Virus record (IMG/VR): IMGVR_UViG_3300026311_000005
Location: 1-38,648 of that record
From: a virus
Direction: 5' to 3' (one strand)
DNA: 38,648 nucleotides
Shown here: piece after piece, positions 1 through 38,648 of the stretch
Position numbering within the stretch: the first letter of the stretch is position 1
Layout of the letters: the number at the start of each line of letters is the position of its first letter
Made by a program: the position numbers and the translations under genes
Notes under the pieces: generated by a model
Databases searched by the model: none
Seen by the model: the letters and a program-made list of their open reading frames with translations, nothing else
What the model was told of the DNA's origin: nothing

Positions 1-127
1 CCCCTCCGAACAGAGGCCGGTCGTCCCGGTAAATGTAGCTGTTGGAGCCGTCGTCGGCGTCATCGATATGAACCGATCCCACCCGATGATAGACCAGGCA
101 GATCGGGACGGTATTCGCGACGAGAGC
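1..127. repeat. Terminal direct repeat, copy 1: bases 1-127 are identical to 38522-38648, so the unique genome unit is 38,521 bp
   Basis: Direct base-by-base comparison of the first and last 127 bases of the window; the repeat lies inside a coding region. Confidence 0.9.
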
Positions 128-847
128 CGGAGCCGTCGGTGACGCGTCCTCTGCGCCCGTCGAGATCGCCAGAGCCCCGGCGTCGGTGAGGTATACCCGA
201 TCTATCCGGGGTTTGGCGGAGGGAGCCGACATGGCCGGCGAATTGCCCCCCGCGAAGCTCACTAGAGCCCCGTTTATGTAAGCCTGGAACTCCGGGACGT
301 AGATGGTCATGTCCGGCGTATCTTGAGCCCTGGGGGCCCCTTTCGCGATGGTATCGTTGATGAGGGAGGCGAGCCTATTGAAGAGGTCGGCATCCAGGCT
401 CCCCGCACCGATCGCGTTCCAGTGGACGGGATCAGGCGGCTCATCATCGGTCGACGTTGCTATGCAGAGATACGTCACTCCTTCATGAGAAACCACATCC
501 AGCGGATCGTATTCTGTCAGCGCTGACCACGCGCCCATCCAATTCAGGGTGGCGGCCGGCCCCTCCGGCCCCTGGATGCCTTGCTCCCCTTGTGGCCCTA
601 CTAGCGAGGAGACCGCGATCAGATTCTCCCATTCTCCGTCGCCGAGACGCCACTGGATATAGCCTCCGTCTACTCGGATGGTGACCTCCTCACCGTCGGC
701 TCCGGCTGGTCCCGCCGGCCCCTCCGGCCCCAGTAGATCAGCGAACTCTATATATTTTGTTTCTCCCGCGTCCATGTCCACAATCGGAATAATGTCACTG
801 TCGGCAGGAGTCTCCAGCGGGTTCAGTTCAGATATTTTTATTCCCAT
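1..847 (-). CDS. Tail fibre protein, N-terminal portion of a gene that wraps the window ends (ATG at 847; continues as 38521 down to 37722; about 548 aa in total)
   Basis: Manual translation of the minus strand from the ATG at 847 gives MGIKISELNPLETPADSDIIPIVD..., with Gly-X-Y collagen-like stretches (GPEGPAGPAGADG, GPQGEQGIQGPEGPA) and a W...Y..D.V...G..Y.....W segment resembling a CBM5/12 carbohydrate-binding module; the frame stays open through position 1 and is in frame with ORF 37722..38603. Confidence 0.6.
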   Translation of the reverse strand, partial: MGIKISELNPLETPADSDIIPIVDMDAGETKYIEFADLLGPEGPAGPAGADGEEVTIRVDGGYIQWRLGDGEWENLIAVSSLVGPQGEQGIQGPEGPAATLNWMGAWSALTEYDPLDVVSHEGVTYLCIATSTDDEPPDPVHWNAIGAGSLDADLFNRLASLINDTIAKGAPRAQDTPDMTIYVPEFQAYINGALVSFAGGNSPAMSAPSAKPRIDRVYLTDAGALAISTGAEDASPTAPALVANTVPICLVYHRVGSVHIDDADDGSNSYIYRDDRPLFGG

Positions 848-856
848 ACGTATGCC

Positions 857-2038
857 TCACGGTCTATATCTGTCGCGCCATTCGATGACATACTCGTCCG
901 TCCCCGCAATGCTCAGTTCCGCCGACTCTCCGGCCGGGACTATCGGGATCTCGGATATGGCGATGTGTCTCCACTGCTCGATTTTCAGGCTCGGTATGGA
1001 GATAGATGTCAGATCGCCGTCGGCGGCAATTCGGATATATGCGTTTTCCATTCCCTCGGCTTGAGGGACATAGATCATCATCTCCCTGCCAGTCGTCCAC
1101 CGCGGGCTCTGCGAATCGATCACGGTCTGCCACGAGGCTTCACCGTCGGTCGAAACGTCGATCGATGCTATGCCCTCCCCTGTCAGAGTGGGCCGGATGG
1201 TCAGCAGCAGACCGCCCTTGCGGATCGGGAAAACTCCGGGGAGATCATATATTGCATATCCGGACGTTGTGATCACAAGTTCCCCGTCGGATACTGATGC
1301 ATTCGATGACGATGACTTGTCGGCCGCGAACTTATCCCCGTCATCGAACATATCCTCATACAGTTGATATAGCTGACCGAATCTGTCCATTGTCAGCTCC
1401 TCATCGGACATGAGCGATGGAGCGACGAGGACGGACGCATCACCGATCGTGATTGTGACATCGGCCCCACCGACGACCGATAGCGAAAACAGGAACGCGT
1501 CCAGCGTCCCGTCATTCTGAATGTACGTAGGCGATGGGAATGGGAATAACATCTCCTCACCATACTCTGCCAGGAGGGCTTGGCCTGCCTCTGACAGCAG
1601 CGGAGCATACCCGAACGTCGGGGCCGCGGCATAGAGCTCCGCAGCCTCGGCCCAGAACTTAGCGGTCTTCCGGACGATCCCCGCCCCCCCGGCCGCTGGC
1701 TCGATCTCGGTATCTCCCACCGAGCCGTGGACGACCGCGAACCGATCAGCCCGGCCGAAATAGAGGCGGTCCGTCTCCTGATCCCCGGCGAGGTCATCGA
1801 TGAGAGCGGTGATCTCGTCCTCATCGCCTATCTGGTCGGCGAGGTCCGGCCGGAATATGAGGCCCGCCACCAGGGTGAGGGGATCGCGGCCCTCCTGCCA
1901 GACGACGGCCCGGTTGCCCCCGATGATGGGTGAGGTCTTCGCCCTGCGGCCCGCGCCTTTGGCCCGCCGGGGCCCCCACTCAACATAGGAGGAGATGTCG
2001 GTATCTCCGATCTGGATTTTTCGCGATATTGAAGTCAT
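857..2038 (-). CDS. Tail-associated protein (393 aa), function unknown
   Basis: ORF track; 4-nt overlap with the upstream tail gene; its stop is followed 9 nt later by the tail fibre ATG, with a GAGG motif spanning the stop. Confidence 0.4.
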   Translation of the reverse strand: MTSISRKIQIGDTDISSYVEWGPRRAKGAGRRAKTSPIIGGNRAVVWQEGRDPLTLVAGLIFRPDLADQIGDEDEITALIDDLAGDQETDRLYFGRADRFAVVHGSVGDTEIEPAAGGAGIVRKTAKFWAEAAELYAAAPTFGYAPLLSEAGQALLAEYGEEMLFPFPSPTYIQNDGTLDAFLFSLSVVGGADVTITIGDASVLVAPSLMSDEELTMDRFGQLYQLYEDMFDDGDKFAADKSSSSNASVSDGELVITTSGYAIYDLPGVFPIRKGGLLLTIRPTLTGEGIASIDVSTDGEASWQTVIDSQSPRWTTGREMMIYVPQAEGMENAYIRIAADGDLTSISIPSLKIEQWRHIAISEIPIVPAGESAELSIAGTDEYVIEWRDRYRP

Positions 2039-4611
2039 GGTTTCGTGATCCCTCTGACTGTGCCAGTTATATCCGAATTTTGCGATATCGCATATCTTCG
2101 AATCATCAACACCGATATCGTTTCGAGATTACCATCCAATCTGCAAAATTGTGATATATCTAAATCGCTAATAATATTCCCATATATTGGCTTCGCTGTA
2201 AGATACGCGCATCGCGCTCCGTTAACGGTGACGATGCAGTCCACCGCCGCATCTGGATTTTCTTGTGAAGTCGTCCCGGACGAAGATAACGAAAACAATA
2301 CCAACCCGGCATCGGTCCCAAAATCATCGGGCGTGAAATTCATCTCAAATTCATATCCTGAAATATATATATGACCACTCGCTGTTCCGATAGTGTTGTG
2401 TCCTGACAACATCAATCCATCTTCCCATGACGTGATGCACGATACCGACGTGGTGATTAATCCGCTGACATCCTCCCAATCTTTCCCCCAATTAGTCGAT
2501 CGGTATAATTCTCCGGCACTAGACGATGCGACCACAAATCCATTGCGGAACGCGTGAAGCTTTTGGATTGTCGTGGATGGGCTGTCATAGACTTCCGTCC
2601 AAGTTGTCCCGTAATCTGTCGATCTAAAAATCTTTCCACCGCGACTAGATCCTGCTAGTATTATACCAGACGTCCACCCTGCCAACGAATATATGAACAA
2701 TTCGGATGAATCGTAGACTTCCGTCCACGTCGCTCCATAATCTGTCGACCTGAAAATCTTTCCACTTGGGTACGTCCCTGCAAATCCGTGCCCCGTGGGG
2801 ATTGCACATGTCCCGAATATATATTGCTCGCTAGTATTATACACTTCGGCCCAAGTTTCTCCGTAATCCGTTGACCGCAAAATACGGCCATTTGCTGATG
2901 TCCCGGCAATTGCGTATCCATTTTCCCATGTAGACATTGCCCATATCTGCGATCCAGATGAATCGTAGACTTCCGTCCACGTCGCTCCATAATCTGTAGA
3001 CCTGAAAATCTTTCCGTTTGGGGAGCTTCCCGCAATTGCGTATCCATTTTCCCATGTAGCTATTGAAGTAATATTATGTTCAGGTGTTACATTTTTAGCT
3101 ACTGCCCAGGTTACCCCTCGATCCGTAGATCGAAAAATCTTCCCGCCCGCGCCTGAGCCACCGTCACCGGTCCCGGCTATTGCAATATCGTCGTTCTGAA
3201 ACACCCCAATTGATGCAATAGTTTTTTCTCCGGTACTATATATGTGTGCGAACATATTTGACTCAGAACTATATGAGGCCTCCCCCACCAACCTGTCACG
3301 ATACGCCTCTATCGCTCCGGTTTCGGATCGTTCCAAAAACGCCGTTAGCAGCGACAGATCTGGCGCTCCGACGACGGCCACCTCCCCTGCGATCGTCTCT
3401 CGAATAGATCGAATCTGAGCCGCGAATTTCTCACCGCCCTCGAGATCCAATTCGATCCAGTCTCCTACATCCATACCGCCTCGATACAGATCGATCTCTA
3501 CCGGCGCGTGTTGATGGATCGCATCGTAAAAGTCATCAGTTGCCTGGTCCAGGTGGCCCCACGGTGGAAGCCTGGCACCGGGGAGCTGGTAGGTAGTCTC
3601 AAGCCACGCCTGACCCGGACACAGCAGCTCGCCACGAGCGTACCGCACGCCCTCTATATTTTCCGCGCCGGCGCCCATCCCGACAACGCAAGAATACGGG
3701 ATATATCGAGGTGGCGAGATCTTCTGTAGACTGAAATCATCGCCGATGTGCAGCGACGCGTGGGGGGCCGACTCCGACCCCCTCGCCTTCGGAGTCGCCG
3801 AAATGTCCAGATAGACGTAATCCTCCTCTCTCCGAAAGACGACGTACTGCCCGGTCTCCCCGACGAGATCCCGGATCAAGCCCCAGATCTCGGTCTCGCC
3901 AACCTCGTACGGCGCTCCGACCTCGGAGTCGGTCGCCACGGTGCCTAGCCGGACGTGATTTTCTGCCCACCCGTCGGCGGCGATCACATCATAGATATCC
4001 CCCGTTCCGGCCCCTCGGACATAGAGGTTATCCCCCGAGATCGCATAGCGATAGGTCCCTCCTGCGATCGAGGATAGGGTGGACTCGGCGAGCTTGTGGC
4101 CGCCGTAATAGATATCGTGACCGGTGACGAGCGGTCCCCATCCCTCCAGAGTTCCCACGCCATCCGAATCCCATGACACGATCCCGGTGTCCTGACCGTC
4201 GCAGATCTTCGACCTGCTGAGCCAGAGGAGGCCCATGCAGTACTGAGTCGCCCCGGCCCCCTGTGGCGGGGCGTCGGAGGAGAAGATGTCGGATAGGGTG
4301 AGCCCGACGCCGCCGGGATAAATGATCTCTGGCGCGTATCGGCACTGGAGAAGGGCTTCGGCGGCGATGCAATCATACCGCCTCTGCCCTCCCACGGCGC
4401 TGTACTCGATAGAGACGACTGAGCCGATGAAGAGCACGTCCCCGGAATCCGAAACGGCCCGGACCCTCGCCCCCATTCGGATATGATCGATCTCCGAAGC
4501 GATGGACAGAGAATCGCCTAGATCGTTCTCCAGGGAGCGGAAGAGTTCCGGGTCGGAACCGTCGATGACGAACTCGGACGACTGTCCAGGATTCTGAAAA
4601 TATAGCATCAT
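2035..4611 (-). CDS. Large tail protein with a predicted Asp-box (BNR) beta-propeller domain, sialidase-like
   Basis: Seven repeats of the Asp-box motif S-x-D-x-G-x-T-W (RSTDYGATWTEV and variants); matching near-identical 60-bp DNA repeats around 2700-3020; N-terminal region paralogous to 4608..6803; start placed at the ATG at 4611 that overlaps the upstream stop (ORF track start 4668). Confidence 0.6.
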   Translation of the reverse strand: MMLYFQNPGQSSEFVIDGSDPELFRSLENDLGDSLSIASEIDHIRMGARVRAVSDSGDVLFIGSVVSIEYSAVGGQRRYDCIAAEALLQCRYAPEIIYPGGVGLTLSDIFSSDAPPQGAGATQYCMGLLWLSRSKICDGQDTGIVSWDSDGVGTLEGWGPLVTGHDIYYGGHKLAESTLSSIAGGTYRYAISGDNLYVRGAGTGDIYDVIAADGWAENHVRLGTVATDSEVGAPYEVGETEIWGLIRDLVGETGQYVVFRREEDYVYLDISATPKARGSESAPHASLHIGDDFSLQKISPPRYIPYSCVVGMGAGAENIEGVRYARGELLCPGQAWLETTYQLPGARLPPWGHLDQATDDFYDAIHQHAPVEIDLYRGGMDVGDWIELDLEGGEKFAAQIRSIRETIAGEVAVVGAPDLSLLTAFLERSETGAIEAYRDRLVGEASYSSESNMFAHIYSTGEKTIASIGVFQNDDIAIAGTGDGGSGAGGKIFRSTDRGVTWAVAKNVTPEHNITSIATWENGYAIAGSSPNGKIFRSTDYGATWTEVYDSSGSQIWAMSTWENGYAIAGTSANGRILRSTDYGETWAEVYNTSEQYIFGTCAIPTGHGFAGTYPSGKIFRSTDYGATWTEVYDSSELFIYSLAGWTSGIILAGSSRGGKIFRSTDYGTTWTEVYDSPSTTIQKLHAFRNGFVVASSSAGELYRSTNWGKDWEDVSGLITTSVSCITSWEDGLMLSGHNTIGTASGHIYISGYEFEMNFTPDDFGTDAGLVLFSLSSSGTTSQENPDAAVDCIVTVNGARCAYLTAKPIYGNIISDLDISQFCRLDGNLETISVLMIRRYAISQNSDITGTVRGITKP

Positions 4612-6803
4612 CGTAACTCCACCTGGAGACGTCTGCATCGTGTCACGCCGTCGCCCCTGCCACTCCAAATCTGGCAGTAGAGGTATATTCCTGCCTGGAG
4701 ATCATCAAGCTCCTGCTGAGTCCATGTTGCGCCGGAATAAGGATTAGTAATCCATTCATCCTCGAAGCGTTGATAGACACCGATAAGAGATCGTTGCGCC
4801 CCCCAATATACCGTACTGTGTGTTTTTATAAACGCTCTCGAATACCCGACATCCATACCACGTTCTAATATAGCATCATGGACAAGAACTACCTTGAAAT
4901 CGAATGATGGCTTAGCTTCGTTGCTGAGGTTCCAAAGGGCCGTGCCGGATGCTTCTGCCCCGCCAATGCGACCAGCGTCCGCCAAGATATAAATATCCCC
5001 TGTCAGCGTTGATGAGATCTTAGATCCGAGCGTTAGTGTCTTTATCGCGCTCTGCCCATATCTCCCGATGCCCCGGACGGTGATCGTGTACCCGAGCGTC
5101 TCCGAAAGGGTCCCCGTGGGGTCGGTGACGGCGATCTCCAGCGTCTCCTCGGTTCCATCGAGCGCGCACCACTCAGTGATGTCCAGCCCCTCGAAGATCG
5201 GATCTTTTCCCCAAGGCTGATGGGGGATGATCGCGATGACCTGGCCTGCTGGATAGGTGGTGTTGGTGATGGTGAGGGTCCACGTGACAGCGAGGTCAGA
5301 CTCGTCCGAGTCTCCGGGTGTCGTAGCCCTGAGATCGACCAGGATCTCGGCAGTGTCCCGGTCACTGGATGCCGTCGGAGTCCAGGATATAGAGCCCGTA
5401 GTCCCCGGACCGATGTTGTCGGTGGCCTCCTGATTCCCGAACGCCTGCCCCGCCCGCATGGCGGCGATTGCAGCCGACGCCTGTTTTTCGAGATACGCAT
5501 TTCTGGGGCTGGCATACTTTCCCCCGAGCCGGATCTGTCGGAGGGGCGACAGATCGCGGGATATCTCCGATATCTGAGCGGTGGCGATCTCCGAAGGCGA
5601 GATCTCTACATCGAGCCAGTCACCGGGCAGGAAGTAGTCGATCGCTGTTTCCAGGGAGATAAAATCCGCCTCGGAGACATCGCCCCATTCTGCATCAGCG
5701 ATATCCTCCAGTCTGCCTTTCGGGGACAGTCTCCCCTCCGAGACGTCTAACGTCTGCTCTATCCAGGGCCCTCTTTTCGAGAGATCCGCCTCTGTGTAAA
5801 TCACCCTAGACACCCCTGCCCCAGCCCCACGACAGATCAAGGCAGTCGGAGGGATATCTCTTGGCGCAGTTCGCTTGAGGCTGATATAATCGCCCGGCCC
5901 GATGGAGAACGCGCCGCCCGACGACGAGCCCCGGACCCACGGATTTATCGACCCGTCTAGGTACGTCAAATCTCCGACGTGCCGAAGTCGAAGATAGATC
6001 CCCATATCGAAAAGAAAATCGTGAATAATCTGCCAATAATTGTCATCGTCGCCGGAGACGTCCAGAGCCGCGAGGAGGTAGTCGCCTGATCTGTCCAGGT
6101 TGCCGAGCCGGAGCCCGGTATCCTTGAAGTTGTCGATGCAAACCGGCCCGAAATCACCGACACCTGCGCCATAGACATAAAGATCGTTATCTCGATAAAT
6201 CCTGTACGTTCCGCCGCTGATATCTCCGAGGGAGTCTACCTCAGTGCAGAGATGGCCGCCTACGTAGACGTCTTTCCCCGCCGTCCGAGGATGTGACCCC
6301 CAGTTGGCCCACTTCCAGACTCCAGCCGTTCGAGAGTCCGCTGTTAGCGGGAAGTAACTATGAGCCATCCAGATTAGGCCTGGCACGTACTGATCCGTTC
6401 CGGCTGATTGGCTGGGAGGATCGGACGACAGGACTTGGGCCAGCGTAAGCGCGGAATAGCCCGAGACGATGGCCGGCGCTCCCCATCGCATCAGGCCCCA
6501 CGGCACCCGGCTCTTCAAAATTTGAGGGATGGATATGCACTTGATTTTCAGGCATCCCTCAGTCTTCCCCGTGGCGGCGTTGTAGAATGTTGCCCCTTCG
6601 CGAGAGGCCGCTGCACCACGATAAATCGTGTGGCCGTTCTCGACCATCTTGAGCCACGACCGATCCCGAACGGGTGCCCGGTACGATACCTTGAACTCCA
6701 GATCCTCCCCCTTGTCGAAGTCTCGGTATTGAGTATGGCGGAGATCCATGATATCGATCTGATGATAGGTCCCAGTAGCGTCGGCGACGTAGACCTCTTG
6801 CAT
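4608..6803 (-). CDS. Large tail protein (731 aa), paralogous in its N-terminal half to 2035..4611
   Basis: ORF track; shared block GGTYR.Y.D..LYV.GAG.GD with the neighbouring gene; immediately downstream of the tape measure gene. Confidence 0.5.
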   Translation of the reverse strand: MQEVYVADATGTYHQIDIMDLRHTQYRDFDKGEDLEFKVSYRAPVRDRSWLKMVENGHTIYRGAAASREGATFYNAATGKTEGCLKIKCISIPQILKSRVPWGLMRWGAPAIVSGYSALTLAQVLSSDPPSQSAGTDQYVPGLIWMAHSYFPLTADSRTAGVWKWANWGSHPRTAGKDVYVGGHLCTEVDSLGDISGGTYRIYRDNDLYVYGAGVGDFGPVCIDNFKDTGLRLGNLDRSGDYLLAALDVSGDDDNYWQIIHDFLFDMGIYLRLRHVGDLTYLDGSINPWVRGSSSGGAFSIGPGDYISLKRTAPRDIPPTALICRGAGAGVSRVIYTEADLSKRGPWIEQTLDVSEGRLSPKGRLEDIADAEWGDVSEADFISLETAIDYFLPGDWLDVEISPSEIATAQISEISRDLSPLRQIRLGGKYASPRNAYLEKQASAAIAAMRAGQAFGNQEATDNIGPGTTGSISWTPTASSDRDTAEILVDLRATTPGDSDESDLAVTWTLTITNTTYPAGQVIAIIPHQPWGKDPIFEGLDITEWCALDGTEETLEIAVTDPTGTLSETLGYTITVRGIGRYGQSAIKTLTLGSKISSTLTGDIYILADAGRIGGAEASGTALWNLSNEAKPSFDFKVVLVHDAILERGMDVGYSRAFIKTHSTVYWGAQRSLIGVYQRFEDEWITNPYSGATWTQQELDDLQAGIYLYCQIWSGRGDGVTRCRRLQVELR

Positions 6804-9800
6804 CTAATGCCCTCCCCTGAGCCTGCCGACGTAAGCATCGCTAATCTCGATCTTCAGCTCTTCGGCCACTTCGCGGGCGATCTCCCTGGCGTCCCCGCCA
6901 CCGTAGACGGTTATCGGGGCGTTCACTGTGACGCCCCCACCCCCTCCCGCCGTAGCCACCGCCTGCTGAATCATGGGAAGAAGATCCCCGAGAGGGGCGA
7001 CCACTTCGGGCGTCCGGGCGTCCCCGACGACCGCCCGGACGGGAGACGAGATGATCCCGCCGGGGGCGAACGAGAGCCAACCACCCGGAGCAAGCGTGCC
7101 GTCGGCATAGTTTCCGCCGCTGGGTCCCCACGTATCCAGGACTCCGGGGTTCATGACCTCCAGCCAAATGGGCTTCGTGGTGGGGGCCATGATCTCTGCC
7201 TCCAGACGATCCAACTCGGTCATCGCGGGGGATATGTCGGCGAGGACGGGGGAGATTTTCTCCGTCTTGATGTCGCCCTCCAACTTTTCCAGCTCGGTAT
7301 TCGCCGCAGCCGGATCGAGTTCCAGGTCGACTTCGACTGCGTACTGGAAGTAATTTTGCGCTTCGTATCCTTCTTTGGCCCCCTGACCGGGCCCCGCCCA
7401 TCCTTCCGTCGGGCCGATGTAAGACCTGGCGAACATGTCCTCCTGGGCTTCCTGCCACGCGCCGAATCCAGACCACCAACCGGGCATAATACTGGTCGTC
7501 GTTTCGGCGGAAGCTTTTTCCAGTCCGGCCTTCCCCGCCTTCGTGAAGTATTTGGCTATGGCGTCGATGGCTTCAGGATCGATCTCTTCCGGGATCACCG
7601 ATAGCAAGAAATCTTTGGCCAGTGATACCGTACTTTTCTCGTAATCCCAGGGGTTCGTGATGATTCGATAGGCTGCTTCTGCATCGGAGCCGAGTTCGCC
7701 GACGATCTGGCTCAGAGAATACAGATCGTCGGCGAACTCGCGGAGTCCCTTCTTTGTTTTTGATCCGTCGTATTCCTCCCAGAAGAGGGCCTCTCGGAGC
7801 GCGGAAGCTTCTGGTGATACTTTTGCCGTAACTTCTGCGATGTAAGGCTCGCCGGCGTCGATATGCTTTTGAAGCTCCGCGTTTATTCCAGTTGTATCTA
7901 TATTATTCGCTATATTGTAAGACCGCTGCTCCAGCATCCCTACAAGACGGCCCCACCAACTGAGGGCGGCCTGGCCCCCAGCCTCCTCGAACGCCTCGGG
8001 ATCGGCTAGCTTGAGATCTGCTAATTGAGTTTCGATATCAGAAGCTTCTGACGCCGTGATCAGCCCGTCCTCGAATGCCGCCCAACCGTCTTCTGCGACG
8101 TCTCCGAGTAGATCGGCCATCTTGTCGCCGAGCCCGCCGACGGCGAACGGCTTTTCGAGGGCCTCGCTAAACGCAGTTTCAAATTCCGCCTGGAGCCGTT
8201 CGGCTTCGGCTTCGAGGTCAAGCTTCAGTTCGGCTTGCGCCCGCATCTCGGCGGCCTCGCCGTGCTTCCCAAGAGCGTCTAACAGAGCAGCTTCGCGCTC
8301 GACGGGATCAATGAGGGCCCAAAGTCCGGGGAGCTGTGTCCGGATAGCGTTCATGGCAGCCTGAGGTGAATCATATGCCAGCCCAGTGAGCGATTTCCCG
8401 TTGATGTGGACCGCCCATTCCAATTGGGCATCGGGAGTATGTATTATTTCAATCGTATCCGACCCGGCGGATACCGTCCCCGTCCTGGAGAATCGCGGGA
8501 CCGTCTTCTCGTGGTAGTCGGCCCACCGCTTCATTTTGTCGTTCCAGGCATTCATGTAGCCGGAGGCAGCGGCGGAGCCAGCCCCCTCGCTGTCGACGTC
8601 TTTTAATTCCTTCTCGATACTGACACCGAGATCTGAAATGATATCGTTGAACGCAGCCAGATACTCATCGGCTGACATGTTGCCAGCGTTGGCGTTCAAG
8701 TCGGCCATCTGGCGGGTAAACTCAGTACCAAACTCTTTTGATCCGGATAAAACGCCATCGAGAGCAGTTATATATTCGTCTGCTGATATTTCTCCAGACT
8801 CAAACATCTCGGTGATCGGGCCGATGACGTATTCAGTAGATTCTCCTAATTGAGCATGGACATCTGAAATTGAGTTGATAGCATCCTGGTATTGAGTCGC
8901 CGATATCTCGCCTTGAGAGAACGCATCTTGGATCGGGCCTGCGATCGAATCAAAATCAGATCCAAGAGAAGTGACGGCGTTGGCAACGTCGTCCATTATG
9001 TTTTTGTACTCTTCCGCCGAAACCGTACCGTCCTCGAATGCTTGGGTGAGAGGTTCAAGAGCCTCGTCAGCCCCGTCACCAAGCTCCTCCGAAACGGTGG
9101 TCATGTCCTCCAGGATGGAGATGTAATCTTCAGCGGAGACCGTGCCGTTCTCAAATCCTTCGGTCAGGGGGCCGATCATGTCGGCGGCGGCGTCTCCGAC
9201 CTGCGAATAAATCTCAGATACGCTTGATAAGGATTTTTTGTACTGATCAGTTGTCAGTTTCCCCGTCGTCGCGAACTCTTGGAGCGAATCCATAAGTCCG
9301 GTAGTCGGACCTTTCATGCCAGCGCTCGATACCTCTTTCAATCCGCTGAGGTATTCTTGAGCGGTGAGCTTCCCAGCATCTCTGGCGGCCTGGACGTCGG
9401 CCATATCCTTCACCCACTCGTCGCCGATCTTAATCTGACCGCCCGCCGATTTTAGACCGTCGCTCAGCGCCCCAGTGACATCTCCAACGAACGAACCGAC
9501 AAGACCTCTGGTTTCAGTTCCGCCAGAGAGGACTTCACCTACCTTATTATCGAGCTTTTCTAGTCCTTCGTATAGTTCATATGCCCCTCCGGTAAGCCAT
9601 TGCCATCCCTGTGTTCCGAGACCGATGAGGGCTTGCGTGATGTCGTTCACGCCTTTCATCATCTGAGTGAGATATGGCAACAAAACGGCACCGATTGAGG
9701 TTGCAGCGACAGATATCTTTCCCTTGAAAATGTCTATCTGAGCATTTAGAGTTTCCTGAGACTTGGCGTAAGCTTCGTTCAGGCTGGAAGCGTTCTCCCA

Positions 9801-10925
9801 CGCGCTCGCGCCTGTCTCCAGCGCCGCATCGAGGCCCTCGATCTCCTTTGTGACCGGATCGACCTTCCCAACTAGCATCCCCATCATCTGGCCGCCCGTG
9901 GCCCCGAATTTCTGGAGGGCCTGCCCCTGCTCCTCGATTGGAAGCTCGGATATAGCGACGGCGAGCTCCTGGACGGTCCCGATGGCATCTTCTCGGATGG
10001 CCTCCTGGAACTCCGTGGCGTCCATGTCCAGCATCGACGAGATGCCGCTCTTGTCGTCCCTCATCATATAATTGAGGGCATCTTTCAGTGACTCGCCTGA
10101 GGTCTCGGCAGTCATGCCGAATGCCTGGAGCTGACCGATGAGAGCCGCCCACTCCGAAAGCTGATCTGGCGACGGTTTCAGCATCGCCATCTGAGCCGAT
10201 ACCTTTTTCATGCCGGTGACGATCGATTCTTCAGAAGTCGCCATCGAGTCGGCAAGATCGTTGATGGTGGACCCCATACGGTTGCCGAACTCGGTCCAGG
10301 TCATCTCGGCGGGCTTCACAACCGATCCGATTTTTCCAATAGATTCGCTTGCAGCGTCCGCCGACATGCCCCAGGCAGACGACATCTTGAGAATCGTCTC
10401 GGTATAATCGGCGATCTCTTCCGGCGCTATTCCCATCCGCCCGGCTCCGGCGGCGGCTCCGGCTATGGACTCCATCGATGCGCCAGTTTCGCCTCGGATG
10501 GCGAGGAGATCGGAGGAAAGTTTTGAGAACCCTGCTTCAGTGGTGTTCGTGACTTTTTGGACATCCACCATGAGGTCCTGCCACGTGGCGGCGCTAGAGA
10601 CGCATTTACCGAGCCCGACGCCGATCACGGCGACAGAAGCCCCGATGCCTAGAAGAGCGATCCCGGCGGGTCCGAGGGCGGTGGCGAAGGTCCCGGCAGC
10701 CTGTCCCAACATTCCAAACTGGGATGTCATCCCCGTGACGAGCTGGTTGCCGAGCTGCTTTCCAACGTCGCTGAAGTTCCCTCCCGTTAGAGACGCCTTG
10801 AGCCCGCCCGTTATGTTGGTCCCGGCATTGTGCATCATGCCAGGGATCGAGCCCAGGCTCTTCTCCAGGGGGCCGAGATCGGCCCCCACCTCTACAAACG
10901 CCGCGCCGAGTTTTTCCGAGACCAT
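6804..10925 (-). CDS. Tail tape measure protein (1373 aa)
   Basis: Very long, hydrophobic N-terminal segments, tandem repeats of about 35 aa (G.ISA.EY...) encoded around 8820-9230, glycine-rich C-terminus, position after the chaperone pair; GGAG about 9 nt upstream of the ATG. Confidence 0.85.
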   Translation of the reverse strand: MVSEKLGAAFVEVGADLGPLEKSLGSIPGMMHNAGTNITGGLKASLTGGNFSDVGKQLGNQLVTGMTSQFGMLGQAAGTFATALGPAGIALLGIGASVAVIGVGLGKCVSSAATWQDLMVDVQKVTNTTEAGFSKLSSDLLAIRGETGASMESIAGAAAGAGRMGIAPEEIADYTETILKMSSAWGMSADAASESIGKIGSVVKPAEMTWTEFGNRMGSTINDLADSMATSEESIVTGMKKVSAQMAMLKPSPDQLSEWAALIGQLQAFGMTAETSGESLKDALNYMMRDDKSGISSMLDMDATEFQEAIREDAIGTVQELAVAISELPIEEQGQALQKFGATGGQMMGMLVGKVDPVTKEIEGLDAALETGASAWENASSLNEAYAKSQETLNAQIDIFKGKISVAATSIGAVLLPYLTQMMKGVNDITQALIGLGTQGWQWLTGGAYELYEGLEKLDNKVGEVLSGGTETRGLVGSFVGDVTGALSDGLKSAGGQIKIGDEWVKDMADVQAARDAGKLTAQEYLSGLKEVSSAGMKGPTTGLMDSLQEFATTGKLTTDQYKKSLSSVSEIYSQVGDAAADMIGPLTEGFENGTVSAEDYISILEDMTTVSEELGDGADEALEPLTQAFEDGTVSAEEYKNIMDDVANAVTSLGSDFDSIAGPIQDAFSQGEISATQYQDAINSISDVHAQLGESTEYVIGPITEMFESGEISADEYITALDGVLSGSKEFGTEFTRQMADLNANAGNMSADEYLAAFNDIISDLGVSIEKELKDVDSEGAGSAAASGYMNAWNDKMKRWADYHEKTVPRFSRTGTVSAGSDTIEIIHTPDAQLEWAVHINGKSLTGLAYDSPQAAMNAIRTQLPGLWALIDPVEREAALLDALGKHGEAAEMRAQAELKLDLEAEAERLQAEFETAFSEALEKPFAVGGLGDKMADLLGDVAEDGWAAFEDGLITASEASDIETQLADLKLADPEAFEEAGGQAALSWWGRLVGMLEQRSYNIANNIDTTGINAELQKHIDAGEPYIAEVTAKVSPEASALREALFWEEYDGSKTKKGLREFADDLYSLSQIVGELGSDAEAAYRIITNPWDYEKSTVSLAKDFLLSVIPEEIDPEAIDAIAKYFTKAGKAGLEKASAETTTSIMPGWWSGFGAWQEAQEDMFARSYIGPTEGWAGPGQGAKEGYEAQNYFQYAVEVDLELDPAAANTELEKLEGDIKTEKISPVLADISPAMTELDRLEAEIMAPTTKPIWLEVMNPGVLDTWGPSGGNYADGTLAPGGWLSFAPGGIISSPVRAVVGDARTPEVVAPLGDLLPMIQQAVATAGGGGGVTVNAPITVYGGGDAREIAREVAEELKIEISDAYVGRLRGGH

Positions 10926-11030
10926 AGTTTAGGCTCCTTCGATATTGCTCCTCTTGAGAGAAAAATAAAAGTTTCAACTTCAGTTATCATAAATATCGGC
11001 GATGAAAGGTGCTCCGAGAGGAGGGGATGA

Positions 11031-11432
11031 TCACCCCTCCGGCACCGGATGACCGAGGCGACGCGCCTTAGCGATCGCCTTTTCCCTCAAGCTTTTTTCA
11101 GCCTTCACCCCCTCTCCTCCAGGGAAGAGGTCAGCGAAGGACTTCGGGTGTTTGCCGAATAGATTTCCGACGCACCTTGAGATATCCCAGGCGAGGATCT
11201 GCTGGTTCCGGGCGTCGGCCTCCTGCTGCCGCCTATGGCGATAGAGGAGAGGGAGCAGATCGTTTAGGCAGTATTCGGCGGCTTCGTCTGGGCGGATGCC
11301 GAGTTCGATGAAGGCGATCCGAGAGCGCCAAGCTTTTTGGCTCTCCGCTCCAAGTCCTTCATCGTTTCCTGGATGATCTCCAACGTCTCCGCCTTCAGCT
11401 TTGCCTTCTGAAGCTCGTCGAAGGTAGTCCAT
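11031..11432 (-). CDS. Tail assembly chaperone, -1 frame extension (T-like), probably expressed only as a frameshift fusion with 11264..11779
   Basis: Open frame offset by -1 from the upstream ORF and overlapping it by about 170 nt, ending 105 nt before the tape measure start. Confidence 0.45.
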   Translation of the reverse strand: MDYLRRASEGKAEGGDVGDHPGNDEGLGAESQKAWRSRIAFIELGIRPDEAAEYCLNDLLPLLYRHRRQQEADARNQQILAWDISRCVGNLFGKHPKSFADLFPGGEGVKAEKSLREKAIAKARRLGHPVPEG

Positions 11433-11779
11433 CTCTCCTGCATCGAGGCAAGAATAAAAGGGTTTTCCGCAAGCGCCAGAGATTCGAGGAGCGCCCGGTT
11501 GATTTCGATCGTCGTTAGGCCCTCCTCGTCAATCTTGGAGACAAGTTCATCTCGGCTCAAACCAGAGCTATGTTCTAGGGCCATTATTCGAATCTTGACA
11601 TCCGAATCGACGAAGGTGCTCAGGATTTCAAATGCCCCTGGCAACCGACCGCCTACAAGTACCTTCTGCCCCCTGAGGTATTCTCTCGCCTCTTCCTCGA
11701 ATCCCTCGGAAGCGAGGATGCCCCATTTCAGATCGATCGATCCGAGCTTTACGGTACGAAGTCCTTTTGCTTTTGTCAT
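11264..11779 (-). CDS. Tail assembly chaperone, upstream frame (G-like)
   Basis: Position between the major tail and tape measure genes; 3' end overlaps a second open frame; start moved to the internal ATG at 11779, which has GGGAGA 7 nt upstream (ORF track start 11809 lies inside a hairpin). Confidence 0.5.
   Translation of the reverse strand: MTKAKGLRTVKLGSIDLKWGILASEGFEEEAREYLRGQKVLVGGRLPGAFEILSTFVDSDVKIRIMALEHSSGLSRDELVSKIDEEGLTTIEINRALLESLALAENPFILASMQERWTTFDELQKAKLKAETLEIIQETMKDLERRAKKLGALGSPSSNSASAQTKPPNTA
11333..11339 (-). other. Putative -1 ribosomal slippery site CAAAAAG (mRNA sense) in the chaperone overlap
   Basis: Zero-frame codons GCC AAA AAG at plus 11333-11341; both frames are open here. 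Confidence 0.35.
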
Positions 11780-11799
11780 GATATTTCTCCCTCGTTTCT

Positions 11800-11823
11800 G
11801 GGGGGTCATAAGTATCGCCCCCC
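11800..11823 (-). terminator. GC hairpin (GGGGGG, 12-nt loop, CCCCCC) after the major tail protein gene; possible attenuator
   Basis: Read directly; no clear U-tract follows, so the function is uncertain. Confidence 0.2.
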
Positions 11824-11938
11824 TATCTGAAAGTCGCCCAGAACTTAAAATAACGATTCTGGATAATAATGTAATTCAAAGAGTTGAGGGAACCCCTCTC
11901 CCGGATCTCCTCAGCGATCCGATGTCATCGGGGACACC

Positions 11939-12934
11939 TCACTCCACTACCCGATACATCGGATGTTTAGCTCCCGAAATAGTCAGAATAGCTTTTGTCA
12001 GGTCGTCCGGACCTCCCGGCCAGTCTACACTTTCGATGTAGCCGAACCCCACGCACATGATCCCGGAATCCTCCACATCATAGAACTGGAAGAGGAGCCG
12101 GACTCCATCCAGGTCTTCCCAATCAATCGCACCCAGACCCCCGGATAAGGCCGTCTCCTCCAGAGCCGCGACGATACCGGCGCCAGTCTCGCCGGAGACC
12201 ACTTCAGCCCGGACCTTCAGAGCCCGAACGTCTACATCCGCGTTAAGCGCCTGGACGACGTCTTCGGCGGTGGACGTGATCGACCCATCAGTGACGGCCA
12301 GAGTCACATCGATATCGGTGCCGGTGACGGTGACGGCGATGGTCCCGGTGCCGCCGGGGTTGGTCATGGTGAGGGTAATCGAGTTCCCGGCCACCCCGCC
12401 CTCGAAATGTATTAGCCGAATGTGGCTATTGGCGTTGCCCCCGGTCGTCGTGAGGGTAGCGCAGATCCCAGCGTGTAGAGTGTCGATGGTAGCGTTCCAG
12501 TCTTTGATCGTTGGGAACCTCTCCACCGCCTCGTCGCCGTAGCACGTCACGTCTTCGAATGACTTGAGCCTTTTGTACGTTCGGTTCTTACATGCTGATA
12601 TCTGAGTAGGGGAGAGGTACTTCCCGCTTGCGCACTGAACAACGTCGGTGCCATCGAGGGCCGAGCTTAGAACAATATATCCGGCACCGTACCAGATCTC
12701 GCTCGGAGTCAGAGTCGAGAACTCCCCAACACCACCATCTTGCCATTCGAAGACCGGCGCCTCCGAATCCAGAAGTGCCCGCTTATCGGCGTCGGTGATC
12801 CGATAGACCGTATATCTGGCGTATCCCTGGTCGGTGAGGTCTACCTCCTCCATTGCTTCATCACTATATGACGACCCGGCCCCCGAACCGTAAAAGACGG
12901 CTACATAGGAGCCCGGCGTCGGGGCGAGTGCCAT
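11939..12934 (-). CDS. Putative major tail protein with a C-terminal Ig-like (Big_2-type) domain
   Basis: Position upstream of the chaperone pair; C-terminal segment rich in T/V/D (TVTGTDIDVTLAVTDGSITSTAEDVV); start at the ATG at 12934, preceded by GGTGAGGTG (ORF track start 12943 is GTG). Confidence 0.45.
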   Translation of the reverse strand: MALAPTPGSYVAVFYGSGAGSSYSDEAMEEVDLTDQGYARYTVYRITDADKRALLDSEAPVFEWQDGGVGEFSTLTPSEIWYGAGYIVLSSALDGTDVVQCASGKYLSPTQISACKNRTYKRLKSFEDVTCYGDEAVERFPTIKDWNATIDTLHAGICATLTTTGGNANSHIRLIHFEGGVAGNSITLTMTNPGGTGTIAVTVTGTDIDVTLAVTDGSITSTAEDVVQALNADVDVRALKVRAEVVSGETGAGIVAALEETALSGGLGAIDWEDLDGVRLLFQFYDVEDSGIMCVGFGYIESVDWPGGPDDLTKAILTISGAKHPMYRVVE

Positions 12935-12944
12935 CTGTACCACC

Positions 12945-13325
12945 TCACGTTATAACGGCCCCGCCGGAAGGCGCGAAGGTTACATTCATGACCTGCTCAC
13001 TGGCGGGATCGCCGGAGATCTCACAGTCCTGGACGTAGGCCGTGATGGTGAACGTTCGGGACCCCTTCACCGCGACGTATACAGAGGCGTCGCCAGAGTC
13101 GTAGTCGTCCAGGATGTCCTGTTGCCCGACATCGGCTGGATCATAGATCAGGACGGCGGAGAAGTCTACATCCTTGATCGTTGGGAACCTCGCCACGGCG
13201 GTATCTTCGTCTGCGGTTACTTCTACTATGGTTCTCTTCGGCCTGATATTGAGCGTTCGGATGCCCAACACCGTCACCGAATCGATGGTCAATCTCTGCG
13301 TTCCTACTTCGGGTGCCAATACCAT
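12945..13325 (-). CDS. Small tail tube-related protein (126 aa), partial paralogue of 11939..12934
   Basis: Shares the RFPTIKD motif and an identical 18-nt stretch with the neighbouring gene. Confidence 0.35.
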   Translation of the reverse strand: MVLAPEVGTQRLTIDSVTVLGIRTLNIRPKRTIVEVTADEDTAVARFPTIKDVDFSAVLIYDPADVGQQDILDDYDSGDASVYVAVKGSRTFTITAYVQDCEISGDPASEQVMNVTFAPSGGAVIT

Positions 13326-13344
13326 TTCTTAATCACCTCTATTT

Positions 13345-13719
13345 CTAAGAATCCGCTATGCAGCGGATGACCCTAAAATCGATCATGAATACGTGCCGCC
13401 CGTTCTCGTCCACATAATGATCGGGGTGGCGGCCCTCCCAGATCATCGCCACTGAATGACCGAACGCCGTTTTTTTGTGGAGCGCGTCCCGGATCGCCAG
13501 GGCGTCGGTTTGCGCCGTCTCCAGGGACGCCCTCCTCACCTGGATCTGAACGCGAGGCTTCTCGATATCGCCCCCGCTCACGATATACCCGCTCCCCCCC
13601 GCCGGGAAGATGGCTATCTGCGAGGCGCTGGATTCGTCGAAGCCGTATGCTCGGATGTTGGAATATCCGGCGGCGGTGAGGGCGTCGGCCACATCCTTGA
13701 CGACCGGATCCATGGTCAT
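13345..13719 (-). CDS. Putative tail completion or tail terminator protein (124 aa)
   Basis: Size and position between the head-tail joining genes and the tail tube genes; weak resemblance only. Confidence 0.3.
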   Translation of the reverse strand: MTMDPVVKDVADALTAAGYSNIRAYGFDESSASQIAIFPAGGSGYIVSGGDIEKPRVQIQVRRASLETAQTDALAIRDALHKKTAFGHSVAMIWEGRHPDHYVDENGRHVFMIDFRVIRCIADS

Positions 13720-13723
13720 TTTT

Positions 13724-13948
13724 TCACCTCAGATACCGTCCGAACGATATCAGAACGAAGGTGAGGAGGGACACCCCTCCGAGGATGTACCATCTCCAGT
13801 TTTCCAGGGCGACCACCCGGCACTCCAGATCATGCTGTGTCTCGCAGATGCCCCCCTTCCCGGTGATCTTCGCATTCAGATGGCGCAGCTCGCCCGCTAT
13901 CTGAAGGAGGAGCTCTCGATCGGTCTGGGGAGCATCCGCCGACGCCAT
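13724..13948 (-). CDS. Small membrane protein (74 aa) with one C-terminal transmembrane helix
   Basis: Hydrophobic stretch WYILGGVSLLTFVLISFG at the C-terminus. Confidence 0.35.
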   Translation of the reverse strand: MASADAPQTDRELLLQIAGELRHLNAKITGKGGICETQHDLECRVVALENWRWYILGGVSLLTFVLISFGRYLR

Positions 13949-14131
13949 CTATTCGCCCCCGGTGGTCTGCCCCCTGGTAGCGAACCAGAATGCAGCGATC
14001 GTGCCAATGATCTGACCGAAGCTCTTCACGAGATCGATCATGACGGGATCCTGCGAATACGTCGCCATCCCGCCGAGGACGAGGAAGACCGCCAGGAACA
14101 ACACCGTGACGACTAACCCCTCGCCTGGCAT
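13949..14131 (-). CDS. Small two-transmembrane protein (60 aa), holin-like
   Basis: Start ATG overlaps the upstream stop (GTGATGCC); two hydrophobic helices; the ORF track shows a longer 167-aa ORF whose upstream part is judged spurious. Confidence 0.35.
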   Translation of the reverse strand: MPGEGLVVTVLFLAVFLVLGGMATYSQDPVMIDLVKSFGQIIGTIAAFWFATRGQTTGGE

Positions 14132-14472
14132 CACTCCTCCCCCGTCGGCTCGGTGAGCGCATATTCGTATAGGCCCGCAGCCTTCAGCCGATCCTCCAGG
14201 GCTTCCACCGGGTCCACCCGGCGGCCCATGCCTGTCGTCCACTCGATCCACTGTCGCCGGGTCATCCCGAACGATCCGCCGGGAACGTCGCCGCATTGCG
14301 GGGACGCGACATACTTGAGTCCCACAATCCGGGTTCCCGTGAACCCGGTGGGCATCAGGATGGCCCCCGGATCGTTCGTGCATCCCAACCGTTTCGTCGG
14401 CTCGGTGGAGCACCCCTCCAGGGGCTCCGCCCAATTCGTCTCCGGACAACATCCTATCTTTTCTTCCGCCAT
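14131..14472 (-). CDS. Cys-containing hypothetical protein (113 aa)
   Basis: ORF track; start overlaps the upstream stop as TAATG. Confidence 0.35.
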   Translation of the reverse strand: MAEEKIGCCPETNWAEPLEGCSTEPTKRLGCTNDPGAILMPTGFTGTRIVGLKYVASPQCGDVPGGSFGMTRRQWIEWTTGMGRRVDPVEALEDRLKAAGLYEYALTEPTGEE

Positions 14473-14978
14473 TATATCGCCTCGATGAACAGCTCCGTTT
14501 CGATCGGAGCCGACACGCTAGTATTCACGTCGAATGATCCTGTCATGTCCACTTCTGCCAGATGGGCCGGATTGCCATGACATCCGACGGCCTGGATGAT
14601 CCTCTCGCGGTACGTCCCGACGCCTTTCAGGGCGTACACCGAAGATCCGTCCTCCACGCGAGCTCGCGACGAGAGGACCGTAGCCCCCGAGGCCTGAGCC
14701 AGATGGGAGAGGCCGTAGTTCCCGATCATCCGGAACGATCCGCCCTCGCCGTCCATGTCCAGGCCCGCGAAGGCTCCAGAGTCGGTCAGGATCTGGCCGT
14801 AAGCCATGCTGGCGTTGCGTCCCCCCGCAGCCACCGTCTGGCCTCCGAGGCTGGACCGGAGCGAGAAGTCCCCGTCCCCGGCGTAGTCGCCCCTGATCTC
14901 GATACCGGCGGCCGGGGCGATCATGGTCATAAGGAGGATGGGGACTGATAATATCGCAAATCCGTTCATGTTTTCCAT
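14472..14978 (-). CDS. Secreted or membrane-anchored protein (168 aa) with an N-terminal signal peptide
   Basis: N-terminus MENMNGFAILSVPILLMTMIAPAAG is a typical signal sequence. Confidence 0.4.
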   Translation of the reverse strand: MENMNGFAILSVPILLMTMIAPAAGIEIRGDYAGDGDFSLRSSLGGQTVAAGGRNASMAYGQILTDSGAFAGLDMDGEGGSFRMIGNYGLSHLAQASGATVLSSRARVEDGSSVYALKGVGTYRERIIQAVGCHGNPAHLAEVDMTGSFDVNTSVSAPIETELFIEAI

Positions 14979-14981
14979 CTC

Positions 14982-15341
14982 CTAAGTTTTGCGTAAATGT
15001 TTTTCTACGTATTTCGCCGCGTTCGGTGCCAATTGCTCCACCGGATCAACGATGAAATGGCTTTTGCCGGTCGTGTGATTGAGAGATGCGTCCTGATGCT
15101 GCCGATAAATGTAGCTCTCCGCCGGGCCACCACCGCCGAGGACGATCACGCCCCGTGCGTCGTCGCGTTCGGTTCCCAGGGAGTTTCGCATCGTCCCACC
15201 ATTGACGGGCGCTACCGGGCACTGCCTTTTCATCTCGGATAGGACCTCTCCCTTCGCCCATTCTTCGACCCCATCCAACGCCGCCTCTTTCGCCCGCGCG
15301 ATGACGGCTCCGGCGGCCCATTCGGTGATCCGGATACTCAT
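14982..15341 (-). CDS. Head-tail joining protein, HK97 gp10-like
   Basis: Size about 119 aa, position, and resemblance to the HK97 gp10 family. Confidence 0.45.
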   Translation of the reverse strand: MSIRITEWAAGAVIARAKEAALDGVEEWAKGEVLSEMKRQCPVAPVNGGTMRNSLGTERDDARGVIVLGGGGPAESYIYRQHQDASLNHTTGKSHFIVDPVEQLAPNAAKYVEKHLRKT

Positions 15342-15634
15342 AGCCTCACCTCATATTCTATGATCTGACCTCCGACGCCCGTCGGTGAGAGGACCGCCAG
15401 GACGGGGCGAGGATCCCCGCCGTTGTAGATCACGAAGTCGCCCGGCTGGACGGCTGACATGGTGCGGAGGAGGGCGGTGGAGGTGATCTCCTGGCCGCTG
15501 GCGGTGCGGACGAGCTTGATCTCTTCGGTATATCGGCATTTCTGGTTTTCATAATCGGTATACGTCGGCCCGTACAGGCCCGAGCCCGTCGCCTTCCGCC
15601 AGACGAAGGTTTGGTGCATGGGGGTTATGCTCAT
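15338..15634 (-). CDS. Putative head closure or head-tail adaptor protein (98 aa)
   Basis: Size and position; 4-nt overlaps with both neighbours. Confidence 0.35.
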   Translation of the reverse strand: MSITPMHQTFVWRKATGSGLYGPTYTDYENQKCRYTEEIKLVRTASGQEITSTALLRTMSAVQPGDFVIYNGGDPRPVLAVLSPTGVGGQIIEYEVRL

Positions 15635-16401
15635 TTCTTCGCCACCAGAATCTCAGTGCACCGGCATCTCGGATGCAGAGTCGGCCCGTCGCCGCCGCCC
15701 TCAAATTGCCCATTGGGGAGTTCCGCCCTTTTCCCGGACATGGGACGGCATAGGGGGCATAGCCTTTCGTCCGGGGTGACGAGCCATTCGCGCTCCCAGT
15801 CGTCAGGGCTCAGGATGCCCCGCTTTACCGCCCCCCGGTTGGCTTCTCGATATCCCTCGTTGGCCGCCTTGTGGCCCTCAGTGAGGGCTATTGTCCCGGC
15901 TCGCCACTTGAGGAGCTTCTGACGGTATCGGTCCACCGCCAGCTTGCGGGCCGATTCGTCCATGTCCAGCTTCTCAAGACCGGCCTCGAAGTTTCGGACG
16001 GCCTGAACGTGCTGGGGGATGAGTCCGACGTTCTGCTTGATGATCTTGATTTGTTCATTCGGCGAAAGTCCCTCCTGGAAACCTCGAAGGATCGTCTCTC
16101 GGATCCCGGCCTTCGTCCCGGCGTCGATGTACTTGATCTCGTCGCCGCAGAACTTTTCCAGCCAGGCGATTGCCTCTGGGGATTTGAGGTCGAAAGAGAC
16201 GCCCATCCCCACAAGCTTCCCGATCTCTTCGAGCTGAGCCTCGCCGCCCTCCAGGAAGGCTGCCTCGATGAAAGGAGAGGGGTCGAATTTGGTCGCTGGG
16301 ATATTCTTTCGGCCGTCGATCTCTACCTCCCTCTGCCACGCCAGGAAGGCCTCGGTGATCGTCCTCGCCCACTTGTCGCCGACGTCCTGGGTAGTGGTCA
16401 T
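15631..16401 (-). CDS. Minor head (head morphogenesis) protein, Mu F / SPP1 gp7 family
   Basis: C-terminal signature ...ALTEGH...CPLCRPMSGK...HPRCRCTE matching the Phage_Mu_F domain. Confidence 0.7.
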   Translation of the reverse strand: MTTTQDVGDKWARTITEAFLAWQREVEIDGRKNIPATKFDPSPFIEAAFLEGGEAQLEEIGKLVGMGVSFDLKSPEAIAWLEKFCGDEIKYIDAGTKAGIRETILRGFQEGLSPNEQIKIIKQNVGLIPQHVQAVRNFEAGLEKLDMDESARKLAVDRYRQKLLKWRAGTIALTEGHKAANEGYREANRGAVKRGILSPDDWEREWLVTPDERLCPLCRPMSGKRAELPNGQFEGGGDGPTLHPRCRCTEILVAKK

Positions 16402-16901
16402 ACTATCTCAACAGATCCAGCTATCCAGCCCTGGAGAAGTTGTCTCGCCTTCCTCGATTGGAGGACGCCCGCACCCGCCCCCGGAGCATAAGTTTCCGAC
16501 GTCGTCGAATAGGTAGCGTGGGTGACGCCCTGCTGCTGGAGGGACCGCCTCACCTTCTGGTCTGGAGCGGCGACGCCTTCTAGTATCGCCAAGGCTTCGA
16601 GACAGCAGGCCGCTTCGACTTCGGCCGGAACCTCTGAATAGTCGGGGAGGGTTGAACTCTGGTAATATATTTCTGAGTCATCTGGACGAGTTCGGGCGGC
16701 TATATCAGGCCGCCGGGGGAACTCGCGGGCCTGGTCCGGATCGTACTTCCATCCTTTCAGCATCAGACAGTCGATGGAATCGGACGCCTCTTCCAGCGCC
16801 GCCTCCTTCTGCGCACTCGTCGCGGCGGTCCAGGCCGCTATATCGACGACGTGGGCCGTGAGCCAAACGTCGGCATCTGTTGCCGAAATGTAGGAAGTCA
16901 T
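16398..16901 (-). CDS. Putative head-tail connector protein (gp6-like)
   Basis: N-terminal pattern ISATDADVWLTAHVVDIAAW... typical of this family; position. Confidence 0.4.
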   Translation of the reverse strand: MTSYISATDADVWLTAHVVDIAAWTAATSAQKEAALEEASDSIDCLMLKGWKYDPDQAREFPRRPDIAARTRPDDSEIYYQSSTLPDYSEVPAEVEAACCLEALAILEGVAAPDQKVRRSLQQQGVTHATYSTTSETYAPGAGAGVLQSRKARQLLQGWIAGSVEIV

Positions 16902-16906
16902 CCAAA

Positions 16907-17053
16907 TCAGTCCTCAGTCTTCTTCTTTCGTACTCTCTTCACCTGCTCCGGCTCCGGGTCGGTGAGCTCCGCCGAAAGAAGGATCTCGGCAAGCCTGGTG
17001 TCGATGTCGGCCAGATCGTAATCTCCATAGGCCCAGGTAGATTCATATGCCAT
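16907..17053 (-). CDS. Small acidic protein (about 48 aa)
   Basis: Manual translation MAYESTWAYGDYDLADIDTRL...; ATG overlaps the upstream stop (TGATG). Confidence 0.25.
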   Translation of the reverse strand: MAYESTWAYGDYDLADIDTRLAEILLSAELTDPEPEQVKRVRKKKTED

Positions 17054-17328
17054 CAGTAGTCCCCCCGCAGGTCGTCCTCTTTGGCCTCGACTAGATCGAG
17101 CCGCTTCGCCTCAAGTGCCTGCTTGCTATCGAAACCCAGCCGCGCATACATCGGCATCGGGTTCTTCACCTTCTTGGTCTCCGGGACCTCACCGGTCTTC
17201 TCGTCCATCTCGGTGACGATCTCCACCTCGGAGTCGTCCGGAACTCCCGCCAACAGCACCACCATAGCCTCCGGGCAATCCCGTTCCAGCGCCACTCTGT
17301 CGTCCGGTGACAGGTGGGGCCAATGCAC
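17053..17328 (-). CDS. Hypothetical protein (91 aa)
   Basis: ORF track; position in a chain of overlapping genes. Confidence 0.3.
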   Translation of the reverse strand: MHWPHLSPDDRVALERDCPEAMVVLLAGVPDDSEVEIVTEMDEKTGEVPETKKVKNPMPMYARLGFDSKQALEAKRLDLVEAKEDDLRGDY

Positions 17329-17404
17329 GCCACGCCGCCTGAGTTCCGCCGCTGCCTGAGTCGAATCCGTAATACCGCCTCCTATGAGTCACCGTAATTT
17401 TTTT

Positions 17405-18484
17405 CTATACAGGCTCCGCGACCGCCCGAGCGCCGGCATCCGAATTCGCACCCCAGCGAGCGTGAGCCGCAACCCGACACCGCGAGCCGCAATACGAGCC
17501 GTAACCCCAATTGCCGCCCGCACGCAGCTTTACGTCTCCGGATGTACCCTGGCGTTGTATCGACCCCCGTGAGCCTGGGAGATCGAACCAAGACCACGCA
17601 GGATCTACCGTCGGATCTGTGAGTCCATCTATCCGGAAGCTCTGGTCAGCTAACCACTGGTACACGACCCCGCAACAGTCGATACATCCGCAGTTGGAGA
17701 TCATGCTCCGGCCCGCAGTGTCGAGATGGTGGCCGGTCGTGCCTGGATCTGCGGACCCGGCGATGTTCGTCTCCTCGTTCGATCCAGCTGCGAATAGTTG
17801 GAACTCTCGATCTGTCGGCAGCCTGCATCCGACAGCGCCGAGATCGTCCACGAAATCCATCCAGTCGCGAGTATCGGATATCGTGCCGCCGTTCACGCTG
17901 GCGGTGTTGACGCCCGTGCCCGATACCAGGTATATCCCGACCCAGATGTTAGCCTCCTCGCACCAAATCATTCCCTCCGGGGCGGCGATGCCCCTTGGCC
18001 GGTGCATCAGATCCCAGATCGATCCGCTCCGGTTGTCGCCGCAGTGGATGTCTCCGATCGCGTGATTCTTGAACGGGTGGCCCACTGGCAGATTCACCAT
18101 CGTCGCCGGGGTGCAGTGGAACCCCCCGATCTTTCGGGCGGTCGCGGCCGCATAACCGCTAGGAGTCGTAGAGTTGGCTGAAATCTTGATCGTAGGTGCC
18201 CGGCCGGTCGCTGGAACGCACGAGTACAGATAGAAATTTTTGCCGGCTCGGTTCGCCGGCGTCCTGTAATCGGTCCCGACGACGGTATCCCAGGTCGCTT
18301 CCAGCGCCAGATCTAGCTCGATCTGGTCGTCGAGGATGTACCCTTTCCCGCCGACGTTGACCTCAATCCCGTCAGCGGGCGACACTAGAACGTCCCGGTC
18401 GCCTGATTTCATCGACCACTTGTCGTCGATCCGCCGGACGTAGTGACCGGGTTTCGCGGCTAGATCGGGCTGGACGTAGATCAT
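17405..18484 (-). CDS. Structural-module protein with a C-terminal formylglycine-generating-enzyme-like (FGE-sulfatase type, C-type lectin fold) domain
   Basis: Motifs CRLPTDREFQLFAAGS (compare RLPTEAEWEYAARGG) and VKLRAGGNWGYGSYCGSRCRVAAHARWG...GAR (compare RGGSW...R.A.R...GFR). Confidence 0.5.
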   Translation of the reverse strand: MIYVQPDLAAKPGHYVRRIDDKWSMKSGDRDVLVSPADGIEVNVGGKGYILDDQIELDLALEATWDTVVGTDYRTPANRAGKNFYLYSCVPATGRAPTIKISANSTTPSGYAAATARKIGGFHCTPATMVNLPVGHPFKNHAIGDIHCGDNRSGSIWDLMHRPRGIAAPEGMIWCEEANIWVGIYLVSGTGVNTASVNGGTISDTRDWMDFVDDLGAVGCRLPTDREFQLFAAGSNEETNIAGSADPGTTGHHLDTAGRSMISNCGCIDCCGVVYQWLADQSFRIDGLTDPTVDPAWSWFDLPGSRGSIQRQGTSGDVKLRAGGNWGYGSYCGSRCRVAAHARWGANSDAGARAVAEPV

Positions 18485-18906
18485 GCTACGTCCTCCACGT
18501 AGTAGCTGACGCCGCCGGTGATCCGATCGGCGGATACAGCGTCTAGCACCAGTGCCTCATTCGTCCCGAGGTTGATCGGGATATTCGGGGACAGCTCAAT
18601 TGCCGAGAACTGTAGCGTCATGATCGTGGTCGATCCTGATTTGACGGCCACTTCGACGTTGGCCAGCGAGGTCAGGACGATCGATGTGATCCGAATACGT
18701 TTTCCGGCTCCTGGTGCTGGGACGATCGTCTGAGCTGACCCGGACGAGAAATCTATCGCAACGTGGCTGAGGGAGGGCGGGTCGATAGAACTGATTTTCC
18801 CGTCATCGTCCACCATGAGGGGGACGAGATCTCCGCCCACTGTCCGGCCATATGCCACCTTCGCACCGATCCGTCCGCCGTATACGATTTCTTCGTCTGC
18901 CATCAT
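18481..18906 (-). CDS. Hypothetical head-module protein (141 aa), possibly a decoration protein
   Basis: ORF track; 4-nt overlap with the downstream gene. Confidence 0.35.
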   Translation of the reverse strand: MMADEEIVYGGRIGAKVAYGRTVGGDLVPLMVDDDGKISSIDPPSLSHVAIDFSSGSAQTIVPAPGAGKRIRITSIVLTSLANVEVAVKSGSTTIMTLQFSAIELSPNIPINLGTNEALVLDAVSADRITGGVSYYVEDVA

Positions 18907-19061
18907 TCCTCCAGGATCTCGATCGTCCCCTCTTCAGCCATCAGGTCCAGGAGCGCATCGTCTAGGTAGATCCTAGCCTCGTCATACGGGACGATCTCGC
19001 CTTCATCGAAGACGTTGCCGCCCCTAATCGACGTCCGTCGGTTGAACCTCACGCGCCTCAT
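18903..19061 (-). CDS. Small protein (about 52 aa)
   Basis: Manual translation MRRVRFNRRTSIRGGNVFDEGEIVPYDEARIYLDDALLDLMAEEGTIEILEE with GGAGG upstream; stop overlaps the next ATG. Confidence 0.25.
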   Translation of the reverse strand: MRRVRFNRRTSIRGGNVFDEGEIVPYDEARIYLDDALLDLMAEEGTIEILEE

Positions 19062-19151
19062 CCGGGGCCTCCTTCTTTTTCCGGGATCGCTTCACGGGTT
19101 CGGGCCTAGGTTCGGGGGCGGGCTCTTCCGCCCCGTTCCTTGGATACCAGG

Positions 19152-19676
19152 TCATCCGCTCGTCTCCAGCACGGCGATGCGGGCGGCGAGCTCATCGAGG
19201 ATCGCTGATATCGACTCGTTCGACGTGACGTTCGTCACCGCCGAGAAGTTCCCAATTTCTCCATATTGTGTGGTCGCGTTGGTCCAGAGATCGAGCACGT
19301 CTCCATCGAGTTCGTTGATCGCTGCGGCGACATCGTTGGCCGTAGTGGTGATATTCGCGATATCTCCGAGATAGTCATAGATGGTGGTAGTGTCCGAAGA
19401 AGCGATCGTTCCGCCGACGCTGAGGTTGCCGCTCAGGTACGCCCCGCCGTCGGAGTATATGTCGCCCACGACATTGACGTCTCCCTCCACGTCCTGGTCT
19501 CCGACGACGGTATGGTTTCCCCCGATATACCCGTCCCCGGATATATTGAGGCCCGCCCCAATGAAGTAGCCGGAGGTCGTGTAGTTGGTGGACCGAGGAT
19601 ACCATGAAGACTGAGAGGCGGCCGCCCCGATCAGGAGGGCCGCCGTTACGATGATTGCGACTAGTTCGCGTTTCAT
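19152..19676 (-). CDS. Secreted or membrane-anchored protein (174 aa), unusually rich in N-x-S/T sequons
   Basis: Signal-like N-terminus MKRELVAIIVTAALLIGAAAS; nine N-x-S/T sequons; GGAGTGAGGAG upstream; immediately after the capsid gene. Confidence 0.45.
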   Translation of the reverse strand: MKRELVAIIVTAALLIGAAASQSSWYPRSTNYTTSGYFIGAGLNISGDGYIGGNHTVVGDQDVEGDVNVVGDIYSDGGAYLSGNLSVGGTIASSDTTTIYDYLGDIANITTTANDVAAAINELDGDVLDLWTNATTQYGEIGNFSAVTNVTSNESISAILDELAARIAVLETSG

Positions 19677-19686
19677 GTCGATCTCC

Positions 19687-20685
19687 TCACTCCGCGGGGG
19701 TGAGAGCTGCGAAGGGGAACCGGGTATCGTCGGTCTCGTTGACGAGGTTCTTCGGGTTCGGCAGAACCCATCCGAGCCGCATGGTGAGCCGGAGAGCTAC
19801 CATATCGTTCTGGAAGAGGTTGTAGACAAGCGCCCCAGCGGCGTCATGGATCGAAGCCTCCGTCGCCACCTTCCAGGTGATGTCCTGGCGGATGCCATAG
19901 ATGGCCTGGTTCCAGTCGCCCACTACCGCGAGGGCGATCGTGTCGTCCCATGCTCCGTTGTTCGGGAAGGTGATGGGGGCCCCGGCGAGCCTGTATCCGG
20001 TCGACTCCTTCATGTCGTTGAGGAAGAGGAACTGGCCGTTTGCGTCCCGAAGACCTCTGAGCCGTCCCATCATGGGGACGCCCCCCATCGCACCGTTGAC
20101 GATGTACCCGTCCTGCTCTACCAGAGAGTAGAGACCGTTGTTGGCTAGAAGGGCGTCAGCTAGATCGGCGAACGTCTCCCCGGACCCCACGTCATCCATG
20201 CTCACAGAGTTGGACTTTGCGATCGCCTGGGTCACGATCCCATCCGGCCAGGAGGCCGGGGCGATCGATCCAGCAGAATTGTAGAGGATCGACTGATCCA
20301 CCAGAACGCCGAGAGCTTCGACGAGACGGGGCTTGGTCATCCCCCACAGGTCGAAGTTCTGGGATGCCATGTCGGAGATCACGCTTTCGGGAACCGGGAC
20401 GATGACGGCTATCTCCTCCATCGTCATGGTGACGCCGGTCCAGTCCATCTTCGTGGTCTTTTTCAGGTTGGCAGCGGCATAGTTGCCCGCCACCTCATCG
20501 ACGAAGTAGGCGTTCGGAAAGCTGTTCAGCATCGGGATCCGCGTCACCTTCGAGGAGACGGGAGGCAGGCCCCTCATCTTCTGGAGGCAGAAGCTCTGAG
20601 TCGGGATGGCTTCGATGATCTGTTTGCTGTACTCAGTCGGCAGGAGTTCCTCCGACCTTCCAATAAAATTATCGTAGTCAGTCAT
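19687..20685 (-). CDS. Major capsid protein, HK97 fold (332 aa)
   Basis: Size, position after portal and scaffold, general resemblance to HK97-family capsid proteins. Confidence 0.65.
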   Translation of the reverse strand: MTDYDNFIGRSEELLPTEYSKQIIEAIPTQSFCLQKMRGLPPVSSKVTRIPMLNSFPNAYFVDEVAGNYAAANLKKTTKMDWTGVTMTMEEIAVIVPVPESVISDMASQNFDLWGMTKPRLVEALGVLVDQSILYNSAGSIAPASWPDGIVTQAIAKSNSVSMDDVGSGETFADLADALLANNGLYSLVEQDGYIVNGAMGGVPMMGRLRGLRDANGQFLFLNDMKESTGYRLAGAPITFPNNGAWDDTIALAVVGDWNQAIYGIRQDITWKVATEASIHDAAGALVYNLFQNDMVALRLTMRLGWVLPNPKNLVNETDDTRFPFAALTPAE

Positions 20686-20699
20686 AGGTAATTACCTCG

Positions 20700-21212
20700 T
20701 TATCGGCCCCCCCTGCCCGCTGCCCGGAGGACCATTCGATTGAATTCGTTGCCGGTCGGCGCCGATCCGCCTGGGGGCGTCGGCCCGCCCGCTTTGTTGA
20801 GACCTCTGGACTTCGCCCATTCTTTCGCATCTTCGGCGATCTCGTCCTCGGTCGTCCCCCTGAGCCGGTCCCAGTCGGCTTCGGGTATCCCGGCCTCCCG
20901 GCCGTATTTCGCCCTCCACTTTTCGAGGTCGCGTTCCGCTTCCAGGGCCGCCGCCCGCTTCTCGGCGGCGGCGTATTTATCCTGGAGTTTCTGAAGTTCG
21001 GTCTTGGAAGCCTCCTGGAGTTTGTCGTACTCGGCGGCCTTCCTCCGATATTCTGCGTACTTCGCCTCTTCCTTCCTCTTTTCCTTCGCCAGGATGGAGT
21101 TTAGCTCGTCCTGTGTGAAGGTCTTTGGAGGGTCGTTCTCTGGTGGGTTCCCGGAGCCGTTATCGCCTTCCGGTGGCTTGATATCGTCTGTCATAGAATC
21201 TTCCCCCGTCAT
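20700..21212 (-). CDS. Putative scaffolding protein (170 aa)
   Basis: Charged, alanine-rich, predicted coiled coil (KEKRKEEAKYAEYRRKAAEYDKLQ...), located between portal and capsid. Confidence 0.5.
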   Translation of the reverse strand: MTGEDSMTDDIKPPEGDNGSGNPPENDPPKTFTQDELNSILAKEKRKEEAKYAEYRRKAAEYDKLQEASKTELQKLQDKYAAAEKRAAALEAERDLEKWRAKYGREAGIPEADWDRLRGTTEDEIAEDAKEWAKSRGLNKAGGPTPPGGSAPTGNEFNRMVLRAAGRGGR

Positions 21213-21237
21213 TTACGGCGACGGTTGCCGTATGTGA

Positions 21238-22620
21238 TTATGAGCCGGGCATGAACATTTCGCCCGCGTTCTGAGTTCGGAGCATTTCAAGCGCGTCCTG
21301 AAGCGACGCGCCTTCGAGATGGTAGAGCATCCGGAGCGCTTGTTCGTCCCAGATGAGGCCCTGGGACTTGAGGAGCGCCACATTAGCGACCGTCTCCTTG
21401 AAGTCCTCGGGGAGGCCGTCTTGCCATTGAATCCCGATCGATTCCAGCTTCTCGGCCCCGGTGGACCCCCGCGCGGCTTCAAATGCCGTGAACGTCTGGA
21501 GCTCGGCTCGAATGATGGGATCGACGACGAGCTTGAGCCGGTCCACCTTCTTCAAGGGGACGAAAAGCATCAATCGGAGAGCCGTCCCGGATATTTGGGC
21601 TCCGAGTTCAGCAGGCTCAAAACAAGCGGCGCAAGTCTCGGATATGATGTAGAGCTGCCGGATTAGGGCGTCAATTTCGGCGAACGCCCCGGAGAGCTGC
21701 CCGTCCCATGTGACGTACCCGGGCGCGGCTTTGCCTTCCTCCACCGCGAAAGCCTTCCGCTTCCCGTCGAAAACCCAGGCCCCCGATTCGGTCTTGATGA
21801 ACGCACCCGAATCCTCGTTCGCGTAGAACATCGGCTCGGAGTGGACGTCCAGGATCCGCCCTATTCGCGTCAAACGGGCTTCCATCCGCTTGACGATCGA
21901 ATCCAGGTCTTTGTAATCGTCGATCAGTTTCCCGCTTGAGGTGTGTAAGTTCCGAACCTCAAATATTAGAGGTTGATCGACGCCCGTCTCTTCGATCGTC
22001 GGGGCCTCCCCCCCGCCCATGATATAGCCCGAAGCCGAGACGACGTACTCGCGGGTCTCGATTTGGCCGGGGCGGTGGATGCGAACTCGGAGCTTTCGCT
22101 GCTGGATGTGATCGACGTATCCGAGATCTTCGAGCCAGGCGACGACGTGCTCTTTGGTTCGCCCGTATTCATCGACGACCCCGAAATATCGGCCGGGGTG
22201 GACGACCTGCAGCTTGACCATCCCATCCTCCATATAGCCCTCGATGAAACCATGCCCGAACCGCGACACGTCGATCTGGCGAGCGTGCTGGAGCTTCCAG
22301 TATTCGGTTCGGTCGATGAAGGCCGAAAGGTACTTCTGCTTTTTGGATTCGGGGTCTTCGTCTCCGATGGCGCGTGGGATCTCCCCGAACAGGAAGTCGG
22401 CCCAGAGCGTCGATATTCGGCGATGTAGGTTGAGGATGAGAATGATTTTGTTGTACTCGGCCGTCTGGCTGGAGAAGAGGTCGAGAAGCGCCCGGAAGAC
22501 TTTCGTGTGCTCCCCATCGAAAAGGTGTTCGTTCTCTTCGTACCTCTGGAGCCGGTCCTTTTCCGATTCCGGTGGCCAGGGTTGGCCGACGGCGAGCGCG
22601 GCTTCAAGATCTCGAATCAT
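21238..22620 (-). CDS. Portal protein (460 aa)
   Basis: Size and position directly after the large terminase with a 4-nt overlap. Confidence 0.8.
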   Translation of the reverse strand: MIRDLEAALAVGQPWPPESEKDRLQRYEENEHLFDGEHTKVFRALLDLFSSQTAEYNKIILILNLHRRISTLWADFLFGEIPRAIGDEDPESKKQKYLSAFIDRTEYWKLQHARQIDVSRFGHGFIEGYMEDGMVKLQVVHPGRYFGVVDEYGRTKEHVVAWLEDLGYVDHIQQRKLRVRIHRPGQIETREYVVSASGYIMGGGEAPTIEETGVDQPLIFEVRNLHTSSGKLIDDYKDLDSIVKRMEARLTRIGRILDVHSEPMFYANEDSGAFIKTESGAWVFDGKRKAFAVEEGKAAPGYVTWDGQLSGAFAEIDALIRQLYIISETCAACFEPAELGAQISGTALRLMLFVPLKKVDRLKLVVDPIIRAELQTFTAFEAARGSTGAEKLESIGIQWQDGLPEDFKETVANVALLKSQGLIWDEQALRMLYHLEGASLQDALEMLRTQNAGEMFMPGS

Positions 22621-23951
22621 ATAATCCTCATCTGCCTAAGTTGTTTTGCGGCTTCCCTCGCAGCGTAGCGGTTGCCGTCGCATATATGATCAGGAGATCC
22701 CGATCCGCCCTTGATGTACATATCGATTCCTCTCTCTTGCTGCCTCTGATCCCAAAGGAGGTCATTGAACCCCCATATCGTCTTTTCGCATTTTTCGTAA
22801 ACCTTGAGTTTGCCCGTCGTGAAGAGGGTTGCGATATCTTCCAGGCCCGGCATGATCGCGTTGTCGGCGGCCCGGACGTGCGATAGATGCTGATATTTAG
22901 ACTGCTTTATCTCGCGGATGAATCCCGCCTCCTCCGGGGGTACCAGGATCTTCGCGGCGACGGGCGATCCGTTCCAGTAGCAAAGCCGGGCGATGTCCTC
23001 GATATATTCGTGGTTGACCTTCTGTTTGTGCTCTTTGACCGAATCCCAGTAGAACTCCCGGATGATATACCAGACCCCGCCCGACAAACCCCACAACGTC
23101 GCGGCGAAGGGGTTCGCGGTTCCGTAGTCGGCACCGACGAGGTACATGGTGAAGTGGTCCGGAAGAGTCGAGACGACGTAACCCGCCGACGGGTCTGGAT
23201 CGAAGAATCCGAAGACGCGCCCCTCGGCGGCGACCCAAAGACCCTCCACCCAGCGACGATACCAGATCGTCCCCGGCGCATACATCGATTTGATCCAAGC
23301 CTTGTACTCGTCGGAGAGATGGGGGTTGTCCTCCATCGTGAAATGGTAGAGCTTTGCCCGGATGCCCGGATCGTCGGCCCTCTCGACGATCTGACGGTGG
23401 AACCAGTGATTAGGGTTTTCGGGGTTCATCGTCATGATCGCTTTGGCCCCCGGGATTCGGAGACGGGACAAGGCCATCATGAAGAACGACTCCGGCCAGG
23501 TCGTCACCTCGTCGCCGTACCAGGCGTATAACGTTTTGCCCCTGATCTTAGATTCTGACTTGGAATCGTTGGCCCCGTAGATCCTGATCTTGCGGTCGTA
23601 GAGGTAGACGATCCCTCTGCCCCGGTTCTCTGAATACTTCGATCCCAGGAACTCGGCGAGCGGATCGAGGACGTTGGCTTCCAAGGTCCTCTCCGTCTTC
23701 CCGATCATGGCGAGCGGATAATGTTTCGGGGTCCTTTCGACGAAGGCAGCCCAAGCCTGTGCGCTGGTGACGGTCTTCCCCGACGAGACGGAGCCCCAAA
23801 GGGCGTATAGCTTATGATCTCCATCCAAGAAGTCAAACGCCATCTGGCGGTGCTTTTGCATCACCGGATGATGGGGCATTTTCCAGCCGTCGTAACTCAT
23901 CGAAAGCGGCTGCGATACTTCCGCGCTCGTCGTCATCGTCATCTGATCCAC
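22617..23951 (-). CDS. terL: Terminase large subunit
   Basis: Walker A motif GSVSSGKT near the N-terminus and overall terminase ATPase/nuclease layout; true start is probably an internal ATG (23843-23879) because the track start overlaps the small-subunit gene by 119 nt. Confidence 0.9.
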   Translation of the reverse strand: MDQMTMTTSAEVSQPLSMSYDGWKMPHHPVMQKHRQMAFDFLDGDHKLYALWGSVSSGKTVTSAQAWAAFVERTPKHYPLAMIGKTERTLEANVLDPLAEFLGSKYSENRGRGIVYLYDRKIRIYGANDSKSESKIRGKTLYAWYGDEVTTWPESFFMMALSRLRIPGAKAIMTMNPENPNHWFHRQIVERADDPGIRAKLYHFTMEDNPHLSDEYKAWIKSMYAPGTIWYRRWVEGLWVAAEGRVFGFFDPDPSAGYVVSTLPDHFTMYLVGADYGTANPFAATLWGLSGGVWYIIREFYWDSVKEHKQKVNHEYIEDIARLCYWNGSPVAAKILVPPEEAGFIREIKQSKYQHLSHVRAADNAIMPGLEDIATLFTTGKLKVYEKCEKTIWGFNDLLWDQRQQERGIDMYIKGGSGSPDHICDGNRYAAREAAKQLRQMRII

Positions 23952-24342
23952 CAGTCTCTTTCCGTCTTTGTTCCAGGAGCCGCTCCACCGCCGACGTCCA
24001 CTCCATCATGCCTTTAGGGTATCGGGATCTTGGCAAAATCGCTTTCAGCGTCGAGAGACCTTCATCGAGTAGGGTGAGCCGCTCTTCGGGGCCGAAGGTT
24101 GAAAAATCAATCTCCGCGATAGTTTCAGGTTTCGGGGTGGTAACCGTAGGTTGATAACCTTTTTTCGGAGGGCGGCCTTTGCCTTTGCGAGAATACCCTT
24201 CCTTCTTCGCGATTCTTGAGACCGTCGGCTTCTTCCCGCCATCGCCTAATCGCTTTGCAGCGATCTCTTCAAACGAAAGCCGTCCCTCTCGGAGATCCTC
24301 AATAATAGCGTTTCGGACTTCCGGAGGAAGAGGCGGCGGCAT
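23833..24342 (-). CDS. Putative terminase small subunit (169 aa)
   Basis: Position directly upstream of the large terminase; N-terminal helix-turn-helix-like segment, basic middle, acidic tail. Confidence 0.5.
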   Translation of the reverse strand: MPPPLPPEVRNAIIEDLREGRLSFEEIAAKRLGDGGKKPTVSRIAKKEGYSRKGKGRPPKKGYQPTVTTPKPETIAEIDFSTFGPEERLTLLDEGLSTLKAILPRSRYPKGMMEWTSAVERLLEQRRKETGGSDDDDDERGSIAAAFDELRRLENAPSSGDAKAPPDGV

Positions 24343-24351
24343 GTCATCAGT

Positions 24352-24651
24352 TCACCTTTCATGTCTGAATTTGGATTTTCGACCCACAAATCGGCCCCAT
24401 CGGGCAATGTCCCGCTCGGAAGGTTCCGAAGGCTGGTAGATCTCCCTCGGCCTCATCCCGCACGTAGGACATCCTCCGTTCTGGAGGTCCCAGAAGATTA
24501 TTTTACGGCAACGAGGACATATAAAATCAAGGATCTCCAGCCTCGCGCCAAAAACGGGCTCCCAGTGGGGAGATGTCGGCGGCGAGGGCTGGACTACCAG
24601 CCCCCTGGGGTCTTGCTTACCGTCCGGTGGCCCGACGGGGTTCAGAATCAC
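24352..24651 (-). CDS. Small zinc-ribbon protein (99 aa)
   Basis: Paired Cys motifs CPRC...CPTC; GTG start. Confidence 0.4.
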   Translation of the reverse strand: MILNPVGPPDGKQDPRGLVVQPSPPTSPHWEPVFGARLEILDFICPRCRKIIFWDLQNGGCPTCGMRPREIYQPSEPSERDIARWGRFVGRKSKFRHER

Positions 24652-24654
24652 TGC

Positions 24655-24690
24655 CTGTATATAACATCGTTACGATATAAATACTTTTCG
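24655..24690 (-). promoter_or_regulatory. AT-rich putative promoter ahead of the packaging/structural gene block
   Basis: TATA-like octamers (TTATATAC, ATTTATAT on the minus strand) within about 10-32 nt of the first start codon, in otherwise GC-rich DNA. Confidence 0.3.
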
Positions 24691-24805
24691 TCTAAATGCC
24701 TCTGTTGGAGGCGGATGGCGTGGCAGCGGCGGCACAAGAGCACGCCGCCACGTCGCCTCATCTCGGACTCGTCCACCGAGCGCATACACCCCCAGCAGTA
24801 GGCGA

Positions 24806-25033
24806 TCATTCATGCCCCGGCCAATGGGCCACCGGCTGGCGTTGATAGCGGCGGGGCTTCTTGATGCCGTGGACCTTGCCCCGCCAGTATTGGACCGCCT
24901 TGGCATAGCACCCGTTGCCGACGATGTCGGCTATCTCCTGGTCTGTCAGGCCCTCGGCGACTCGGGCCGCCACCCACCGGCGGTCCGTCAGGAGGGGGTA
25001 TTTCACCCGCCTCGGATATTCTCCGGATGGCAT
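24806..25033 (-). CDS. Small helix-turn-helix DNA-binding protein (75 aa)
   Basis: Segment LTDQEIADIVG resembling sigma-70 region 4 / LuxR-type HTH; GGGAGA 4 nt upstream. Confidence 0.45.
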   Translation of the reverse strand: MPSGEYPRRVKYPLLTDRRWVAARVAEGLTDQEIADIVGNGCYAKAVQYWRGKVHGIKKPRRYQRQPVAHWPGHE

Positions 25034-25567
25034 TAGTCTCCCTCGTAGAGATCGTCGATCTCTTGGACGAAGCTCATCACAACCACCTCGCCAGCATCGG
25101 GCCGATCAGGAGAAGGCCCGGCTCGACCCCCAGCCTTGCCGCCAGGGGCTCCACACGAGCTCTCCAGAAGCTTTCGTCGCCCTGGTCCATCTCCCGCCGC
25201 CCCCGGAGCATCCAGGCCCTCTGAAGGGCCGTAATCTCGTCCTCGGTGACGGGGGGGCGGGAGAAGTCCACCCGGCAGGAGCCGCCTTCGCAGGCGGCGC
25301 CGAAATCCGAGAGGGTGGTCATCTCCTCGCCCCCCTCTTTCGCTCGCCCCTCTCGGTCTGGGGCTCGCCGTATTCGATCGAATGGACCCGGCAGTACCGG
25401 GACCATGCCATCCTCTGCGACCGGCATCCTTCGATGATGCACTTGTTTGCCGTGTCGATCCGGGGCCTCATTTCTTCCATCCCCATTGCGGCCCGGTGTC
25501 CGGGCGCTCCAGCCGTTCGGCGATCTCTCGCAGCTCCCCGTCGATCTTGTCAAATCTGTCCATCTCG

Positions 25568-25819
25568 TCACCTCACAAAATCCATCGCTTCCATCTTCTT
25601 TTGCCAGAGCCAATCGGGGATCTCGATCGTCCCGCCTTCCAGCTTAATCTGGCTTTTTGGGAGCCAATAGCCGATTTTCTTGACGTCCATCCCGTCGGCT
25701 ACATGGACGACCTCCAGCAGCAGCCCCTTCTCGGTCTCGGCTCCGATCCGGTGAGTCGTCGATACCCGGACGCCTTCCAGGTTGATCGACGCCTTCTCAG
25801 TCAGTTGGAATATCACCAT
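25568..25819 (-). CDS. Hypothetical protein (83 aa)
   Basis: ORF track; followed by a micro-ORF with a strong GAGGTGA motif. Confidence 0.3.
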   Translation of the reverse strand: MVIFQLTEKASINLEGVRVSTTHRIGAETEKGLLLEVVHVADGMDVKKIGYWLPKSQIKLEGGTIEIPDWLWQKKMEAMDFVR

Positions 25820-26081
25820 TTAGAGCCTCCGCGAAGATGCGCCAGTTTATGCCGCGCCGCCAGACCACTCCCGTTTGGGAACCGTTCCGGACCTTCTGGA
25901 TTATGCCATCCTCCTTGAGCCGGATGGTATCCCGGCCCCGGGGCGGGTGATTGAGATCCCGCATCCGAAACTCGCCAACGGGCATTTCGAGGACCGCCAA
26001 ATCAAGTCCCCTCTCTTTCAGTACCTCGGCGTGACGCCGGGCCATCGCCGGATTTCTGTATATTCCACCAGGTCGTGACAT
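25797..26081 (-). CDS. Hypothetical protein (94 aa)
   Basis: Start taken as the ATG at 26081 with GGGAG upstream (ORF track start 26123 is TTG). Confidence 0.35.
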   Translation of the reverse strand: MSRPGGIYRNPAMARRHAEVLKERGLDLAVLEMPVGEFRMRDLNHPPRGRDTIRLKEDGIIQKVRNGSQTGVVWRRGINWRIFAEALNGDIPTD

Positions 26082-26129
26082 ATCTCCCTCTCTTTCACAT
26101 ATTTTTAGGCTATAATAATCCAAAACATA

Positions 26130-26326
26130 GTAAGATCTTACTTTTACTTATCCACGCTTGTAAAGCGCGGACATGTAAACATCTTACTTATTCGCTTTTC
26201 TCTCTGTATCTATCCTCCTTCCTCCAACTAACCACCTATCCAAAAACACCCGAAATCACGAGCATTTTGTAGTTAGCTGGAACCCCTTTAGTAAAGGATC
26301 GCTCAAAAGTAAAAGTAAGATCTTAC
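26130..26326. promoter_or_regulatory. AT-rich control region bounded by perfect inverted 18-bp elements, each containing the 12-bp palindrome GTAAGATCTTAC
   Basis: GTAAGATCTTACTTTTAC at 26130-26147 and its exact reverse complement at 26309-26326; degenerate third site near 26175-26188; TATAAT-like and polypyrimidine tracts between them. Confidence 0.5.
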
Positions 26327-26333
26327 AACTTAT

Positions 26334-26813
26334 TCACCAATCTACACCCTCCGATCCTTGCCAAAGTGGAACCTTTGCCCTCGCCAATTCGACGAGATGG
26401 TCCCGATAATCCTGAGTAATTCGAACTTGCTTTCCGTTGCCCCGACCCCGCGCCGATTCGATGATGTACTTATCGGGCTGAGCCGAAAGCGATTTGGCAA
26501 AATGTGTCATGTTCTGGCGACGATTCTTGCCCATATCGAGAAGCTTTCCTGCGTCCTCGAACGATATCGCCCTTGGGAATCGTTCAAGAAGAAGAGAATC
26601 GATTTTCGACAGTCGGCCTTTGGCGATAGCAGAGTTGGAGGGCCGAAGGGTTCCTGTCTCAAGCCGAGATAGCCTTTTCCGGTCTAGCGCTCGTTCCAGC
26701 GCCACCTCTTCCCGGAGAGCATCTATCTCGGCTTGCATTGCCCTTCTCATTTCTTCCATATCCGACTTAAGGCTTTCGATGGCGGCCCGTATAACGTCAT
26801 CAGATTCGCCCAA
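26334..26813 (-). CDS. Hypothetical protein (159 aa), possible regulator
   Basis: ORF track (TTG start); N-terminal coiled-coil-like region. Confidence 0.35.
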   Translation of the reverse strand: MGESDDVIRAAIESLKSDMEEMRRAMQAEIDALREEVALERALDRKRLSRLETGTLRPSNSAIAKGRLSKIDSLLLERFPRAISFEDAGKLLDMGKNRRQNMTHFAKSLSAQPDKYIIESARGRGNGKQVRITQDYRDHLVELARAKVPLWQGSEGVDW

Positions 26814-26826
26814 AACGACCGCCTCT

Positions 26827-26952
26827 TCACGCGCCCCCGTCCCTCATCGCTTCGGCGAGATCCAGCACCCTTTCAAGACAGTCGCCGATGGTATCGCTTG
26901 CATCTCCGAACTTTGCCAGCCGGGCCTTATCTTTAATCCGGACTCGGATCAT
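26827..26952 (-). CDS. Small protein, paralogue 1 (41 aa)
   Basis: Manual translation MIRVRIKDKARLAKFGDASDTIGDCLERVLDLAEAMRDGGA; last 44 nt identical to the paralogue at 27301. Confidence 0.35.
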   Translation of the reverse strand: MIRVRIKDKARLAKFGDASDTIGDCLERVLDLAEAMRDGGA

Positions 26953-27094
26953 AGTCGTCTCCATGCTAGATAGCAACGCGCGTATTGCTTATAAAGATAA
27001 CGGTATCGCGCCATGTGGCAACGCATGTTCCCTGCTATTGCCAATTGCAAGTTCAGGGCGGGGAGTAGTCACTCAGATTCCTCTGCATCCAAAT

Positions 27095-27298
27095 TCATCG
27101 CCGCCTCTTCACGCCCCGCCCGCCCTCGCCGGGTTCACGTACGCCACTCCAGTACTTGTGGCGGTATTCCGTTTCTAGCCTCTCGACTTCGACGAACTTT
27201 GCAAGAGCCCGGCTAGCGACAGCGATATCCTCCCATTCGTCGGCCTCGGCGATAACATGGCACAGAGCCATCACGATTCGTCGGGTGGTGGGTTCCAT
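27095..27298 (-). CDS. Hypothetical acidic protein (about 67 aa)
   Basis: ORF track 27095..27304; ATG at 27298 lies 3 nt after the upstream stop. Confidence 0.3.
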   Translation of the reverse strand: MEPTTRRIVMALCHVIAEADEWEDIAVASRALAKFVEVERLETEYRHKYWSGVREPGEGGRGVKRRR

Positions 27299-27300
27299 CG

Positions 27301-27444
27301 TCACGCGCCCCCGTCCCTCATCGCTTCGGCGAGATCCAGCACCCGCGCCAAACAGTCGGCCATCGAATCGGAAGCGTTCCCGAAGTTGGCGAGCCGGGCG
27401 TGATCGGCCCTATTCACCCGAATGAGTATTTTATCATCTGACAT
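27301..27444 (-). CDS. Small protein, paralogue 2 (47 aa)
   Basis: Manual translation MSDDKILIRVNRADHARLANFGNASDSMADCLARVLDLAEAMRDGGA; TATA-like TTAATA about 25 nt upstream. Confidence 0.35.
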   Translation of the reverse strand: MSDDKILIRVNRADHARLANFGNASDSMADCLARVLDLAEAMRDGGA

Positions 27445-27535
27445 CAAGGATAGTGAGCCCTCAAAGTATTAATATCTTATCCTTCGGTTTATGTCGTAAA
27501 CTACTTATATAACGAATACAACTAAGGGATATGGC

Positions 27536-27672
27536 GTGTCGCGTCGAGTCGAGTCAGGTCCGGTCGTGGCAGTCGCGTCGAGTCAGGTCGGGTCGGGTCG
27601 GGTCGTGGCAGTCGAGTCGCGTCAGGTCATGTCGAGTCGCGTCGAGTCCAGTCGGGTCCGGTCGTGGCAGTC
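27536..27672. repeat. Pentanucleotide array 1: about 27 tandem NNGTC units in three blocks, each ending in GTGGCAGTC
   Basis: Read directly: GTGTC GCGTC GAGTC GAGTC AGGTC CGGTC GTGGCAGTC ...; 5-bp periodicity, six GAGTC units. Confidence 0.8.
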
Positions 27673-27696
27673 TAACCAAAATGGAGTTGAGAAAAA

Positions 27697-28332
27697 GTGG
27701 CAGCAAAAGCAAAAGCGCCCGCCCAGAGCGGGCCTATAACCCTGAAAAGGATCGAGTTGGAAACGGTTGTCGTCCCGATCGTGGGGACCTCTGAGCTGAT
27801 CGTTCACAAGTGGAGCGATAAAGCCAAGCGCCAGATGCTAGACAAGCAGATGAAACCGGGGACCAGATCAAAGAAGGAAGCAAAAGACCCGGTAGCCGAC
27901 TACGAGGCGTCGAAATATAAGACGCCCGAAGGCAAAGATGCGATGGTGACGACCGCCTTCAAGAAGGCGATGGTTGACGCCCTCCGCTACTTCGACGGTG
28001 TGAGTATGGTCCTGGGAAAGACCGCCTTCTTTGTAGAGGGCGAGTACGTCGAGCTGGAGGGCGAGCCCCGGATGAGAGAAGACATGGTGAGGCTGGACGG
28101 CGGTGGGTCTGCTGACATCCGATACCGGGCCGGGTATCCTGAATGGAAGACGAAGCTCACCATCACCTACGCAAAGGATATCCTCACTATGGAGTCGGTC
28201 CTGTCCCTGGTAGAAGCAGCGGGACAGACCCAGGGCGTTGGCGAATGGAGGCCGTCGTCCAAGAAGACCACCGGTCCCTTCGGTCGGTTCACGATCGACA
28301 CGTCCCGGAAAATTGAGGTGATCACTGCATGA
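27697..28332 (+). CDS. Hypothetical protein (211 aa), first gene of the repeat-flanked plus-strand cassette
   Basis: ORF track; GTG start with GGAG about 11 nt upstream; no recognisable motif. Confidence 0.5.
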   Translation: MAAKAKAPAQSGPITLKRIELETVVVPIVGTSELIVHKWSDKAKRQMLDKQMKPGTRSKKEAKDPVADYEASKYKTPEGKDAMVTTAFKKAMVDALRYFDGVSMVLGKTAFFVEGEYVELEGEPRMREDMVRLDGGGSADIRYRAGYPEWKTKLTITYAKDILTMESVLSLVEAAGQTQGVGEWRPSSKKTTGPFGRFTIDTSRKIEVITA

Positions 28333-28853
28333 CCAAAATGGTATATGCCTGGAGAGAGGGGCGGAGCGCCAGCCCCTACCTTTCCAACGTATCCCCCCAG
28401 GTGGTCGGTGAAGAGCTGGAGAAGGTCCGAGAACAGGGGGGGGGGATGATCTTTCCCCGTGCCGTCATCGATCACGCCCGACCATCCGACTCGCCCCTCC
28501 ATTCATGCTTTGAATGGAACGACACGGAAGCCGCCGAGAAGTTCCGAATCGTCCAGGCGAGGGGGGTCATCAAGTCTGTCGAGATCGTCGAGATCAAAGG
28601 CAAACCACTCCCCTCCCCCATCGTAGCCAACGTCAGCGTGACGCGCCGGGCCGTTGTGCCGGGCGATCCAAGGATCAGGTATTATGAGAGCACTCCTCTC
28701 GCCCTCCAGGACCCGGAGCTTCGGGACCAGGTACTCCAGAAGGCTCTTAGGGAGCTGGAATCCTGGCGGGAACGATACGACGCCTTTACCGAGTTCAGTC
28801 TGGTCTTCGGCTCGATAGAAGCCATCCAGAAAAAGATAAGATCTTCAGCCTGA
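28329..28853 (+). CDS. Hypothetical protein (174 aa), second gene of the cassette
   Basis: ORF track; 4-nt overlap with the upstream gene. Confidence 0.5.
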   Translation: MTKMVYAWREGRSASPYLSNVSPQVVGEELEKVREQGGGMIFPRAVIDHARPSDSPLHSCFEWNDTEAAEKFRIVQARGVIKSVEIVEIKGKPLPSPIVANVSVTRRAVVPGDPRIRYYESTPLALQDPELRDQVLQKALRELESWRERYDAFTEFSLVFGSIEAIQKKIRSSA

Positions 28854-28860
28854 TCTTATC
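28835..28860 (+). other. Hairpin GATAAGATC, 8-nt loop, GATCTTATC overlapping the cassette stop codon
   Basis: Read directly; arms contain TAAGATC, the half-site of the 26130/26315 palindrome. Confidence 0.3.
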
Positions 28861-28868
28861 TTTTCATG

Positions 28869-29025
28869 GCGGTCGGGTCAGGTCGTGTCGGGTCCGGTCG
28901 AGTCGAGTCGTGTCAAGGCAGTCGGGTCCGGTCGGGTCGAGTCATGTCTCGTCACGTCGAGTCAAGTCAAGGCAGTCGCGTCGTGTCGTGTCATGTCACG
29001 TCGTGTCGCGTCTGGTCGTGGCAGC
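28869..29025. repeat. Pentanucleotide array 2: about 26 tandem NNGTC units in three blocks punctuated by AAGGCAGTC, AAGGCAGTC and GTGGCAGCC
   Basis: Read directly; same unit type and orientation as array 1. Confidence 0.8.
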
Positions 29026-29060
29026 CGTGGCGTGTCTTGCTGCCACTATTCTATTTTTAT
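29017..29060 (+). terminator. Putative intrinsic terminator of the plus-strand cassette
   Basis: Stem GTGGCAGC, 13-nt loop, GCTGCCAC, followed by TATTCTATTTTTAT. Confidence 0.45.
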
Positions 29061-29170
29061 GATTCAAAAAAGAACGTGCTCTGAATTGTGATCTCACATT
29101 TCGCGCCACATTTATCGCGCCATGACTCAAAAGAATGAGTCACCGCGCATTCGGAAAAGCACGCGTGCAT

Positions 29171-30529
29171 TCATGGCGCGAAGTCCTCCAGCGTCGCCGG
29201 GGGCCTCTCCGCCGCCGCCAGTCTAGCCTCGGCGATCTCGACGTACTCAGGCTCAAGCTCGATCCCGATATATCCGAATCCCTCCTCTTTCGCGGCGACG
29301 AGGGTCGTACCCGATCCGGCGAATGGGTCCAGGACCGTCCCGCCTGGGGGGGTGACGAGCCGGACTAGGTAGCGCATCAGCTTGAGGGGCTTGACCGTGG
29401 GGTGGTGGTTTTGGCGATGGGTTTTGCCTCGGAGATATGGGTTGTCAATCGGGGTGTTTCGTCCATCGTCTGTGATCCGATCTGGCATCCCCTCCAGCCC
29501 CCGGTTCCGTTCGGCCCGGCTCGCCTTCGCTACATATACGATCGGGTCCGGGTCTATCTGGAGGAAGAAGCGGGCGGCGGTGCCTTCTCTATCATGCCAT
29601 GTATGTTGCCCCCCCTTCAACCCGAACATACCACCCGGATCAGCTGATACTTTACCGCGGCCTTCTACAGAACCGCCGCTCTTCAGATGCCCCGATTGCT
29701 CCGCTATGAGCCGTACCGCACATCCTTCGACGCAGTCCTCCCCTCGCCGAACGCACCCCGGCGCGTGGCCGAGGATGAGGTTCGCAGGCCAGCGGCCAGA
29801 AGGGTTCTGGACGAACTCCGACCGATTCGTGTCTTTATATCCGCTTGGATATGTTCTGTTTTTTTGAACATGCCGGCCAGACGAAAGGATATCTCCCGTC
29901 CCGATCCGGCACCCGTCCACATTCACCGCGCCGCAACCCCACCGGAGGACGTTCGCCGCAACCGTCTTCTCTGATAACGGTTTGCGAGCCATCACGATCG
30001 GTTCATGGGCGGGCTTAAGAGCGGTCCCCCACCCGTCCCATTGGCGGGCGGCATCGGTGGCGGGGGCGGTGATGTCGACAGTTTTGCGGCTACCATCCGC
30101 TGGCAATGCGGGACCGTTTGCATATTGACTACCTCTGCCACCTGTTGCATTATTCCCCCAAACTTCTGATTGCCCTATCACGTCCCGCTCGGCCCCAGCC
30201 GCCCGGTCGATCGCCTTCGACACGTCCAGACTTTTCGGGAATCCTGATCCATATACCCAAGAGATACAGTCCCTGATCTCGAGTCCCGCGTCCTCGATCG
30301 CGCAAGCCAGCCGATGATAGGTCCGAGTCCCTCCGAACGCCAGCAGATAGCCGCCGGGCTTCAGGACGCGCCACGCCTGCCTCCAGACCTCCTGATCGTA
30401 GGCTATCCCTGACCCATCCCATTTCTTTCCCATGAACCCCAGCTCATAAGGCGGATCACAGACGATCGCGTCGATAGAGTTCTCCTCCATTTCGGCCATC
30501 CGTTCACGGCAATCTCCCTGTAATATCAT
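29171..30529 (-). CDS. DNA methyltransferase, beta-class amino-methyltransferase (N6-adenine or N4-cytosine), orphan
   Basis: Motif IV IVCDPPYE near the N-terminus and motif I VLDPFAGSGTT near the C-terminus; Cys-rich middle region; no adjacent restriction endonuclease. Confidence 0.85.
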   Translation of the reverse strand: MILQGDCRERMAEMEENSIDAIVCDPPYELGFMGKKWDGSGIAYDQEVWRQAWRVLKPGGYLLAFGGTRTYHRLACAIEDAGLEIRDCISWVYGSGFPKSLDVSKAIDRAAGAERDVIGQSEVWGNNATGGRGSQYANGPALPADGSRKTVDITAPATDAARQWDGWGTALKPAHEPIVMARKPLSEKTVAANVLRWGCGAVNVDGCRIGTGDILSSGRHVQKNRTYPSGYKDTNRSEFVQNPSGRWPANLILGHAPGCVRRGEDCVEGCAVRLIAEQSGHLKSGGSVEGRGKVSADPGGMFGLKGGQHTWHDREGTAARFFLQIDPDPIVYVAKASRAERNRGLEGMPDRITDDGRNTPIDNPYLRGKTHRQNHHPTVKPLKLMRYLVRLVTPPGGTVLDPFAGSGTTLVAAKEEGFGYIGIELEPEYVEIAEARLAAAERPPATLEDFAP

Positions 30530-32259
30530 CCGAAGCCCTCCAGCGTCGCCGGGGCCTCGAAGCTAAACAGGCTTTCCTGTTCATGATTCTTAAGCCCGGT
30601 GTCCACATCGCCGTATATCGATTTGATATTTTTGGGATCACCCTTATAAAATACCAGAACGTTCTGGTGAGTCTTCCCAAGCTTCCGGTATCCCTGAAAC
30701 TGCTTATTCACCCGGATAGGGAGCGACCCCACCGACGTGATCAGGACGGCCTCATTATAAAGGGTCGCCCCGGCGTCCTGGAAGGCTTCGATGGTATCCC
30801 CCACGAAGTTACGATAGAAGCCCCGCCGATCCCGGATATCCCCCACGACAAAGCAGGCGAATCGATCCGGCTTCAGCATCCCCACCGACGCCGCGACGAT
30901 GCCCCGATAGGTCTTGAGGAAGCCCTCATAATCCATGGTGGATAAGTCGCGGGGGTCGTCTGAGTATCTTTCGAGGTCGAAATATGGAGGACATGAAAAG
31001 ATGAGATCGTACCGACCGGGGGCGATGGCGGCGATGTCCTGGCTATCCCCGGCGATCCATCTGGGGTGGGTTCCGCCGTGTTTAATCGTGTCATTGTATC
31101 GAAGCTTCCGCCAGCTGTCCTTTGGCATGTATGAAACGAGGTCCCCGCCGCCTGCGTCGAAATGATCGCATATCCGCCCCGCCTCCTCGTCCCCGAAAAT
31201 ACGATCGAGAGACGCTCGGAAAGCCCGATACGCTGGAATCCTTTCTCCCTGGTTGTAGCATTTCAAGAGCTTATATCGGTTACGTACTATCAAGGTGTTA
31301 TTATCATTTAGCGTAAATGGGGACGCGATGCACCCGAAGGGCTTGTCTGTGGTAAAATGGAGTCCACACAGATCCTCGTCCGTCTTAAATGGGCATCGCC
31401 CGGAAGTTTCAAGCAGGCCGCCTTTTATAGACCCGCCCCGGCCCCGGATCGTCTCCTCCTCGTCTGGGTGGATGGTTATGATGGTCCCGCTAGGCGAGGT
31501 AGATGATTGACAGCAGCTCGCGTGACAAACTGATCGGATATAATCCGGATCGCATCCATGAAACGGTGTCCTGGCCATCGCGGCCGATACCTTGATCTGG
31601 ATCTTTCCATTATCAGACGGAGGACATTTCAACCCTATAAAATCCCATTGATCCTTATTCGCGGCTATCTGCTCCGGTCGGAGATCGACGCCGGTGTACT
31701 GGAAGCCCGTCAACGCCGCCACGATGCCCCGGACGGACCCGCCCGCGAAGGGGTCGAGGACATGGCCGCCGGGGGGCGTGAACCATCGATATATCAACTC
31801 ACAGAGGACGGGATCAAATATCGACGTGCCGCTCTGTGGCTGAGCCGCAAGAATCTTGCGGCTCACTTCGTCTAATTCGTCATCGGGCCGATTGCCCGTC
31901 ACCCAAGTCAATCGATCGCCTATCGGCCTCCCCGCGCCGTCTCCTCTCTCCCGGTGGGAGTAATCGCACGCGGGACGAGGACTCCCACCGGGAGACGCGT
32001 TCTTATAGTGGCTTCTGGCTTGCTCGGAGAAGCCGAGCAAGCCATTTTTATATTTTTTCGAGCCGTCGAATCCTATCTCCCCGTTTTGGCGGCTTATCGT
32101 GGCGGCGTCGGAATAGACATGCACACCGACGCCGCCACGTCCTATCTCGCTCTTGATCCCCTTCGCCAACCAGAACCTCTTCCTCTCCTGCCAATAGCCC
32201 TGCCGGGCGTCGAGGACGGAGAACGGCGGCATCACGAATTTATCGGATAACGTTCCCAC
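30526..32259 (-). CDS. DNA methyltransferase with a long Cys-rich insertion between motif I and motif IV, orphan
   Basis: N-terminal MPPFSVLDARQGYWQERKRFW, motif I VLDPFAGGS, motif IV-like FSCPPYFD; about 270 aa between them with many Cys; likely true start is the ATG at 32232. Confidence 0.75.
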   Translation of the reverse strand: MGTLSDKFVMPPFSVLDARQGYWQERKRFWLAKGIKSEIGRGGVGVHVYSDAATISRQNGEIGFDGSKKYKNGLLGFSEQARSHYKNASPGGSPRPACDYSHRERGDGAGRPIGDRLTWVTGNRPDDELDEVSRKILAAQPQSGTSIFDPVLCELIYRWFTPPGGHVLDPFAGGSVRGIVAALTGFQYTGVDLRPEQIAANKDQWDFIGLKCPPSDNGKIQIKVSAAMARTPFHGCDPDYIRSVCHASCCQSSTSPSGTIITIHPDEEETIRGRGGSIKGGLLETSGRCPFKTDEDLCGLHFTTDKPFGCIASPFTLNDNNTLIVRNRYKLLKCYNQGERIPAYRAFRASLDRIFGDEEAGRICDHFDAGGGDLVSYMPKDSWRKLRYNDTIKHGGTHPRWIAGDSQDIAAIAPGRYDLIFSCPPYFDLERYSDDPRDLSTMDYEGFLKTYRGIVAASVGMLKPDRFACFVVGDIRDRRGFYRNFVGDTIEAFQDAGATLYNEAVLITSVGSLPIRVNKQFQGYRKLGKTHQNVLVFYKGDPKNIKSIYGDVDTGLKNHEQESLFSFEAPATLEGFG

Positions 32260-32404
32260 GGCTGTCCACCTCGTCGATCTTCAGGACCATCGGCGACTTG
32301 AGCGCCCGGACTCCCTTGATCCAAGCTTCCGATAGGCTTTTCGCTTCGACTTCGACGGTATCGATAGATTCCTGTGAAGTGTAGATCTTCACGGCGTATA
32401 TCAT
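32240..32404 (-). CDS. Small protein (about 54 aa)
   Basis: Manual translation MIYAVKIYTSQESIDTVEVEAKSLSEAWIKG...; ATG overlaps the upstream stop (ATGA). Confidence 0.25.
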   Translation of the reverse strand: MIYAVKIYTSQESIDTVEVEAKSLSEAWIKGVRALKSPMVLKIDEVDSRGNVIR

Positions 32405-32694
32405 CCCAGCCCCTCCAAATACTCGATCATGGCCAGCCGTGCCTCCCTTTCGGGATCGGCGGCCCCCAAGATCCGTATCTCCGGGATGCCGATGCTGACC
32501 GTGAACTGCATCCCGTTCGGTCCCTCGAATAGCTCCGCCGCGCCGGTGATCCGGCCCTCGGCGGCGTCGATCAGCCGGGCCACGATCTCCTCATTCGACA
32601 CCCGTCGCCCCTCGGCGGCGGAGGCCCGGCGGCGGATCTCCGCGATCCGGGCTCGCGTCTCCTGGGAGACCTCGATGTACGGCGAGGAGGGCAT
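32401..32694 (-). CDS. Putative ribbon-helix-helix-like DNA-binding protein (97 aa) upstream of the methyltransferase pair
   Basis: N-terminal beta-strand plus helix pattern PYIEVSQETRARIAEIRRR...NEEIVARLIDA. Confidence 0.35.
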   Translation of the reverse strand: MPSSPYIEVSQETRARIAEIRRRASAAEGRRVSNEEIVARLIDAAEGRITGAAELFEGPNGMQFTVSIGIPEIRILGAADPEREARLAMIEYLEGLG

Positions 32695-32725
32695 CAGGGG
32701 GCCCCCTCTCGACTCCTCTGGGGGC

Positions 32726-32980
32726 TCACTGGCCCCCTTCGATCTCGTTCAGCCTGTGGCACATCTTCGAGTCCAGCTCCTCGATTTCATCGTCCTCGAA
32801 CTGGAGGTAGGGCATTGCCTGTAGGATCGCTTTCGATCTCCTCACGATGATTTCGATGAGAGCCTGTTCAGAGCCCAGCTCGTTCTTTCCCTCGATCTTT
32901 CCTACCTCTCTGATCGCCATCTGCGAGATCTCGCAGATCTTCATCAGGCTTTCCAGGGTTTCTGTCGTGGTTGGTATCAT
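32726..32980 (-). CDS. Hypothetical protein (about 84 aa)
   Basis: Internal ATG at 32980 with GAGAGGTG upstream; upstream part of the 140-aa track ORF judged spurious. Confidence 0.3.
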   Translation of the reverse strand: MIPTTTETLESLMKICEISQMAIREVGKIEGKNELGSEQALIEIIVRRSKAILQAMPYLQFEDDEIEELDSKMCHRLNEIEGGQ

Positions 32981-33420
32981 GATTTTGCACCTCTCAGGGC
33001 TTCGCGCCCTACAATACCTACTAGTACCTATGAGGATATATACCTTTCGGTCGGAATACCCATTCGAAACAAAAGAGAGGTGTTGGCGGCCCCGGTTGGC
33101 ATCTCCGAGCCGCCAGGTAAAGGAGGGCATTCTATGGCGCTCCATCATTATGATTCGGGCGAGGTTGCCCTCGCCACAGGTTCGGGTCTGGCGGTTCCCG
33201 CTTAGGGGGTTTAAGATGAAGGGAGTGAATCTTCAGAATATAGCGCCGCCGCGCCGCGAACCAATTCGGCCCGGACTTCATCGGCTCCGGGCCAGTTCAG
33301 GGTAAAGGGGCGGGACGGTCTGACGCGCCCCGCTACTCCGATATGGGGCTTCGATCGCATTTATATCTTTCGGTCGGAAAGACGGAAAGGCTTAAATACC
33401 AGGCCGTCCTATAAGAAGGT

Positions 33421-33576
33421 ATGTCGGAAAGACTAATAGACGGCCTAACAGTGAAGCTCCCCCAAAACGTGCGGGGAGCCCTCAAAAACATGGCGAGGGA
33501 CAACGATAAGTCGATGAGCGAAGTCGCCCGCGAATATATCATCGACGGGCTGAGAAATGATGGAGTTGAGATCTAG
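33421..33576 (+). CDS. Ribbon-helix-helix (CopG/Arc-like) DNA-binding protein (51 aa)
   Basis: Manual translation MSERLIDGLTVKLPQNVRGALKNMARDNDKSMSEVAREYIIDGL...; TATA-like ATTTATAT about 55 nt upstream. Confidence 0.5.
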   Translation: MSERLIDGLTVKLPQNVRGALKNMARDNDKSMSEVAREYIIDGLRNDGVEI

Positions 33577-33788
33577 TGGCAATAGACGTAGCTTTCGTCC
33601 GGACGATGATCCCCCCGGCGATGCCCGGAGAGATCGCGTTCAACATCGCGAAGAGCCTCTCCTATCTGGAACAGATGGAAAGCCGAGAACAGGGAGACCC
33701 CCGCCAGATTCAGGCAACGATCTACAGCCTCATGGCGACGATCGAGGTCTATCGCCTCGTCGCCGAGACGGCCCGGGGGGTGAGGTAG
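33576..33788 (+). CDS. Hypothetical small protein (70 aa)
   Basis: ORF track; GTG start overlapping the upstream stop. Confidence 0.35.
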   Translation: MAIDVAFVRTMIPPAMPGEIAFNIAKSLSYLEQMESREQGDPRQIQATIYSLMATIEVYRLVAETARGVR

Positions 33789-33908
33789 ATGCTCCGTCCG
33801 CGGCGCAGACCCGCGCGGGAGGGCGCCCGGTATTGCCCCGCGTGCGGCCGCGTCCTCGATGAGGAGGACTCCTACTGCCCATGCGAGACAGAGGAGTCCT
33901 CCTCATGA
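33789..33908 (+). CDS. Small zinc-ribbon protein (39 aa)
   Basis: Manual translation MLRPRRRPAREGARYCPACGRVLDEEDSYCPCETEESSS with CPAC and CPC motifs. Confidence 0.3.
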   Translation: MLRPRRRPAREGARYCPACGRVLDEEDSYCPCETEESSS

Positions 33909-34192
33909 ATCGTATCGAGGAGCTGGAGGCCGAGGTCGCGCGGCTCCGGGAGAGGATGAGATGCTGCGCATCGTGTAAGTGGATGTCACTATCGTGGGCG
34001 GATCGGATACTGTTGGGATGGAGCGCCGCGATATGCCGCCACCCCAAAACGAGGCGGGTGCACCGAGATCCGGTGTCGGGCCAGATCATCGGCCGGGCCG
34101 CGAGCTGTAGCCTCGTTCGTCAGGGGCGGCTGTCGTGGATCGACGGCGATTCGTGCGGCCCCGAAGGCCGCTGGTGGGAGGCGAAGGGATGA
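33905..34192 (+). CDS. Cys-containing hypothetical protein (95 aa)
   Basis: ATG overlaps the upstream stop (ATGA); internal start of track ORF 33881..34192. Confidence 0.35.
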   Translation: MNRIEELEAEVARLRERMRCCASCKWMSLSWADRILLGWSAAICRHPKTRRVHRDPVSGQIIGRAASCSLVRQGRLSWIDGDSCGPEGRWWEAKG

Positions 34193-34596
34193 TCTCCGCC
34201 GCCATCACCGAGGCCCTGGAGCGGATACGGGCTCGGGAGGGGCAGCCCGGATACGAGGGGCCAAAGATCACCAGCTACATCAGAAACGTCGCCGCCATAC
34301 AGTACCTGATGGTGCGAGGCGGCGGTGACTTCATGCCGAAGGTGACCGAAGATGCCATCGTCGGCGCTGTGGGCCGAGCCTGCATAAAAATGGGATGGGG
34401 GAGCACAAACAACGGCGAGTCCGCAGACGGATATCAATATGCGATCATGGAGCCGGGAAAAAGCGACGATTGCATAGCCATCAAGTGCAGCCCGTCCGCC
34501 GCCCTCGCCGCTCTCCTCGCGTGGGAGGCCGCTATCGGAGGAGGTGAGAAATCAGATAGCAGTCGAGACTCTAAGCTTGACGGAGTGAGGGGATAG
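34189..34596 (+). CDS. Hypothetical protein (135 aa)
   Basis: ATG overlaps the upstream stop (ATGA); internal start of track ORF 34135..34596. Confidence 0.35.
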   Translation: MISAAITEALERIRAREGQPGYEGPKITSYIRNVAAIQYLMVRGGGDFMPKVTEDAIVGAVGRACIKMGWGSTNNGESADGYQYAIMEPGKSDDCIAIKCSPSAALAALLAWEAAIGGGEKSDSSRDSKLDGVRG

Positions 34597-34604
34597 CGCC
34601 CCTC
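34587..34604. terminator. Hairpin between convergent operons (GAGGGG, loop, CCCCTC) followed by a T-tract on the plus strand
   Basis: Read directly; sits in the 12-nt gap between the stops at 34596 and 34609. Confidence 0.3.
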
Positions 34605-34608
34605 GCCG

Positions 34609-35463
34609 CTATTTTTGGATCGCCGCAAGGATCTTGGCCGCCTTCACTTTTCCGATTTTCGGGACTGTGAGGAGCTTTTCCATCAGGTACTCGTCGGGCA
34701 CCGCTCCGGGCGGATGCTCGCACCAAAGGGCGGGCTCAATCCCTGCATCGATCATGTTCCGGGCCAGCGTCGGCCCCACTCCCGGCAAACACATTAGCAT
34801 GGCTTCTTGAGTTGATTCGCATTTCGGCATGGGGAGATGGATATCACCCTCCAAGTAGGCCCGCGACTCCCTGACAATTTGAGAAATATTCCGCCGCATC
34901 GCCCACTCCTCCGGGACCTCCAGCGTCATCGGAGGCATATCGAGAGGCGATTCGCCGAAAGCCACATCGACACCCGACGCCTTCAGAGCGGCGATACCTC
35001 GCCGGATCATGGCCTCGGCCTGCGCCCGCTCCCTGGGATTCCTCCATCCCGCCCCCGTCACTGCGGGCAACGTCCTCAGGACGTCCCCCAGAGACCCCAG
35101 GACGGCGACTTGGAGCGGGTAGGGACATTGCCTGCGCTGGGAGGATATATGGCCGTTCTGGAGGCTCTGAGCGAAGTCTGCGGGCATCTTCAGCTCGACG
35201 GCCCGATACTTCCTGATATATCGAGCTTCGGCGTCTTCCATTCGCCTCACGTCGGGGCCACTAGTCCATTCAGCCGAAAAGATCAGATCCACCTCCGCAT
35301 CACCGAAGGAAAAATCGTACTCGTCCGGGTGCCGGGCGATATACTCGGCGAGGGCGAGGTGGCGATCGGTCCCGCGCTCGCCGGGGGCCATGAGAATGGA
35401 GATCATTCTTCGTGCCTCCGAAAGTCGATCAGCGTCGCGGAGTAGGTCGATGGCGGACTTCAT
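34609..35463 (-). CDS. Putative DNA-binding or DNA-processing protein with tandem C-terminal helix-hairpin-helix motifs (284 aa)
   Basis: C-terminal LPGVGPTLARNMI and LTVPKIGKVKAAKILAAI segments; start at the ATG at 35463 overlapping the upstream stop. Confidence 0.45.
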   Translation of the reverse strand: MKSAIDLLRDADRLSEARRMISILMAPGERGTDRHLALAEYIARHPDEYDFSFGDAEVDLIFSAEWTSGPDVRRMEDAEARYIRKYRAVELKMPADFAQSLQNGHISSQRRQCPYPLQVAVLGSLGDVLRTLPAVTGAGWRNPRERAQAEAMIRRGIAALKASGVDVAFGESPLDMPPMTLEVPEEWAMRRNISQIVRESRAYLEGDIHLPMPKCESTQEAMLMCLPGVGPTLARNMIDAGIEPALWCEHPPGAVPDEYLMEKLLTVPKIGKVKAAKILAAIQK

Positions 35464-35798
35464 CGCCCCGCCTCCCGCTCGGCCTCCAGCGCCGCGATGT
35501 ATGCCGCCAGGATCGCCTCGGCGGCGGTCTCGCCGTATCCATCTTGCGAAATCGAGCCGGTTCCATCCCAAAAAATGGTGGCCTCATATTTCACATCGAA
35601 ATATGAGGTACATCTGACCTCAAAAAACAGAAATCGGTCGTCTGCCGCGATCGCGTCCTGGATGACGCCCTGGATGATGTAATGTCCTAGCGGCGATCTC
35701 GGGTATACGACCAAACCTAACACCTTGTCTACACGGCTCCACGTCTCCGGGTCCAGCTCTTTCAGCTTCGCGAGAAGCTCACTCATCGATTCTGTCAT
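35460..35798 (-). CDS. Hypothetical protein (112 aa)
   Basis: ORF track; first gene of a divergently transcribed pair. Confidence 0.4.
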   Translation of the reverse strand: MTESMSELLAKLKELDPETWSRVDKVLGLVVYPRSPLGHYIIQGVIQDAIAADDRFLFFEVRCTSYFDVKYEATIFWDGTGSISQDGYGETAAEAILAAYIAALEAEREAGR

Positions 35799-35805
35799 GA
35801 TCTCC

Positions 35806-35888
35806 CTATTATGGATCGATAGATATATATACCTTCCCCCTAATTAGGATATATGAACCCTGAAGATACCTTCAGTGCGGAGGTCTAC
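35806..35888. promoter_or_regulatory. Divergent promoter region with TATA-like boxes and a 16-bp palindrome
   Basis: ATATATAT at 35823-35830, GGATATATGA at 35848-35857, CTGAAGATACCTTCAG at 35860-35875, GGAGGT 5 nt before the plus-strand ATG. Confidence 0.4.
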
Positions 35889-35987
35889 ATGGGCCGGGTT
35901 ACGATCCCCGCCAACATCCGCAAAAGGTTTGGGATAGAGAACGGGGACGAGGCAGTTCTAGTAGTTCTAAAGAAGGTGGAGAGATGA
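35889..35987 (+). CDS. AbrB/MazE-type (swapped-hairpin) small DNA-binding protein (32 aa)
   Basis: Manual translation MGRVTIPANIRKRFGIENGDEAVLVVLKKVER; stop overlaps the next ATG (ATGA). Confidence 0.4.
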   Translation: MGRVTIPANIRKRFGIENGDEAVLVVLKKVER

Positions 35988-36838
35988 CCATAGAAGAGAC
36001 CATAAAACAATTCATCGAAGACGTAAACGCCGAGTTCGGCTCGGACCTCGCCATAGACAGCCAGGGCGGGGATGGGGAGATATCGATCAACTGGCCCGGA
36101 CACGGCCACATCTACGTAGACGCCAAAACCGGCGAGATCCTGGGGAAGACGAAGCTCCAGGGGGGACTGGTAGACAAGCTCCGGGGCGCTCTGGGGGGCA
36201 ACGTCCCCGCCGTTCCGGGGCGAGGCGGCCAGATCCGACCCGCCAGCAAAGCCGCTCAATCCCTCCGAGAAATCCAGGACGAGGAGGCCGTCGCCTTCGT
36301 CGTCGATAGAAAATCAGGGAAGAAGGCCCCCACCGCCGCCCTCATCTCCAGAGCGGCCAACGCCGAGGGCCTGAGCTTCGAAGTGCTGGACTACGACCAC
36401 CGGCGCGACTTCGTGAAGGTGGCGATCCGGGCGACGTCCCCGGAAGGCCGGTATAATGACGCCGTGGTATCGGTTTATAAAGATGAATACCTCGCTCCCT
36501 ACGCCTGGGAGCTGGTGCAAAACAACTGTCCGTCGGCGGTAGAGGCGGTTGACCCGGAGACGGGGATGCCGATATTCCGGGAGGGGGCAACTATCCGAGT
36601 CCCGAAGAGCCGGGATGGTTCCAGGCTCTATGAGGAGGTTCCGGTCATCCTGTGGCTCGCCCAGAAGCTCGCCGCCCGGTGGCTATTCGCGCCCCGGAGC
36701 TGCGAGACGAAAGCCAAAGCCAGAGCCGCTAAGCAACTTCTGAATACTGACGCTGCCCCAACGAGCTGGCAGGAGCCCGAAGAGATCGCCGACGAGGAGA
36801 TGGAGTCATCACTGGTAGAGGGCGAGGTGGTGAGCTGA
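35984..36838 (+). CDS. Hypothetical protein (284 aa), translationally coupled to the AbrB-like gene
   Basis: ORF track; no recognisable motif. Confidence 0.45.
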   Translation: MTIEETIKQFIEDVNAEFGSDLAIDSQGGDGEISINWPGHGHIYVDAKTGEILGKTKLQGGLVDKLRGALGGNVPAVPGRGGQIRPASKAAQSLREIQDEEAVAFVVDRKSGKKAPTAALISRAANAEGLSFEVLDYDHRRDFVKVAIRATSPEGRYNDAVVSVYKDEYLAPYAWELVQNNCPSAVEAVDPETGMPIFREGATIRVPKSRDGSRLYEEVPVILWLAQKLAARWLFAPRSCETKAKARAAKQLLNTDAAPTSWQEPEEIADEEMESSLVEGEVVS

Positions 36839-36913
36839 TATGTCTCTCGAAGAGATAGCCGAGGAGACGCCGCTCGTCTTCGCGGCATGGGTGGCCGAGA
36901 TGGAGGGGACGAC

Positions 36914-37321
36914 ATGATCCGCCTCCCCCTTTTGGCCGCGCTCCTCCTCGTCGTCGGTGGAACGGCGGAGTGGTCCCTCGCCACCGGCATCGCCCCTGAA
37001 CCGTTCACGAGCGATCGGCTCGCCGTCGACGTGGCCCGGCTCGCCGGGGGCAACCTGACTCTCGAAGAGTGGGTCGTCGTCCTCGCCCTAGGGCATGGCT
37101 ACAACGTCACCATGGACGGAATAGTGACGTTGGACGACGGGGAGCGGATCGATATCTCCGCCCTATACATCGTGGTATCCGGTCCCATCGAAATATCCCT
37201 GGAGCACGCCCCCCACAAAAATGATGAATCACCACCATATAGCCGAGCCGCGCGTTGGTACTTTGGGCTCGTACTCGATCACGAGTCGAATCTTGGCACA
37301 CCCGCAATAATTGTACAATGA
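36914..37321 (+). CDS. Hypothetical secreted protein (about 135 aa); 3' end overlaps the convergent gene 37229..37720
   Basis: Signal-like N-terminus MIRLPLLAALLLVVGGTA; high third-position GC in the first two thirds only. Confidence 0.3.
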   Translation: MIRLPLLAALLLVVGGTAEWSLATGIAPEPFTSDRLAVDVARLAGGNLTLEEWVVVLALGHGYNVTMDGIVTLDDGERIDISALYIVVSGPIEISLEHAPHKNDESPPYSRAARWYFGLVLDHESNLGTPAIIVQ

Positions 37322-37720
37322 TACCCCAAACTGAAGTGCCCTGATCGCGGCTGCCGTCCAAGGCTGTCCAGTGGAGGGGTCAGTCGTCCACTCCTGGGTA
37401 TAATTGACCCAGGCTTTCGTCGCGTCAATCTCGGCACCGTAGTATAGTGTCGAGTTTATCAGAAGCGTTCCCTTGGCCCAACTGGGCGAGTAACCGCCGT
37501 CGTTCAGTTGGAGTATCAAGCTGACTTTCGATATAGACTTCGCCTCGAAGCCAGCTAATCCGGCGTCGTAAGTGTCGGTATACCACACATCGTCGTACCA
37601 ACAATCGACGTACGTTGAGGTAGATTCGTCAGCGACGAGCATGTAATTAGTAGAGCCCCCCATAGGGTAACACTGCGTATAAGCGCCCGGTCCGACGGGT
37701 GCGACGGTAAGTGTCTCCAC
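37229..37720 (-). CDS. Last gene of the tail cluster (163 aa), possibly a fibre-associated or receptor-binding protein
   Basis: ATG 1 nt after the tail fibre stop; Trp/Tyr-rich. Confidence 0.4.
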   Translation of the reverse strand: METLTVAPVGPGAYTQCYPMGGSTNYMLVADESTSTYVDCWYDDVWYTDTYDAGLAGFEAKSISKVSLILQLNDGGYSPSWAKGTLLINSTLYYGAEIDATKAWVNYTQEWTTDPSTGQPWTAAAIRALQFGVSLYNYCGCAKIRLVIEYEPKVPTRGSAIWW

Positions 37721-37721
37721 T

Positions 37722-38648
37722 CTACATCACCCTCGTCGGTACCCTGACCTCGAACGACTCCACGAGGAAGTCGCTAGTGAGATTATTCGAGCTGGGCGCT
37801 ATCCTCGATATCGCCAGCCTCACCCTTTGACCGGCAGACCAACCAAGGGAGCTGACGGTCGCCGTCCAGGTGTAGATGACGGGCCGGTTCTGGGTGGCGT
37901 TGCAGGCTAGGTCGCCTGAGTCGCTGGCGGTCGAGTAAGCAGTATCGACAGACCCTGCGCCGCTCGACAGGACCAACTGCTTCACCCTGAACTTAACGTT
38001 CTTGCCGGCGGCCGCCGTCTTGGCCCACCCCACGAGGGCGAACGTTATGGTTCCCCCAGTGTTGATGTCGGCCGGCACCACGAAGGCCGGCGCCTGGGCC
38101 GTCTCCTCGGTAGTGTCATCGAATGCAAGCGTAACCACCGCCTGGTTCGTCCCATCCAATAGGTATTCCTCGGGCGAGTTGGCGGCGTCAAGGTTGAATG
38201 CGGTGGGCGGCAGCACGAGGATCCTCGTGCTGTAGAGATACGTCCAGGCCGGATCGTCTGCACCCATCGACAGAACGGAGTACTGGGAGCCTTTGGCGAG
38301 CCTGGCGGCGTCACCGGATCCCCGGTATAGCAGGTCTCCCCGGGTCGTGAGGATCTGGTTCAGAAGGGTCGCCAGGGTGGCCCAGGCCGGATCGTCTGCA
38401 CCCATCGACAGAACGGAGTACTGGGAGCCTTTGGCGAGCCTGGCAGAAGTTCCGTCCGAGCGGTATAAGAGATCTCCCCTTGTGGTCAGGATCGTATCTA
38501 GTATCGCCGCCGGAGTCGAAACCCCTCCGAACAGAGGCCGGTCGTCCCGGTAAATGTAGCTGTTGGAGCCGTCGTCGGCGTCATCGATATGAACCGATCC
38601 CACCCGATGATAGACCAGGCAGATCGGGACGGTATTCGCGACGAGAGC
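37722..38648 (-). CDS. Tail fibre protein, C-terminal portion (38522-38648 duplicates 1-127); contains a tandem 46-aa repeat
   Basis: ORF track 37722..38603 with no stop upstream to the window end; internal repeat ILTTRGDLLYR...ARLAKGSQYSVLSMGADDPAW occurs twice; last large gene of the tail cluster. Confidence 0.6.
   Translation of the reverse strand, partial: ALVANTVPICLVYHRVGSVHIDDADDGSNSYIYRDDRPLFGGVSTPAAILDTILTTRGDLLYRSDGTSARLAKGSQYSVLSMGADDPAWATLATLLNQILTTRGDLLYRGSGDAARLAKGSQYSVLSMGADDPAWTYLYSTRILVLPPTAFNLDAANSPEEYLLDGTNQAVVTLAFDDTTEETAQAPAFVVPADINTGGTITFALVGWAKTAAAGKNVKFRVKQLVLSSGAGSVDTAYSTASDSGDLACNATQNRPVIYTWTATVSSLGWSAGQRVRLAISRIAPSSNNLTSDFLVESFEVRVPTRVM
38522..38648. repeat. Terminal direct repeat, copy 2 (identical to 1-127)
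   Basis: Same comparison as above. Confidence 0.9.

Follow-up and report, generated by a model that had tools for sequence, protein, structure and literature searches.

The window, i.e. the whole 38,648-nt stretch analyzed, displays two small open reading frames on the minus strand. Copy 1 (positions 26827–26964) encodes a 45 amino acid protein of allele class B (METTMIRVRIKDKARLAKFGDASDTIGDCLERVLDLAEAMRDGGA) and copy 2 (27301–27444) encodes a 47 amino acid protein of allele class C (MSDDKILIRVNRADHARLANFGNASDSMADCLARVLDLAEAMRDGGA), to which P0001 is 100% identical; both are predicted to be regulators with a ribbon-helix-helix (RHH) fold. The last 14 codons and the stop codon of both open reading frames consist of the same 44-mer, GGGTGCTGGATCTCGCCGAAGCGATGAGGGACGGGGGCGCGTGA in the minus-strand sense, here termed the block. 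It occurs exactly twice in the window, at positions 26827–26870 in copy 1 (codons RVLDLAEAMRDGGA plus TGA) and at positions 27301–27344 in copy 2, on the minus strand in both cases. The copies form direct repeats at a spacing of 474 bp.

A codon-anchored alignment of the copies shows 44 of 44 identical nucleotides in the block and 53 of 94 (56%) upstream of it (Fisher p = 4e-9). The chance of a perfect run of 44 nt at the overall identity of the copies is about 2e-5, and 100 shuffles gave no match to the 44-mer, even with up to three mismatches allowed. On the 5′ side the identity reaches to base 1 of an Arg codon located just before Val, and on the 3′ side it ends 1 nt past the TGA. The initial annotation of this DNA had described two related small genes that are perfectly identical in their 3′ 44 nt, and alignment of both loci bears this out. 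The block is in fact sharply set off from the remainder of the gene, and the uniform conservation through both genes that the annotation had named as speaking against its reading is absent. The sizes given there were 41 and 47 aa; the latter is correct for copy 2. The start of copy 1 is more likely the ATG at 26964 (45 aa, METTMIRV...) than the codon at 26952 (41 aa), judging from the N-terminal sequences of other alleles (MEKPLIRV...) and from the distance between TATA box and ATG. A TTG at 26976 is a further alternative start.

As had also been stated, a different gene lies downstream of each copy. Copy 2 is followed by a gene at positions 27095–27298 (minus strand) with a predicted chain length of 67 aa from the ATG at 27298, or 69 aa from a GTG. 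The GTG start of the longer version overlaps the TGA of copy 2, at 27304, and the junction of copy 2 with the 67-aa gene reads TGA-C-GATG. Copy 1 is followed by a gene for a 159-aa protein (26334–26813, minus strand), which has a TTG start with AGAGG 9 nt upstream. The 159-aa protein displays weak, below-cutoff matches to coiled-coil families at residues 8–49 only, and the first ~13 codons of its gene resemble the start of a 711-aa open reading frame in contig L030. Farther along is an 83-aa gene (25568–25819, minus strand) that is 84–98% conserved in most related contigs. Its start codon (25819) is the right-hand boundary of a variable downstream module, of which the block of copy 1 is the left-hand boundary.

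The ends of the window overlap each other by 127 nt, therefore the sequence is a complete genome of about 38.5 kb, either circular or terminally redundant. Among its products are a large terminase, DNA methyltransferases and tail-like proteins. The nearest GenBank relative is BK063672.1, “Caudoviricetes sp. vir515”, whose record gives Methanosarcinales as host and a bioreactor as source; because of this host, archaeal promoter rules should apply to the window. A TATA-like box (CTTTATAAGC; 26987–26996, minus strand) that is conserved in class-B contigs is found 24 nt upstream of the copy 1 ATG. Between TATA and ATG there is a palindrome specific to class B, AGCAATACGCGCGTTGCT (26972–26989), which is a candidate operator and is present in L020 as a perfect 18-bp form. 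The class-C promoter region (27446–27484) has an inverted repeat, AAGGATA/TATCCTT (27446–27452 and 27478–27484), which is conserved in L011 and L024 and encloses a TATA-like sequence, TATTAATA (27467–27474), 22 nt upstream of the ATG at 27444. As the TATA-like boxes (26989–26994 and 27467–27474) are 22–24 nt upstream of the ATGs, leaderless transcripts are suggested for both small genes.

The proteins of copy 1 and copy 2 have no match in Pfam or PHROG at E ≤ 1, and curated RHH families give no significant sequence-profile match to the window proteins. A PDB sequence search with these proteins likewise gave nothing significant; the best PDB profile match, to the N-terminus of the MazE7 antitoxin, is sub-threshold (E = 0.019). 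A profile search of 1.84 billion representatives detected 23 relatives, which share the pattern xIRVxxxxxxRLxxFGxAxDSxxDxLxRVLDxAE followed by variable tails. VAPB_antitox matches are weak and limited to two distant relatives. There is a resemblance to Pfam DUF7557 (PF24434), which comprises small archaeal proteins and has a gathering cut-off of 25 bits, in that the distant relatives P0019 (25.0 bits) and P0022 (24.3 bits) reach or nearly reach the cut-off. Unlike DUF7557 members, the window proteins do not reach it and show no match at E ≤ 1, and the AMRDGGA tail is specific to this virus group.

An AlphaFold2 model of the monomer, based on the alignment of relatives, has a pLDDT of 92.7 and displays an extended N-terminus, helices at residues 10–17 and 26–41 with a loop between them, and a floppy tail. 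(A first model, built from four aligned sequences, was of mediocre quality, and a Foldseek search with it gave no useful information.) Because the confident model matches the order β-strand/helix/helix, the small proteins are assigned the RHH (MetJ/Arc/CopG) fold of ~45 residues. RHH proteins read DNA by means of the β-ribbon. The variable part of the gene (promoter aside, the first ~31 codons) encodes the β-ribbon and helix 1 of the model, and the block covers the latter half of helix 2 together with the tail. The class-specific inverted repeats at the promoters are suggestive of DNA binding and autoregulation by these putative regulators. A type II toxin-antitoxin system with an RHH antitoxin was considered and rejected, as the genes downstream vary from one genome to another and no toxin family is matched by any of them.

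The block was compared in about 35 related metagenomic contigs. The exact 44-mer is found in five IMG/VR contigs and also in vir515, and a 23-nt core of the block is found in 25 metagenome contigs, 23 of them relatives. Contigs L019 and L023 (23-mer core), L035–L037 (17-mer) and L042 were discarded as unrelated chance matches in GC-rich DNA. The invariance of the block among the metagenome contigs is partly ascertainment, since most of these were found by means of an exact 23-mer from the block; the contigs unbiased for block sequence are eight from IMG/VR together with L039 and L040. The eight were returned alike by two scans that are independent of the block nucleotides, one with an amino-acid-degenerate C-terminal pattern and one with an N-terminal motif.

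Across the related contigs the 44-mer is the sole constant piece. Upstream of it there are at least four deeply diverged N-terminal allele classes, namely A (MEKPLIRVSEENKKRLASFGDAS...), B (METTMIRVRIKDKARLAKFGDAS..., window copy 1), C (MSDDKILIRVNRADHARLANFGNAS..., window copy 2) and D (MEDKIVIKVNRSDHARLAAFGDAR...), and intragenic chimeras among the alleles are present as well, e.g. in L009 and L020. The synonymous difference between classes is 0.66–0.85 upstream vs. about 0.06–0.17 in the block, where it is the same between classes as within them. The corresponding raw differences between classes are 39–46 of 93 nt upstream vs. 0.5–1.7 of 44 nt in the block.

Downstream of the stop codon there are at least eight unrelated genes, mostly belonging to replication modules. 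Their products include a 197-aa protein with a weak match to HSDR_N (the N-terminal part of type I restriction enzyme R), a 170-aa protein without family match, a 74-aa protein, a NucS-like protein, a Dam methylase, a prim-pol and, in the window, the 67/69-aa and 159-aa proteins. The next gene is annotated as primase in the case of the 197-aa protein, and it is an open reading frame of 782 aa for the 170-aa protein and of 942 aa for the NucS-like protein. In several relatives the small gene is directly upstream of primase or prim-pol genes. When sought in related genomes, the 44-mer is thus present across all allele classes and in at least eight downstream contexts. With the downstream types numbered, class A is found with types 1, 2, 3, 4 and 7, class B with 1, 2, 5, 6 and 8, class C with 4 and 6, and class D with 5. 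A1, A2, B1 and B2 are all present, as are the pairs A4/C4, B6/C6 and B5/D5; therefore the upstream and downstream parts have been re-assorted many times.

Pairwise comparisons with the window place the switches at or near the block. L002 is 99% identical over positions 25559–26870 (1312 nt) and then switches to another allele at 26870. L005 is 93% identical over positions 27029–26827 and then switches to another downstream gene at 26827. L024 is 93.9% identical over positions 29200–27290, with the switch close to the block of copy 2. Similarity breaks are found at both block edges, i.e. 26870/27344 and 26827/27301. Two contigs, L038 and L039, stop within or at the block, as is expected for a branch point common to strains.

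From these arrangements, the block is probably a short boundary sequence, conserved in an archaeal virus with a mosaic genome, that joins regulator alleles to swappable modules. The virus would be a tailed virus of Methanosarcinales and the two small genes would be allelic versions, B and C, of one family of 45–47-aa RHH DNA-binding proteins. Each allele would carry its own archaeal TATA promoter and class-specific inverted repeat and would head a leftward early transcription unit. In the related viruses, the part made up of the promoter and ~31 initial codons exists as several old, deeply diverged alleles, and the last 14 codons and the stop are the same 44 nt in all of them. Directly past the stop lies a swappable module, mostly of replication genes. 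The block would then be the sole homology common to otherwise different left and right modules, and recombination at or beside it has probably re-assorted regulator alleles with downstream modules repeatedly.

The breakpoint positions point to homologous recombination inside the block and, with it, to the involvement of recombination enzymes. RecT-like annealing proteins, as known from lambda Red/RecT recombineering, can use about 40–50 bp of homology. A RecT-like protein is annotated in vir515, and the window open reading frame at 35984–36838 is 37.5% identical to it over 120 aa, a weak similarity; the same frame has no Pfam or PHROG family match. The window thus has a possible, weakly supported RecT-like gene, and no recombinase is firmly identified in it.

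The initial annotation offered nucleotide-level constraint or recent gene conversion as the cause of the identity. Strict nucleotide-level constraint is contradicted by relatives with one to four synonymous substitutions and by the lack of an RNA folding signal. Of the eight IMG/VR contigs, five show the block unchanged; a single synonymous change is present in each of L032 and L034, and L033 displays four synonymous changes. The L040 block has four changes, all of them synonymous. Folding of the block RNA is no better than that of shuffles (z-scores +0.44, -0.36 and +1.41) and an Rfam search with the block gave zero matches, so a structured RNA element is rejected. Dual coding is rejected as well: plus-strand open reading frames traverse the two blocks in different frames, and in the -1 frame, as read from the sequence, the terminal GTG is the sole start codon within the block. 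An attP core or provirus junction found no support either, since the exact 44-mer and the amino-acid-degenerate pattern have 0 matches in one genome each of 185,579 species, a set from which the host is possibly absent, and no integrase was seen among the open reading frames scanned. From the synonymous variants and the lack of an RNA, host or frame signal, it follows that the block nucleotides are free to change synonymously. Protein-level constraint is not the whole story, as the Cys and Leu codons just upstream vary synonymously and the 14 block codons do not, across classes.

The identity across all allele classes and at least eight contexts argues for recombination or module exchange at the level of the population. 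The block identity is best explained by one recent ancestry spread through recombination, together with purifying selection on the peptide. Gene conversion was right in spirit; the scale of two copies does not hold, since the block is common to the whole virus population.

The 3′ part of the block displays features of its own. For five of the eight genes downstream, the start is a TGA-N-GATG with GGGGG 9 nt upstream of the ATG. In the far more distant allele of L039 the 5′ part of the block differs and its final 27 nt are unchanged. The final 18 nt of the block also form the end of an unrelated, canonical RHH gene in L020 and L028. The last ~15–18 nt (the last ~15 nt being GGGGGCGCGTGA) may be a ribosome-binding and stop-start coupling signal for the next gene, because of the fixed TGA-N-GATG spacing with GGGGG, the GTG/TGA overlap and the 18 nt common to the non-homologous RHH gene. 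The 27 nt of L039 and the 18 nt in the non-homologous gene could indicate some nucleotide-level function of the 3′ part.

These same features would be expected if the 44 nt, or their 3′ half, were a nucleotide-level element under purifying selection (a site for ribosome binding or termination-reinitiation, or a protein or RNA site) with recombination secondary. This is rather unlikely. Within the last 22 nt both L033 and L040 have three synonymous changes (AGA, GGY, GGG) and L034 has one, and two downstream gene types have their own GGAGG- or GAGG-type site further downstream. In addition to the lack of an RNA structure signal, a ribosome-binding site covers about 15 nt, not 44. A general gene-junction motif is also rejected, as TGA-N-GATG preceded by GGGGG is found within the window only at this block.

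With the block as a boundary sequence, the presence of two copies in one genome is better read as two alleles, B and C, brought together in tandem by module shuffling than as a duplication. This reading draws on contig L011, which lacks copy 1, and on L020 and L028, in which two RHH-headed units are in tandem. In L011 the class-C gene is followed by the 69-aa gene and then directly by the 159-aa gene, and the second cassette is absent. Compared with L011, the window has an extra cassette of ~290 bp that brings together a solitary repeat of 37 nt, a promoter and the class-B gene. A degenerate copy of the 3′ end of the block plus AGAGGCGG is found at the end of the 67/69-aa gene (27101–27127, minus strand) and is identical at 23 of 27 positions to 26819–26845. 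These imperfect direct repeats, 27101–27127 and 26819–26845, flank the cassette; its location between the 67/69-aa and 159-aa genes would give the window its two alleles.

An old tandem duplication in situ, with divergence of the copies and with intragenomic gene conversion keeping only the 3′ ends identical, would also give two genes with a 100% identical block, and conversion between direct repeats 474 bp apart is mechanistically possible. It is quite unlikely here. Near-identical single-copy counterparts exist elsewhere (class B in L005, L032 and L034; class C in L011 and L024), the block is also carried by classes A and D, of which this genome has neither, and L011 shows the arrangement without copy 1. 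Conversion between two copies is therefore not needed for the identity.

It is very improbable that the tandem arose as an error of metagenome assembly, with two co-occurring strains threaded together through the 44-mer. The block is indeed common to many co-occurring strains, and L038 and L039 end in or at it; moreover, the junction of the 67/69-aa gene with the solitary repeat (27052–27076) is seen in the window only, without a second supporting contig. A mis-join at a repeat however swaps flanks and makes no tandem pair with unique sequence between. The window contig self-closes by its 127-nt overlap, and the tandem RHH-headed units of L020 and L028 are independent of it. Either way, the observation on the block stands.

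Short conserved boundary (“linker”) sequences at the junctions of mosaic phage modules are known from the Susskind-Botstein modular theory and the lambdoid phages (PMC3029335). In mycobacteriophage Island3 a boundary sequence of ~50 bp is present between genes 67 and 68, and the adjacent genes are alike in their last 18 codons (PMC3029335). The block shares with the phage boundary sequences that a few tens of bp are kept at a gene boundary between unrelated flanking modules, the DNA on both sides being non-homologous in different genomes. As in Island3, neighboring genes are alike at the nucleotide level over the C-terminal ~14–18 codons and recombinant combinations exist in relatives. Unlike those sequences, the block is not intergenic but belongs to the coding region for the constant C-terminus of a regulator, and it is found in tailed viruses of methanogenic archaea, where one block serves an unusually rich set of at least four alleles and at least eight modules.

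The predicted proteins resemble the small RHH (CopG/Arc/MetJ-type) regulators of archaeal viruses and plasmids, e.g. SvtR of SIRV1 (PDB 2kel). In the Sulfolobus plasmid pRN1, ORF56/CopG is just upstream of the ORF904 prim-pol replicase and represses ORF904. Unlike pRN1, the genes downstream of the small genes in the window itself are not recognizable replicases, and unlike the known RHH regulators the window proteins match no Pfam RHH family and their DNA binding is putative. The genome architecture is already known in kind and the RHH regulator family is previously unclassified.

The locus is among the cleanest sequence-level illustrations of viral mosaics forming at a short common sequence, as the block joins at least four regulator alleles to at least eight replication or early modules in tailed viruses of methanogenic archaea, which have been little studied. 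The locus further defines a small RHH family, missed by current protein-family libraries, with a variable DNA-reading half and a constant half. Because of this split, operator specificity and types of virus-virus immunity become open to direct tests. A practical warning for metagenomics is that such blocks break or mis-join assemblies of co-occurring strains.

The cassette of copy 1 contains a solitary CRISPR-like repeat of 36/37 nt (CTTGCAATTGGCAATAGCAGGGAACATGCGTTGCCAC; 27015–27051, minus strand), which forms arrays in L002, L013 and L021. The arrays have 2–4 exact repeats with unique spacers of 37–42 nt and are situated 126 nt or more downstream of a gene for a 411-aa TnpB/Cas12f-like protein with HTH_OrfB_IS605, OrfB_IS605 and Cas12f1-like TNB domains. 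L013 has one spacer more than L021, at the gene-proximal end. In both contigs the last 36-nt repeat is fused to the last 39 nt of the block (...GTTGCCAC joined to CTGGATCTC...GCGTGA).

From this fusion it may be proposed that the block is a target or guide-adjacent site of the TnpB/Cas12f-like RNA-guided nuclease, acting as a recombination hot spot or as a weapon against competitors. The 39 nt fit the spacer length of 37–42 nt, the invariant 44 nt consist of 5 nt plus those 39 nt, and the neighboring 411-aa open reading frame has suitable domains; the difference in spacer number between L013 and L021 also agrees with it. If so, guided double-strand breaks would drive cassette exchange, or array-bearing viruses would attack competitors at a commonly held sequence. 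The proposal is nevertheless very improbable. There is no repeat after the block, and the block is therefore the flank of the array and not a spacer. The left edge of the cassette is a common breakpoint near window position 29100 rather than a site inside the small gene. Being targeted favors escape mutations, not conservation. A TnpB homologue is absent from the window, and no protospacer for any of the array spacers was found in the loci compared, in GenBank phages or in IMG/VR, so that no PAM or TAM is definable. The block as a CRISPR spacer or protospacer was rejected too, the repeat being on one side only in L013 and L021 and no block-containing array being present among the 23-mer matches.

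Virus-borne mini-CRISPR arrays are reportedly used in virus-virus conflicts, in work by Medvedeva et al. from 2019. Unlike those, the arrays described here adjoin a TnpB/Cas12f-like gene and have no spacer targets among the sequences searched, and the window itself has one solitary repeat. They are like the mini-arrays in being short, with exact repeats and 1–3 unique spacers, in being carried by archaeal viruses and in differing between close relatives.

The two copies of the small gene for a putative ribbon-helix-helix (RHH) regulator in the window have an identical 44-nt block at their 3′ ends (positions 26827–26870 and 27301–27344). In the related metagenomic contigs L015, L029 and L031, the open reading frame of protein P0009 opens with 31 codons from the start of a DNA methyltransferase (..VVTSPPYFGL), which are fused in frame to the final 24 codons of the class A small gene. 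This fusion is a deletion joint within the small gene, with the block retained. The 44-mer is also the terminus of independent Logan contigs, where L038 starts and L039 ends inside or right at the block. Such ends fit the view that co-occurring strains have the block in common as a branch point of the assembly graph.

Related viral contigs display CRISPR-like arrays of a 36/37-nt exact repeat, with two to four repeats and unique spacers of 37–42 nt. Such arrays are present in L002 (positions 9058–9169), L013 and L021, and lie a short distance downstream of a TnpB/Cas12f-like gene of 411 aa (positions 9307–10542 of L002). The L013 array exceeds that of L021 by one spacer, and in both contigs the final repeat is fused to the 44-mer, of which the 3′-terminal 39 nt are present. 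One solitary copy of the repeat is left in the window, at positions 27015–27051, and no TnpB is found in the window. In L016 and L032 the small gene is adjoined by another TnpB, distinct from the L002 protein (38% identity); thus TnpB elements have landed repeatedly in the region upstream of the regulator.

The other common breakpoint is marked by a stretch of about 35–100 nt that is kept in most related contigs and forms the 3′-terminal part of the methyltransferase gene (window positions 29100–29200). From there to the small gene the region is variable, and contains two plus-strand genes in the window and TnpB elements, wHTH genes or nothing in other contigs. Downstream of copy 1 (class B), the 159-aa gene (26334..26813, minus strand) begins with ~13 codons, MGESDDVIRAAIE at positions 26775–26813, that have about 80% nt identity to the start of a 711-aa open reading frame in L030. 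A remnant of this gene start is joined to a CRISPR-like repeat in L020. The start of the 159-aa gene thus resembles another short sequence shared at gene boundaries.

In the divergent intergenic region that precedes copy 2 (class C), roughly 24 NNGAC/GTCNN pentamers are arranged in tandem at positions 27538–27658 (TRF period 5, also 10 and 39), with GACTGCCACGAC interspersed. Only alleles of classes C and D have this array upstream (L011, L014 and L024), and its role may be that of a binding array or of an origin of replication. An AT-rich gap at positions 26125–26328 (local GC 0.49, compared with ~0.58 overall) separates the 108-aa gene from the 159-aa gene. The gap, a candidate origin or regulatory region, has a perfect 20-nt inverted repeat (26130–26149 and 26307–26326) and three direct repeats of about 19 nt.

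The first 127 nt of the window (positions 1–127) are identical to the last 127 (38522–38648); therefore the window is a complete genome of ~38.5 kb, circular or terminally redundant. Within the 877-aa open reading frame (positions 2035–4668), GC falls to 0.46 at positions 2001–3000, compared with ~0.58 elsewhere, and this low-GC stretch may have been gained recently as a tail-fibre or host-range segment.

What the first reader, a model, noticed from the sequence alone, without database searches (positions are those of the whole stretch)
27536..27672. Tandem array of about 27 degenerate NNGTC pentamers upstream of the only two-gene plus-strand cassette
A strict 5-bp periodicity (GTC every fifth base) organised in three blocks, each closed by GTGGCAGTC, is not explained by coding, CRISPR or a known phage site. 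It lies between a TATA-like element (about 27505-27514) and the cassette start, so it is either a structured leader or a multi-site binding platform such as a centromere or origin. It is rich in GAGTC (GANTC), which could be a target of one of the two encoded methyltransferases.
Basis: seen in the sequence. Interest (0 to 1): 0.75.

Follow-up and report, generated by a model that had tools for sequence, protein, structure and literature searches.

The report
VIPR guide-RNA arrays with GUC repeats
The NNGTC pentamer array is one of two guide-RNA arrays flanking a Cas7-like "Vipr" gene, so it is an instance of the VIPR virus-versus-virus RNA-guided system first described in 2026, here with a GUC repeat handle where the published ones have GGY.

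Summary
GTC recurs every 5 nt at 27533-27672 in three blocks of 6, 7 and 11 units. Each block ends in a 4-nt GGCA step. A second, co-oriented array at 28868-29024 has blocks of 9, 10 and 9 units. Together the arrays bracket the two-gene cassette.

Gene 1 (27697-28332) is a Vipr homologue. Its profile matches the SUSP1 Vipr chain in the PDB at E=1.8e-10, its G-loop is conserved, and its predicted fold matches Cas7/Csm3. Gene 2 is the conserved accessory gene (vap).

A blind database scan for (GTCNN)6GTC recovered Vipr genes in 26 of the 28 loci with large arrays. Actinophage homologues carry the canonical NNGGC arrays with the same GGCAG junction.

Seven sibling contigs (six with readable arrays) have genes 98.7-99.8% identical to the window. 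Their arrays differ by whole GGCAG-delimited blocks, as expected for guide cassettes.

The locus is therefore a VIPR system (two bioRxiv preprints, 2026), not a centromere, origin, structured leader or methylation target.

Three features go beyond the preprint text I could read:
- the handle is GUC rather than GGY, and a distant clade uses GAC;
- the blocks join directly, without the 3' tails described for the type II vrRNAs;
- guide blocks turn over between strains.

No natural target was found.

The parts
27505..27514 (+). TATA-like promoter element (CTTATATAAC), about 20-28 nt upstream of the first repeat unit. It is the inferred start of a transcript covering array, vipr, vap and array.
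   Evidence: Read directly. Sibling contigs carry TTATGCTAA or TTATACTAA at the same place. The function is inferred; no transcript data exist.
27533..27672 (+). Upstream vrRNA array A1 (the finding): an opening GGC-gt unit, three guide blocks, and a closing GGCA-GTC.
   Evidence: all anchors are on the + strand with 5-nt spacing.
27538..27567 (+). Guide block U1: 6 x (GTC-NN), with NN = GC GA GA AG CG GT. It is followed by the GGCA junction at 27568-27571.
27572..27606 (+). Guide block U2: 7 x (GTC-NN), with NN = GC GA AG GG GG GG GT. It is followed by the GGCA junction at 27607-27610.
27611..27665 (+). Guide block U3: 11 x (GTC-NN), with NN = GA GC AG AT GA GC GA CA GG CG GT. It is followed by the GGCA junction at 27666-27669.
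   Evidence: The identical block sits at a different array position in sibling contig L220.
27697..28332 (+). vipr: a 211-aa ancestral-RAMP (Cas7-like) protein with a GTG start, preceded by GGAG at 27683-27686.
   Evidence: PHROG 4652. A profile of its homologues matches PDB 36pp_D 'SUSP1 Vipr protein' at E=1.8e-10; G-loop GVGEWRP aligns with GVGDWRP, R144 with R138, and (weakly) H37 with H17. The AlphaFold2 model has pLDDT 88 and its top Foldseek hits are Cas7/Csm3/Cmr4 at probability 1.0.
28329..28853 (+). vap: the 174-aa Vipr-accessory gene, overlapping vipr by 4 nt. Its function is unknown.
   Evidence: PHROG 15946. Homologues are present in 8 of the Vipr-encoding loci and in Mycobacterium phage Donkeykong as gp50, directly downstream of its vipr homologue (36% identity, E=4e-19). 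The structure model is poor (pLDDT 65) and gave no fold match.
28868..29024 (+). Downstream vrRNA array A2, not in the original finding. It opens with GGC-g. Block D1 is 28872-28916 (9 units), D2 is 28921-28970 (10 units) and D3 is 28975-29019 (9 units). GGCA junctions lie at 28917, 28971 and 29020.
   Evidence: D2 is present unchanged in five sibling contigs, and D3 differs by one NN from a block in L217.
29018..29060 (+). Terminal hairpin GUGGCAGC...GCUGCCAC (29018-29046), built on the last GGCAG junction and followed by a T-rich run. It is the inferred terminator or 3' cap of the last guide.
   Evidence: Minimum free energy -14 kcal/mol; also found by the terminator scan. The element is conserved in siblings and in L074, where the sequence is GGCAG...CTGCCAC followed by T9.

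Best explanation
The array at 27533-27672 and its twin at 28868-29024 are the guide-RNA (vrRNA) arrays of a VIPR system (Viral Interference Programmable Repeat). They flank the genes vipr (27697-28332) and vap (28329-28853).

Proposed mechanism (inferred unless marked as shown):
1. One + strand transcript starts about 25 nt downstream of the TATA-like element. It runs through A1, vipr, vap and A2 to the hairpin and T-run.
2. Vipr protomers polymerise on the RNA, one per pentamer. They sequester the constant triplet, here G-U-C in the register of the published G1-G2-Y3, and present the two variable bases.
3. Each GGCA junction is a 4-nt step instead of a 5-nt one. It breaks the register and delimits six separate guides of 6-11 units.
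4. Each ribonucleoprotein then pairs its NN dinucleotides with double-stranded DNA that reads (NNx)n, skipping every third base. This silences genes of a competing virus or provirus, and vap assists.

Shown here: the anatomy, the homology of the protein, the genome-wide linkage of arrays to Vipr genes, and the cassette-like variation between strains.

Inferred by homology to the SUSP1 and P. fulva systems: transcription, processing, RNP assembly, the 1-nt-skip decoding rule and the biological targets.
For: (1) The Vipr profile matches the SUSP1 Vipr chain at E=1.8e-10. The RNA-contacting residues named in the structural preprint are conserved, and the predicted fold matches Cas7/Csm3.

(2) The locus layout matches the published description: two genes flanked by pentamer arrays on the same strand, in a viral genome.

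(3) A blind DNA scan of IMG/VR for (GTCNN)6GTC returned at least 120 loci. Of these, 39 encode a Vipr-HMM hit, and 26 of the 28 with 25 or more in-phase units do.

(4) Among the 80 Vipr loci retrieved by protein similarity, the arrays are on the vipr strand. The dominant triplet is GGC in 52 and GGT in 5. It is GTC in 5 loci, including the three closest relatives of this protein (66-80% identity), and GTT in one.

(5) The junction motif is shared: TGGCAGGC in Mycobacterium phage Donkeykong and Gordonia phage ODay, and (GT/AA)GGCAGTC here. This fixes both the strand and the register, so GTC corresponds to GGC.

(6) Seven sibling contigs have vipr+vap 98.7-99.8% identical to the window, and their flanks are mostly 93-97% identical. 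In the six with readable arrays these differ by gain, loss or reshuffling of whole GGCAG-delimited blocks and by single NN changes, while the constant triplet stays GTC apart from a few GCC units.

(7) The array RNA has no special secondary structure (z=-0.83) and no Rfam match.

(8) In other GTC-type arrays, the composition of the two variable positions resembles that of codon positions 1 and 2. This fits coding-sequence targets with the wobble base skipped.
Against: No natural target was found. Long guides written as (NNx)n gave nothing, or only chance-level hits in unrelated high-GC bacteria or an AT-rich proteobacterial prophage. This held across five viral scans, one genome scan and one metagenome scan.

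The constant triplet is GUC, not the published GGY, and the two preprints do not mention it. The internal blocks lack the invariant structured 3' tail of the type II vrRNAs. There are no expression, processing or binding data for this locus. The vap protein has no recognisable fold.
Confidence: 0.9

Rival explanations
1. It is a genuine Vipr-vrRNA ribonucleoprotein, but it decodes differently from the published type II systems. It might use another skip rule, target RNA, or act mainly in cis: A1 ends 25 nt before the vipr start codon, so filament assembly on the leader could autoregulate vipr and vap translation.
For: No (NNx)n target was found in any collection. The handle differs (GUC) and the blocks are short, 6-11 units against the published 9-16. 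A1 sits inside the vipr 5' leader.
Against: The residues that shape the thumb and G-loop geometry are conserved. The NN composition of related arrays resembles codon positions 1 and 2. Guide turnover between strains argues for trans targets. Uncultivated viruses from this kind of habitat are poorly sampled, so the absence of targets is weak evidence.
Confidence: 0.07
2. It is a DNA-level multi-site protein-binding platform, such as a partition centromere, an iteron origin or an operator array. The neighbouring RHH-like proteins or another viral protein would bind it.
For: The sites are periodic and clustered next to small RHH-like genes at 26827-26976 and 27301-27447. RHH proteins such as omega and ParG are known to bind short tandem repeats (my own knowledge).
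Against: The same kind of array travels with Vipr genes in unrelated phages that lack these RHH genes. The arrays are strand-specific relative to vipr. The supposed sites vary freely at 2 of 5 positions, and whole blocks come and go between 99.8%-identical strains. A 5-bp period places successive sites on opposite faces of B-DNA.
Confidence: 0.02
3. It is a cluster of primase recognition sites (T7-type primases start at 5'-GTC-3'), or simply low-complexity or translated sequence.
For: GGGTC, GTGTC and TGGTC pentamers resemble T7 primase sites (abstract of PMC12839067). Mechanical ORFs of 67 and 87 aa cross the array. In Donkeykong the equivalent array is annotated as CDS gp48.
Against: A close relative (L213) encodes a Prim-Pol/D5-type primase, not a DnaG/T7-type one. 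Related arrays use GGC or GAC instead of GTC while keeping the same architecture. A 5-nt period, block lengths of 30-55 nt and -1 slips cannot preserve a reading frame, and sibling arrays differ by lengths that are not multiples of 3.
Confidence: 0.01

Closest known systems
Type II VIPR systems of Escherichia phage SUSP1 and a Pseudomonas fulva prophage (bioRxiv 10.64898/2026.04.26.720920 and 10.64898/2026.04.26.720927)
   Same: - A protein of about 200 aa with a single RRM RAMP fold, a G-loop (GVG[D/E]WRP) and a thumb arginine.
- An adjacent small accessory gene.
- Co-oriented arrays of pentamers (three constant and two variable bases) on both sides of the genes.
- A viral location.
- Variable dinucleotides that differ between close relatives.
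   Different: - The constant triplet is GUC, not GGY: position 2 is U.
- Blocks of 6-11 units abut through a 4-nt GGCA step, with no tail of tens of nucleotides or pseudoknot. Only the last block ends in a hairpin.
- There are three guides upstream and three downstream, against one upstream and three downstream in SUSP1.
- Only the C-terminal third of the protein aligns with SUSP1 Vipr by sequence.
- The host is probably an archaeon.
- Function has not been tested here.
Unannotated VIPR loci of actinobacteriophages (Mycobacterium phage Donkeykong gp49/gp50 and its cluster; Gordonia phage ODay gp19)
   Same: The Vipr is 47% identical and the vap 36% identical. The arrays are tail-less, built of blocks joined by the same GGCAG junction with a -1 slip, and lie on the vipr strand.
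   Different: They use the canonical NNGGC units and have an array on one side only. In GenBank the Donkeykong array is annotated as protein-coding (gp48 and the 5' end of gp49).
Class 1 CRISPR-Cas backbone (Cas7/Csm3/Cmr4 filaments on crRNA)
   Same: The same fold (Foldseek probability 1.0). One protomer binds per fixed RNA step, and a thumb interrupts guide-target pairing periodically.
   Different: The step is 5 nt with three bases sequestered, against 6 nt with one base flipped. There are no CRISPR repeats, no spacers, no cas1, cas2 or cas6, and no large or small subunits in the window. The guide information is interleaved with the handle rather than contiguous.
TRAP with the trp leader of Bacillus (11 (G/U)AG triplets separated by 2-3 nt)
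   Same: An oligomeric protein reads a constant triplet repeated about every 5 nt in a 5' leader.
   Different: TRAP is a closed ring with an unrelated fold. Its spacers carry no information. The window contains no TRAP homologue. The resemblance is an analogy from my own knowledge only.

Membership tests
VIPR system | Vipr protein: a minimal RAMP with an RRM core, a glycine-rich loop and a thumb, homologous to characterised Vipr | tested here: met
   The profile hits PDB 36pp_D (SUSP1 Vipr) at E=1.8e-10. GVGEWRP aligns with GVGDWRP and R144 with R138; H37 aligns with H17 only in a weak N-terminal segment. The AlphaFold2 model has pLDDT 88, and its top Foldseek hits are Cas7/Csm3/Cmr4 at probability 1.0.
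VIPR system | A minimal locus of vipr plus one accessory gene (vap), with no CRISPR array and no other cas genes | tested here: met
   The two overlapping genes span 27697-28853. The vap family recurs in other Vipr-encoding loci and lies next to vipr in Donkeykong. Nothing CRISPR-like appears in the tandem-repeat output or among the neighbouring genes scanned.
VIPR system | Flanking arrays of tandem pentamers, with a constant triplet alternating with two variable bases, on the vipr strand | tested here: met
   the strand rule holds across the 80 loci retrieved by protein similarity.
VIPR system | The constant triplet is GGY, or one of the listed alternatives NNNGG, YNNNG or NNNNG | tested here: not met
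   The triplet is GUC in 52 of 52 units in the window; only the junction units keep GGC. In the published register this reads Y-N-N-G-U, which the preprint text does not list. The supplementary logos (fig. S17) could not be viewed.
VIPR system | Variable NN positions diverge between close relatives while the constant triplet is kept | tested here: met
   The genes of seven sibling contigs are 98.7-99.8% identical to the window. In the six with readable arrays the blocks and NN differ, while the constant triplet stays GTC apart from a few GCC units. The 80%-identical relative L074 has entirely different NN.
VIPR system | Each vrRNA ends in an invariant structured 3' tail (type II architecture) | tested here: not met
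   Internal blocks are separated only by (GT/AA)GGCA. A hairpin follows the last block alone. This may correspond to the 'staggered arrays' in the legend of fig. S18, which I could not verify.
VIPR system | vrRNAs are expressed and co-purify with Vipr | not testable with these tools
   The only support is a promoter-like element and a terminator-like element.
VIPR system | The guides match natural dsDNA targets under the 1-nt-skip rule, typically in competing mobile elements | tested here: inconclusive
   There is no self-target in the window. Collection scans with five long guides gave nothing or chance-level hits in unrelated organisms. Only exact matches could be searched.
CRISPR-Cas (class 1) | A repeat-spacer array with repeats of about 24-40 nt, plus adaptation and effector cas genes | tested here: not met
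   No such repeats were found. The only RAMP present is the single vipr gene.
RHH-type centromere or operator arrays (omega, ParG, ParR) | Conserved short DNA repeats bound by an RHH dimer, spaced 7 bp or more, and linked to a partition ATPase or operon promoter | tested here: not met
   The period is 5 bp, 2 of 5 positions vary freely, blocks turn over between strains, and the arrays are linked to Vipr rather than to RHH genes in other phages. DNA binding itself was not testable.

The most novel reading that the evidence does not exclude
Position 2 of the vrRNA handle may be an evolvable, lineage-specific code letter. It is G in the published systems, U here and in several separate Vipr lineages, and A in a distant clade. 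If so, naturally orthogonal Vipr-vrRNA pairs exist, even though the residues that cradle G2 in SUSP1 (R138 and W178) are unchanged here.

In addition, tail-less arrays appear to exchange, gain and lose whole guides by recombination at the identical GGCAG(T/G)C junctions. This would give a virus population a fast-turning guide repertoire without any Cas1-like integrase. Neither point appears in the text of the two VIPR preprints.
Probability: 0.5. Interest if true: 0.65.

Novelty: new variant of a known kind. Interest (0 to 1): 0.5.

Why it matters
VIPR was reported only in 2026, as an RNA-guided DNA-recognition system proposed to predate CRISPR. This locus extends it in three ways.

- It shows a well-preserved system in a virus that is probably archaeal (Methanosarcinales).
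- It shows that the repeat handle is not fixed at GGY. That matters for searches that look only for YNNGG, and it could supply orthogonal handles for engineering.
- It offers a natural set of near-identical strains whose guide blocks differ. This is direct evidence on how guide repertoires change, which the text I read of the two preprints does not address (searches for 'recombination' and 'acquisition' in the discovery preprint found nothing relevant).

It also exposes annotation errors: such arrays are called as protein-coding genes in deposited actinophage genomes.

Tried and rejected
- **Structured leader or riboswitch:** rejected. The RNA fold z-score is -0.83 and Rfam gave no match at E<=1 apart from a spurious scaRNA hit inside vap.
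- **Coding:** rejected. The 5-nt period, the -1 slips and indels between strains that are not multiples of 3 rule it out.
- **GANTC methylation cluster:** rejected. The window has 170 GANTC sites, which by my own rough base-composition estimate (about 140 expected) is unremarkable, and only 10 fall in the arrays, wherever NN = GA.
- **T7-type primase sites:** considered after and rejected. A close relative encodes a Prim-Pol-type primase, and sister arrays use GGC or GAC.
- **Self-targeting:** no match better than chance under any skip rule from 0 to 3.
- **Target hunting:** five viral scans, one genome scan and one metagenome scan, plus a local scan of 1.7 Mb with 21 guides, all failed. The single viral hit (L124) is an AT-rich proteobacterial prophage. 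The genome and metagenome hits lie in bacterial contigs of 62-71% GC, and none continues with the next NN.
- **vap function:** Pfam gave no hit, the model has pLDDT 65, and the best Foldseek hit has E=1.5 to HTH proteins. It remains unresolved.
- **Specificity residues for U versus G at handle position 2:** p211 K90 (A in GGY-type proteins), K73 and S187 separate the groups. With only 9 GUY-type sequences and lineages interspersed on a rough NJ tree, this is a lead, not a result.
- **Host:** the capsid protein's nearest database relatives are phages of Firmicutes and Actinobacteria at about 40% identity, which is uninformative. The Methanosarcinales assignment rests on short 91%-identical segments shared with BK063672. 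One close Vipr homologue is binned to a Dehalococcoidia MAG.

Full report
**1. What is in the sequence**

From 27533 to 27672 the + strand reads GGC-gt, six GTC-NN units, GGC-a, seven GTC-NN units, GGC-a, eleven GTC-NN units, GGC-a, GTC. Every junction is a 4-nt step, so the GTC phase slips by -1 from block to block.

The pattern (GTCNN)3GTC occurs 34 times in the 38.6-kb window. All occurrences are on the + strand, against 0.03 expected from shuffles. They fall in two places only: the reported array, and a second one at 28868-29024 with blocks of 9, 10 and 9 units.

The two arrays bracket two overlapping + strand genes, 27697-28332 (211 aa) and 28329-28853 (174 aa). A TATA-like CTTATATAAC lies about 20-28 nt before the first unit. 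After the last block, an 8-bp hairpin built on the final GGCAG is followed by a T-rich run.

**2. What the cassette encodes**

Pfam gives nothing for either protein. PHROGs places them in two families of unknown function.

The 211-aa protein has more than 2,300 homologues. A profile built from them matches a single PDB sequence, 'SUSP1 Vipr protein' (36pp_D), at E=1.8e-10. In that alignment GVGEWRP pairs with GVGDWRP and the thumb arginine R144 pairs with R138. H37 aligns with H17 only in a weak N-terminal segment of the same search.

The AlphaFold2 model (pLDDT 88) matches Cas7, Csm3, Cmr4 and type VII Cas7 chains at Foldseek probability 1.0.

The 174-aa protein is 36% identical to gp50 of Mycobacterium phage Donkeykong, which lies just downstream of that phage's Vipr homologue gp49. 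Its own fold could not be resolved.

**3. The literature**

Two bioRxiv preprints from 2026 describe VIPR systems.
- They consist of a phage-encoded ancestral RAMP (Vipr), an accessory gene (vap), and flanking vrRNAs of 9-16 pentamers.
- In each pentamer a constant GGY is sequestered by one protomer, and the two variable bases pair with double-stranded DNA while skipping every third target base.
- This gives programmable transcriptional silencing of competing phages.
- Alternative repeat consensuses (NNNGG, YNNNG, NNNNG) and 'staggered' tail-less arrays are mentioned.
- GUC, GTC and GUY are not mentioned in either text.

**4. Independent tests of the link between array and protein**

- A blind scan of IMG/VR for (GTCNN)6GTC returned at least 120 loci. 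Of these, 39 encode a Vipr-HMM hit. The fraction rises with array size: 3 of 61 loci with 7-12 in-phase units, 10 of 31 with 13-24, and 26 of 28 with 25 or more.
- Conversely, the 80 Vipr loci retrieved by protein similarity mostly carry pentamer arrays on the vipr strand. The dominant triplet is GGC in 52 and GGT in 5. It is GTC in 5, including the three closest relatives at 66-80% identity, and GTT in one.
- Pooling both sets, the sense-strand triplets are GGC 45, GGT 4, GTC 15, GTT 1 and GAC 25. GAC belongs to a distant Vipr clade, and some of its arrays have tails of about 40 nt.
- The actinophage arrays are joined by TGGCAGGC and the arrays here by (GT/AA)GGCAGTC. This shared junction fixes both strand and register: GTC here corresponds to GGC there. 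The change is therefore G to U at handle position 2.

**5. Behaviour between strains**

Seven contigs from other samples carry vipr+vap at 98.7-99.8% nucleotide identity to the window. Their flanks are mostly 93-97% identical. Six of them carry readable arrays.

These arrays differ by whole GGCAG-delimited blocks.
- Upstream there are 3 blocks in the window and 4 to 8 in the siblings.
- Downstream there are 3 blocks in the window and 5 or 6 in the siblings.

Some blocks recur in different contexts. Window block U3 reappears at another position in L220. Window D2 is the fourth downstream block of five siblings. Window D3 differs from a block in L217 by one dinucleotide. Several blocks are mosaics of others.

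The constant triplet stays GTC, apart from a few GCC units in the siblings. The dinucleotide just before each junction is always GT or AA, so it probably belongs to the junction rather than to the guide.

This is how independent guide cassettes should behave. It is not how iterons, operators or a folded leader should behave.

**6. Rivals**

- A structured leader is unsupported (z=-0.83, no Rfam family).
- Translation is excluded by the 5-nt period and the slips.
- A DNA centromere, origin or RHH operator does not fit the free variation at two of five positions, the block turnover, or the linkage to Vipr in phages that lack the RHH genes.
- GANTC sites are not enriched.
- T7-type primase sites were considered and dismissed.

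**7. What remains open**

No natural target was found. Long guides written as (NNx)n gave nothing or chance-level hits in viral, genome and metagenome collections. Only exact matches could be searched, and viruses from this kind of habitat are poorly represented.

The composition of the variable positions in other GTC-type arrays resembles codon positions 1 and 2. That fits coding targets with the wobble base skipped, but it is only a hint.

The host is probably a member of the Methanosarcinales, on the basis of short 91%-identical segments shared with BK063672. This is not secure.

Transcription, processing at GGCA, RNP assembly and the skip rule are all inferred from the SUSP1 work.

**8. 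Verdict**

The finding is a real feature that is now explainable: the upstream vrRNA array of a VIPR system. The kind is known, from 2026 preprints.

This instance is a variant in three respects: its GUC handle, its tail-less blocks joined by GGCA on both sides of the genes, and its probable archaeal-virus setting. The strain comparison adds evidence for cassette-wise guide turnover.

Interest is moderate (0.5). It would be higher if the handle variation and the recombinational guide exchange prove to be undescribed.

Noticed in passing
L122 1980-2366 and 2333-2500 (Mycobacterium phage Donkeykong, NC_051648.1 36870-37390): The NNGGC vrRNA-like array upstream of the Vipr homologue is annotated in GenBank as protein-coding: gp48 'hypothetical protein' and the 5' extension of gp49. 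The related mycobacteriophages that carry the same Vipr homologue and array (L152-L157, L165) may be annotated the same way.
   Followed up: partly
L006 (vipr-sense coordinates about 950-1050 and 1720-2130), L024, L032, L044: A distant Vipr clade (HMM E between 1e-10 and 1e-5) is flanked by NNGAC pentamers on the vipr strand, so handle position 2 is A. In L006 the arrays are separated by conserved tails of about 40 nt (GTGTTTATCACTCAGACAAGGAGGCTGTTTTTCCT).
   Followed up: partly
L035 and L027 (IMGVR_UViG_3300037070_005035, 68 kb): This contig has 136 in-phase GTC units spread over many arrays, yet no ORF reaches the Vipr HMM threshold. It may encode a more divergent Vipr, or the arrays may lack the gene.
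   Followed up: no
window 26827-26976 (-) and 27301-27447 (-): Two paralogous genes of 48 and 49 aa share a near-identical C-terminal half (...DCLxRVLDLAEAMRDGGA). They lie just upstream of the VIPR promoter region and diverge from it. They may be small regulators. Neither matches Pfam or PHROGs.
   Followed up: no
window 38244-38493: A 138-bp tandem duplication (1.8 copies, 85% match) lies inside the ORF 37722-38603 (-), which has a weak tail-fibre PHROG hit.
   Followed up: no
window 29171-32259 (-): Two adjacent N6/N4 DNA methyltransferase genes (452 and 577 aa) lie immediately downstream of the VIPR locus on the opposite strand. The second has a ParB-like N-terminal match. Their specificity is unknown.
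   Followed up: no
L216-L218, L220, L221 upstream arrays: A few units in sibling arrays read GCC instead of GTC (for example GAGCC and ATGCC). This suggests that handle position 2 tolerates either pyrimidine in this lineage.
   Followed up: no
window guide blocks and sibling blocks: The first variable base is G in 62% of units in this strain family. That is well above codon-position-1 usage (39%) and above other GTC-type arrays (45%). The bias is unexplained.
   Followed up: partly

Follow-up and report, generated by a model that had tools for sequence, protein, structure and literature searches.

VIPR (Viral Interference Programmable Repeat) systems were described in two preprints of 2026 (10.64898/2026.04.26.720920 and 10.64898/2026.04.26.720927), and the account given here follows the text of both unless only one is named. 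Vipr is a small phage-encoded RAMP that polymerises on a vrRNA of 9-16 YNNGG repeats, each of which takes up one protomer, and the vrRNAs are capped by an invariant 3′ element. GGY is buried by the protein and NN is presented; the NN dinucleotides read dsDNA with one base skipped per repeat, usually the wobble base of a codon, and binding results in repression of transcription. VIPR silences competing viruses (10.64898/2026.04.26.720920), and satellites, prophages and other VIPR loci were reported as natural targets. A typical locus contains vipr and vap together with long 'intergenic' flanks encoding the vrRNAs and is mostly found in viruses and proviruses; vap1, the only vap tested, enhances protection. 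Seven types (I-VII) and the accessory genes vap1-6 were distinguished. They include 'staggered arrays', where successive vrRNAs overlap by 1 nt because each begins at the end of the preceding one, and the consensuses NNNGG, YNNNG and NNNNG were accepted as 'related' repeats. Vipr branches outside Cas5/6/7, and the system, a case of non-contiguous RNA-guided DNA recognition, was proposed to predate CRISPR (10.64898/2026.04.26.720920 and 10.64898/2026.04.26.720927).

The locus presented here is very probably a VIPR of the staggered-array kind located in a complete tailed-virus genome, with its function assigned from homology and from the anatomy of the locus. A preliminary description of this DNA had proposed an uncharacterised system. 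With the 2026 preprints this no longer applies, and the locus is a new member of a kind of system that is already described.

The virus genome and the position of the cassette

The window, i.e. the whole stretch of DNA analyzed, is a complete virus genome of 38,648 nt (~38.5 kb), bases 1-127 of which recur exactly at 38522-38648. Besides these 127-nt terminal repeats, a large terminase, an Mtd-like tail protein and two DNA methyltransferases are encoded. Nearly all genes are located on the minus strand, and the vipr-vap pair is located on the plus strand. The preliminary description had reported two plus-strand ORFs of 211 and 174 aa, running against the surrounding transcription and lying between regulatory genes and methyltransferases, and this was borne out by the analysis. 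The ORFs overlap by 4 nt within ATGA (vap ATG 28329-28331, vipr stop TGA 28330-28332), the nearest genes on both sides are on the minus strand, and the cassette is flanked by a paralogous pair of 48/49-aa regulator-like genes on one side and by the two methyltransferase genes on the other. Both ORFs are real genes, as about 2300 homologues of the first (E<=1e-3) and, by profile, 13650 cluster representatives of the second (E<=1e-3) could be found. The preliminary description had taken the pair for the only multi-gene plus-strand unit apart from the early-gene cassettes; other plus-strand ORFs are present at about 33.5-36.8 kb of the window. The genes of the region are as follows:

27301-27447, minus strand: 48-aa ORF, neighbour on the array/vipr side
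27697-28332, plus strand: vipr, GTG start, 211 aa, minimal RAMP (Cas7-like)
28329-28853, plus strand: vap, ATG start, 174 aa, accessory protein
29171-30529, minus strand: methyltransferase gene, neighbour on the downstream side

The homologous pair of Gordonia phage ODay sits between the tail chaperone and tape-measure genes, and in cluster F mycobacteriophages the cassette is located in the immunity/early region. In the related Methanosarcinales virus vir515, two small unrelated genes are found at the position corresponding to the cassette. Due to these different genome positions in different phages (the tail genes of ODay, the unrelated genes of vir515), the vipr-vap cassette behaves as a mobile accessory module. 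No homology of the pair to an SSB or annealing protein was found, which together with the varying position speaks against a housekeeping phage function.

The hints at a host are in conflict. The closest named relative is binned in a Dehalococcoidia MAG, whereas a 68%-identical fragment is contained in a Methanothrix MAG (contig L194). The second-best match of the terminase is a Methanosarcinales virus (33% identical), and a stretch of 53 bp is shared between the window and the same virus with 98% identity. The host is possibly a Methanothrix-like archaeon.

Identification of vipr and vap

Neither the 211-aa nor the 174-aa protein had a match in Pfam, NCBIfam or PADLOC, and in PHROGs only two families of unknown function were matched by the pair. 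The absence of a recognisable motif noted in the preliminary description was a fair reading without tools. The profile and structure searches that it had suggested led to a Vipr/Cas7-like assignment for the 211-aa protein.

Using phmmer against the PDB, the sole significant match of this protein was 36pp_D, 'SUSP1 Vipr protein' (E=2.9e-4), with an alignment covering the segment YR...GVG[D/E]WRP...FGRF. A profile of 42 homologues was compared by hhalign with the Vipr of Felixounavirus Alf5, which is 100% identical to the aligned 55-aa segment of SUSP1 Vipr, and a probability of 97.2% (E=3.6e-11) was obtained. The AlphaFold (AF2) model of the 211-aa protein has a pLDDT of 88.6, and the top Foldseek matches of this model are Csm3, Cas7 of CRISPR types III and VII, and Cas7-11 (E about 1e-6, probability 1.0). 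The thumb hairpin comprises about residues 139-159 including R144, and the glycine-rich loop GVGEWRP is found at about 176-196. In the family, H37, R144, G180, G182 and R185 are invariant and E183 and W184 nearly so.

The residues of SUSP1 Vipr that hold the repeat RNA were identified by cryo-EM as H17, R138, D177, W178 and R179, according to the text of the preprint (10.64898/2026.04.26.720927). They correspond to H37, R144, E183, W184 and R185 of the window protein, all of which are invariant or nearly invariant; the match of H17 to H37 is based on the multiple alignment only, and E183 is D in close relatives. By homology and predicted fold, the 211-aa protein is a Vipr, i.e. a minimal Cas7-like RAMP.

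The 174-aa protein is a member of a very large, unannotated family. Its conserved motif is SPLHxxFEW(N/D)DxxAA...RxxQAR, and a long C-terminal helix is present. Among 90 collected related loci, a gene of this family is located directly downstream of vipr in the same orientation in 81, and the same 33 GenBank phage records carry both a Vap homologue and a vipr homologue. With this gene association the protein agrees with what the preprints define as a vipr-accessory protein (vap). Comparison with the SUSP1-type vap1 by BLASTP and hhalign resulted in no match, Pfam scans of 65 family members in nothing consistent, and the profile search against the PDB in nothing beyond a weak match (E=0.42) of coiled-coil type to a protein that binds ssDNA. 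The fold search likewise revealed no recognisable fold for this protein.

Structure of the repeat arrays

In total, 52 GTCNN units in exact 5-nt phase were detected at 27538-27665 and 28872-29019, arranged in six runs of 6-11 units. Upstream of vipr the runs are located at 27538-27567 (6 units), 27572-27606 (7) and 27611-27665 (11), and downstream of vap at 28872-28916 (9), 28921-28970 (10) and 28975-29019 (9). No other GTC runs at 5-nt spacing exist in the 38.6-kb window, and none were found in GAC orientation. The repeats are far beyond chance, as runs of >=4 units averaged 0.26 in 100 shuffles with a maximum of 2. Tandem Repeats Finder reported period-5 arrays at 27538-27658 and 28864-29036. 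Each run closes with GGCA, followed by the G that opens the next run, e.g., the last G of U1 is the first of U2. Because of the 4-nt GGCA and this following G, neighbouring blocks overlap by 1 nt, which fits the description of staggered arrays in the preprint text. The putative vrRNA blocks and the unit opening the downstream array are:

27538-27572, plus strand: U1, putative vrRNA block, 6 x GUCNN (GC GA GA AG CG GT) + GGCAG
27572-27611, plus strand: U2, putative vrRNA block, 7 x GUCNN (GC GA AG GG GG GG GT) + GGCAG
27611-27670, plus strand: U3, putative vrRNA block, 11 x GUCNN (GA GC AG AT GA GC GA CA GG CG GT) + GGCAG
28866-28871, plus strand: ATGGCG, GGC boundary unit opening the downstream array; ATGGCA at the same place in sister contigs
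28872-28921, plus strand: D1, putative vrRNA block, 9 x GUCNN (GG AG GT GG CG GA GA GT AA) + GGCAG
28921-28975, plus strand: D2, putative vrRNA block, 10 x GUCNN (GG CG GG GA AT TC AC GA AA AA) + GGCAG
28975-29024, plus strand: D3, putative vrRNA block, 9 x GUCNN (GC GT GT AT AC GT GC TG GT) + GGCAG

From U1 to D3 the blocks are 35, 40, 60, 50, 55 and 50 nt long (5n+4 plus the shared G). Including the terminal GGCAG they comprise 7, 8, 12, 10, 11 and 10 units, so that U1 and U2, with 7-8 units counting the boundary, fall below the reported 9-16 repeats. The invariant 3′ part is just (GU|AA)GGCAG, and there is no structured tail between the blocks. The last NN before GGCAG is constrained, being GT or AA in the window, AA in the related locus L005 and AT in Mycobacterium phage Donkeykong; it is probably part of the boundary signal and not of the guide. 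Both arrays are opened by ATGGCG(T). The arrays are rich in GAGTC/TCGA sites, and the two DNA methyltransferase genes are located nearby. An Rfam search of 27300-29200 revealed nothing meaningful and no hammerhead, and a CRISPR repeat-spacer array is absent among the tandem and direct repeats of the window.

In most of the 90 related loci, period-5 arrays adjoin vipr, always on the vipr strand and mostly with GGC as the fixed trinucleotide. In Donkeykong, 63 GGCNN units are located directly upstream of the vipr homologue, and the blocks are joined by TGGCAG. Since the GGC of the relatives is always on the vipr strand, the plus-strand GUC of the window corresponds to it position for position; the strand is assigned by homology, and the complement of GGC, GCC, would not be GGY.

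Repeats and a terminator bracketing the genes had been pointed out in the preliminary description. Both exist, but the repeats are more than brackets: as judged by homology and by the anatomy of the locus, they are probably the functional guide-RNA arrays and form one unit with vipr and vap. For this reason, the unit is to be delimited at about 27531-29060 and not at 27697-28853.

Leader, ribosome-binding site and terminator

Three signals were annotated outside the coding regions and blocks:

27448-27537, plus strand: AT-rich leader, putative promoter region, ending with ATGGCGT (GGC+GT unit) just before the first GTC
27684-27692, plus strand: Shine-Dalgarno-like GGAGTTGAG, 9 nt before the vipr GTG; leader identical in five sister contigs
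29018-29060, plus strand: terminator-like hairpin GUGGCAGC...GCUGCCAC followed by the T-run UAUUCUAUUUUUAUG, found by terminator scan

The AT-rich leader is nearly identical in the sister contigs L095-L097 despite their differing arrays, and we infer that it serves as promoter for rightward transcription. A sigma-70 scan upstream of the array detected no promoter. At 27505-27512 of the leader, about 26 nt ahead of the first array, lies TTATATAA. As the sister contigs have TTATGCTAA instead and the motif is not conserved, no archaeal TATA box is claimed.

The 5′ arm of the hairpin is built from the last block boundary, the end of D3, and the 3′ arm and T-run are identical in the sister contigs; an analogous hairpin is present in the related locus L003. 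With a folding energy of -14 kcal/mol and a z-score of only -1.15, the hairpin is not unusually stable.

GUC in place of GGY

The repeats of the window deviate from the GGY of described VIPR systems, as all 52 internal units have GUC and GGC is confined to the boundary units. GUC is found throughout a monophyletic Vipr clade that is 66-84% identical to the Vipr of the window (L003-L006, L011-L013), and in a degenerate form in L194, the contig binned to the Methanothrix MAG. A second, distant clade (35-41% identity) also has GUY, with 69 GTT and 12 GTC units in L077/L102 and 58 GTC and 10 GTT units in L106. In all GUC/GUY loci the canonical GGC is kept at the block boundaries. Because it is kept only there in both GUY clades, a role of its own in processing or filament capping is tentatively suggested for the boundary unit.

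The residues that cradle G2 in SUSP1 (R138, W178) are unchanged in the GUC-type Vipr. Ser188 (RPSS) is the only residue that every GUY protein has and that none of 25 GGC-type proteins shares, these having Ala, Lys or Arg there; in this alignment the association of Ser188 with GUY is a correlation and not a mechanism. E33 and G146 were also considered as specificity residues and rejected, as they separate the clade of the window from the GGC-type proteins but are absent from the second GUY clade.

GUC or GUY repeats are not named in the running text of the preprints, and in the same text no binding of GUC by a Vipr is shown (10.64898/2026.04.26.720920 and 10.64898/2026.04.26.720927). The GUC handle is possibly an undescribed variant. 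It is proposed tentatively, as a reading that may well prove wrong, that handle specificity changed naturally from GGY to GUY in two separate Vipr clades, that of the window including the Methanothrix MAG contig and that of L077/L106, with a separate role of the boundary unit and the shared Ser188.

Exchange of blocks between sister contigs

The vipr-vap DNA of six metagenome contigs (L095-L100) is 98.7-99.8% identical to that of the window, and where flanks are present, the ribosome-binding region and the terminator are identical as well. The sister contigs come from digester samples (ERZ27257450/51, JGI 3300025737, 3300025713, 3300010365). The arrays differ by whole blocks. In the seven contigs including the window, 27 distinct blocks were counted, and the better-covered sister contigs have 4-7 blocks upstream and 5-6 downstream. 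Two of the six window blocks recur, D2 in L095-L099 and U3 in L099; D2 is the only block common to five sister contigs. A variant of D3 differing in one NN is present in L096. This comparison of populations is evidence that the blocks are discrete, exchangeable units, presumably guides.

Search for targets

Within the window, no guide matches better when one base is skipped per repeat (1-nt-skip rule) than with control spacings, which agrees with the reported absence of self-targeting. Position N4 is G in 61% of 179 dinucleotides, and the NN composition fits best to positions 1-2 of sense codons (+0.26 bit per NN). This composition gives weak support to coding targets with skipped wobble bases.

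The search for targets used exact 1-nt-skip patterns of U3 (22 and 20 specified bases), D2, D1, D3 and of the longest guide of the sister contigs. The scans of IMG/VR, JGI metagenomes and GTDB genomes resulted in nothing or in matches at chance level without supporting context. The large collections were scanned for exact matches only, whereas at least 80% NN matches were accepted in the published work, and the negative result is weak for this reason. Two candidates were rejected. D3 had a single match in IMG/VR, in an AT-rich provirus (L091), where about 1-2 chance matches are expected, and the base that is skipped there is the second one of a codon in the only long ORF. For U3, matches were obtained in three contigs from soil that represent two distinct sequences. 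They lie in frame within an ORF of 602 aa but leave out the 11th NN, and by a rough estimate from an assumed collection size, about 2 such matches are expected by chance. No enrichment of the skip-1 spacing was found in 574 kb of collected related loci or in Methanosarcinales virus vir515.

Comparison with related systems

The Type II VIPR of Escherichia phage SUSP1/Felixounavirus and the P. fulva prophage (10.64898/2026.04.26.720920; structures in 10.64898/2026.04.26.720927, PDB 36pp) has the same order of array, vipr, vap and array on one strand, with a terminator at the end as in the Felixounavirus locus. Shared with the SUSP1-type systems are a Vipr RAMP of ~200 aa with conserved thumb Arg and G-loop [D/E]WR, virus-encoded pentanucleotide repeats with three fixed and two variable positions, and no self-targeting of the genome. 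In contrast, sequence similarity of the Vipr proteins is limited to about the last 60 residues, the window has GUC where the Felixounavirus locus has GGU, and the window Vap is unrelated to vap1. The blocks of the window abut via the 4-nt GGCA, whereas the SUSP1-type system has, as far as the text of the preprints describes it, separate RNAs of ~100 nt with a pseudoknotted tail.

Also related are GGC staggered-array loci in Mycobacterium phages of cluster F (Cheoctovirus; Donkeykong genes 49-50), in Gordonia phages ODay and Pipp and in Cyanophage Cy-LDV1. Their Vipr proteins are 44-48% and their Vap proteins, which belong to the same family, 32-36% identical to those of the window, and they share the boundary NN GGCA G (TGGCAG) and the 1-nt overlap between blocks. 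They differ in their internal repeats, which are GGC instead of GUC, and in the cluster F and Gordonia phages the array overlaps an annotated 'hypothetical protein' gene. By homology, these mycobacteriophage, Gordonia phage and cyanophage loci are assigned to VIPR in the present analysis; mycobacteriophages are not mentioned in the text of the preprints.

With the backbone subunits of class 1 CRISPR-Cas systems (Csm3, Cmr4, Cas7 of types III/VII, Cas7-11) the RRM/thumb/G-loop fold is shared, as is, according to the description of SUSP1 Vipr in the preprint text, the binding of one protomer per fixed RNA period with bases flipped at regular intervals. Unlike class 1 systems, the locus of the window lacks a CRISPR array and partner Cas proteins, the VIPR period is 5 nt instead of 6, and the guide information is non-contiguous.

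Proposed function and alternative explanations

By analogy with the published work on SUSP1 and P. fulva, one rightward transcript would start in the AT-rich leader (about 27450-27530) and run through the first array, vipr, vap and the second array to the hairpin at 29018-29060. Cleavage at the GGCAG boundaries would release six vrRNAs with lengths of 35-60 nt, each bound by one Vipr protomer per repeat, with the fixed trinucleotide buried and NN displayed. The filament may read dsDNA as NNxNNx..., skipping one base that is usually the codon wobble base, and could form a gapped R-loop or triplex that blocks transcription of the bound gene, and Vap would enhance the interference. The guides would probably be directed against genes of viruses or proviruses with which this virus competes in its host. 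Among the roles of an accessory system suggested in the preliminary description, exclusion is the nearest to such a mobile conflict cassette, as VIPR silences competing viruses; anti-defence and recombination found no support.

It is unlikely, though worth considering, that a VIPR-type RNP is present whose guides regulate the life cycle of the virus itself or host genes, e.g., as a lysis-lysogeny or takeover switch. The small regulator-like genes beside the cassette (the paralogous 48/49-aa ORFs), the immunity/early location in cluster F mycobacteriophages and the lack of a competitor target in the exact-match searches would fit such a role. Against it stand the guides, none of which matches the own genome better than under control skip rules, and the natural targets given in the preprint text, which are satellites and prophages. 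The rapid turnover of blocks between 99.8%-identical genomes is also expected of an arms race and not of fixed self-regulation.

Dense direct repeats around two small proteins that resemble nucleic-acid-binding ones, rich in GAGTC/TCGA and next to two DNA methyltransferase genes, could act at the DNA level, e.g., as iterons, as an origin or as partition sites to which both proteins bind, but this is very improbable. In about 70 loci the repeats are strand-asymmetric and without exception located on the vipr strand; of the five positions of a unit, two are hypervariable and only three fixed, and near-identical genomes differ by the swap of whole blocks. In addition, the array is followed by a terminator, and the protein is homologous to an RNA-binding RAMP with a solved complex with repeat RNA. 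Slightly less probable still is a degenerate or miniature class 1 CRISPR-Cas remnant. The best structural matches are indeed Cas7-family subunits, but neither a repeat-spacer array nor another cas gene is present in the 38.5-kb region examined, Rfam and PADLOC gave no match, and the sequence homology is to Vipr, which is placed outside Cas5/6/7 in the preprint text. Coding arrays can be given next to no credence, although Ser/Arg/Val-rich ORFs of 87 and 72 aa (27531-27794 and 28866-29084) span them and such ORFs are annotated in mycobacteriophage database records (cf. Donkeykong 'gene 48'). These ORFs are excluded because the block lengths break the reading frame: a 5-nt period with 4-nt boundary units cannot keep it, most block lengths, and most gains or losses of blocks among the sister genomes, are not divisible by 3, and the conserved positions follow a 5-nt and not a 3-nt pattern.

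Significance of the cassette

The VIPR assignment points to a gap in annotation, as neither protein is named by Pfam, NCBIfam, PADLOC or PHROGs and in records of phage genomes guide arrays are even entered as protein genes; reading of the sequence alone flags such cassettes. The GUC repeat puts the published account of the grip of Vipr on G2 to the test and could yield an orthogonal handle for multiplexed tools. If the change from GGY to GUY is real, systems of both kinds could be orthogonal to each other in nature as well as in application.

Guide turnover was left open by the published work, and the seven near-identical cassettes with their 27 guide blocks are a natural data set on it. Under the same proposal, the shuffled blocks of these near-identical genomes would directly show the gain and loss of guides without Cas1. 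Finally, the Methanothrix host hints, if correct, would mean that an archaeal virus of anaerobic digesters carries a VIPR that looks active.

Genome Completeness and Repeat-Bearing ORFs

The first 127 nt of the window (1-127) recur as an exact direct repeat at its end (38522-38648). The window is a complete genome with a length of 38,521 bp, either circularly assembled or terminally redundant. Beyond the VIPR locus, the following features were annotated.

Repeat-bearing ORFs, an Mtd-like ORF and neighbours of the VIPR locus
2565-3041, minus strand: four copies of a 126-nt (42-aa) repeat, 61-84% identity, inside the ORF 2035-4668
17405-18484, minus strand: Mtd-like ORF (Pfam 'Mtd second domain', 4.7e-13)
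26827-26976 and 27301-27447, minus strand: paralogous pair of 49/48-aa ORFs, 108-nt repeat with 81% identity
29171-30529 and 30526-32259, minus strand: genes for two N6/N4 DNA methyltransferases, side by side and immediately 3′ of the VIPR terminator
38244-38493, minus strand: 138-nt tandem duplication, 1.8 copies, inside the ORF 37722-38603, with a 63-nt core that is 100% identical

The ORF 2035-4668 probably encodes a tail or fibre protein with repeat domains. In the segment carrying the four repeats, the G + C content falls to 46% compared to about 58% elsewhere. The protein was possibly acquired horizontally. Mtd is the type of receptor-binding protein that diversity-generating retroelements diversify. 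For the Mtd-like ORF, no TR/VR pair was found in a scan of the window for direct repeats of at least 50 nt.

Surroundings of the VIPR Locus

The 49/48-aa paralogues share the pattern …IRV..D.ARLA.FG.ASD...DCL.RVLDLAEAMRDGGA. Inside their repeat region, 53 bp are 98% identical to Caudoviricetes sp. vir515, the host of which is annotated as Methanosarcinales. As GAGTC (GANTC) and TCGA sites are abundant in the vrRNA arrays (the period-5 guide-RNA repeats) of the window and the methyltransferase genes adjoin them, the array DNA may be heavily methylated.

The start codon of vipr, the Cas7-like RAMP gene, is contained in the octamer GTGGCAGC (27697-27704). The same eight bases make up the block boundary of the arrays and, in the terminator hairpin, the 5′ arm. 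All sister contigs (L095-L100) keep the octamer at the vipr start, where it could be present by chance or could serve in autoregulation or processing.

Related Loci, Repeat Type and Host

In Mycobacterium phage Donkeykong, gene 48 (4480-4866, 'hypothetical protein') overlaps a (GGCNN)n array directly 5′ of the vipr homologue, and further phages of cluster F (L033, L035, L037, L038, and L046) likewise have an annotated gene over the array at the equivalent place. Across these phages and Donkeykong, the arrays comprise 36-63 units. Gene 48 and its counterparts are most likely vrRNA arrays mis-annotated as CDS. Genes 49 and 50 of Donkeykong are vipr and the accessory gene vap, unannotated as such.

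The vipr-vap loci L007-L009 (Vipr 55% identical) are without clean period-5 arrays and show only degenerate G-rich GGGTT/GGTAG-like segments in the downstream intergenic region (5080-5450), for which reason either their repeat consensus may be more degenerate or their arrays may have decayed.

A Methanothrix sp. MAG (JAABPZ010000073.1, L194) contains, at 1600-2219, a truncated vipr, the first 73 residues of which are 68% identical, preceded 5′ by a degenerate period-5 GTC/GTT array with GGCAGTC boundaries. The occurrence of both in this MAG hints that the GUC clade, with GUC as fixed trinucleotide, infects methanogenic archaea.

Follow-up and report, generated by a model that had tools for sequence, protein, structure and literature searches.

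What is a cysteine-rich domain doing inside one of two adjacent viral DNA methyltransferases? The question is raised by a locus in the IMG/VR record IMGVR_UViG_3300026311_000005, which was analyzed over a window of 38,648 nucleotides (positions 1 to 38,648 of the record). The coordinates given here are those of the window, and all the genes described, with their features, lie on its minus strand.

Organization of the locus

The two methyltransferase ORFs, MTase1 (29171-30529) and MTase2 (30526-32259), are placed back to back and are translationally coupled. Both matched PF01555 and PHROG profiles, in agreement with a preliminary description of this DNA that had recognized two adjacent methyltransferases. 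These orphan enzymes are probably encoded by the last genes of a five-gene viral operon, ORF84-ORF97-ORF54-MTase2-MTase1. The locus is considered viral because terminase, portal and capsid genes share its circular-looking contig with both methyltransferases. ORF84 (84 aa, 32726-32979), a JGI gene call, probably opens the operon. ORF54 (54 aa, 32240-32404) is conserved in the contigs L002 and L018 and has no assigned function. The 97-aa and 54-aa ORFs upstream of MTase2 share 4 and 20 nt with their neighbouring genes, and the same gene order was found at about 95% nucleotide identity in L002, an independent metagenome contig. About 55 nt upstream of ORF84 there is a sequence resembling archaeal BRE/TATA motifs, CCGAAAGGTATATAT (33036-33050, minus strand), with a second exact copy at 33359-33373. 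Four matches with up to two mismatches were observed, including the two exact ones, against 0.23 expected, and we regard the motif as a putative promoter element of archaeal type.

The 97-aa ORF (32401-32694) had been called RHH-like, and its N-terminal half (aa 5-45) does have such a pattern. However, no RHH family was matched in Pfam, PHROGs, NCBIfam or PADLOC, the sole profile match being DUF7557 (E 0.012). A single-sequence AF2 model (pLDDT 65.5) predicted a coil at residues 1-10 and helices at 11-28 and 34-44, a plausible, though not diagnostic, arrangement for an RHH monomer. Relevant to the controller role that had been suggested for this gene, nucleotides 32557-32712, which cover the N-terminal half, are 94% identical to vir515, a Methanosarcinales-associated virus in which the homologue likewise lies directly upstream of a methyltransferase. 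In L018 this half is fused to ORF54, so one relative does without the C-terminal half.

Concerning restriction, none of the restriction-enzyme models matched the neighbouring genes, either in PADLOC and Pfam searches of the flanking ORFs or in the precomputed JGI Pfam annotation (35 genes in 21.7 kb). As to a controller-regulated restriction-modification system, the flanking genes gave no endonuclease or HTH match. The absence of a nearby restriction endonuclease, asserted previously, is borne out by these searches. Since there is no recognisable partner endonuclease, self-protection against host restriction is a reasonable default for both methyltransferases.

An ordinary and a permuted methyltransferase

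MTase1 (452 aa) is an ordinary beta-class N6/N4 DNA methyltransferase. It scored 123.2 bits against PF01555, above the gathering cut-off of 26.7, in a match spanning aa 19-434, and it also matched phrog_67 (E 3e-83). As is proper to the class, motif IV (DPPY, aa 25, 30446-30457) is N-terminal to motif I (FAGSGTT, aa 403, 29303-29323), and a TRD-like region occupies the middle of the protein (aa 186-352, 29474-29974). Sequence matches in the PDB were CcrM, RsrI, DpnA and MboIIA, and the gene shows about 70% nucleotide identity to mycobacteriophage 'DNA methylase' genes.

MTase2 (577 aa, GTG start) scored 39.2 bits against PF01555 (same cut-off, 26.7), split over two stretches, and matched phrog_12517 (E 1e-103) and phrog_498 (E 4e-86). 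Its X-I-II module comes first and is followed by motifs IV-VIII, which departs from the canonical beta-class order (IV...X-I) and so indicates a circular permutation. Residues 154-200 correspond to PF01555 profile positions 172-218, with the IV-VIII part located after the insert, and the homologues P0023 and P0068 show the profile starting anew at position 2. The SAM-binding module (motifs X, I and II, 31630-31839), a PF01555 match, includes motif I (DPFAGGS, aa 169, 31735-31755), and the catalytic module (motifs IV-VIII, 30625-31068) includes motif IV (CPPY, aa 423, 30982-30993). CPPY is present in 134 of the 135 cores of the family and SPPY in one; SPPY is also found in phiCTP1 gp51 and in the L013 methyltransferase. 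This CPPY/SPPY motif IV suggests N4-cytosine specificity. The N-terminus (MGTLS...PPFSVLD) is kept among homologues, and the motif MPPFSVLDARQGYWQERKRFW..GRG (32134-32232) forms invariant columns in the family alignment. In relatives this motif is usually preceded by a ParB-like N-terminal domain; ParB_N or an N-terminal ParB domain was found in many homologues, and aa 4-43 of MTase2 match phrog_15396 (ParB-like). The family is rare in isolated phages (27 of 50,697 records).

A cassette at the permutation seam

The insert of MTase2 measures 528 bp, or 176 aa (31076-31603, +/- 1-2 nt), as defined by an exact indel relative to L002. The preliminary description had placed a Cys-rich insert of about 270 aa between motifs I and IV; the insert is real and indeed Cys-rich, with nine Cys in its 176 aa against five in the other 401 aa of the protein, but its size was overestimated. 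The distance from motif I to motif IV is 247 aa in MTase2 and about 71 aa in an insert-less allele, phrog_12517 aligns to MTase2 as two stretches, and in relatives that lack the insert motifs I-II lead directly into IV. The AF2 model of the insert alone (pLDDT 95.5, pTM 0.89) predicts a complete domain that folds independently. Direct matches were absent from Pfam (no model even at E 10), PHROG, PADLOC and the PDB, and the PDB gave no fold match either.

BLASTn comparison of L002 and L018 with the window located a variable slot at the circular permutation seam (31067-31678). Among genes 95-98% identical, this slot is empty in L002, holds the Cys-rich domain in MTase2 and holds a GNAT acetyltransferase in L018 (protein P0023). 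The L002 gene, 95% identical to MTase2, is without exactly the 528 bp, in frame. In P0023 the GNAT domain (aa 192-274, PF00583, E 2.6e-11) has flanks 96-98% identical to those of MTase2. The module behaves as a cassette. Moreover, alleles without the insert that are 84-96% identical to MTase2 keep every methyltransferase motif, which means that methylation in itself does not require the module. These alleles also speak against the earlier proposal of a target-recognition domain (TRD), as do the existence of free-standing modules, the three positions at which the module is fused, the GNAT in the same slot and the location of the slot at the permutation seam, which is not the classical TRD position. 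The proposed check for a match to a common TRD found none in Pfam, PHROG, PADLOC or the PDB.

The module family and its partner

A phmmer search of the insert against 1.84 billion representatives returned only 296 proteins, many of them stand-alone and 175-200 aa long (more than 100 such listed). The free-standing module is a phage protein of about 185 aa adjoining MTase2-type genes. It represents a previously undescribed family that is almost restricted to viruses and has eight invariant Cys. In the family alignment these correspond to C236, C245, C249, C250, C289, C298, C310 and C334 of MTase2 (codons 31552-4, 31525-7, 31513-5, 31510-2, 31393-5, 31366-8, 31330-2 and 31258-60). Other strictly conserved polar residues of the module are H91, K96, R116, N117, R118 and Y119. 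The family is basic (median pI 8.9, net charge +6.5) and has its own C-terminal extension of about 80 aa (TLIVRNRYKLLKCY..PAY.AFRASL).

The 367 proteins collected comprised 207 stand-alone modules, about 93 in-slot fusions, about 27 N-terminal fusions and about 27 C-terminal fusions, and every fusion was to an MTase2-type core. At 45 of the 56 IMG/VR loci with the module it was either fused to an MTase2-type gene (26) or within 1.5 kb of one (19), always on the same strand. Neighbours of this type (E 1e-50 to 1e-74) were found in L004, L006, L007, L009 (phiCTP1 gp50/gp51) and L012. No MTase2-type gene was nearby in nine of the 56 viral loci and one of seven metagenome contexts, several of those loci being incomplete. 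The module is thus a dedicated partner of the MTase2 family, either fused to it or encoded beside it with translational coupling.

Judged from sequence, the family is best placed as a distant branch of the CxxCxxCC/YkgJ superfamily. Among 100 members, 20 matched PF03692 (CxxCxxCC; best E 9.5e-6), four matched DUF3109 and two weakly matched the FliB model NF038110 (best E 0.0014); the insert itself did not match this NCBIfam model. Several members are labelled 'Fe-S-cluster containing protein' by JGI, at least one (P0303) has a precomputed PF03692 annotation, and a BFVD homologue has a UniProt name likewise of the YkgJ/Fe-S-cluster type. The insert contains a CC-containing Cys block followed by the cysteines of CPF..C..C, with a spacing of C-x8-C-x3-CC instead of CxxCxxCC. 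This homology lends support to metal binding by the insert, as had been suggested. The only characterised members of the superfamily, FliB (PMC8598068) and DpdM (PMC10516641), are both metal-dependent N-methyltransferases.

Possible roles of the module

We tentatively favour, at slightly under even chances, a reading of these sequences in which the insert is an accessory module for DNA modification, carried as a cassette and binding metal, with perhaps a second catalytic activity. As in the proposal for DpdM, its eight Cys would form two Cys4 metal sites, occupied by Fe-S or Zn. This basic domain would bind DNA beside the methyltransferase and would contribute a second, metal-dependent activity that modifies viral DNA. 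Chemically, further N-alkylation of an exocyclic amine would be most likely, because FliB and DpdM N-methylate amines and the alternative cassette, a GNAT, N-acylates them. The product would be a modification beyond plain m4C or m6A, which would widen protection against host restriction. In the general topology of Rossmann methyltransferases the slot is flanked by the helix that follows motif II and the strand that precedes motif IV. Such a site is probably remote from the catalytic pocket, which speaks against direct cooperation on a single flipped base. Other points that weigh against this reading are the failure of the insert itself to match any Pfam model, the weak and local similarity to DpdM, the lack of preQ/Dpd genes beside the family, the intact motifs of insert-less alleles and the loci with no MTase2-type gene nearby.

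A bolder version, which we consider unlikely, is that this viral methyltransferase, permuted and of the N4C type, has at its seam a socket for alternative amine-modifying enzymes, namely the Cys module and the GNAT. The Cys module would be a metal-cluster-dependent transferase that puts a second group onto the base targeted by the methyltransferase, giving for instance N4,N4-dimethylcytosine or another alkylated amine, and in the GNAT allele an acyl group would go onto that same base, giving for example N4-acetylcytosine. If true, viruses, perhaps those of methanogenic archaea among them, would have a new family of systems that hypermodify DNA in two steps.

It is also possible, if on balance doubtful, that the module is a non-catalytic Zn or Fe-S accessory, such as a DNA clamp, a specificity-modifying (TRD-like) unit or a redox/oxygen sensor, tuning where or when the attached or neighbouring methyltransferase acts while the chemistry would be just m4C or m6A. 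The basic, Cys-rich character of the family would suit such a DNA-binding role equally well, and Fe-S clusters are common as non-catalytic elements of DNA enzymes. Some partner methyltransferases are minimal (the L006 enzyme, of 253 aa, has little beyond the catalytic core), the module is tightly coupled to a single methyltransferase family, and the earlier TRD idea agrees with its position between motifs I and IV. Yet the full set of motifs in the insert-less alleles implies that the module is unneeded for target recognition, and its occurrence at three fusion positions and in trans is unlike that of a fixed TRD. Catalysis is further favoured by the enzymatic nature of the alternative cassette, by the activity of both characterised relatives and by the strict conservation of polar residues in addition to the Cys ligands.

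Precise presence or absence in 95%-identical genes, a slot that accepts content as unrelated as a GNAT, and mixed architectures (about 36% of the domain copies have a nearest relative of different architecture) are what a selfish or neutral mobile cassette would show, that is, a free-standing phage gene recombined in frame into a permissive loop and playing no role in DNA modification. We hold this to be improbable: nuclease, integrase and Hint/intein motifs and a target-site duplication were all absent, and the invariant Cys and polar motifs are retained in every architecture. The module associates with a single methyltransferase family, is encoded on the same strand as its partner and often overlaps it at the stop and start codons, a pattern that points to selection for co-function. 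The clean in-frame insertion absent from close relatives is also the sole support for an intein, an intron-like element or an assembly chimera, by which the insert would lie outside the mature protein. That origin is effectively refuted. The boundaries (...SDNG/KIQIKV...IKHG/GTHP) show no first Cys/Ser and no His-Asn before Cys/Ser/Thr, there was no Hint or endonuclease match, about 90 independent in-slot fusions with 50-70% identity occur in other metagenomes, and JGI called the identical gene on the 38.6-kb contig.

Comparison with known systems

M.EcoGIX and M.BceJIII (PMC7736820) exemplify the orphan methyltransferases of PF01555, ParB-fused and others, that phages or plasmids carry. Together with the mycobacteriophage 'DNA methylase', they resemble MTase1 and MTase2 in being orphan amino-methyltransferases on mobile elements with a presumed anti-restriction role. 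M.EcoGIX and M.BceJIII are, like MTase1, ordinary beta-class enzymes of the DPPY type, whereas MTase2 is permuted, has CPPY and accepts plug-in domains at its seam.

As for the module, the YkgJ/UPF0153 proteins (PF03692, COG0727) share a topology with its N-terminal 100 aa or so: a CC block, a short strand-helix and CPF...C...RP/KPxxC. The module differs from them in motif spacing, in its C-terminal extension of about 80 aa, in its virus restriction and in its methyltransferase linkage. DpdM, a DUF3109/YkgJ homologue represented by gp53 of Cellulophaga phage phiSM and by Vibrio phage VH7D, methylates the dPreQ1 amine in phage DNA; its eight Cys were proposed as two Cys4 metal sites, and its authors recognized no known nucleic-acid methylase fold (NAR 2023, PMC10516641). 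It is, like the module, phage-encoded and about 200 aa long, and it acts on DNA. The phiSM protein and the module have a common order of eight Cys (C..C..CC ... CxF ... CG[LI]H ... PFxC ... C), but the spacing is C-x4-C-x2-CC in DpdM versus C-x8-C-x3-CC in the module, and the C-terminal halves are unrelated. Family-level similarity of the module to DpdM was not found: hhalign gave probabilities of 13-29%, with alignment confined to the central CPF..CGxH..PFxC stretch (family against family: 13%, E 0.002, 35 columns). DpdM sits in preQ1/DpdA clusters, as in phiSM, whereas the module sits with CPPY/SPPY amino-methyltransferases, with no preQ1/DpdA (Que/Dpd) genes in the window or in any examined module context.

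In FliB, the flagellin lysine N-methyltransferase of Salmonella, the Cys motif CX4CX3CC binds an oxygen-sensitive [4Fe-4S] cluster needed for SAM-dependent N-methylation of the amine (PMC8598068). This motif ends in C-x3-CC, as does that of the module, but FliB is a membrane-associated bacterial enzyme of about 400 aa with a protein substrate. For the GNAT allele the relevant precedent is Mom of phage Mu, a GNAT-fold enzyme that makes N6-carbamoylmethyl-adenine and so exemplifies hypermodification of an exocyclic amine of phage DNA by an acyltransferase fold. Unlike the GNAT of P0023, which is a domain inside a methyltransferase, Mom is a separate protein.

Genomic context of the methyltransferase genes

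Five ORFs lie head to tail on the minus strand of the window, with stop and start codons that overlap or almost abut: an 84-aa ORF (ORF84, 32726-32979), probably the first gene of the methyltransferase operon, a 97-aa ORF (ORF97, 32401-32694), a 54-aa ORF (ORF54, 32240-32404), the methyltransferase gene MTase2 (30526-32259, 577 aa, GTG start) and a second methyltransferase gene, MTase1 (29171-30529, 452 aa). Terminase, portal and capsid genes are found on the same contig, and the window reproduces, in rotated form, the 38,644-bp JGI contig Ga0123335_1001437; therefore, it corresponds to a viral genome, probably a complete circular one. The virus originates from an anaerobic-digester virome (JGI 3300009680). 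The preliminary description of two adjacent methyltransferases lacking a nearby restriction endonuclease was confirmed, as no endonuclease-like protein was found within 21.7 kb around them or in PADLOC scans of the neighbouring genes.

Among 50,697 phage records, the sole relative of the window was Caudoviricetes sp. vir515 (BK063672.1; L001/L082), whose recorded host is Methanosarcinales. Both genomes have in common the terminase (33% at the amino acid level), the portal and a protein of 320 aa (50%); in nucleotide sequence, short segments of the window are 88-100% identical to vir515. The host of the virus in the window may be a methanogenic archaeon. The sequence CCGAAAGRTATAWAT, similar in appearance to an archaeal BRE/TATA promoter, is present in two exact copies on the minus strand (33036-33050 and 33359-33373), the former situated some 55 nt upstream of the operon's first gene; when up to two mismatches were allowed, four sites were found against 0.23 expected.

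MTase1 is an ordinary beta-class enzyme (PF01555, 123 bits; phrog_67, E 3e-83), with DPPY at residue 25, FAGSGTT at residue 403 and a middle region of the size of a target-recognition domain (TRD). CcrM, RsrI and DpnA are among its relatives with solved structures, and its gene shows about 70% nucleotide identity with mycobacteriophage genes annotated as 'DNA methylase'. Directly downstream, a plus-strand gene pair (27697-28853; phrog_4652 and phrog_15946) is bracketed by two arrays of a period-5 repeat (GTCNN: GTCGA, GTCGG, GTCAT and others; about 25 copies) at 27538-27668 and 28864-29036, which might serve for protein binding or mark an origin or a pac-type region. Upstream of these arrays, the intergenic sequence contains a 108-nt direct repeat (26824-26931 and 27298-27405, 81% identical) and three copies of a 27-nt C-rich repeat (26819-26845, 27101-27127 and 27293-27319); a core of about 50 nt in these intergenic repeats shares 96-100% identity with positions 4048-4100 of vir515.

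ORF97 shows an RHH-like pattern at residues 5-45. It matched no RHH model of Pfam, PHROGs, NCBIfam or PADLOC, and its single-sequence AF2 model was a coil-helix-helix of low confidence (pLDDT 65.5). Its N-terminal half is 94% identical in nucleotide sequence to a gene of vir515, the virus assigned to Methanosarcinales, where the homologue is also placed just upstream of an MTase1-like gene. In L018, a metagenome contig with a near-identical MTase2 allele, comparison of positions 2-229 with 32240-32694 of the window revealed that ORF97 has lost its C-terminal half by deletion and that its RHH-like half is fused in frame to ORF54. A regulatory role of ORF97 is possible.

MTase2 is a circularly permuted enzyme

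MTase2 exceeded the PF01555 threshold (39 bits) with a match split in two pieces. Residues 154-200 align with the terminal portion of the profile (positions 172-218, containing motifs X and I), whereupon motifs IV to VIII come later, so the protein has a circularly permuted beta-class fold. It was assigned to phrog_12517 and phrog_498, and its family is present in only 27 of the 50,697 isolated phage records. Of 135 family cores, 134 have CPPY as motif IV (30982-30993 in the window) instead of D/N/S-PP-Y, while SPPY was seen in one family core, in phiCTP1 gp51 and in one further relative. In the established classification a motif IV of the form S/C-P-P-Y belongs to the N4-cytosine type, and from this motif we infer that MTase2 would be an N4-cytosine-type enzyme. 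A kinship to M.EcoGIX and M.BceJIII was dismissed, both being beta-class DPPY enzymes.

Three MTase2 homologues (P0033, P0045 and P0090) have the whole unit tandemly duplicated in a single polypeptide (N1-N2-C-N1-N2-C). The N-terminal variable region of MTase2 contains a hairpin (32101-32136) with 11-bp arms, GGCGGCGTCGG and CCGACGCCGCC, and a 14-nt loop that is inverted with respect to L002, a contig from another metagenome whose allele is 95% identical, changing the peptide VHVYS to IDMHT; this looks like intra-hairpin template switching or recombination. In the same indel-prone linker, on the plus strand, there is a perfect hairpin with a 12-bp stem followed by a T-run (32016-32044), which scored as terminator-like on the strand opposite to MTase2.

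The insert of MTase2 is an autonomous cysteine module

L002 has the same ORF97-ORF54-MTase2-MTase1 order and about 95% nucleotide identity with the window, and it lacks exactly 528 bp (31076-31603 of the window; 176 codons, in frame); no target-site duplication was found at the insert when the two were compared. This exact difference demonstrates that the Cys-rich insert of the preliminary description is real, holding 9 of the 14 cysteines of MTase2, and that it is 176 aa long rather than the roughly 270 aa proposed. It is located exactly at the permutation seam, flanked by the helix that follows motif II on one side and by the strand running to motif IV on the other. Its boundaries and the JGI contig led us to reject an intein, an intron or an assembly chimera.

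Searches with the insert sequence alone gave no match in PADLOC and none in Pfam, even at E 10; its region remained without any match when full-length MTase2 was compared with PHROGs and NCBIfam, and PDB sequences matched neither the insert nor the profile of its family at E 10. As direct domain searches were empty, identification required a family alignment. A phmmer search with the insert recovered 296 proteins (clusters) among 1.84 billion representatives, and the matches listed by a word-indexed search included over 100 free-standing proteins, 175-200 aa in length and with 50-64% identity to the insert. In the alignment of the insert with 99 free-standing proteins, eight cysteines (MTase2 residues 236, 245, 249, 250, 289, 298, 310 and 334) are invariant and H, K and RNRY motifs are also conserved; with this alignment AF2 gave a very confident model of the insert (pLDDT 95.5). 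The insert is thus an autonomous module, whose invariant cysteines presumably bind metal.

When members of the alignment were scanned singly, PF03692 (CxxCxxCC, YkgJ family) was matched by 20 of 100 (best E 9.5e-6), DUF3109 by four and the FliB model by two, and several family members bear the COG0727 name in the JGI annotation. The insert therefore belongs to the CxxCxxCC/YkgJ superfamily as a divergent branch, with a C-x8-C-x3-CC block and a C-terminal half peculiar to the family. This family has no solved structure, and it is undescribed and nearly exclusive to viruses: we found no published description of a methyltransferase-linked Cys-module family in the literature, and the module occurred in seven of 185,579 species-representative genomes, all seven bacterial MAGs.

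Exchange and partnership of the module

The seam of MTase2 is a site of cassette exchange. P0023, the MTase2 of L018 (JGI 3300028603), has flanks 96-98% identical in nucleotide sequence to the window and carries a GNAT acetyltransferase (PF00583, E 2.6e-11) instead of the Cys module, the exchanged segment corresponding to 31067-31678 of the window; no close relatives of this GNAT cassette were found in an IMG/VR scan. Since the slot is empty in L002, three near-isogenic alleles exist. Seam contents are known for the best 120 of about 7,900 MTase2 homologues. In a neighbour-joining tree of methyltransferase cores, the window gene is nested among seven sequences without the module, P0023 being one of them; taken by itself, this tree would favour a regain. 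The nearest relatives of the insert (about 70% identity), however, are in-slot copies of a sister clade, about as divergent as the cores, as would be expected if the module had been inherited and then lost repeatedly. Both patterns could be accounted for by homologous exchange among variants that circulate together; the module may have been gained or lost.

The module is specifically partnered with the MTase2 family. Among 367 collected proteins, 207 were stand-alone, about 93 had the module in the internal slot, and N-terminal and C-terminal fusions numbered about 27 each; the fusion partner was always an MTase2-type core. Stand-alone module genes directly adjoin MTase2-type genes in independent contigs, often with overlapping stop and start codons, as do gp50 (module) and gp51 (MTase2-type) of the isolated Clostridium phage phiCTP1. 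The family profile located 56 loci in IMG/VR: 26 encode fusions to an MTase2-type core, 19 more have an MTase2-type catalytic region less than 1.5 kb away on the same strand and two further ones have it within 4 kb; nine show no such region, several of these being truncated. The architectures are interleaved, with about 36% of domain copies having their nearest relative in a different one.

Interpretation of the locus

The preliminary description considered the insert a possible TRD. We reject this reading because of the insert-less and GNAT alleles: those without the insert retain every methyltransferase motif, and the GNAT domain occupies the same slot. The module is also encountered in trans and at either terminus. 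Most observations of that description were upheld, and its interpretation in half. On the sequence evidence, the locus encodes a permuted viral methyltransferase with a plug-in partner domain, putatively of metal-cluster type, and not an ordinary methyltransferase with an odd TRD.

By its charge (the median pI of the family is 8.9) the module would be expected to bind DNA. The main rival explanation, a non-catalytic accessory for DNA binding, specificity or sensing, is somewhat less probable; most likely, by analogy, the module would supply a second modification activity on the viral DNA, as FliB and DpdM are both N-methyltransferases of amines and the GNAT domain, the alternative cassette, transfers acyl groups to amines. 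From topology, the seam is probably far from the catalytic pocket, which speaks against the module and the methyltransferase acting together in one active site.

Hypermodification of phage DNA is among the main sources of new chemistry of nucleic acids and of tools, restriction-resistant DNA and new epigenetic marks being examples. The locus points to a small, almost virus-only family linked to a single family of DNA amino-methyltransferases, and its natural alleles (empty, Cys module and GNAT) constitute a ready-made experiment on the contribution of the module. Even on a conservative reading, it documents a circularly permuted enzyme whose seam exchanges domain cassettes, as well as a new dedicated methyltransferase partner.

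Comparison with FliB and DpdM

To our knowledge, FliB and DpdM are the only characterised members of the CxxCxxCC/YkgJ superfamily. FliB carries out the SAM-dependent methylation of flagellin lysines and requires a [4Fe-4S] cluster held by CX4CX3CC (PMC8598068). DpdM, a phage DUF3109/YkgJ homologue, methylates the amine of 7-aminomethyl-7-deazaguanine in DNA and has two predicted Cys4 pockets that would hold two metals (PMC10516641); by analogy, the cysteines of the module may form two Cys4 metal sites. The eight cysteines of the insert appear in the same order in phiSM DpdM (gp53), and CG[IL]H and PFxC are common to both. Yet, in profile-profile comparisons between DpdM and the Cys-module family, only the central CG[IL]H-PFxC stretch aligned, with 13-29% probability. 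The insert was consequently rejected as a DpdM or its close kin at the profile level, whereas the resemblance at the superfamily level remains, and the distant characterised relatives of the module appear to be unconventional metal-dependent N-methyltransferases.
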